The position numbers and the translations under genes were made by a program. Source: a virus (Duplodnaviria > Caudoviricetes). Taken from it: a DNA stretch of 32,350 nt. A model generated the notes under the pieces. The model saw only the letters and a list, made by a program, of their open reading frames with translations, had not been told where the DNA came from and ran no database searches. Below are positions 1 to 32,350 of this stretch, in pieces. Position 1 is the stretch's first letter. Each line of letters opens with the position of its first letter. The DNA lies in the IMG/VR virus record IMGVR_UViG_3300030010_000011, positions 1 through 32,350 of that record, one strand, 5' to 3'.

Positions 1-30
1 TAGCACACAGACATTCACACGTGATATGCT
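1..30 (+). promoter_or_regulatory. Possible promoter upstream of terS
   Basis: TAGCAC (1-6), 18 nt, TATGCT (25-30) in an AT-richer stretch; RBS GGAGGA at 80-85. Confidence 0.3.
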
Positions 31-89
31 CTATAAGGCGATTCAGCTAACCATTCTCTGGAAGAGTGGAAAAATCCCAGGAGGATATT

Positions 90-518
90 ATGGCGAAAGC
101 GGAAAACGCAAAAGAATTGGTGGTCAGAGATCCGGCCCCTAACGGATTGACCGCTAAATCTGCGCAATTCTGGTACGAGATGATCGAGACGTTCGACTTT
201 GCGCCACATGAGCGGATGATTCTCGAACAGGTCTGCCGAGAGCTGGACTTGATCGCCAAGATGGAGACCGCGCAGCGCGCCAGCTCGGTGATCATCGACG
301 GGCAGTACGGCGTCCCCACCTCGGCGCCGATGTTGGCCGAGGTGGCGCGACACCGAAGCCTGGTCGCACGCCTGACCGCCGCGCTGAAGCTTCCGGCCGA
401 CGCGGGGCTGGGCTCGGGCGAGGCCGTCCAGCCGACCAGCCTGGCCGACGCCGGCCGCAAGATGGTCGCGGCGCGCTGGGCCAAGGCCGGTCGCGGTGCA
501 GCTGCCGGTGGCGCGTAG
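90..518 (+). CDS. terS: Terminase small subunit
   Basis: ATG 90 after GGAGGA; pattern APNGL..SAQFW..MI...FDF..HE..ILEQVC...D....DGQYG....PML.E....R..VARL..AL.LP resembles actinophage TerS; directly upstream of terL. Confidence 0.85.
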   Translation: MAKAENAKELVVRDPAPNGLTAKSAQFWYEMIETFDFAPHERMILEQVCRELDLIAKMETAQRASSVIIDGQYGVPTSAPMLAEVARHRSLVARLTAALKLPADAGLGSGEAVQPTSLADAGRKMVAARWAKAGRGAAAGGA

Positions 519-2310
519 AAAGGTTGCCCCGCAGGCGCGAGACACGCGCGGTGACGACATCGAAAGTTGGTATCGCTCGGCCCTGAGCGAGCCGGCCGTC
601 CTGCCGTGGGCGGGGCCCGACACCAAGTGGAAACCGAACCTCATCGGCCTGATCTGGTCGGTCGATGAGACCGGGCGTTGGGTGCTGCCCGAGCGCACGC
701 TCGGGTGGGAGATGCTTCGATTCTCCGGCCTGCACTTTCAGGAGGAGCCCGGGCTCGACTGGCAGTGGACGCTTGAACAGGCGCGGATCATCTTGTGGTG
801 GTACGCCGTCGACGACCGGGGCCGGTTCCTGTTCCGCGACGGCGTGATCCAGCGGCTCAAGGGATGGGGCAAGGACCCGCTGGGCGCCGGCATCGCCATC
901 TTTGAGCTGGTCGGCGACTGCCGGGTCAAGTTCGCAGAGTCCGGGGAGCCGACCTGGCGCCCCGACGGCAATCCCGTCGCCTGTCGGGTGGCGTCGCCCT
1001 GGGTCCAGATGGCCGCAGTGACGCAGAGCCAGACCCGCAACACCATGCAACTGCTGCCCGGCCTGGTGAAGCCGGCCAGCCAACGTGAGTTCTCGATGTC
1101 GATCCAGAAGGAGATGGTCTACGCGCTGGGCTCGACCGCGGTCATGCAGGCCCTGACGAGTTCGCCCTCGGCTCTGGAGGGCAACCGCCCGACGTTCGTC
1201 CTGCTCAACGAGACTCACCTCTGGCTCGCCAACAACAACGGCCACGCGATGTCTGCCGTCCTGAGGCGCAACTCGACCAAGGCCAAGCGCGGGGCCACCA
1301 GGACGTTGCGGATCACCAACGCCTACGAGGACGGCCAGGATTCAATCGCTGAAAGAGATCGGGTGGCCTATGAGGATGCCCTGGCCGACCGAGCGGCCAG
1401 CGTCGGCCTGTTCTACGACTCGGTGGAGGCCAGCCCCGACGCCCCACTGACGGCCGAGTCGGCGCCCGAGGTGATCAACTCGGTCCGCGGGGACTCGGTG
1501 TGGCTCGACATCGAGAGCATCGTGCTCTCGATCCTCGATGTCCGGGTCAGCCCGGGGGAGAGCCGGCGCTTCTGGTTCAACCAGATCGAGGCTGCGGCCG
1601 ACGCCTGGTGCAAGCCGGAGTGGATCACTCGTACCGCCCGGCGGGGCGAGATCGTCGCTCCGGGCGAGCGGATCGTCCTGTTCTTCGACGGGTCCAAGTC
1701 CGACGACACCACCGCGCTGGTCGGATGCCGGATCTCCGACGGCTTCGTCTTCGTGCTCGGGGTCTGGGGGAAGCCGCCCGGTTGGCCGAAAGAGGGCCCC
1801 GCCTGGCGGGTGAACCGAGATGAGGTGAGCCTGCGGATTGACGAGGCGTTCGAGGCGTACCGCCCCATCATCTTCTGGGGCGACCCGTCCGACGTGCGCG
1901 AGGATGGCACTGACGAGCGATACTGGGAGGCCACGCTCGACCACTGGCACCGCAAGTACGGATCTCGCCTCGATCCGCGGTTCTGGGCCGTCAAGACGGG
2001 CGATAAGACACACTCGATCATCTGGGATATGCGCTCACCCGAGCGCCAGAAGATGTTCGTCGCGGCCACGGAGCTGACCATCTCCGAGATCGAGCACCGC
2101 GAGTTCCTGCATGACGGGTCGCAGGTGCTGCTCAACCACGTCAAGGCGGCCAGGCGCAGGCCGGGCAAGTACGGCGTTGGCATCGGCAAGTCGAACCGTG
2201 AATCGTCGCGCAAGATCGACGCCGCGGTCTGCATGGTGGGTGCGAGAATGGCCCGCAGAGCGTTCCTCAACGCCAAGGCGGAGGAGCAGAGGACCGGAAG
2301 GGTCTACTGA
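496..2310 (+). CDS. terL: Terminase large subunit
   Basis: TLEQAR Q-motif, Walker A QRLKGWGKD, Walker B VLLNETH, nuclease motifs FFDGSKSDD and KIDAAVC; start could be GTG 508. Confidence 0.96.
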   Translation: MQLPVARRKVAPQARDTRGDDIESWYRSALSEPAVLPWAGPDTKWKPNLIGLIWSVDETGRWVLPERTLGWEMLRFSGLHFQEEPGLDWQWTLEQARIILWWYAVDDRGRFLFRDGVIQRLKGWGKDPLGAGIAIFELVGDCRVKFAESGEPTWRPDGNPVACRVASPWVQMAAVTQSQTRNTMQLLPGLVKPASQREFSMSIQKEMVYALGSTAVMQALTSSPSALEGNRPTFVLLNETHLWLANNNGHAMSAVLRRNSTKAKRGATRTLRITNAYEDGQDSIAERDRVAYEDALADRAASVGLFYDSVEASPDAPLTAESAPEVINSVRGDSVWLDIESIVLSILDVRVSPGESRRFWFNQIEAAADAWCKPEWITRTARRGEIVAPGERIVLFFDGSKSDDTTALVGCRISDGFVFVLGVWGKPPGWPKEGPAWRVNRDEVSLRIDEAFEAYRPIIFWGDPSDVREDGTDERYWEATLDHWHRKYGSRLDPRFWAVKTGDKTHSIIWDMRSPERQKMFVAATELTISEIEHREFLHDGSQVLLNHVKAARRRPGKYGVGIGKSNRESSRKIDAAVCMVGARMARRAFLNAKAEEQRTGRVY

Positions 2311-3773
2311 TGAGCGAACTTATGGACGGCACGGTCACCGGGGCGTCCGGCATGATCTCTCTGATCGAGGACGAACTGCTCCCCATCTTCGCCAGGGATC
2401 GGGAAAAACTCGACCTGATCGATGAGTGGTCCCGATGGGAGCCGGCCTCGCCGAACATCCCCGCGCGGGGGGATACTCGCGAGTATCGGGCTTTGGCGGC
2501 CAACTCGCGCACGCCCTGGCCTTACCTCGTGATCGAGGCGATGGCCCAAGGGCTTCAGGTCAAGGGCTACCGATCGGACGCCAGGCGGGAGAACGACGAT
2601 GCCTGGGGGTACTGGCAGGGCAACGGGATGGACCGGCGCCAGCACCAGCTACACCGGACCGCGTTGACCTACGGACTGTCCTACGCCTCGGTGTCGATGG
2701 GGATCGACCAGCTGACCGGCGAGCCCATTCCCCTGATCGAGGGGTACTCCCCCCGCCAGTTCGCCGCCTTCTATGCCGACACCCGCGATGAGTGGCCGGC
2801 GTGCGCCCTGCGTGCCACCAGGGGCAGCCGCGGCGAGCGGCAATACGTGTTGTGGACTCCCGACGCCAAGACGCACCTCGTCAAGTCCCCAGGGGCCGGG
2901 GAGACCCGCTATGAGTGGCTGGTCCTGGGTGTCGAGCGGTTCGACAGCCCGGTCACCCCCGTGGTGCGCTACGTGAACCGAACCGATGACGAGGGGCGGA
3001 TCTGGGGTGAGGTTGAGCCGATCATCGATCTCGCCCGCCGACTCAATCAGACCACTTTCGACCGACTGGTCGTCCAGCGGTTCGCGGCCTGGGTCGTGCG
3101 AACCATCTCCGGCATGACGCTGCCCGAGGACAACACCGAGAGCGCCAAGCTCCGCCTCGCGGCCGACCGAATCCTGGTAGCCGAGGACCCCGACACCAAG
3201 TTCGGGTCCCTGGCCGCCAGCCCGATGGATGGATTCATCTCCGCCCACGACTCCGACCTGCGCGACTTCGCCGCCCTGACCCAGGTGCCCCCGCAGATGC
3301 TGCTCGGGCAGATGGCGAACCTCTCCGCCGAGGCTCTGAACTCAGCCAAGGACGGCTTTTTCCAGAAGCAAGACTTGAGCAAGACCAACCTCGGGGAGTC
3401 TCACGAGGCCTTGCTGCGCCTGTGCACGGTGCTCGACGGCAAGGAACTCCCCAGCCGGGCCAGCCGGTCGCAGATCCGCTGGGCGGACAAGGGGGCCGAG
3501 AGCTTCGCGGCGATCACCGACGCCCTGACCAAGCTCAAGACGATCGGCGTTCCCGCCGAGATGCTGTTCGAGAAAATCCCCGGCTGGACGGCCGAGGACG
3601 TCGAGCTGGCCAAGCGCCTGATCGAGAGCGGCGATGAGCTGAGCAAGCTGGTCTCCGCTCTCGGCTCTCAGGTCGGCCCCGGCCAGCCGGGGCCGACCGC
3701 CCCGAACACTGGGCCGGCGCCGAGTCCGAGCATCAACCCGGGCACCTCCGGTTCGGCGGGCTCGGGTGCCTGA
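2310..3773 (+). CDS. Portal protein (SPP1 gp6-like)
   Basis: Follows terL with TGATG overlap; motifs WQGNGMD..Q..LHR.AL.YG.SY, PVVRYVN, GEVEP, NLSAEAL; C-terminus rich in P/G/S/T. Confidence 0.93.
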   Translation: MSELMDGTVTGASGMISLIEDELLPIFARDREKLDLIDEWSRWEPASPNIPARGDTREYRALAANSRTPWPYLVIEAMAQGLQVKGYRSDARRENDDAWGYWQGNGMDRRQHQLHRTALTYGLSYASVSMGIDQLTGEPIPLIEGYSPRQFAAFYADTRDEWPACALRATRGSRGERQYVLWTPDAKTHLVKSPGAGETRYEWLVLGVERFDSPVTPVVRYVNRTDDEGRIWGEVEPIIDLARRLNQTTFDRLVVQRFAAWVVRTISGMTLPEDNTESAKLRLAADRILVAEDPDTKFGSLAASPMDGFISAHDSDLRDFAALTQVPPQMLLGQMANLSAEALNSAKDGFFQKQDLSKTNLGESHEALLRLCTVLDGKELPSRASRSQIRWADKGAESFAAITDALTKLKTIGVPAEMLFEKIPGWTAEDVELAKRLIESGDELSKLVSALGSQVGPGQPGPTAPNTGPAPSPSINPGTSGSAGSGA

Positions 3774-4698
3774 GCCCGCCGGGTCCGGCCCGGCCCCCAG
3801 CTCGACCCGATCGCAGGTGCCGCGCGACGTCGAGCTGGGGGCCGGGGCCGCCGCGGGCGCGGCGGCGGCCATGGTCGCGCTCGACGTCGCGTTTCGGCGC
3901 GCGCTGAACCTGCTACTGGCCCGGCTGATCGTGACCGTCGCCTTCGCCTGGCGCTACCGGATCAAGGGCGCCAGGGGGAGTGGTCGGTCTTGGGTGGCCG
4001 TCATGGCCAGGATCATCGCCAGCTTCAGGGGGCAGTCCGCCGACCTGGCCGCCGGCTACGTGGCCGCACTGCACGAGGTCGCCACGGGGGCCCCGCTTGA
4101 TCATGCACTGATCCATGTCCCCCCTCCAGTCAGCGCCAGGCAGCTCGCCATCACGTTCAATTGGGCGGGGCCGGGCCAGGCCCAGGCCAAGTTCGACAAG
4201 GCGCTGAGCGAGGCGCAGGCGGCCGTGGACAAGCTGCCCCAGTCCACCGTCAACTCCCTCGTGGCCGAGGCTGACCGCTCCGTCGGCAAGGCCGCCGAGG
4301 GCGCGGCCGTGCGCCTGGTGATGGACGCCGTGCGCGAAACGATCACGGAGACCACCAAGCGTGACGGCAAGTCACGCGGCTGGGCCCGAGTCAGCGACGG
4401 CAAGCCCTGCTACTTCTGCGCGATGCTCATCTCAAGAGGGCCGGTGTATCACTCAAGAGAAGTAGCGGCCTATGCGGACGGTATACCCGGAAACCCCTAC
4501 CACGACCACTGCGCCTGTTATTCCGTCCCCGTGTACGGAATGGGCTTCAAGGTTGGATGGACCCCAGAAGCGGTCGAGTATGACAAGCTATGGGCAATGG
4601 CAACCAGGGGGTATTCTGGTGCCGAGGCGCGCAATGCATTCAGGCGCGCCTTGAAAGCAATGCAGGAAGCCAAGCCCCCGGCGGGCAAGGCGACATGA
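3766..4698 (+). CDS. MuF-like minor head / 'capsid maturation protease' family protein
   Basis: Between portal and scaffold; GWARV..GKPCYFCAMLISRGPVY...YHDHCAC..VPV motif of this actinophage family; start uncertain (alternative ATG 3871). Confidence 0.8.
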   Translation: MPEPAGSGPAPSSTRSQVPRDVELGAGAAAGAAAAMVALDVAFRRALNLLLARLIVTVAFAWRYRIKGARGSGRSWVAVMARIIASFRGQSADLAAGYVAALHEVATGAPLDHALIHVPPPVSARQLAITFNWAGPGQAQAKFDKALSEAQAAVDKLPQSTVNSLVAEADRSVGKAAEGAAVRLVMDAVRETITETTKRDGKSRGWARVSDGKPCYFCAMLISRGPVYHSREVAAYADGIPGNPYHDHCACYSVPVYGMGFKVGWTPEAVEYDKLWAMATRGYSGAEARNAFRRALKAMQEAKPPAGKAT

Positions 4699-4718
4699 TC
4701 ACCCCAGGAGGGTAAGCC

Positions 4719-5276
4719 ATGGGCGACGAAAACGAAGACGGCAACGAAGGCGACGGCAACCCCCCAGGCGGGGACCCGCTGTCAAGGCTGGACGAAGCGA
4801 CCGCTGCGTGGGTCCGCGACCGGCTGCACAAGGCGCGCCAGGAGGCCAAGGGTCTGCGTGACCGCCTGAAGGCGGCCGAGCCCGTGCTCGAAGAGGCCCG
4901 CAAGGCCGAAGAGGCCAAGAAGAGCGAAGCCGAGCGCAACGCCGCCATGCTGAAGCAACTTGACGAGCGGGCCAACGCGGCCGAGCTTCGGGCCGCACGG
5001 ATCGAGGTCGCCTACGCCAAGAATCTGACCCCGGCCCAGGCTTCAAGGCTCGTCGGGAACACCGCCGAGGAGTTGGCCGCCGACGCCGACGTGTTCCTCA
5101 AGGACGTACTCGGCAGCGCGGCCGGCAAACAGGGCGACAAGAAACCCGCGGGGGGCAACCCCCTGGGCAGCCAGCCACTTCGGGGCGGGCTGAACGCAGG
5201 AGAGACGGACGACCCGGAAGCGCTGGACCCCGCCAAGTTGGCGGCCTCGGTCCCCCGTCACGGGCTGTTCGGTTAG
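4719..5276 (+). CDS. Capsid scaffolding protein
   Basis: RBS GGAGG; acidic N-terminus, coiled coil (KARQEAKGLR...KSEAER), RLVGNTAEELAADA motif; directly upstream of the capsid gene. Confidence 0.9.
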   Translation: MGDENEDGNEGDGNPPGGDPLSRLDEATAAWVRDRLHKARQEAKGLRDRLKAAEPVLEEARKAEEAKKSEAERNAAMLKQLDERANAAELRAARIEVAYAKNLTPAQASRLVGNTAEELAADADVFLKDVLGSAAGKQGDKKPAGGNPLGSQPLRGGLNAGETDDPEALDPAKLAASVPRHGLFG

Positions 5277-5339
5277 ACCGAACGGCCCCGGCCATGGGGT
5301 CGGCGGCGAGGGATCGAATGACCTGAGGAGGTCTACCCC

Positions 5340-6278
5340 ATGGCAGTCAACACGTACATCAAGCCCACGGTCATCGCGGCAACGGCGCTCGGCCTGCTGG
5401 AGCGCAACCTCGTCCTTGGGCGCGTCGTGCGCACCAAGGCCGGCGCCGACTTCAAGGGCGCACTGAACGACACGGTGACCCTGCGCATCCCGGCCAAGAC
5501 CGCGGCGCGCACCAACGCTCTGCGTGCGACCGGCTCCGGCCGACAGATCACGGTCGACACCATGAGCCAGCTCTCGATCGGGATGGCGCTGACCGACCAC
5601 ACGTACAACGCCATCGCGATCACCGATGAGGAGCTGACCCTCGACATCCGCGACTTCGGTCAGGAGATCCTTCTGCCCCAGGTCAAGGCCATCGCCAAGG
5701 CTATCGACGGCAAGATCGCCACGACCATGGCCGCGGCCAACTACCCCACGGCCAACGTGGTCCAGTTCAACGCCAGCAACCCGTGGGGCAGCGTGCTCGA
5801 CGTGCGCAAGGTGCTCAACGACGCCGACAACGACGCCGAGGGGCGAGTCTGGGTCATGGGTTCGGCCATCGAGCGTCTGCTGCTCGACGACAAGCGCTTC
5901 ACCACGTCCGACGTCGGTGGCATGGCCGCTGAGGGCGCGATCGCTGATGCGTTCGTCCGTCGGGCCGGCGGGTTCACGTTCCTGACCTCAAATGCGATCG
6001 ACCCCTACGTCGCGTTCGCAGTCACCCCGAACGCCTTCTCCGCGGCGTTCGAGGCGCCGGCCGTCCCTGAGGGCGCGCCGTGGGGTCATTCGATGACCTA
6101 CAACGGCCTCGCGCTGCGCTGGCTCAAGGACTACGACTCGACCAACCTCACGGACCGCTCGATCCTGAGCGTCTTCGCCGGTTACAAATCGATCGAGGAT
6201 GCAACCGACGCCTCGAACGCCCTCCTCAACAAGAACAACCGGGCCGTCAAGATCACCCTCGCCCCGTTCGGCAGCTGA
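5340..6278 (+). CDS. Major capsid protein (HK97 fold, P22-coat-like family)
   Basis: RBS GAGGAGG; 312 aa; DTVTLRIPA, ITDEELTLDIRDF, LRWLKDYD motifs; position after scaffold; ends ...APFGS. Confidence 0.92.
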   Translation: MAVNTYIKPTVIAATALGLLERNLVLGRVVRTKAGADFKGALNDTVTLRIPAKTAARTNALRATGSGRQITVDTMSQLSIGMALTDHTYNAIAITDEELTLDIRDFGQEILLPQVKAIAKAIDGKIATTMAAANYPTANVVQFNASNPWGSVLDVRKVLNDADNDAEGRVWVMGSAIERLLLDDKRFTTSDVGGMAAEGAIADAFVRRAGGFTFLTSNAIDPYVAFAVTPNAFSAAFEAPAVPEGAPWGHSMTYNGLALRWLKDYDSTNLTDRSILSVFAGYKSIEDATDASNALLNKNNRAVKITLAPFGS

Positions 6279-6284
6279 TCTGAG

Positions 6285-7304
6285 ATGGCAGCACAGGGGA
6301 GGGTCAGCGTCACGGCCTCGGTCGTGAGCGGCCCTCCCCTGCGCCACATCGGCTCAGAGCTGACTACGTTCTCCTGGCTGGCCGCCCTACTGCGGGCCGG
6401 GTTCGACGCCCGAGCTAGCATCATTCAGCCCGAGGCCGGAACTCTGGACGGCTTCACCCGCGAGGGCATCCCGGTCCACCACGCCTCCACATTGGTGGCC
6501 GAGATGCCGGACGTCCTGATCTGTCACGCAGACTACGCATATGACGCCAGGTTCGCGGGGCAACATCGACCGGGGACCAAGGTCGTCCTAGTCGCCCACA
6601 ACTCGCGGGAGAACGTCGAGGACGGGGTCCGCCTGACCCGTCATGACCTTCTGGTGGCCACCTCGCAGGCCACGCTCGACGAACTCGGGGCCGCAGGCGC
6701 GCTATGGCCCGGGGTGCCGACGCTGGTCGTCCACCCCCCAGCCCCGGCCGTGCGAGTGATCAACCCGGATCGGCGCGGGGATCGGTTCACCCTGATCAAC
6801 CTCGCCCCCTCCAAGGGGAGCGGGCTGTTCCTCAAGCTGGCCCAGCTCATGCCGGACATCCGGTTCCTGGGGATCGAGGGTGGCTACGGCGGCCCGGCCA
6901 CCGCACAGTTGGCCGCACTGCCCAACGTCCGGGTGGAGGCCCACGTGCCGCAGGCCGAGATGGGGGACGCGGCCTGGCGACACACCCGAGTGCTGCTCAT
7001 GCCGAGCGCTCACGAGTCATGGGGGATGGTCGGCGCCGAGGCGCTTGCCCACGGCATCCCCGTCATCGCCAGTCCGACCCCCGGCCTGATCGAGAACTTG
7101 GGCGACGCCGGGGTGTTCATCGACCCCGCGGACACCGCCCAGTGGGCGGCCGCGATCCGCAGGATGACGGACCCGACGGTCTATGCTAAGTCCAGTGCGC
7201 GGGCGGCCAGTCAGGCCGCCTCGCGCCCGAAAGAGTCGTCACAACTGTTCGTCGACGCAATCAGGAGGTTGGCCGATGCTCCCCCCGCTGATCAGCGTCG
7301 ATGA
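6285..7304 (+). CDS. Glycosyltransferase, GT-B fold, family 4-like
   Basis: LINLAPSKG and LLMPSAHESWGMVGAEALAHGIPVIASPTPGLIE (E-x7-E signature of retaining GT4 enzymes); N-terminal PPxxxxGSE motif. Confidence 0.9.
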   Translation: MAAQGRVSVTASVVSGPPLRHIGSELTTFSWLAALLRAGFDARASIIQPEAGTLDGFTREGIPVHHASTLVAEMPDVLICHADYAYDARFAGQHRPGTKVVLVAHNSRENVEDGVRLTRHDLLVATSQATLDELGAAGALWPGVPTLVVHPPAPAVRVINPDRRGDRFTLINLAPSKGSGLFLKLAQLMPDIRFLGIEGGYGGPATAQLAALPNVRVEAHVPQAEMGDAAWRHTRVLLMPSAHESWGMVGAEALAHGIPVIASPTPGLIENLGDAGVFIDPADTAQWAAAIRRMTDPTVYAKSSARAASQAASRPKESSQLFVDAIRRLADAPPADQRR

Positions 7305-7764
7305 GTTCGCAGTCGAGATCGTCGACGGGATCGCAGACGAGGATCTGGTTCGCGCTGGCACCCTGATCGCCCGAGTCTCAGCCAAGGCCCGCGAGCTGGC
7401 CGGGCAGAGCTTCGTCGACCCCGACACGCACCTACTGCTCGGCGTGCCCGATGTCGTCCTGGCCGCCGTCGTCGAGGCGAGCGTGCGGCGATGGAACACT
7501 CCGATCAGCGTCCTCAGCGAAACGATCGGTCCCACCACGACCGCCTACGACCGGGCCGCCGTCGCCGGGACCTACTTCACCGAGGCCGAGGAGCGCTCGC
7601 TGCGGGCCCTGCGCCCGTCGCAGCGCCCCTCACTCGGCACGATCCAGACCGATCGGGGGATGTGGGGCCTCGGCCACCGCCGAGGGCGGACCTGGGAAGA
7701 GCCCTACCTGGTGCCCGACGGCACGGCGCCGATCGGCCTGACGTGGGACCAGGAGGAGGACTGA
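7276..7764 (+). CDS. Head-to-tail adaptor
   Basis: ATG 7276 after AGGAGG; motifs VPDVV..VV.AS.R.WNTP....SETIGP...Y and YFTEAE..L typical of actinophage adaptors. Confidence 0.82.
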   Translation: MLPPLISVDEFAVEIVDGIADEDLVRAGTLIARVSAKARELAGQSFVDPDTHLLLGVPDVVLAAVVEASVRRWNTPISVLSETIGPTTTAYDRAAVAGTYFTEAEERSLRALRPSQRPSLGTIQTDRGMWGLGHRRGRTWEEPYLVPDGTAPIGLTWDQEED

Positions 7765-8120
7765 TGGCGCTCCAGTCGGCCCCCTACCGCCGCGGGGAGA
7801 CAATCACCCTGCACCGCCGGGCCGGATTCTCCGGGCGCACCACCTATGGCGCCGAGATCCCGATCTGGCTCGACGTCGAGGTGCGTGGAGTCTTCATCTG
7901 GCCGGCGGGGACGAGTGAGGACACCTCCCGTGAGGATCTGGTCGAGGTGGACCTCTCCGCCCTCGTCCCCCCGTCGGCCGAGGTTGGGGCTGGTGACGAG
8001 GTCACGATCGGGGGCGATCGATACCGGGTGGTCGGCCAGCCGATCCCGTGGAATGGCGGGCGCAGCGGAAGCCGGGCGCGCGCCATTGGAACGCAACTCA
8101 GCTTGGCGGTGGTGAAGTGA
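7764..8120 (+). CDS. Head-to-tail stopper/closure protein
   Basis: TGATG coupling with GGAGGAGG RBS; GETITLHR...TYG....W...V..VFIWP, DEVTIGGDRYRVVGQP. Confidence 0.8.
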   Translation: MALQSAPYRRGETITLHRRAGFSGRTTYGAEIPIWLDVEVRGVFIWPAGTSEDTSREDLVEVDLSALVPPSAEVGAGDEVTIGGDRYRVVGQPIPWNGGRSGSRARAIGTQLSLAVVK

Positions 8121-8434
8121 AGGTCAATCTGTATGGCGACGGCAATGGCGGCCACCTGGCCGACGTTGCCGTCGCCCACAATCCGGTGGTCATCGCGGCC
8201 CTGGGGACGATCGGCGCCTTCGTCGAGCGCGACGCCGCAGGCCGACTCGAGGCGCACCGCACGCCGGAAGATCGGCATCACGTACTGCTGACCCACGGTG
8301 ACGTCGACACCCTCGTCATCCTTGAGGGGCCGGCGCCACTGAGTGTCGAGTTCGGCCGCCGCGCCTCGGCCAAGCGGCGGGGCACCCCGGCTCTGCACAT
8401 CCTGACCGGCTCGATCCCCGGCAGGAGTTTCTAG
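8117..8434 (+). CDS. Neck/tail-completion protein (DUF5403-like)
   Basis: GTGA overlap; RLEAHR...HGDVD..VIL..PAPLSVEFG motif; position between stopper and tail terminator. Confidence 0.65.
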   Translation: MKVNLYGDGNGGHLADVAVAHNPVVIAALGTIGAFVERDAAGRLEAHRTPEDRHHVLLTHGDVDTLVILEGPAPLSVEFGRRASAKRRGTPALHILTGSIPGRSF

Positions 8435-8826
8435 TGTCCGACCCCGAGCTTCTGGTTCACGCGGCCATCCGCGACGGCATCCCGACGGTCTCCGTCTCCT
8501 CCGAGTTCCCCATCGACGTGGCGACCAAGATGCCCCTCGTGATCGCCTACCGCATCGGGGGTGGGGTTGACCGTACTGGCCTGGCCGACCGACCGCTGAT
8601 CGGGGTGCAGGTCCTCGCACAGACCCGGGCCGAAGCCAGTGGCGTGGCGTATCAAGTCAGGGATGCGCTCATGTCCGCATGGAGGCTCAGCAAGGTATTC
8701 TCTGGTCATGGGTCGATCGCATTCTTGACTGAGGTTACCGGGCCGATCGAGATCCCTGACGAGGACAAAGTACCGAATGGTGCCCACAGATATGCAAGCA
8801 CCTATCGGGTAACAACCCGCCCGTAG
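8434..8826 (+). CDS. Tail terminator protein
   Basis: PLVIAYRIGG...DRPLIGVQV.A....A...A..VR and C-terminal RY.STY.V..RP; precedes the tail tube gene. Confidence 0.78.
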   Translation: MSDPELLVHAAIRDGIPTVSVSSEFPIDVATKMPLVIAYRIGGGVDRTGLADRPLIGVQVLAQTRAEASGVAYQVRDALMSAWRLSKVFSGHGSIAFLTEVTGPIEIPDEDKVPNGAHRYASTYRVTTRP

Positions 8827-8852
8827 GTTCACAAGAGAGTGAAGGTGCCCAA

Positions 8853-9428
8853 GTGGCAAAAAATGACAACGCGGTGCTACTGCCGGGCACCGGGGCGGTC
8901 CTGGTCGGAGAGGTTGGCACCGCACTGAAGCCGACCTACGCGGCCCTGGCCCTGTTCCAGTCGGCCGGCACCCTGCCGTCCGGGTTCACGGACCTCGGCC
9001 ACACCTCGAACGACGACCTGCCCCAGTTCGGCCAGGACGGCGGCGACTCGACCACGAAGGCGACGTGGCAGACCAAGTCGTTCCGAGAGATCATCACCGC
9101 AGCCGCGGTCGACTACGTGACGGCCCAGCCGTTGCAGCTCGACAACACGGTGCTCAACCTCTACTACGGCGGTGGTTCGTCGAGCGCCGCCTACTCGTAC
9201 GACCTCCCCGACGTCGCAGCGACGATCAACAAGTCGCTCTGCCTCTGCTTCTTCGACGGCGTCTCCGTGTGGGGCTTCTACGCCTACAAAACGTCGGTTC
9301 GCCGGGATGACGCGATCGCCATGGCGAGCGACGACTTCACCAAGCTGCCCCTGCGTTTCACGATCTTGCAGGCCGCCGGGCAGAAGCGGGCCTCATGGAT
9401 CGGCTACGGCCTCGGCATCGGTTCGTAG
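8853..9428 (+). CDS. Major tail (tube) protein
   Basis: DNAVL.PGTG.V, LGHTS.DDLP.FG.DGGD...ATWQ, LQ.DN..L.LYYG; ends ...GLGIGS. Confidence 0.92.
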   Translation: MAKNDNAVLLPGTGAVLVGEVGTALKPTYAALALFQSAGTLPSGFTDLGHTSNDDLPQFGQDGGDSTTKATWQTKSFREIITAAAVDYVTAQPLQLDNTVLNLYYGGGSSSAAYSYDLPDVAATINKSLCLCFFDGVSVWGFYAYKTSVRRDDAIAMASDDFTKLPLRFTILQAAGQKRASWIGYGLGIGS

Positions 9429-9450
9429 CCGACCGCTCTCCATCTGCACT

Positions 9451-9549
9451 CCCCACCTGCCGGGCGTCTAGCGGCCCTCCATCCCGGCAGGTGGGGCTCC
9501 ACCGCACCAACCAGGAGGGCCGGACCGTCTCAACGCCCAGGAGGGCCGC
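9451..9549 (+). promoter_or_regulatory. 14-bp hairpin with an anti-Shine-Dalgarno loop (possible pseudoknot) upstream of the tail assembly chaperone
   Basis: CCCCACCTGCCGGG (9451-9464) pairs with CCCGGCAGGTGGGG (9483-9496); loop GCGGCCCTCC (9471-9480) is the reverse complement of GGAGGGCCGC (9540-9549). Confidence 0.6.
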
Positions 9550-9552
9550 ATC

Positions 9553-9936
9553 ATGGATTTCACTCTCAGCGACTTTGCCGCTGTCGTCAGGCAGAAGTAC
9601 GCCCCGCTGCGCATCACCTTCCCCACGGGGGAAGCGATCGAGTTCGCCCAGTTCCTCCAGCTCCCCGATGGTGATCGCCGGGAGATCATCGAACTCCAGA
9701 AGACGATGGACCGCGGCGGCGATGATGGCGCGGACCGGGACGCCACGGAACAGGCCGAGACGCTGAGCGAAACGCTCGCCACTGTGCGCCAGATCCTGCT
9801 CATCGCCTGCGGGCGGCGCGAGGTGGCGTTCGAGCGCTTGCTCTCCGAGCTGCCCGGCGACGGCGCCCTCATGGAGTTGCTGAGCGCGTGGAACGGCAGT
9901 ACCGAGCTGGGGGAAGCATCGCCCTCGCTGAGCTGA
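9553..9936 (+). CDS. Tail assembly chaperone (G-like, short form)
   Basis: FTL.D....V..KYAP..I N-terminus, ends ..W...TELGEASPSLS; between tail tube and tape measure. Confidence 0.88.
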   Translation: MDFTLSDFAAVVRQKYAPLRITFPTGEAIEFAQFLQLPDGDRREIIELQKTMDRGGDDGADRDATEQAETLSETLATVRQILLIACGRREVAFERLLSELPGDGALMELLSAWNGSTELGEASPSLS

Positions 9937-10364
9937 TCGACGCCCACGGGGCGGGCTTGGCCGCGGATCTGCTGCATCACTACCGCCTTGACCTCAGGGA
10001 TGAGCTTGCGGACCTGATGTCAGGAACGCCGTCAAGCTCGCCCTGCTGGCTTCTTGCGCTCATCGAGGGGCTACCGGCCGACGGTGCCTATGCGGCCAGC
10101 CGCCTCGGCGGTGCGGAGTTCCGCGGCTGGTCTCGTGACACCTCCATCCTGGCCGATGTCTGGGATATCCTCGCAGCAACGGCTATGGCCGGGTCGAAGA
10201 AGAAGCCTCCGACCTACCCCCGGCCAGGGCAGAAGGAACAGAGAACGATGTCGATCCTCGATATCAGCCCGTTCGCTGATCCTGCAGCTCGGGTTCGCCA
10301 GAAGTCACCAGGCAAGGCCGGCGGAACGGTCGGCCGCAAGATCAGGGAGTCGCGCCGTGGCTAA
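9553..10364 (+). CDS. Tail assembly chaperone (GT-like frameshift product)
   Basis: -1 frame continues LAELIDAHG..LAADL.HHYRLDLRD...L.LIEGLP..A..A...GG.E.RGW...PT.PRP. Confidence 0.85.
9909..9915 (+). other. Programmed -1 ribosomal frameshift site GGGGGAA
   Basis: CTG GGG GAA near the end of the chaperone ORF; the overlapping ORF 9888-10364 is in the -1 frame; same heptamer type as mycobacteriophage L5-like chaperones. Confidence 0.85.
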
Positions 10365-13300
10365 GAAGTCCCCAGGTGGCGCCGAGGTCGGCCGGATCGC
10401 CCTGAGAGTGCTGCCCGACACCTCGAAGTTCGCCGAGACCCTGAGGGCAGAGCTTGCGGCAATCAAGTCCCCAGACTTCACGGTCAGGGTCGACGCCGAC
10501 CTGGGCAAGTTCAAGGCCAGGCTGGACGCAGCGCTGCGTGAGGCGTCAGCCCTGAGTGTCGACATCGGGGTCGGCGCCGACACCTCCGGCATGATCGAGA
10601 AAATCGACGCCGCAGCCAACGCCGCGGCGGACTCGGCCAAGCCAACGGTCAATGTCGACGCGAACATCGACCAGTTGATCGCTGACATCGAGGCCGCGCG
10701 CAAGCTGGCCGAGGCCAAGCCCGTCAAGGTCAAGGTCGAGTCGGCCACGGACCAGCAATTCATCTCGCGCCTGCGAGCCGAGGTCGCCAAGGCCCTGGCC
10801 GCCATCGAGGTACAGATCCCGCTCACGATCGACGGCGAGGGCTTCAGGGGCGAGATCGACGCCCAGATCGAGACCATCCGCAAGACCATGCGGATGAAGA
10901 TCCCGCTCGAACCGGACAAGGCGCTCGCATTCCGCGAGGAGGTCCTTGCCCAGGTCCGCGCACTTCAGGGGCAGGTCAAGGTCCCCATTGAGCCGGACCT
11001 GAGCAAGCTGTTCACCGCAAGAGTCAAGGCCGAGATCGCCTCCGCCGCCCGCGCTGCCGAGGCCCGCATCCCCTTGACTCCGGAAGGGGAGAATCTTCGC
11101 GCCCGAGCGCAGTTCATCGTCGCTCAGGTCGACCACATGCTCAAGATCGGGGTGCCGGTCGAGCCGGCCGATGCGGCCAAGTTCCGCGCCGACATCGCAG
11201 CCCTGATCAAAGAGATGAACCTCCTCGCCAAGGTTGATCCGGTCAAGGTGCCGGTCAAGGTCGACACGAAGAAGGCCGCGGCCGAGACGAAGAGGGCCAG
11301 CAAGGGCGTCCTCGCGTCGCTCAAGTCCATCTTCGTCGGCTCGCTCAAGGCGGGCCGCGATGGCCTCAATCCCTTCAGTGGCGAGGCGACTCGGGTCAGC
11401 CGGGCGATCAGCAACATGGCCCCGATCCTCCTCGGGCTCGGGGTCACTTTCGCCACCCTGGCCCCGCAGGTGTTCAGCCTGCTCTACTCGCTCAAGGATC
11501 TCGCCGGCGGCTTCGCCCTCATGCCAGCGCTGATTACCGCGGTCGCGCTACCCGTCGGCGCCCTGGTGATCGGATTTCAGGGGTTCGGCCAGGCCCTCAA
11601 GGACATCGGGGACTCGAAGAAGTTCAACCAGGACCTCAAGGGGATGGCCCCGAGCGCCAAGGCCGCCGCCCGGGAACTGAAGAAGCTCAGCCCAGAACTG
11701 ACCAAGATCAAAAAGGCGACGCAACAGGCCTTGTTCTCGGGGATGGCCAAGGAACTCAAGGGCATCTCGACCTCAATCCTGCCCGTGACGAAGAAGGGCT
11801 TCGTCCAGCTCGCCGGGTCGCTGAACCTGACAGCCAAGTCCCTGATCAGGACGCTCACCTCGGCCCAGAAGACGCGACAGATCAAAGAGATCTTCACCAA
11901 CACCGCGGGCGCGGTCAGCCACACCCGTGGTGCGGCCTCGGCCCTGCTGTCGTCGTTCATCACGCTCTCCGCCGTCGGCGGTCGGTTCCTGCCCGGCCTG
12001 GCCAAGTACGCCACCAAGGCGGCCCAGGCATTCGACGGATTCGTCACCAGTTCGGCCAAGTCCGGCGCGCTGACCGACTTCATTCAGACCGCACTCAACG
12101 GGCTGAAGGACCTGGGTCAGGCCGCCTATGCGGCGGCCCAGGTGATCGGCGGCATCGGCAAGGCGGCCCAGGCCGGCGGCGGGGCCACACTCTCATCCCT
12201 GGCCGACGGACTGGCCGGTCTGTCCAAGATCGTCAACTCCGGGGGATTCCAGAAGGCGCTCACGCAGGTCTTCGCAGGCCTCAATGACGGGCTCGGCGCG
12301 GTCCGGCCCGCCATCGGGCCGGTGGTCACGGCCCTTGAGGCGCTGGCCCCGGTCATCGGTGACCTGGCCAGGGGGGCCGGGGTCCTGCTCGGGGCTGCGA
12401 TCACTGTGATAGCCGAGGCGTTCATCAAGTGGGCGCCGACGATCACGCAGGTGGTCAACGACCTCAAGGGGCCGCTGACCTCCGCCCTGGCGATTGCGAT
12501 CACCTACCTCGGCAAGCTGTCGACGTTCCTCGCCCAGAATCCGGCTCTGCTGATCGCCATCGGCGCCGCGTTCGTCGCGGCGTCCGGCCCGATGGGCCTG
12601 GCCGCCGTGGCAGTGTCCGCCCTGGTTGCTGGGTTCGTGGCGATTCAGCCGTACTTTCCGGCGATCACTGCGGCCCTGACCCCACTGGGGACCGGCTTCG
12701 GCGCGATCGCCACGGCGTCGGTCGCCCTGTGGAATGCGATTCTGCCGATCGGGCGCGACCTTCTGCCGATTTTCCAGAAGAATCTCCCGGCGATCAACGC
12801 GCTGTTCACGCAGGTCTTCACCTCGGTTCGGACCATCGTCAACGAGGTCATGCTGACCATCGGATCGAACATCCAGCGCTTCGTCGTGGTGGTCACGGCC
12901 CTGTGGAAAGTCTTTGGCCCGACCATCACCTCTGTGGTCTCGACCGCGTTCCCCTACATCCTGAAGATCATCAGCGGCGTGATGCAGGGCATCACCGGGA
13001 TCATCACCGCGGTGCTGCGGGTGATGCGCGGAGACTGGTCTGGGGCCTGGGAAGCGATCAAGTCGGCCACGGCGGGCGCAGTCAAGGCTATCGGCGCTCA
13101 AACTGAACTGCTGGGCACCCTGGTCGTGAAGGCCGTCAAGGGCATCGGCTCAAGGATTGCCGACCTCGGCAAGTGGTTCTATCACTCGGTGGAGGGCATC
13201 GGAAAGAACATCGTCGACGGGATCAAGGACGGCATCACCTCCAACGCGTCTTCGGTGGTCAACGCCGCCAAGAGGCTTGCCGACAATATCGTCAGCGCAT

Positions 13301-14343
13301 TCAGCCTCAAGATGGCCATTCACTCCCCTTCCCGGGTGATGATCATCCTCGGTCGCTACGTCACGCAGGGCCTGGTCAAGGGGATGCTCGGCACGGCCGA
13401 CCAGGTGACCAGGGCCGCGCAGACCCTGGCCAACAAGATCAAGGACGCCTTTGCGGCCAAGAAGATCAGCAAGTCCAGCGAACAGGACGCTCTCGACATC
13501 CTGAGCAAGGAGACCAAGCGGTTCAAGGCTCTGGCCTCCGAGCGCGCCAAGGTGGCAGACAAGCTCAAAGAGGCCCAGGGCAAGCTGGCCGACGCCCTGA
13601 AGGCCAAGGCCGACTTCAAGGCGAACATCGTGGCGAACGTCATGAGCTTCGGCGACGTCACTTCGTTCAACCAGAGCACGGCCTCAGACATCATCGCCTC
13701 GCTGAAGGACCGGGTTGCCCAGACCAAGGCGTACACCTCGGCCCTGGCCCGACTGAAGAAGCTGGGGATCAACCAGACCACCTACGCCCAGCTGGTCAAC
13801 GCCGGGGCCGAACAGGGCGGAGCCGCGGCCAAGGCGTTGCTCGACGGCGGCGTCGCGGCCGTGCGTTCGGTCAACCTCCTGACCAAGCAACTCCAGACCC
13901 AGGCGAACGCGCTCGGGAGCTCGGCAAGCGCGGCTCTCTACAATGCCGGGATTGAGTCGGCCCGCGGCCTCGTGGCCGGCCTGGCGTCGCAGGAGTCGGC
14001 CCTGGTCAAGGCGGCCAGGGCTCTCGCGCGGCGCATTGTGCGCGAGCTCAAGTCGGAGCTGGGTATCCACTCACCCAGCACGGTGACCCGCGATGAGGTG
14101 GGCATTCCCATGGGCATGGGGGTGGCCGAAGGGCTGCACCGCTCGCGCAAGCATGTGAAGTCAGCCCTGGCCGGCGTTACCGAGTTCACGTCGAACTCGG
14201 GCGGGCCCCACGCGGCGGCGACCGGCGGTCCGGCTATCGCCATCGAGAACATGTATACGGTTGACCCTGCCGCTGCGGCCAAGGAATTGGCACGCAAGCA
14301 GAAGGACCTCAACGCGATCTACGACCTGGGGAGAGTGGCCTGA
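10357..14343 (+). CDS. Tape measure protein (1328 aa)
   Basis: GTG 10357 gives MAKKSPGGAEVGRIALRVLPDTSKF; long Ala-rich helical protein with hydrophobic central region and two IHSPS motifs. Confidence 0.95.
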   Translation: MAKKSPGGAEVGRIALRVLPDTSKFAETLRAELAAIKSPDFTVRVDADLGKFKARLDAALREASALSVDIGVGADTSGMIEKIDAAANAAADSAKPTVNVDANIDQLIADIEAARKLAEAKPVKVKVESATDQQFISRLRAEVAKALAAIEVQIPLTIDGEGFRGEIDAQIETIRKTMRMKIPLEPDKALAFREEVLAQVRALQGQVKVPIEPDLSKLFTARVKAEIASAARAAEARIPLTPEGENLRARAQFIVAQVDHMLKIGVPVEPADAAKFRADIAALIKEMNLLAKVDPVKVPVKVDTKKAAAETKRASKGVLASLKSIFVGSLKAGRDGLNPFSGEATRVSRAISNMAPILLGLGVTFATLAPQVFSLLYSLKDLAGGFALMPALITAVALPVGALVIGFQGFGQALKDIGDSKKFNQDLKGMAPSAKAAARELKKLSPELTKIKKATQQALFSGMAKELKGISTSILPVTKKGFVQLAGSLNLTAKSLIRTLTSAQKTRQIKEIFTNTAGAVSHTRGAASALLSSFITLSAVGGRFLPGLAKYATKAAQAFDGFVTSSAKSGALTDFIQTALNGLKDLGQAAYAAAQVIGGIGKAAQAGGGATLSSLADGLAGLSKIVNSGGFQKALTQVFAGLNDGLGAVRPAIGPVVTALEALAPVIGDLARGAGVLLGAAITVIAEAFIKWAPTITQVVNDLKGPLTSALAIAITYLGKLSTFLAQNPALLIAIGAAFVAASGPMGLAAVAVSALVAGFVAIQPYFPAITAALTPLGTGFGAIATASVALWNAILPIGRDLLPIFQKNLPAINALFTQVFTSVRTIVNEVMLTIGSNIQRFVVVVTALWKVFGPTITSVVSTAFPYILKIISGVMQGITGIITAVLRVMRGDWSGAWEAIKSATAGAVKAIGAQTELLGTLVVKAVKGIGSRIADLGKWFYHSVEGIGKNIVDGIKDGITSNASSVVNAAKRLADNIVSAFSLKMAIHSPSRVMIILGRYVTQGLVKGMLGTADQVTRAAQTLANKIKDAFAAKKISKSSEQDALDILSKETKRFKALASERAKVADKLKEAQGKLADALKAKADFKANIVANVMSFGDVTSFNQSTASDIIASLKDRVAQTKAYTSALARLKKLGINQTTYAQLVNAGAEQGGAAAKALLDGGVAAVRSVNLLTKQLQTQANALGSSASAALYNAGIESARGLVAGLASQESALVKAARALARRIVRELKSELGIHSPSTVTRDEVGIPMGMGVAEGLHRSRKHVKSALAGVTEFTSNSGGPHAAATGGPAIAIENMYTVDPAAAAKELARKQKDLNAIYDLGRVA

Positions 14344-14344
14344 C

Positions 14345-15286
14345 ATGCCGATCCTTGCCCTCGTCAGCCAGGGGTCCATCTCCCCAGGGCTGGCCGACGA
14401 TGCCTCTGCCGCCTGGGGCGAGATGGGCGTGACCTGGTTCGGCCCAGACGGCAGCGTCTGGGATCTGGCCTCGCCAGACAGCGGGGTCGTGCTGGTCCCG
14501 GGCGGGGTGCGCGGGCTCAACATGCCCCCCATCACCCGCTACACGGGCAGCTCTCCCGCCCTGCCGGGGTCGCGCTGGCAGGGCAGCCGGGTCGGAGAGC
14601 GCCCCGTCTTCTGGCCACTGCTCGTGCACTCCGAGGTGGGTAGCCAGGGTTGGATCGACACCGATCGCGACTTCTGGTCCACCATGCGCCCGGACGATCC
14701 GGGTACCTGGCGGATCACCCTGCCGGACGGCACCTACCGAGAGCTGACCTGCCGGTTCGACGACGATGGCGACGCGACGTACGACCTCGACCCGATCAAG
14801 GTCGGATGGGCCGCGTACGGCGTCTCTCTCGTGGCGGATGATCAGCCGTTCTGGCTCGGCCGGCAACAGGGCGTCGTACTCGGGGCCGGGTCGGGCTCGA
14901 ACTTCTTCTCATCGTCCGGCTCGGTGCTGACGATCTCCCCGAGCCAGACGATCTCAAGCGCCAATGTGAGCAACCCCGGTGATGTGCCCGCCTGGCCGCG
15001 CTGGACCGTCAACGGCCCGGCCGACTCGATCGTGCTCGGGGTGGCCGGCGGGGCCGTGACCTACGCCCCGGCGCTCAGTGCTGGGCAGTCCGTGACGATC
15101 GACACCGATCCGGCCGTGATGACCGCGACCAACCAGGCCGGGGTCGACGTCACGTCGTCCTGCACTTGGCTGCCTCAGCCGATCCCACCGGGGGCCAGTG
15201 TCCCCCTGGCCATCTCCATGACGCCGCTCAGCTCGGCGGCCAGCGTGGAGATCACGCTGACCCCCCGCTACTACAGGGCCTGGTGA
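14345..15286 (+). CDS. Distal tail (Dit-like) minor tail protein
   Basis: W.GPDGSVWDL...GV.L..GGVRGL, RPVFWPL, NPGDVPAWPRWTV.GP, directly after the tape measure gene. Confidence 0.85.
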   Translation: MPILALVSQGSISPGLADDASAAWGEMGVTWFGPDGSVWDLASPDSGVVLVPGGVRGLNMPPITRYTGSSPALPGSRWQGSRVGERPVFWPLLVHSEVGSQGWIDTDRDFWSTMRPDDPGTWRITLPDGTYRELTCRFDDDGDATYDLDPIKVGWAAYGVSLVADDQPFWLGRQQGVVLGAGSGSNFFSSSGSVLTISPSQTISSANVSNPGDVPAWPRWTVNGPADSIVLGVAGGAVTYAPALSAGQSVTIDTDPAVMTATNQAGVDVTSSCTWLPQPIPPGASVPLAISMTPLSSAASVEITLTPRYYRAW

Positions 15287-15289
15287 ACC

Positions 15290-16468
15290 GTGCCTCCCGT
15301 GCGCCTGGCCCCGTTCCGGGTCAACATCTTCGGTCCCGACCTGGCCCCATGGTTCCCGATCAGTAGTTTCCAGTCATGCTCGGCCACCCTGCGGCACCTG
15401 GCCAAGTCGACCGGCACGCTGACCGTCGACCTGACTCACCCCCGCGCCGAGCAACTGTTCACGGCGGGCGCCCGAGCCACGGTCGACTACTTCGTCGGCC
15501 TGGCCGGGGCGAGCTACGCCGACCCGGCCAACTGGGTGCGCCTGATCAACGGCCCCCTTCAGACGCTTCAGGCGCAAGGCCCGTTCCGCACCGGAAATGT
15601 GACCTTCGGCATCGAGGACGACTACGGCATTCTGGGGGCCGCCCTTGCTTGGCCGAAGCCGTCGGCGGCCCTGAGCGCGCAGATCGTCGCGGCCGATGTG
15701 CAGACCGGCCCGGCGGAGACCGTGATCAAGCACTACGTGCAGGCGAACGCCGTGACGAGGCTCGGGCTCCCCGGTCTCAGCGTGGCCGCCGACCTTGGCC
15801 GAGGCCCGACGGTCACCGCAAGCGCCAGGTTCACCCTGCTCTCCGACCTCCTGCCGGACCTGGCCCGCCAGGCCGGCTTCGGTCTGCGCTTCACCCAGAC
15901 CGGATCGTCGAGGGTGTTCGACGTCTACAGCGTCACCGACCGCTCCGCCCGGCCCCTGACCGAGGCCTCAGGCGTCGTGAACGACTGGACCCTACTCAGG
16001 GGCGGCCCCGACTGCACCCGGGCCGTGGTGGGCGGCTCGGGTGCCGGGACGGCCCGGGTCTTCGGCAGCTCGGCCAACACTGCATTGGAGACCGAGTGGG
16101 GGCAAGTGGTCGAGGCCTTCGGTGAGGACACCGCGACCAACGTCCTGGCCACGCTGAACGCCGACGCGGCGACCCTCGTGGCCGCCAGTCCGGCGACAGC
16201 CGGATTCACGGTCGACATTCAGGAGGGTCCCGCTTTCCGCTTCGGCCGAAACATGTTCGTGGGCGATACGATTGCGGTTGAGATCAGCCCCAACCTGAGC
16301 GTGACGGATGCGCTGACGCAGGCCAGCGTCTCGTGGAGCGTTGAGTCCGGCCTGTCGATCAGCCCGCAGGTCGGGGACACCTCAGTCTCGCAAGGGCCGA
16401 ATGCCGTGCTCGCCGCGGCGATCTCACGGATAGCCAAGGGCCTTCGGGCGGGCAGGAGCGGCAAGTAG
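15290..16468 (+). CDS. Minor tail / baseplate hub protein (Gp37-like siphovirus family)
   Basis: TGPAETVIK.YV..NA..RL, TRAVVGG.G.G..R.F, FRFG....VGD.I.V; position after Dit. Confidence 0.82.
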   Translation: MPPVRLAPFRVNIFGPDLAPWFPISSFQSCSATLRHLAKSTGTLTVDLTHPRAEQLFTAGARATVDYFVGLAGASYADPANWVRLINGPLQTLQAQGPFRTGNVTFGIEDDYGILGAALAWPKPSAALSAQIVAADVQTGPAETVIKHYVQANAVTRLGLPGLSVAADLGRGPTVTASARFTLLSDLLPDLARQAGFGLRFTQTGSSRVFDVYSVTDRSARPLTEASGVVNDWTLLRGGPDCTRAVVGGSGAGTARVFGSSANTALETEWGQVVEAFGEDTATNVLATLNADAATLVAASPATAGFTVDIQEGPAFRFGRNMFVGDTIAVEISPNLSVTDALTQASVSWSVESGLSISPQVGDTSVSQGPNAVLAAAISRIAKGLRAGRSGK

Positions 16469-17401
16469 ATGGCAATCACATCCTACGGATACGACGGGAC
16501 GATGAGCGAGGCGGGCTGGTCGACCCTCGCCCCCCTGCTCGGCTCTCAGCGCTGCGTCGCCGGCATCAGCGACTTCGCGGTGACGATCGGCGGCGCCGGC
16601 TCCCGGGCGATCACCGTGGCGACCGGGACGGCCCACGGCTTCGGAGTGGCTGACGTGAACTCGGCGGCCATCGTCCTGAACGCCACCACGGTCGCCTCCG
16701 GCACCCGCTGGGATACGGTCGTGATCCGGCGCAACTGGTCCGGCACGGGCGGGACGACGACCGTGGTCATCGTCCCCGGGACCGCGACGCAGGCCCTGGC
16801 CTCCGGGCTGAACAGTTCCCCGGGCTCGATCGACGACCAGCCAATCGCCCTGATCCAGCTATCCAGCGCCAGCACGTCGGTCCAGAACGTGATCGACCTG
16901 CGGGGCATCGGTGGTCGGCCACTGCTCTATGCCAGCGCTCCGGCCCTGCCGCTGGCCTCCGGCCAGCCGATCGGGACCGTGGCCTACGTCCCTGCCACGG
17001 GGCAGGGGAACGACGTCTGGGTCAACACCTCGGTCTCGGGGACCCCGACCTGGGTCAATACCTCGCGCCCCGCCTGGCTCACGGCATCGCTGGCCAGCGG
17101 GATCAGCGCGTTCCTCCAGACCCCCTCCTACTGCAAGGTGAACGAGATCGTCTACATTCGCGGGACCGTGAAGCGCAGCTCCGGTGCCGACTTCGCCGAC
17201 GGCACCACGTACTCGATCACGACCCTGCCGATCGGGTTTCGCCCCGGCGATGGCACGAACACCTCGATCGGGGCCTCGGCCGCCGGGGCGGCCAAGGCTG
17301 CACGGGGCTACATCGACACCTCCGGCGTGCTTCAGATCACCGTCGCCGGGGCAGCCTCGAGCTGGGTCTCCATCGACATGAGCTACCCCGCAGAGGGCTA
17401 G
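16469..17401 (+). CDS. Minor tail / upper baseplate protein with C-terminal receptor-binding-like domain
   Basis: MAITSYGYDGT..E..W, TRWDTVVIRRNW, DDQPIAL, IDLR; C-terminal VYIRG....I.TLP.GFRP fibre-head motif. Confidence 0.8.
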   Translation: MAITSYGYDGTMSEAGWSTLAPLLGSQRCVAGISDFAVTIGGAGSRAITVATGTAHGFGVADVNSAAIVLNATTVASGTRWDTVVIRRNWSGTGGTTTVVIVPGTATQALASGLNSSPGSIDDQPIALIQLSSASTSVQNVIDLRGIGGRPLLYASAPALPLASGQPIGTVAYVPATGQGNDVWVNTSVSGTPTWVNTSRPAWLTASLASGISAFLQTPSYCKVNEIVYIRGTVKRSSGADFADGTTYSITTLPIGFRPGDGTNTSIGASAAGAAKAARGYIDTSGVLQITVAGAASSWVSIDMSYPAEG

Positions 17402-17411
17402 GAGAGAGAGC

Positions 17412-19172
17412 ATGACCAGCTTCACCTACGGCACGATGCCAGAGCACTTCGTCGAGATCCCCGACTCGTCCAACCCGGGTCAGGTCAAGCGGCCGGCGGC
17501 CGGCATCGCACTGACTCTCACGGACGCGGTGACCCTCGGCGCCGTGACCGGCCTGAAGACCCTCGGCGGGACCACGATTTCATCGGTGCTGACCACGGAC
17601 TACGGCTACTTCGGATTCCTGTGCGACTCCGCGACGGTCAACGTCTCCGCCGACGGGGGCACCACGATCAAGCAGTTGTTCGGCGTCGAGGCCATCGAGG
17701 CCGCGATCACCGGGGGATCGTCCGCGGGGACCGCGAACGCCGCACTGACCGCGGCCAATGCGGCCACCGCGGCGGTGGCCGTCGTTGCGAGCCAGCTCTC
17801 CCCGGCCCCCACGCTGACGCAGCACACCGCCAGCGCGCCGTTCTACGTCGCCCACCGCGGGTGCGGTGACGAGCGCCCAGAGCACACGCTGCTGGCCTAT
17901 AAGGACGCGGTTGCGTCCGGGGCCAGGGCCGTCGAGGTGTCGGTGCAGACCACGGCCGACGGGCAGGTGTTCTGTATGCACGACCTGACGCTGGACCGCA
18001 CAAGCACCCTCAGCGGCAACGGCAACGTCGCGGCCTGGCGCAACCTGCTGTTCAACGGGGCGATCGACATCGGCGCCACCATGATCGGCCCGGCCTGCCC
18101 CAACCAGCCGTTCGGCCTGCTCCGCGACGTCTTGCAGGAGGTCAGCGACAACACGCTGATTTTTCTCGAACCGAAGGACGCCTCGGCCGCGTCTGTGGCC
18201 GCGATCATGGCCGTGCTGGCCAAGTTCCCTCGGGCCAAGATCGTGTGGAAATGCGCCAGCGTCACCACGACCGGCGGCCAGCCGGGGCACGCCTTCGCCG
18301 CCCAGGCCGCCGGCTACCCGACCTGGGTCTACCTCTCCGACACCGATTCTGACGCGGCGATCACCCTGACGGCCTCGCAGGCCGACATGATCGGCATCCC
18401 CTCAGGGGCGACGCCCAGCTACATCAGTCACGCCGTGAGCCTGGCCGCCGCGCAGGGGGCCCTCGTGATGTGCTGGGAGGTGCACCGCCGCTCGCAGGTG
18501 GCCGCCCTGTCGGCCCTGGGGGTCGCCGGGATGATGTGCTCGGGGATGACCTACTGCACCCGGACCACGGCCATGGCCACCGCAACCGCATGGGGCACGG
18601 GCATCCGGGCGCACGGCGAGATCCCGCACGACGACTTCAATTCGAACCTCAACTGGCCGGTCATCTCGACGGCCAACCGCTCGGTGACGCTGCGCGCCTC
18701 GAACAAGTCCCTCCTGCTTGGGTCCCTGTGCCCGGTGGCGAACGCGGCCGGGACATACACGATCACATTCGCACTGCGGTACCCCACCCTGCCGGCGACC
18801 CTGACCAACCATGCCGACTTTGTGTTCGCCCGGCCCGACGACTCGATCTACTACTTTCAGGCCACGACGAACACGGTAGGCGGCTACCACCTGATCATCA
18901 GAGGCAACGGTCAGCTCGGGCTCTATAAGCACGACCCCCTCAGCGGCACCAGCACGCAGCTCGGCTCGACCATCACCACCGCAACCCCCGTTGCGGGGGC
19001 GTGGATGACCTTCTCGGTCGCGGTCACCCCGACCAACCTGACGGCGCAGCGCACCGATGACGGGTCGTCCGCCATCTCGGTGGCGAACTCGGCCTATCGT
19101 GGCGGGTACATGCAGCTCAACACCGCATCTTCAGACGTCGCGGTCGAGTACCGCGACGTCGTGATCTCCTGA
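17412..19172 (+). CDS. Tail-associated protein with a glycerophosphodiester phosphodiesterase (GDPD) domain and a C-terminal beta-sandwich
   Basis: VAHRG....PEHTL.AY..A...GA..VEVSVQ.TADG..FCMHD.TLDRT, IFLEPK, GV.GM; Ala-rich linker upstream; located among tail genes. Confidence 0.85.
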   Translation: MTSFTYGTMPEHFVEIPDSSNPGQVKRPAAGIALTLTDAVTLGAVTGLKTLGGTTISSVLTTDYGYFGFLCDSATVNVSADGGTTIKQLFGVEAIEAAITGGSSAGTANAALTAANAATAAVAVVASQLSPAPTLTQHTASAPFYVAHRGCGDERPEHTLLAYKDAVASGARAVEVSVQTTADGQVFCMHDLTLDRTSTLSGNGNVAAWRNLLFNGAIDIGATMIGPACPNQPFGLLRDVLQEVSDNTLIFLEPKDASAASVAAIMAVLAKFPRAKIVWKCASVTTTGGQPGHAFAAQAAGYPTWVYLSDTDSDAAITLTASQADMIGIPSGATPSYISHAVSLAAAQGALVMCWEVHRRSQVAALSALGVAGMMCSGMTYCTRTTAMATATAWGTGIRAHGEIPHDDFNSNLNWPVISTANRSVTLRASNKSLLLGSLCPVANAAGTYTITFALRYPTLPATLTNHADFVFARPDDSIYYFQATTNTVGGYHLIIRGNGQLGLYKHDPLSGTSTQLGSTITTATPVAGAWMTFSVAVTPTNLTAQRTDDGSSAISVANSAYRGGYMQLNTASSDVAVEYRDVVIS

Positions 19173-19189
19173 TTGGGAGGGGATAGACC

Positions 19190-19495
19190 ATGACCAACCT
19201 CACTTCGGCAGTAACTCAAGTGGCGCCGAGTGTGACCGCGGTTACGCTGGCCGCCGACAACCCGAGCCGGATCGGCTGGAGCTTCGTCAACGATGGCGCA
19301 TCGGACTGCCTGATCAAGTTCGGCACGGCGGCCAGCTCGACCAGCTACACGGCCCGAGTGCCGAGCGGGGGTGGCTTCTACGAAGTGCCCTCCTACTCGG
19401 TCCGCGGCGTCCGCGTGGTGTGGAACGGGATCATCACCGGAATCTGGGTCGGGGCCGTCACTGGCACCTCGATGGCCACCGAGGTTTCCCTGTGA
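19190..19495 (+). CDS. Small beta-rich putative virion protein
   Basis: RBS GGGAGG; LAADNPSR.G..FVN......IKFG..AS...Y motif; in the tail gene cluster. Confidence 0.65.
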   Translation: MTNLTSAVTQVAPSVTAVTLAADNPSRIGWSFVNDGASDCLIKFGTAASSTSYTARVPSGGGFYEVPSYSVRGVRVVWNGIITGIWVGAVTGTSMATEVSL

Positions 19496-20277
19496 GTCCG
19501 CTCTCGCGACCCCCGGGCGCCGGGGCCGCCCTCTCGGCCGGTGCCGTCGGGACCACGGAGATCGCCGACGGATCGGTCGCCAAGGCCGACCTCGTCGCCG
19601 CGGTGCAGACCTCGCTCGGCCTGGCCGACGGGGCGGCCCAGAAGGCGAGCAACCTGGCCGACCTGGCCAGCGCGGCCACGGCCAGGACAAACCTCGGCCT
19701 CGGGTCCCTGGCCACGCTCTCGGCCCTGGGGGCCAGCTCGGTCACCTCGTCGATGATCACCGATGGGACGATCGTCTCTGGCGACATCGCCTCGGGAACG
19801 ATCGCCAAGGATCGCCTCGTCGCCGCGGTGCAGGGGGCGATCTTCCCGTGGGCGATCTGCCTCTCGAGCGCGGATCAGACCTTCACGGGGACCACGCTGA
19901 CCAACGCCACCAACCTGGTCTTGGCTGTCTCCACGGCCGGCACCTGGGAGTTTGAGTTCGAGCTGGTCTACACGGGCTCGACCTCGGCCGCGGCTCCGAT
20001 CACGCTGAACTTGACCGGCCCCACCAACACGGCGTTCCTGGCCAGGTTCGACATTCAGACCTCGATCTCGGCCAGGAATCAGCAAATCAAACAGGTGCTG
20101 AACTCATCCTGCGCCGGAGGAAACGTCACCACTGCAGGCAGCGCCTACTCGATCTGGGTCAAGGGCCGGATCACCGGGGCCACCTCGGGGTCGCTTCAGC
20201 TTCAGGCCGCAGCCGACGGCACCTCGACCAACACGATCAAGGCCGGCTCCTACGGCAAGATCCGCCAGCTCGCCTAG
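19492..20277 (+). CDS. Putative tail fibre protein
   Basis: GTGA overlap; repeats VGTTEIADGSV, VTSSMITDGTI..GDIA.GTI and NLADL..AATARTNLGLG fibre motif; beta-rich C-terminal head. Confidence 0.75.
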   Translation: MSPLSRPPGAGAALSAGAVGTTEIADGSVAKADLVAAVQTSLGLADGAAQKASNLADLASAATARTNLGLGSLATLSALGASSVTSSMITDGTIVSGDIASGTIAKDRLVAAVQGAIFPWAICLSSADQTFTGTTLTNATNLVLAVSTAGTWEFEFELVYTGSTSAAAPITLNLTGPTNTAFLARFDIQTSISARNQQIKQVLNSSCAGGNVTTAGSAYSIWVKGRITGATSGSLQLQAAADGTSTNTIKAGSYGKIRQLA

Positions 20278-20315
20278 CGGGCGTGGTGGCCCCGCCCGGG
20301 ACGGAGGTGATTCGC

Positions 20316-20375
20316 ATGGTCTGCAAGACTGGTCCCAAGAAACCGAGCACGAAGAAGCCGGGATCGAAGAAGTGA
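20316..20375 (+). CDS. 19-aa Lys-rich micropeptide MVCKTGPKKPSTKKPGSKK
   Basis: RBS GGAGGTGA 5 nt before ATG 20316, TGA 20373-20375; fills the gap before the holin; below the ORF-track cutoff. Confidence 0.6.
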   Translation: MVCKTGPKKPSTKKPGSKK

Positions 20376-20406
20376 ATCAAGCAACCGAAGCCCCGGGAGG
20401 GCCGCC

Positions 20407-20811
20407 ATGATCAAGAAGGTCAAGACCGCATTCATCGCACTGAGAAAGCGTCGGGTACACATCCTGCTGACGCTGATCGCGTCGGGCCTGGCCGTGGCTG
20501 CCCCGACGCTGATCAACCAGCTGCCCGAGCTGATCGGCGAGGGGGCCGCGCATGTTCCCTACCTGACTCAGTTCGCCCCACTGATCGCCACGGCGGCCAC
20601 CGCCCTGGCGGCCCACTACACGCCGCTGGTCAAGAGCTACGGAAAGTTCGCCGACCCGATGAGCGCGGTCAAGGTGGCATGGGAGAACGATGACCCGAGC
20701 GCGTTCGTCGACGCCCTGAAGGCGGCTGGCGTGGCCATCGTGGTCGAGTCCGAAGCTGGCGGGACCATCATTGACCCGGTCGTGCGGGCCGACGGTTCGA
20801 GCGGGGCTTGA
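20407..20811 (+). CDS. Putative holin
   Basis: RBS GGGAGG; basic N-terminus, two hydrophobic segments (VHILLTLIASGLAVAAP; FAPLIATAATALAA); adjacent to the endolysin. Confidence 0.6.
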   Translation: MIKKVKTAFIALRKRRVHILLTLIASGLAVAAPTLINQLPELIGEGAAHVPYLTQFAPLIATAATALAAHYTPLVKSYGKFADPMSAVKVAWENDDPSAFVDALKAAGVAIVVESEAGGTIIDPVVRADGSSGA

Positions 20812-21785
20812 GCATGGCCAACACGCACCCGAAGCCACGCACGCTGCCCTTCACCAGGGCCGAGCTGCGCAAGCAGCTGCACAGTCAGCTCGGCACCAAG
20901 GAGTCGCCGAAGAACTCGAACAACACCCCGTACGGCAAGTGGTTCAAGCTGAACTACCTGCCATGGTGCGCGATCTTCGTCGTGCACGCCTTCGCGCACT
21001 GCGTGCGCGGGATCGACCTGCGCAGGCATGAGTGGCTGGGGGGCGGCAAGTCGCTGGCATCAACCAAAGCTATGGCCGCCCGGATGCTCGACGCGCACTG
21101 GCCGGTCCCGAGCGGGCCGAGCAAATGGGCCGACGGAGATGCGCTGTTCTTCGGATTCCCGGTCAACGGCAAGGACGTCGGGATCAACCATGTCGGCATC
21201 TGCCAGGGGCCGGTCAAAAAAGGCCTCGTGCTCTCGCTGGACGGCAATACCGGCGCGTCGAGCGAGAACAACGGCGGGATGGTCGCCCTGCGACTGCGCA
21301 GGATCGGCTACGTCAAGGCGGTCCGCCGCCCGCCGTACGCCCGATCGACCAGGTCGGCCAAGGCGTGGGCGGTTGCTCTCGTGGCGCTTGGCTTCCCCGT
21401 GCTCGGCCTGGCCGCCCCCACTCCCGGGGGCACACCGAAGCCGAGCCCGAGCATCACGCTCCAGCCGACGGCCAAGGTGACCCCAACGAGGATGCCGACG
21501 ACCAAGCCCACCGTTGGGGTCATCACTCCGAGCCCGACGGCCAAGCCGAGCCCGACGGCCAAGCCGAGTACTACGACGGCCAGGCCGAGCCCTTGCCCGG
21601 TGTCGTCGGGATCTCGGGGGCCGAAGGTCGTGGTCGTACAGAAGGCCGCAGGCGTCCCCCGGGGGCATCGGGACGGGATCTGGGGCCGAGAGACGTCGAC
21701 CTTCGTCCTGGCCTGGCAGCTGGCAACCTCGCGCGCCCTGGGGTACCTGGGGTGGCGCCCCCCCGCCTGCACTGGAGGGAAGTAG
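20808..21785 (+). CDS. Endolysin: CHAP domain, hydrophobic helix, Pro/Thr linker, PG-binding-1-like domain
   Basis: YGKWF....LPWCAIFV (Cys), INHVGI (His), LDGNT; C-terminal GSRG..V..VQ...G....DGIWG.ET...V.AWQ; start TTG 20808 or ATG 20814. Confidence 0.85.
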   Translation: MSMANTHPKPRTLPFTRAELRKQLHSQLGTKESPKNSNNTPYGKWFKLNYLPWCAIFVVHAFAHCVRGIDLRRHEWLGGGKSLASTKAMAARMLDAHWPVPSGPSKWADGDALFFGFPVNGKDVGINHVGICQGPVKKGLVLSLDGNTGASSENNGGMVALRLRRIGYVKAVRRPPYARSTRSAKAWAVALVALGFPVLGLAAPTPGGTPKPSPSITLQPTAKVTPTRMPTTKPTVGVITPSPTAKPSPTAKPSTTTARPSPCPVSSGSRGPKVVVVQKAAGVPRGHRDGIWGRETSTFVLAWQLATSRALGYLGWRPPACTGGK

Positions 21786-21786
21786 T

Positions 21787-22137
21787 ATGGAGGCGACAGA
21801 AAACGGTGTCACCCTCGGCGAGGTCTCGCGTCGCCAGGACGAGCTAGCCGTCCAGATGAAAGAGGTGATCGCCGCCGTGCAGAACATGCCTGGCTTGATC
21901 ACCGCGGCCATTCGAGAACAGTTCGAGCCGCACTTCACGGGCCTGCGGGAGTCGATGATCGCCGGGGACAACGCCGTGCGTTCGGAACTTGAACTCGCCA
22001 AGGCTGAGGCTCTGGCTGGCCGGGAGGAACTGAGTCGGCGCGTGAAGCTCGTGGAGACGGTCGTCTATGGCGTCGTGGCCCTGATCTGCATGAGTGTCTT
22101 CGGCGCGCTCATCGCCCTGGTGGTCAAGGCGTCCTAG
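21787..22137 (+). CDS. Lysis-cassette membrane protein (coiled coil plus C-terminal TM helix)
   Basis: ATG 21787 after GGAGG; VTLGEV.RR N-terminus, TM VVYGVVALICMSVFGALIALVV. Confidence 0.7.
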   Translation: MEATENGVTLGEVSRRQDELAVQMKEVIAAVQNMPGLITAAIREQFEPHFTGLRESMIAGDNAVRSELELAKAEALAGREELSRRVKLVETVVYGVVALICMSVFGALIALVVKAS

Positions 22138-22151
22138 GCTCAACAGACAGA

Positions 22152-22183
22152 AGGCGCCCCGCGGTCGAAACCGCGGGGCGCCT
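22152..22183. terminator. Hairpin between convergent operons, probable bidirectional terminator
   Basis: Perfect 14-bp stem AGGCGCCCCGCGGT-CGAA-ACCGCGGGGCGCCT (UUCG loop on the - strand); no long U tract. Confidence 0.8.
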
Positions 22184-22227
22184 CTGGGCGCGGGCCAGAC
22201 ATCAGGAGAGCCTAGCGCTCGACTGAC

Positions 22228-22290
22228 TCAGCGTGCGGGGTACACGCCACTGTCGGACTGGTCTCCGCCTTCATCCTCGGGGCCGAACAT
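22228..22290 (-). CDS. 20-aa acidic micropeptide MFGPEDEGGDQSDSGVYPAR
   Basis: AGGAGGT 6 nt before ATG 22290; last ORF of the leftward unit before the terminator. Confidence 0.5.
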   Translation of the reverse strand: MFGPEDEGGDQSDSGVYPAR

Positions 22291-22339
22291 GGTGCCACCT
22301 CCTGTCGATGATCTTGATCTGGCGATGATACTGCCCAGA

Positions 22340-22594
22340 TCAGCCGTTGTACTTGTTCCAGTGGGGGAGCTTCTGCCCGGCCCCGGTGTCGGTGCCGCAG
22401 AGGAGGAGGGTCGACGGCCCGTCATCCTTCGGCTTGGTGAGGGCGAAACCGCCGACCGAGGTGCAGGAGCTGCCCTTGGTCTTGTACTTGAACGGGTCGC
22501 CCCGGGTGCCCGAGCCTGTCGTGTCGCCGCAGGCAGCGAGCGTGGCGAGGCTGAGGGCAGCGATGGCGATCGCAGCTGCTCGGGTGAGGTGCAT
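22340..22594 (-). CDS. Small lipoprotein
   Basis: Signal peptide MHLTRAAAIAIAALSLATLAAC with lipobox LAA-C; GGAGG RBS; two further Cys residues. Confidence 0.8.
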   Translation of the reverse strand: MHLTRAAAIAIAALSLATLAACGDTTGSGTRGDPFKYKTKGSSCTSVGGFALTKPKDDGPSTLLLCGTDTGAGQKLPHWNKYNG

Positions 22595-22635
22595 GGTGTG
22601 TGATCCTCCCGGGATCTAGTTGTTACTGACCTGAG

Positions 22636-22650
22636 AGACTATACACCACA
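22636..22650 (-). promoter_or_regulatory. Probable -10 element (TATAGT) for the lipoprotein gene
   Basis: TGTGGTG-TATAGT-CT in an AT-rich gap; 12/15 identical to the -10 region at 30275-30289; no clear -35. Confidence 0.5.
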
Positions 22651-22666
22651 TATAGCCGTCATGGGA

Positions 22667-23284
22667 CTAGATGGACGCCATGCGTAAGATCGGCCATCTC
22701 GACCATGTCGAGGCCTCGGCCATGCAGGCCAGGCGACCCTGCGCTGGGCCTCGGCCACTTTGCCGGCCCAGTCGGAGATCAACTCCAGCACGGCCAGGGG
22801 GCACGGTGTTCGAGCGCGCGCACCAGGCGTTCATGGCCGATCCGCTCATAGAGTGCGCCGACACTTCGAAGAAACTCGGCGGGCGTGGGGCGGGTTGGCG
22901 GCCGAAGTCGAGTAGCGCTGGCAGGGGGCGCGCCCGTCGGCCGCGAGAGGGGAGCGCGGGCAGTGCCCTACCTCCCCAGGGCGCGGTCATGACCATACCC
23001 ACGGCCATGGTCGCAGCCTCAGCATCAGCCTGCTCGACTTCGGCCTCCTCGATGGCCAGGGAGGCCCACCACGCCTTGCGCTCGGCCTCGGCGGCCTGGG
23101 CCGCGTCTGCGCGCTGGGCCTCGGCCACTTCGTCGGCCCAGTCGGAGATCAACTCCAGCACGGCCAGGGGGCCACGGCGTTCGAGCGCGCGCACCAGGTG
23201 TTCGTGGCCGATCCGCTCATAGAGTGCGCCGATCTGGCTCTGATCCGCGCCGACGGCGCGGGGAACCGTGGGGTCGTAGCTCAC
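22667..23284 (-). CDS. Hypothetical protein; C-terminal part derived from an out-of-frame internal duplication
   Basis: GTGA-coupled to the upstream gene; helical, acidic N-terminal half; C-terminal third reads a copy of the N-terminal DNA in other frames. Confidence 0.5.
   Translation of the reverse strand: MSYDPTVPRAVGADQSQIGALYERIGHEHLVRALERRGPLAVLELISDWADEVAEAQRADAAQAAEAERKAWWASLAIEEAEVEQADAEAATMAVGMVMTAPWGGRALPALPSRGRRARPLPALLDFGRQPAPRPPSFFEVSAHSMSGSAMNAWCARSNTVPPGRAGVDLRLGRQSGRGPAQGRLACMAEASTWSRWPILRMASI
22741..23232. repeat. Direct repeat of about 121 bp (22741-22861 and 23111-23232)
   Basis: Manual alignment: 5 transitions and one 1-bp indel. Confidence 0.92.
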
Positions 23285-23595
23285 TTCGGCTCCCCCTGTT
23301 CGGCGACGCGGATCGAACTCTCGACCGCATTGGACACATGGAGCGCGAACTTCCGTAGCTGGTCCGCCGGCATGGCCAGCGAGATCGACGCCAGGAGGCC
23401 GCCCCCATCGGCAAGCGCAAAGTCAAAGGAGACCGACGGGACCGGGCTGCCGCTCGGGGTCGTGAATCCAGTGGTGCCCGAGACGATGACACCCGAGCAT
23501 GGCACGGTCTTATCGATGAACTTGCCCCCGGCGGCGGGGGCCTCGACCCATCCTGAGGACGGGTCTGGTCGCGGCTCAGTGTTCATCTTGGCCAC
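23281..23595 (-). CDS. Hypothetical protein
   Basis: Tightly packed in the leftward operon; start GTG 23595 or ATG 23586. Confidence 0.65.
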   Translation of the reverse strand: MAKMNTEPRPDPSSGWVEAPAAGGKFIDKTVPCSGVIVSGTTGFTTPSGSPVPSVSFDFALADGGGLLASISLAMPADQLRKFALHVSNAVESSIRVAEQGEPK

Positions 23596-23827
23596 CCCTC
23601 AGGGGGCGCAATTGGGCGGGGATCGAGGGGCCCCCTGCCTTGCTCTGCGCGCGCTGCACGCGCCGCGCGGCATCGAACTCGTGGACCCAGCCAGCGCCCG
23701 CCAGCTTCGCGGCTAGGCCGGGGTGACCACTGAGAATCTGGGCGTTGATCCCGGACATCGTGAGCACGGACCCGGCGAAAACGCCAGCGACGAAACAGGC
23801 AATGCAGACGAGTATGGCGATGAGCAT
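23576..23827 (-). CDS. Small membrane-anchored hypothetical protein
   Basis: TAATG coupling; N-terminal TM MLIAILVCIACFVAGVFAGSVL. Confidence 0.65.
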   Translation of the reverse strand: MLIAILVCIACFVAGVFAGSVLTMSGINAQILSGHPGLAAKLAGAGWVHEFDAARRVQRAQSKAGGPSIPAQLRPLRGGQDEH

Positions 23828-24399
23828 TAGAGGCCATCCTTCTCGTGATCGTAGGGGGTTGCCGGGCTGGCTGAGGCCGACTCGGCGAACGGACCTACGG
23901 GCTGGCCCGTGGGGACCGTGGCGGCCATCAGCTCATCGAGGGCCTTGCGGCTGACGCTGATCCCGCCGGGGATCGGGCGAGATCCGCGCTTGCGGTCCCC
24001 GGTCAGGTTCAAGGTGATGGCCAGTGCGACCAAGCGCCTGCGCCGCGCAGCCCCGGCCTCGATCCTGGTCCGAAGGACATCGATCTCGCGCCGCAGGCGC
24101 AGCACCTCGTCGTCGGCCTGGTCTCGCTGGCCCCTGGCGTGACGCAGATCGTCCACGACGTCAGACATGGACTTCTCAGAGTCCTGCCGCATAGACTTCA
24201 TGATCTTGATCGTCTCATTCCGCGCCCCAAGGGTCCCCCGGAGGCGGTCGATCTGCGCCTCAAGGTCGGTCCGCTTGATGCGCCGGCGCCATGGCATCCC
24301 GATCCTCGTCAGAACGCCGCCGGGGACGTACCCCCCGTCGGCCCCTTGGGGGTTTTCGTGCGCATGGAACTGTGGACCGGATCTATCGGTGGTTCCCAT
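23827..24399 (-). CDS. Hypothetical coiled-coil protein
   Basis: Heptad-like LEAQIDRLRGTL...LRREIDVLRTRI; stop overlaps the next ATG; start uncertain. Confidence 0.6.
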   Translation of the reverse strand: MGTTDRSGPQFHAHENPQGADGGYVPGGVLTRIGMPWRRRIKRTDLEAQIDRLRGTLGARNETIKIMKSMRQDSEKSMSDVVDDLRHARGQRDQADDEVLRLRREIDVLRTRIEAGAARRRRLVALAITLNLTGDRKRGSRPIPGGISVSRKALDELMAATVPTGQPVGPFAESASASPATPYDHEKDGL

Positions 24400-24433
24400 G
24401 GCGGTGCCTCGATTCTCGTGATGAAGGTGGGGA

Positions 24434-24506
24434 GGCCCCGCACTGCGCCGCTAGCTCCGCATGACGTCGGGGGCCGTCGTGCATATGGCGTTCGCAGTGC
24501 GGGGCC
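24434..24506. other. Long intergenic stem-loop
   Basis: GGCCCCGCACTGCG (24434-24447) / CGCAGTGCGGGGCC (24493-24506) perfect, enclosing an inner stem GCATGACG/CGTCGTGC. Confidence 0.7.
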
Positions 24507-24518
24507 GGCTTGTGGCGA

Positions 24519-24752
24519 TCAGACGACCTCGGCGTGCGGGTGCGCACCGCGCCGAGACTTCAGGAGGTAGGCCTCGAACGCCTTTCGGTCGATGCCGATC
24601 AGACGGCCCTTCGGGGAGCGCACGCTCTCGATCAGGCCCTCCTCGGCCCATCGCCGGATCGTCTTCATGGCGACCCCGGCCAGGGCTGCGGCCTCGGCCG
24701 TGTCGATCTTCTGCCAGCCCTCGACCGTGGTGCCGGGCGCGGTCATGGTCAT
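24519..24752 (-). CDS. Excisionase/MerR-like helix-turn-helix DNA-binding protein
   Basis: IDTAEAAALAGVAMKTIRRWAEEGLIESVRSPKGRLIGIDR (HTH_17-like); RBS GAGGA. Confidence 0.88.
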   Translation of the reverse strand: MTMTAPGTTVEGWQKIDTAEAAALAGVAMKTIRRWAEEGLIESVRSPKGRLIGIDRKAFEAYLLKSRRGAHPHAEVV

Positions 24753-24791
24753 GGTGTCCTCGCTTCTCGGCCAGTCGGGCCGTGTAGGTTG

Positions 24792-25337
24792 TTAGGGCTC
24801 ATTCTGACGCTCTGGGACATTGGTGTCAACTAAGCCCCCGCCTCTCATGTAGGCGACGGCGCGTTCGAGGATGGCCAGGGAGTCCTTGCCGCCGCCGAGG
24901 AGTAGGTGATTGCAGCGATCGCACAGGAGGCCGCGCACGGCGCCAGTCGCATGGTTGTGGTCGACGCAGAGCCGGCTCGCCCGTGGCCGCTCTCGGCAGA
25001 TGGCGCAGCGGCCACCTTGGGCGGCGAGGAGGATGGCGTAGCCGCCTGGGGGAAGTTGATAGGTGTTCTCCACCCTGGCCGCGTGGGATCTGGCACTCAC
25101 GCACGCCCTGCACCTCGTGCGGGTCTTCAGGTACCACTGGGGGACCGGGCCGCAGTCGACGCACAGTCCTGCGTCCGGCCCGGGATCTCGGGGGGCGACC
25201 ACCCGCCTGGTGGCCGCGGACACCTGTTGGACCATCGGGGCGTAGGAGACGCGATGCCAGTAGCAGAAGGCGTTCGACTCGGGGGCCTGCTCGATTGAGC
25301 AGACCCCCGAGCGAGGCCGGCATAGGGCCTTAGGCAA
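24792..25337 (-). CDS. Recombination endonuclease VII domain protein with N-terminal Zn-binding motifs
   Basis: Y.L....Y..LL.AQGGRCAIC...LCVDHNH.TG.VRGLLC..CN..LG; probable TTG start at 25337 (C-x6-C-x11-C-x2-H, then CxxC..CxxC); the track's longer ORF is read-through of repeat DNA. Confidence 0.88.
   Translation of the reverse strand: MPKALCRPRSGVCSIEQAPESNAFCYWHRVSYAPMVQQVSAATRRVVAPRDPGPDAGLCVDCGPVPQWYLKTRTRCRACVSARSHAARVENTYQLPPGGYAILLAAQGGRCAICRERPRASRLCVDHNHATGAVRGLLCDRCNHLLLGGGKDSLAILERAVAYMRGGGLVDTNVPERQNEP
24801..24829 (-). promoter_or_regulatory. SigA/HrdB-type promoter for the HTH gene
   Basis: TTGACA (24829-24824), 17 nt, CAGAAT (24806-24801), inside the 3' end of the endonuclease VII gene. 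Confidence 0.65.
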
Positions 25338-25341
25338 TGGG

Positions 25342-26181
25342 TCAGACGGCCCACGGGTTCGTCGGCGCAGCTGAGGCATTTGACGCGTTGGCGCCCACCT
25401 GCGGCTGCGCATACGCCCCCGCGGGGGCCTGAGCTTGACTGCCCGGAGCCGAAGCCGCCGGGGAGGACTGCGGTGCGTACTGAGGCGCGAACGGCGGCTG
25501 CCCTTGCTGGAAAGGACTCGGGGCTGCGGGACTCGGGGCTGCAGGACTCGGGGCTGCGGGACTCGGGGCTGCGGGGGCGTACTGCGGGGCGGCGTACTGC
25601 GGGGCTGCGGGACTCGGGGCTGCGGGGGCGTACTGCGGGGCGGCGTACTGCGGGGCGGCGGGGGCGCTCTGGGCGGCGGGGGCGTACTGCGGGGCGGCGG
25701 GGGCGCTCTGGGAGGCCGAGCTGAACTGCGCGGCCGATCGCGCCGCGTCCCAAGCCTGCGCCGCGGCGATCTCGCTCGGGGTGGCGTCGGCCAGTCCCCA
25801 ACCGGGATTGGGCTTGCTGCTCGAGCGCTGGACCAGCGTGCCGACGACCGTGGTCCCCGCACGCAGGGCGCCGTCAAGGATGACAGCGATGAAGCCCTGA
25901 GAGATCGGCATCCCCCGCATGACGTCGCCCGGATTGATCGCTGCGTCGAGTCGCGTGGCGACGTCCTGGCCGTATTCGTTGCGACGGACGGACTCGTGGA
26001 TCGGGTCGCCATTCAGGAACGTGACGTCGGCCACGACTGTGAGACGGTCCTTGTTCCACTTCTCCGACCACGCCTTCGCGGCAGAGATGGGAGTGATCAC
26101 GAGGGTGCGACCAACGAGCTGTCGCAGTGCGATGCCGTTCCCGCCTTCATAGTCCCCCGCTGAAGCGATGTTGAGTGCCAT
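25342..26181 (-). CDS. Putative ssDNA-binding/annealing protein with a low-complexity A/P/Q/Y/S tail
   Basis: RBS AGGAG; beta-rich N-domain (LVGRTLVITP, VVADVTFL, VVGTL, PGW.L); next to the exonuclease; function inferred from synteny. Confidence 0.55.
   Translation of the reverse strand: MALNIASAGDYEGGNGIALRQLVGRTLVITPISAAKAWSEKWNKDRLTVVADVTFLNGDPIHESVRRNEYGQDVATRLDAAINPGDVMRGMPISQGFIAVILDGALRAGTTVVGTLVQRSSSKPNPGWGLADATPSEIAAAQAWDAARSAAQFSSASQSAPAAPQYAPAAQSAPAAPQYAAPQYAPAAPSPAAPQYAAPQYAPAAPSPAAPSPAAPSPAAPSPFQQGQPPFAPQYAPQSSPAASAPGSQAQAPAGAYAQPQVGANASNASAAPTNPWAV
25514..25710 (-). repeat. Coding tandem repeats (15-nt units) encoding AAPQY and AAPSP
   Basis: Repeated GGACTCGGGGCTGCG and GGCGTACTGCGGGGC units on the + strand. 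Confidence 0.9.
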
Positions 26182-26266
26182 TCTGGCTTCTCCTGTTGCT
26201 TGGTGACGGTCCGTCCAAGCCCCTTATGGAACTTGGCGACTAACGGTGCTTCATTGGTGCATTGCT

Positions 26267-26295
26267 ACCCTAGCACCCCTGGCGCCGATCGGCAT
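26267..26295 (-). promoter_or_regulatory. Possible extended -10 promoter for the SSB-like gene, overlapping a hairpin
   Basis: ATGCCG, 17 nt, with TGc-TAGGGT (26272-26267); imperfect hairpin CCCCTG...CAGGGG at 26276-26301. Confidence 0.4.
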
Positions 26296-26309
26296 CAGGG
26301 GGCGGGGGG

Positions 26310-27194
26310 TCAGTAGGAGATCGGGGTCAGGAGGCGCCGCTTGCGCAGGGCACGAGCCTGAACGGCGGCGATCGCCACCTCCATGCCACTGGCGAGATCG
26401 ACCTTGTGAAAGGTGACCTCTCCCGTGGTGAACGGCAGGTGGATGATGACGCCCCACCTAGCCGAGACGGGGACCTCGGCCCCTGTCTGCGGGTTGCTGA
26501 TCAGCGGCGTCCGCTCCCCTGTGGCGGGGTTGTAGCGCTTGCCGATCGCGTAGAAGGCCAGCTGCGCGGCCATCTTCTCGTGGCCGAAGTCCATCGACTT
26601 GCCCGTCTTCAGGTCAAAAACGAGCCACTGCGGGTCGATCCCCATGGCCTCGCACAGGGCCGGCGCCCAGGTGACCCGGTCCGGCGTGCCGGCCACCACT
26701 GGGCCATCTGCGCCGTCGACGACGATGAGGCGTTCGATCAGTCCGTGATAGAACCCCTCGGTGCGCCGCGCGTACTCCATCAGGGGAATCCTGAGGATGT
26801 CGGGCAGATCTCGACGGATCACGCCCTCGGTGTCGTAGGTCGCAGTGGCTGCGTGCAGCGCGGTGCCCTTGCGGGCGGCCGCATCGGCACCTGCCGCGTT
26901 GGCCGCATCCTCCACCAGTGCCCTGAACTCGCCCTTGTCGACGTCCGGGTCGAGGGTTGCCGCAGCGGCGATGATATCCGGCCGCTGAGATGCCCCCTTG
27001 AGGGTAAATCTGGCCTTCCAGCCGATCAGGTTTTCCTTATCATCGATCCCCCCGGCCGCCGTGGTCACCCGGGTGGTTGGGACCAGCTTCGCCTTGAGGT
27101 CCGGCTTGCCGTCCGGCCCGAGCGGGATGATCAGGGGGCGGCCGTAGTGGTCGCGCTTCAGCTCGGTATCGGCGTCATGGATCGTCAGCGCCAT
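26310..27194 (-). CDS. PD-(D/E)XK exonuclease (RecB/Cas4-like phage recombination nuclease)
   Basis: RVTT....D.KENL..WK, A.KGTALH, IE..IV, VAGTPDRV, VFDLKTG, QLAFYA. Confidence 0.9.
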   Translation of the reverse strand: MALTIHDADTELKRDHYGRPLIIPLGPDGKPDLKAKLVPTTRVTTAAGGIDDKENLIGWKARFTLKGASQRPDIIAAAATLDPDVDKGEFRALVEDAANAAGADAAARKGTALHAATATYDTEGVIRRDLPDILRIPLMEYARRTEGFYHGLIERLIVVDGADGPVVAGTPDRVTWAPALCEAMGIDPQWLVFDLKTGKSMDFGHEKMAAQLAFYAIGKRYNPATGERTPLISNPQTGAEVPVSARWGVIIHLPFTTGEVTFHKVDLASGMEVAIAAVQARALRKRRLLTPISY

Positions 27195-27787
27195 CAGCCT
27201 TCATCCTTCGTATTGGTGAGGTTCGCGCGGTCCAGCGCGACCCTGTCGATGGCCCCCGCGGCAGAGTTGACCTCAACCAGGGCGGAGAACAGGGCGCGGA
27301 TCACAGCCCCGAGGGGGTCGACGGCGTCCGTGGCCTTCTGCGCCGGGGTCGCCTCGGGTGTCGCAGCATCGCGCTCCGCCCTGATCCTGCCCGCAAGCAC
27401 CGCGCTCGCCAGGGGGTCGGGGTCGACCGGGCCGGGGAGCGGGAGTAGCCAGCTCCGGGCGACCCACAACTTTCGGACCGTCTCTCCGTCTGAGTCGACC
27501 CACTCGACCCGGATGGGGAGTTCATCATCGCCTACCGACCTGTCGGCGCGGCCGACCCGACAGACGACCTCCAACCCGGGCCAGGGTCGGTCGACAAGCA
27601 CCCGCTGACCAACGCGCTCCCACTTGGCCGTGATGGCGGAGGCATTGACGAGGAGCGACTTCGGCGACTCGGGGTCAAGCCCACGAATCCACACCACTTG
27701 GCCCGCGTGGTAGATCCGATAGGTGTCTCCCATGTCGTCGCCCTTGATCCTGACGAGTGTGCCGATCTTTGCATTCTCGGCCTTCAC
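27194..27787 (-). CDS. Hypothetical protein with two SH3/KOW-like beta-barrel repeats
   Basis: AKIGTLVRI and ERVGQRVLV units; aligns by eye to the N-terminus of 27790-29316. Confidence 0.7.
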   Translation of the reverse strand: MKAENAKIGTLVRIKGDDMGDTYRIYHAGQVVWIRGLDPESPKSLLVNASAITAKWERVGQRVLVDRPWPGLEVVCRVGRADRSVGDDELPIRVEWVDSDGETVRKLWVARSWLLPLPGPVDPDPLASAVLAGRIRAERDAATPEATPAQKATDAVDPLGAVIRALFSALVEVNSAAGAIDRVALDRANLTNTKDEG

Positions 27788-27789
27788 TT

Positions 27790-29316
27790 CTAGTCCTCCC
27801 GGCTTGCGGCCTGGTCTGCGGTGGCGTGCGGATCGCCATCCTCGAGGATGGTCTCAAGCCAGTCGAGCGTTTCGAACCAGCGATACCGATGATTGCCATT
27901 GGCCCCGCTGGGCATGGTCTCGACGACCAGGCCAAGGAACTCCCCCAGGACGGCGGCGGCCAGCAAGAGCACGGGGTTGCCGCTCCCGTTCAGTGCCACA
28001 CGGTGCCCGTGAAGGATGGCCGCAATCGTGCGCATCTCAACGTCGAGGACGGCGTTCTTGACGGCCAGGTCATCGACGACCTCCACGGAGCCGTCAAGGG
28101 GGGAGATCTGAGTGACGGTGCTGCCGATGATGCCGGCCAGGTCATGCGCGACGGTCCAGCCGAAGGCGTCCTGCATGGTCTGGCCGAAAGGCGGACGCTC
28201 CTCGGTGCCGATGAGAGCGTTCCGATCAATCTTGAGGACCGGGACGGGCGCCACCTCGATGCGCAGCAAGCCGGCGACGACCTCCCCGCGATTCCACAAC
28301 TTGGGCTCGGGCTCCTCGCGATTCCACAGCTTGGGCTCCAGCTTGGGCTCCGGCTCGGGCTCCAGCTTGGGCTCCAGCTTGGGCTCCGGGGCGGGCTCGG
28401 GCTTGGGCTCCAGGGCGGGCTCCGGGGCGAGCTTGATCAGGCTGGCGGGGTGTGCCCAATGCCGGCGGTGGGCGGCTTCCGAGAAAATGAGGACCGGGAC
28501 CTGATCTACCGCTGGCCGATCGATCGAGCAGATGGTCCACACGACATCGGTTGGATCGACCTCCGGTTCGGTCAGCCTCACGAGATCCCCGACCTTGAAC
28601 TGCTCGGCCAGCCGATCGGCCTCGGCCATGGCTTGCTGCCGTTCGGATGACCCGGCCCGCCGAGGCTCGGGCTCCGGCTCGGGGAGGTTACGCTCCGCCC
28701 TCGCCTCGCGCCAGCCGATGATCTGAAGGGGGTGAACTCGCTCATGCCGCCCCTCGGCGTCGGCAATCAAGATCGGGTCGCCGCCCATCAGCCTGTCGCT
28801 GGAGATGTCCACGATGCGCCAGCCGGAGTGGGGGTCACCGGACATCAAGGCGCCCGCGTGGTCAACGCGCTTGACCCACTGCCCCACGCGAAACGCGCTC
28901 AGCAATGCGTCGTCGTTGGTCTGTGACATCGGGGCCGGAGCCAAGTTCTTGAACGAGGCCCAGTCCCCGAGGCCGAGTTCGTCGATCCGGCGCACCTGAA
29001 CCGGGAACCGGTCGAGGGGCGGATCGTCGATGCGCCCGACTCGAAGGGCTACGCCACGAAGTTGAAGAGGAAAGGCCATGTGCGCGTCGGACCGAATATT
29101 GACGAGATCGCCAACCTTGATCCACTTGCGAGTCAGGGAGGACGCGCGGATGTACAAGTAGTGGTGGTCCGTGTTCGCCGGCCGAATGCCGAGGATGCCG
29201 CTGGGGAATATGGCCTCGATGCAGTAGACCACGTCCGCATCGTTGCCCGGCTGACGCAGCCTGACGCACTCCCCAAGCTTAAGGGGCGCTTCTATCGCTT
29301 CTGTTTCTTCTGTCAC
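27790..29316 (-). CDS. Hypothetical multidomain protein with four SH3/KOW-like repeats, EPK linker and C-terminal domain
   Basis: LKLGECVRL, IKVGDLVNI, FRVGQWVKR, FKVGDLVRL units; RBS GGAGG. Confidence 0.75.
   Translation of the reverse strand: MTEETEAIEAPLKLGECVRLRQPGNDADVVYCIEAIFPSGILGIRPANTDHHYLYIRASSLTRKWIKVGDLVNIRSDAHMAFPLQLRGVALRVGRIDDPPLDRFPVQVRRIDELGLGDWASFKNLAPAPMSQTNDDALLSAFRVGQWVKRVDHAGALMSGDPHSGWRIVDISSDRLMGGDPILIADAEGRHERVHPLQIIGWREARAERNLPEPEPEPRRAGSSERQQAMAEADRLAEQFKVGDLVRLTEPEVDPTDVVWTICSIDRPAVDQVPVLIFSEAAHRRHWAHPASLIKLAPEPALEPKPEPAPEPKLEPKLEPEPEPKLEPKLWNREEPEPKLWNRGEVVAGLLRIEVAPVPVLKIDRNALIGTEERPPFGQTMQDAFGWTVAHDLAGIIGSTVTQISPLDGSVEVVDDLAVKNAVLDVEMRTIAAILHGHRVALNGSGNPVLLLAAAVLGEFLGLVVETMPSGANGNHRYRWFETLDWLETILEDGDPHATADQAASRED
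28287..28428 (-). repeat. Coding repeats encoding EPKL/EPEP and a doubled EPKLWNR
   Basis: Repeated GGCTCCAGCTTG-type 12-mers; CGCGATTCCACA(A/G)CTTGGGCTC twice. Confidence 0.85.
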
Positions 29317-29492
29317 TTCTGGCCCTCCATGGGCTCGTCTGTGTCGAATAGCATGGAATATAGCACATCGTCCATCTTGGCCACAAGTTCCCTAAGGCGG
29401 TCGATCGCCCCGGGCGCGAGGGTTCGCAACAGCACCCGGGTGCTCGGGTGCTTGCGACGGTAGTTCTCCACCTCGCCGGCCTCGATCCCCAC
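29313..29492 (-). CDS. 59-aa hypothetical protein, missed by the ORF track
   Basis: GTG 29492 overlaps the upstream TAG and its TGA overlaps the next GTG; MGIEAGEVENYRRKHPSTRVLLRTLAPGAIDRLRELVAKMDDVLYSMLFDTDEPMEGQK. Confidence 0.7.
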   Translation of the reverse strand: MGIEAGEVENYRRKHPSTRVLLRTLAPGAIDRLRELVAKMDDVLYSMLFDTDEPMEGQK

Positions 29493-29821
29493 TATCGCCC
29501 CCCCGCCTCGACGGTCACCCGTAGCGGCGTGCGGCCGAGGCGATGGGCGGCCAGGATGGAGAGCATCACATCGCTCATGATCTCCGGGCCGCCCGTGAAC
29601 TCGACCGACTCCCAGAAGTCCGGCAGTGCCGTGGCCGGATGGGCGAGGATCTTGATCGGACGGTCGGGATCAAGGCCGCCCTGGGGGTCCAGCTGGGTCA
29701 ATCCATCGTGCAGCCAGACGGTCAGCGGCTCGTGGGTGATCTGCGTGACCACGTAGGCCCGACCGCCAAGCTCGATCGAGGCGCCGGGCGGCACGTCCCG
29801 CAGGGCGAGGTATTGGCTCAC
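29492..29821 (-). CDS. Hypothetical protein
   Basis: GTGA coupling; N-terminal LRDVPPGASIELGGRAYVV resembles a small beta-barrel. Confidence 0.65.
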   Translation of the reverse strand: MSQYLALRDVPPGASIELGGRAYVVTQITHEPLTVWLHDGLTQLDPQGGLDPDRPIKILAHPATALPDFWESVEFTGGPEIMSDVMLSILAAHRLGRTPLRVTVEAGGR

Positions 29822-30225
29822 TCGGCCACCACGCCGAAGGCGTCAAGGACGTCCCGAACCGACGAATCGACGATCCTCAGCCAGTAGCCGGCGGGTGTGC
29901 GGACCTCGACCCAGCCGTCGTACTCCATGCCGAGCACGACCAGCACCTGCCCGTCCGTGCTCGTGGCGACGGTGACCTCCGCGACATCCCTGCCGATCAT
30001 GGAGTTCGTCGCATACTTGGGGCGGGCGCGGACCTTGAGCTGGCGCTCGTCGCCCGTGGCCGGCTTGACCCCGGGCTCGAACCGGGGGGCCTGGGCCCAG
30101 GCGTCGGGGGAGACGTTGAGCCGGATGTCGACGTCATCCCACGGGTCCTTGTGACCGATGAGCAGGTCACCAGTCGGCAGGACCTCCAGAAGGGTGAAGA
30201 CCCGCTGTTCTCCGATCTGTATCAC
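29818..30225 (-). CDS. Hypothetical beta-rich protein, first gene of the leftward operon
   Basis: RBS GGGAG before GTG; directly downstream of the promoter at 30277-30305. Confidence 0.7.
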   Translation of the reverse strand: MIQIGEQRVFTLLEVLPTGDLLIGHKDPWDDVDIRLNVSPDAWAQAPRFEPGVKPATGDERQLKVRARPKYATNSMIGRDVAEVTVATSTDGQVLVVLGMEYDGWVEVRTPAGYWLRIVDSSVRDVLDAFGVVAE

Positions 30226-30276
30226 TGCGCACTCCCGTGATGGTCTGGCCGGGCCGATCGCCCGACGAATGGCCAG

Positions 30277-30305
30277 ACCCTACACCGCAATGGGATCAGT
30301 GTCTA
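30277..30305 (-). promoter_or_regulatory. Leftward early promoter
   Basis: TAGACA (30305-30300), 17 nt, TAGGGT (30282-30277); fits the actinomycete principal-sigma consensus. Confidence 0.65.
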
Positions 30306-30330
30306 CTCTAGGCATCAAGGTGCGTTTCTA

Positions 30331-30360
30331 TCGCTAGGCGGGTCGCCCCGGGGATACGAT
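30331..30360 (+). promoter_or_regulatory. Possible rightward promoter for the primase gene
   Basis: TCGCTA (30331-30336), 18 nt, TACGAT (30355-30360), divergent from the leftward promoter. Confidence 0.4.
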
Positions 30361-30500
30361 ATGCCTCCGGCGCCGGGCAACTGGCGCCATTGACGACAAA
30401 CGCGCGGCGCCCCCGCGGTGCCAGTCGCGCAGGCCTTGTGGCCCTCGGCGCTGACGACGCGGGAGCGCCGGCTACCTTCCATCACGAAAGTGAGCCAAGC

Positions 30501-32350
30501 ATGACACGAGGAGACTTGGTTCTGCCAGGCGTAGATCAGCTGGGGCTGGCCACGCACCTTGCGAGCATCGGCTACTGGGTCTTCCCCGTCGAGGTCAGGG
30601 AGGCCGACAGGCCGGGAATGACCGAAAAAACCCCGAAGGTCAAGTGGAGAGACGCCTCGACCATGGACACTGCGCGGATCGCGCAGTGGTGGGCCCCGGG
30701 GGCCTGGGCCGCGCACTGCCACGTCGGGATCGACACGGGCAAGTCCGGGGTCATCCTGGTGGATCTCGATGTTCACCCGGGCAAGGATGGGACCCTGCAG
30801 GACGGCCCGGGGGAGTGGGCCCGCCTCATGGCCGCCCCCGGGGGGGAGCAATATCCACACCCCCAGGCGGCCGTCGCTACCCACTCTGGGGGGTGGCACC
30901 TCTACTACCGGGCCGCACCGGGCGACCCCGTGTCGAACTCGGCCAGTGCGATAGCCGGCGGGGTCGACACCCGGGGGGTCGGGGGATTTGCCATGGCCTG
31001 GGCCGGGAACCACCTGCCCGTAGACCAGCTCCCCGAACTGCCGGCCATCGCGCGGGTGCTGCTGCGCAGCACCTCGGCCAAGACCGAGGCGCCGGGGCGC
31101 TCCACCCACCCGCCCGCCCCGGATGCGAGCCGGACCGGGCGGGCGGGTGCCGTCGAGACCGGGCGTTTCTCCAGCGCCTCGCTCGTGGCCCCTAGGGACT
31201 TCACCGAAGCCGAGGCGCTGGCCTTCTGCTCCCCAAGCATGGATGGACTGGAGAGCGCCCCCGGCGGGTCGATCAACCAGCGCCTATTCCTGGCCGCGAC
31301 CACGATCTGGCACTTCTGCGACGTCTTCTGGCCCCGGGAGCAGGTACGTGACTGGCTGATCGGGGCGCAGCGCAAGGCTTGGCTCGCCTCCGGGGGCTCC
31401 GATGATGGCGACTACGCCTCGGCCGAGCAGACGATCGACTCAGCCTGGTCCGGGCTCGATTCCGGCGGGCGCTCGCCCGGCGACGCATGGCGGGCCGCAG
31501 TGCGAGCGGAGACCCCCTCGGCGCCGCCCCCTTTCCCCGGGGCCGCCGGGACGGCGGCGCTGCCTGCAGGAGATGACGCCGAGGCCTGGGCCCCGAGCGA
31601 CCTGACCGACATTCTCAACGGGACCTACATCCCGGCGGTACCCGAGGTCGGCCACAGATCGGACGGGAAGTACCTCCTCTACCCGGGCAAAGAGCACTAC
31701 GTCGCCGCCGAGCCGGAATCCGGCAAGACGTGGCTCATCGTGCTGCTCTGCGTCCAGACCCTGGCCAGGGTTGACGGCAGGGTGCTCTACGTCGACTTCG
31801 AGGACGAGGCCGGGGCCATCATCCCCCGGATGCTCCAGCTGGGCGCAGAGCCGGGCGTGCTGGGCGATCGGAGCCGGTTCGCGTACGTGCGTCCCAACGG
31901 CCCGGCCGGGCCTGCCTACGCCGCCCTGGTGGCCGCCATGAAGCCGACGCTGACCGTCTTCGACGGTGTGACCGAGGGCTACGCGATCAACGGGCTCGAC
32001 CCAGAGAAAAACGCCGATGTGCCCAAGTGGCGCCACCGGATGGTGATCCCCGCGCTGAACGCCGGGTCGGCCACCCTGGCGAGCGATCACGTGATCAAGT
32101 CCCGGGATGGGCGCGGCGGCTTCGCCATCGGGGCCGGGCACAAGAAGGCTGGCCTGACCGGGGCGGCGCTCGAACTGCGCAATATCCACCCCTTCGGCCG
32201 AGGGCTCAAGGGATCGTCGGAATTGATCGTCACCAAGGACCGCCCGGGGATGCTGCGCCAGATCGGGGTCAAGGGCGAGGGGAGGGAGTCGATTATCGGA
32301 GATCTCGTGCTTAACGACACGGGGGATCAATTGATATGCGAGATATATCG
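30501..32350 (+). CDS. Bifunctional DNA primase/polymerase fused to a RecA-like (AAA_25/SF4-type) helicase; 3'-truncated by the window
   Basis: Own translation from ATG 30501: GYWVFPV, ILVDLDVH, THSGGWHLYY, GVDTRGVGG; same frame gives Walker A AEPESGKT, VLYVDFED, Walker B LTVFDG; absent from the track because no stop is reached. Confidence 0.92.
   Translation, partial: MTRGDLVLPGVDQLGLATHLASIGYWVFPVEVREADRPGMTEKTPKVKWRDASTMDTARIAQWWAPGAWAAHCHVGIDTGKSGVILVDLDVHPGKDGTLQDGPGEWARLMAAPGGEQYPHPQAAVATHSGGWHLYYRAAPGDPVSNSASAIAGGVDTRGVGGFAMAWAGNHLPVDQLPELPAIARVLLRSTSAKTEAPGRSTHPPAPDASRTGRAGAVETGRFSSASLVAPRDFTEAEALAFCSPSMDGLESAPGGSINQRLFLAATTIWHFCDVFWPREQVRDWLIGAQRKAWLASGGSDDGDYASAEQTIDSAWSGLDSGGRSPGDAWRAAVRAETPSAPPPFPGAAGTAALPAGDDAEAWAPSDLTDILNGTYIPAVPEVGHRSDGKYLLYPGKEHYVAAEPESGKTWLIVLLCVQTLARVDGRVLYVDFEDEAGAIIPRMLQLGAEPGVLGDRSRFAYVRPNGPAGPAYAALVAAMKPTLTVFDGVTEGYAINGLDPEKNADVPKWRHRMVIPALNAGSATLASDHVIKSRDGRGGFAIGAGHKKAGLTGAALELRNIHPFGRGLKGSSELIVTKDRPGMLRQIGVKGEGRESIIGDLVLNDTGDQLICEIY

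Follow-up and report, generated by a model that had tools for sequence, protein, structure and literature searches.

The spacer between the tail tube gene and the tail assembly chaperone gene of this phage carries a hairpin whose loop can pair with either of two tandem sequences downstream, the second of which lies over the ribosome-binding site of the chaperone gene, and the element is widespread among the actinobacterial phages sampled. The pairing of loop and copies is almost certainly real and selected, as judged from how the two change together between lineages. We favour, with moderate confidence, an explanation in which the element acts in cis as a damper of translation: pairing of the loop with the upstream (decoy) copy would be the ON state, pairing with the start-proximal copy would be the OFF state, and the competition between them would set chaperone output relative to tube.

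The window (the whole stretch of 32,350 nucleotides that was analysed) covers the structural genes of a phage with a long tail (Table 1). Its chaperone gene is of the frameshifted lambda G/GT type, with two overlapping ORFs, tube and tape-measure genes as flanks and a slippery heptamer in phase; this heptamer, G GGG GAA, is of the type that we take to be used in L5-like phages. The cultured phages with the nearest tube proteins are cluster A mycobacteriophages (~41% identity) and, from these relatives and a G+C content of 67%, the host is likely to be an actinobacterium. No sigma-70-type promoter was found on either strand between positions 8700 and 10400. A tail fibre ORF of 586 amino acids (17412-19172) showed a match to the phosphodiesterase family. 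Further perfect inverted repeats of 13-18 bp occur at 3789-3891, 22152-22183, 24434-24506 and 31107-31149; that at 22152-22183 has a 14-bp stem and a 4-nt loop and is located near the end of the rightward genes.

Table 1. Features of the tube-chaperone region (positions in the window).
Feature	Position	Strand	Details
Major tail (tube) protein gene, L5/D29 gp23 type	8853..9428	+	phrog_117 E 7e-38; PF25681 168.6 bits; ~41% identity to D29 gp23
5' arm of 14-bp stem (S1)	9451..9464	+	Begins 22 nt past tube stop codon
18-nt loop	9465..9482	+	L1 6 nt unpaired, pairing core 9471-9480 (10 nt), L2 2 nt
3' arm of S1	9483..9496	+	Followed by C/A-rich linker, one T in 9 nt, no U-tract
Upstream (decoy) copy	9514..9522	+	9 bp with loop, -19.4 kcal/mol duplex; 17 nt past stem
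Start-proximal copy	9540..9549	+	10 bp with loop, -22.8 kcal/mol duplex
Tail assembly chaperone gene, G-like, gp24 type	9553..9936	+	phrog_330 E 6e-16; PF17388 GP24_25 55.9 bits
-1 frame ORF, T-like extension of chaperone	9888..10364	+	phrog_393 E 3e-27
Predicted -1 slippery site G GGG GAA	9909..9915	+	Correct phase

The initial annotation of this DNA had described a perfect 14-bp stem whose loop is complementary to the chaperone ribosome-binding site, together with a duplication of that site, and had suggested a pseudoknot with two alternative pairings. The stem and its 18-nt loop were confirmed, and the loop sequence GCGGCCCTCC is exactly complementary to GGAGGGCCGC, which lies 3 nt upstream of the chaperone ATG. 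The longer repeat CCAGGAGGGCCG does occur twice (9511-9522 and 9537-9548), against 0.02 occurrences expected and with none of 100 shuffles reaching two; the first occurrence, within which the decoy copy sits, has no ATG, GTG or TTG behind it at start-codon distance. The start-proximal copy (-13 to -4) spans the SD together with the greater part of the SD-ATG spacer. By itself the hairpin gave a folding z-score of -3.2. A nested fold of the 151-nt region was unremarkable (z -1.0) and its minimum-energy form replaces the stem with the loop:RBS helix, nested programs being unable to show both simultaneously. The geometry is that of an H-type pseudoknot, with a short L2, a longer L1 and an L3 (17 nt for the decoy copy and 43 nt for the start-proximal copy) able to span the stem. 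Crude energies for the two pseudoknots were -48.5 and -49.4 kcal/mol compared with -30.8 for the bare hairpin; these estimates use assumed penalties; the two states are equal within error and their order is unreliable. Both loop-target helices of the window are devoid of G-U pairs, and the strand signature described below comes from relatives.

No close relatives of the window were found at >60% identity, so the evidence from covariation rests on distant ones, and searches for loci with the window tube protein alone, and in bacterial genomes, gave no matches. We compared 34 spacers: that of the window, those of 23 annotated phages and six uncultured relatives, and 4 of 71 D29-like loci; L007, the window's own record, was excluded from every count. 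The hairpin was placed by rule in 32 of the 34, that of Jablanski was set by hand, and for Lockley, Dynamo and the unannotated loci the chaperone start was chosen anew by rule. The same design, in other letters, is present in D29, where an 11-bp stem and an 18-nt loop are followed by two upstream copies and a start-side copy that contains a G-U pair and directly precedes the ATG. RNA contigs of four runs cover this stretch of D29, contigs giving no level, strand or end. The design was also found in all six uncultured loci with 44-54% tube identity (L002-L006 and L008), in TM4, Che8, Amela, RER2 and Lockley, and in most of 18 further phages, one per group, which had been chosen from ranked hit lists with their spacers still unseen. 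Hosts of the phages that carry it include Gordonia, Rhodococcus, Arthrobacter, Microbacterium and Streptomyces. The spacers concerned are 80-135 nt long and the loops 8-23 nt (31 nt in one case), and loop and stem sequences are almost wholly different between lineages. Covariation between loop and target, which the initial annotation had named as a check, was borne out: some 20 different loop cores, counted by hand, each come with their own 2-4 downstream complements, loop and copies changing together.

The element was absent or undetected in Firecracker, in the Bifidobacterium phage BA746P1 and in loci L067-L078. In Firecracker (cluster O; L122:2016-3092) four leftward genes separate tube and chaperone, and the tube gene is followed by a U-tailed canonical terminator with no loop-copy element. 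No such spacer exists in D3 (9-nt gap), PA6 (28 nt), phiC31 (no gap) or P2 (short-looped hairpin), all of which have a frameshifted or annotated chaperone, and the element is thus dispensable for tail assembly in general. The Streptococcus phage Str-PAP-1, in which the tube and chaperone genes overlap, was excluded before counting. Many of the TM4-like loci (L089-L107) have an additional hairpin of 40-60 nt between the tube stop and the element. In Lockley (L084:2374) and Dynamo (L127:1827) the annotated chaperone starts fall upstream of or inside the hairpin, and the element indicates later ATGs.

Aligning the sequences of 16 spacers gave no useful information, the result being misregistered with a mean column identity of 32%, and cross-pairing and shuffle tests were therefore used instead of an alignment pair count or a covariance model. 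Every loop was scored against the region downstream of it and against those of the 31 others; the own region ranked first in 21/32, and for several of the remainder the better match was a relative with the same core. Own-loop pairing exceeded 300 dinucleotide shuffles at p<0.05 in 28/32; these tests, like those that follow, make no correction for relatedness. The window scored -42.2 against -11.8 +/- 3.9 for foreign regions, a value reached by none of its 300 shuffles. The four spacers to fail the shuffle test were those of Che8 (0.076), Kalizoi (0.066), L003 (0.076) and Firecracker (0.62). Control spacers were taken from the same records and, of 23, 20 could be scored and one was significant at p<0.05; this was the scaffold-capsid spacer of the window (5276-5340; p 0.023), with a weak score of -14.4. 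Eleven genomes, two of them covered over 40,000 of 42,311 and 40,547 bases, were also scanned blind, with 501 hairpins in all. The tube-chaperone hairpin ranked first in nine, including the window where it was first of 60; it came third in TM4, and in L003 it was not among the top three.

The departures from perfect pairing identify the molecule that pairs. Among 30 internal non-Watson-Crick positions, tallied by a procedure giving no preference to wobble pairs, 17 were G-U, 3 were C-A and 10 were other, compared with 132:150:540 for non-cognate pairings; 7 of the 17 G-U pairs stem from the cluster-A-like family and RER2. This bias of G-U over C-A indicates pairing on the sense RNA and not on DNA or the antisense strand, and a DNA-level reading, a cruciform together with protein sites, was rejected because of it. 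In the cluster-A-like family all 54 distinct spacers fit a start-proximal copy that varies solely between C and T opposite a loop G, and none of its five variants is the perfect complement. A pairing core at the 3' side of the loop is the geometry required by an H-type pseudoknot with a downstream partner, and the core was displaced in this direction (L1>L2) in 24 of 30 loops and in the reverse direction in three. Helix length was weakly linked to 5' loop length (Spearman 0.36, p 0.05). In having a loop complementary to sequence 3' of its own stem, with covariation, the element agrees with an H-type pseudoknot.

Both an upstream and a start-proximal copy were found in 28 of 31 spacers, the start-proximal copy being absent by the rule used in Kalizoi, Zelink and L002. 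In 23/28 the start-proximal copy reaches the start codon or the spacer between it and the SD, and in the other five it touches or overlaps the SD at its 5' end, so that the original description of an anti-SD loop holds for the window, where the copy covers the SD, and is only partly general. At least four loop bases are common to the upstream and start-proximal pairings in 27/28. This competition for the same loop bases, together with the G-U signature of the sense strand and the asymmetry of the loop, supports the suggestion of two alternative cis pairings of H-type pseudoknot form. Additional loop bases are paired by the start-proximal copy in 16 spacers, and these could provide a toehold. 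The stronger copy was the start-proximal one in 12 spacers and the upstream one in 11, with the two within 0.5 kcal/mol in five; as the stronger copy is not conserved, a fixed ON-then-OFF order is not general. Certain copies in relatives are only 0-5 nt from the stem, too near to reach the loop across it. In the TM4-like loci (25/25) the last copy in the list extends into the SD, and the loop is kept at distances of 29 to 94 nt from the tube stop, which ties the element to the chaperone start and not to the tube stop.

We propose that two mutually exclusive pseudoknots would both form in the cell. Pairing of the loop with an upstream copy would leave the chaperone ribosome-binding site free, pairing with the start-proximal copy would hide it, and the upstream copy, being transcribed earlier, may capture the loop first. 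The number, length and G-U content of the copies would then decide on what share of the mRNAs initiation can take place, and thereby how much chaperone G and frameshift product GT is made in proportion to the tube protein that the same late transcript encodes. More tentatively, the element could be a ligand-free RNA rheostat common to the tail operons of many actinobacteriophage clusters, D29, TM4 and Che8 included, in which the loop swaps among tandem decoys and the start copy. The level of chaperone synthesis, and perhaps its timing, would then depend on how many copies there are, how long they are and how much G-U they contain. If this were true, it is the pairing rule that is conserved and not the sequence, which would explain the absence of the element from sequence-based RNA catalogues.

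One alternative is that the same pseudoknots form a protein-gated operator, the OFF form being stabilised by surplus chaperone or tube protein to give feedback of the kind seen in T4 gene 32 or the S15 and L20 ribosomal-protein operators, so that a ligand would be needed. That the window's two states have nearly equal energies would fit a switch tipped by a ligand, and the balance of G to GT is reported to matter for lambda tail assembly (PMC5009743). The word YUGG is present in 19/31 loops compared with 7.3 in shuffles, but it was chosen post hoc and is absent from the window loop; for YUNR, the U-turn motif of antisense-target loops, the count was 20/30 loops against 16.6 in shuffles, and general enrichment was not found. 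Since loops and stems differ almost fully between lineages, there is little for a protein to recognise, and we regard this explanation as unlikely.

Another possibility is that the pseudoknot activates, as in IncI-alpha repZ, with the pairing keeping the chaperone start open or bringing it next to the tube stop for re-initiation. The repZ loop is described as pairing immediately upstream of the SD and turning translation on (PMC4705826), a copy abuts the SD in five of the 28 spacers above, and the stem begins no more than 11 nt past the tube stop in 22/31. In 23 spacers, that of the window among them, the copy nevertheless lies over the start codon or the spacer before it; in the window it occupies -13 to -4 instead of leaving the SD free. 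The stop-to-loop distance varies as given above among the TM4-like loci, and neither an upstream leader peptide nor an SD-hiding hairpin of the repZ type was noticed as a common feature of the spacers; in the window the tube stop lies upstream of the stem. Activation or coupling of this kind appears quite improbable.

Distinctly doubtful, too, is a primary role in mRNA processing or stability, in which the knot would shield the tube cistron at its 3' end or steer cleavage to the linker, tube mRNA would outlast chaperone mRNA and overlap with the RBS would be secondary. The stem is very stable and just past a high-copy structural gene, linkers are rich in C and A (638 C, 425 A, 318 G and 226 T over 31 spacers), and each of several copies could stabilise the end; left unexplained is a start-region copy kept in 28/31 under the double constraint of SD and pairing.

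It is very unlikely that the hairpin is an ordinary partial intrinsic terminator with the repeats as by-products. A U-tailed terminator has been reported after the cluster O tube gene (PMC4351075), and Melons and L055 have six T in the 9 nt past the stem. The window, however, has one T in these 9 nt and an 18-nt loop, and the scan found no terminator-like site, while mycobacterial RNA polymerase is described as requiring a U-tract (PMC3993855). The covarying loop-target pairs would be left unexplained, and the one canonical terminator of the set, that of Firecracker, fails the pairing test. The late genes of L5/D29 are reported to form one transcript that ends after gene 32 (PMC5712189), so the hairpin is not a full terminator. 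The preferred explanation remains the competition of decoy and start-proximal copies for the loop.

It had also been speculated that the loop acts in trans on the RBS of a putative holin, so tying lysis to tail assembly. The 10-nt match is exact: GGAGGGCCGC recurs at 20396-20405, at the RBS of the ORF 20407-20811. This ORF has no PHROG or Pfam hit, but it has a hydrophobic segment and precedes the endolysin, so 'holin-like' is as far as the name can be kept. The 10-mer has four occurrences over both strands against 0.47 expected, two of them beyond what the element explains; the fourth, overlooked in the initial annotation, is a complement at 6328-6337 within a post-capsid hairpin. A holin-like ORF was picked in 8/10 relatives by hydrophobicity and the author's recognition, and 7/8 showed no comparable match. 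In L004 the holin-like RBS pairs at -11.4, about equal to the chaperone site, whereas the D29 value is -9.8 against -16.9 for the chaperone site and those of TM4 (-2.7), Gack (-4.3), BENtherdunthat (-3.4), Melons (-3.7), Cornie (0) and L003 (-4.9) are weaker still; at these seven sites pairing with the phage's own loop falls short of that at the chaperone site by 7 to 20 kcal/mol. The window has seven GGAGGG-led starts, several of which an anti-SD loop is bound to encounter, and the chance of one more 4-nt extension among the six others is ~8%. Another ORF, of no known family (27790-29316), matches the loop at -19.7, and the cis copies at 17 and 43 nt would be expected to outcompete a site 11 kb away. 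The holin match is probably due to chance and not part of the element, and regulation in trans is the most improbable of the explanations considered.

The start region (29316-29330, minus strand) of the ORF at 27790-29316, which encodes 508 amino acids, pairs with the loop over 10 bp. Directly after the capsid gene, a very stable hairpin (6285-6350, z -6.7) includes the region around the start codon of a family-4 glycosyltransferase ORF (6285-7304), and its 3' arm holds the same 11-mer as the tube-chaperone loop; as D29 has a post-capsid hairpin with similar arms, this match may be chance.

In phages with long tails a single late message yields tube protein, chaperone G, frameshifted GT and tape-measure protein at very unequal levels. 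Frameshifting accounts for the G:GT step (PMC5009743), and for the step from tube to chaperone no account for these phages was found in the literature searched. The element is a concrete and mutable candidate for this step in much-studied laboratory phages and would be a natural example of decoy-tuned translation. It also provides a searchable structural rule for annotating chaperone starts, as for Lockley and Dynamo above, and cautions that RNAs conserved without a fixed sequence are missed by the catalogues now in use. Searches of Rfam (release 15) at the gathering score gave no matches in the window, where the best in the spacer had an E of 1.2, and none in 20 loci of relatives. No description of the element was found in the literature searched, which did not extend to older subscription papers. 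The hairpin may have been annotated somewhere as a putative terminator.

In T4 gene 32, E. coli rpsO (S15) and infC-rpmI-rplT (L20), protein-bound pseudoknot operators lower translation. As in these operators, an H-type or long-range pseudoknot is located at a ribosome-binding site; unlike the present element they are bound by protein, conserved in sequence and limited to a single partner, whereas here the sequence is free and extra upstream copies compete. The terminator hairpin that follows the tube gene in cluster O occupies the same junction, has a GC-rich stem and probably also steps down the downstream tail genes, but as described it has a short loop and a U-tract, in contrast to the longer loop, the general lack of a U-tract and the covarying loop-target pairs of the element; the cluster O paper notes just this U-tailed terminator after the tube gene (PMC4351075). 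A further likeness is to the repZ (repA) pseudoknot of IncI-alpha and IncB plasmids, in which a hairpin loop is reported to pair over a long range with a site at a downstream translation start (PMC4705826); the loop word UUGGCG, named there in the title of a reference, is found too in the cluster-A-like, RER2 and L005 loops. In repZ the pairing is activating and has one partner, it depends on a leader peptide, and an antisense RNA blocks it (PMC4705826), whereas the present element has 2-4 partners, the last mostly over the spacer or start codon, and neither a leader peptide nor an antisense gene was noticed. This RNA structure is apparently uncatalogued, appearing to work like known translation-controlling pseudoknots while belonging to no family tested; what is new is that several tandem partners compete for one loop, an arrangement conserved without conservation of sequence.
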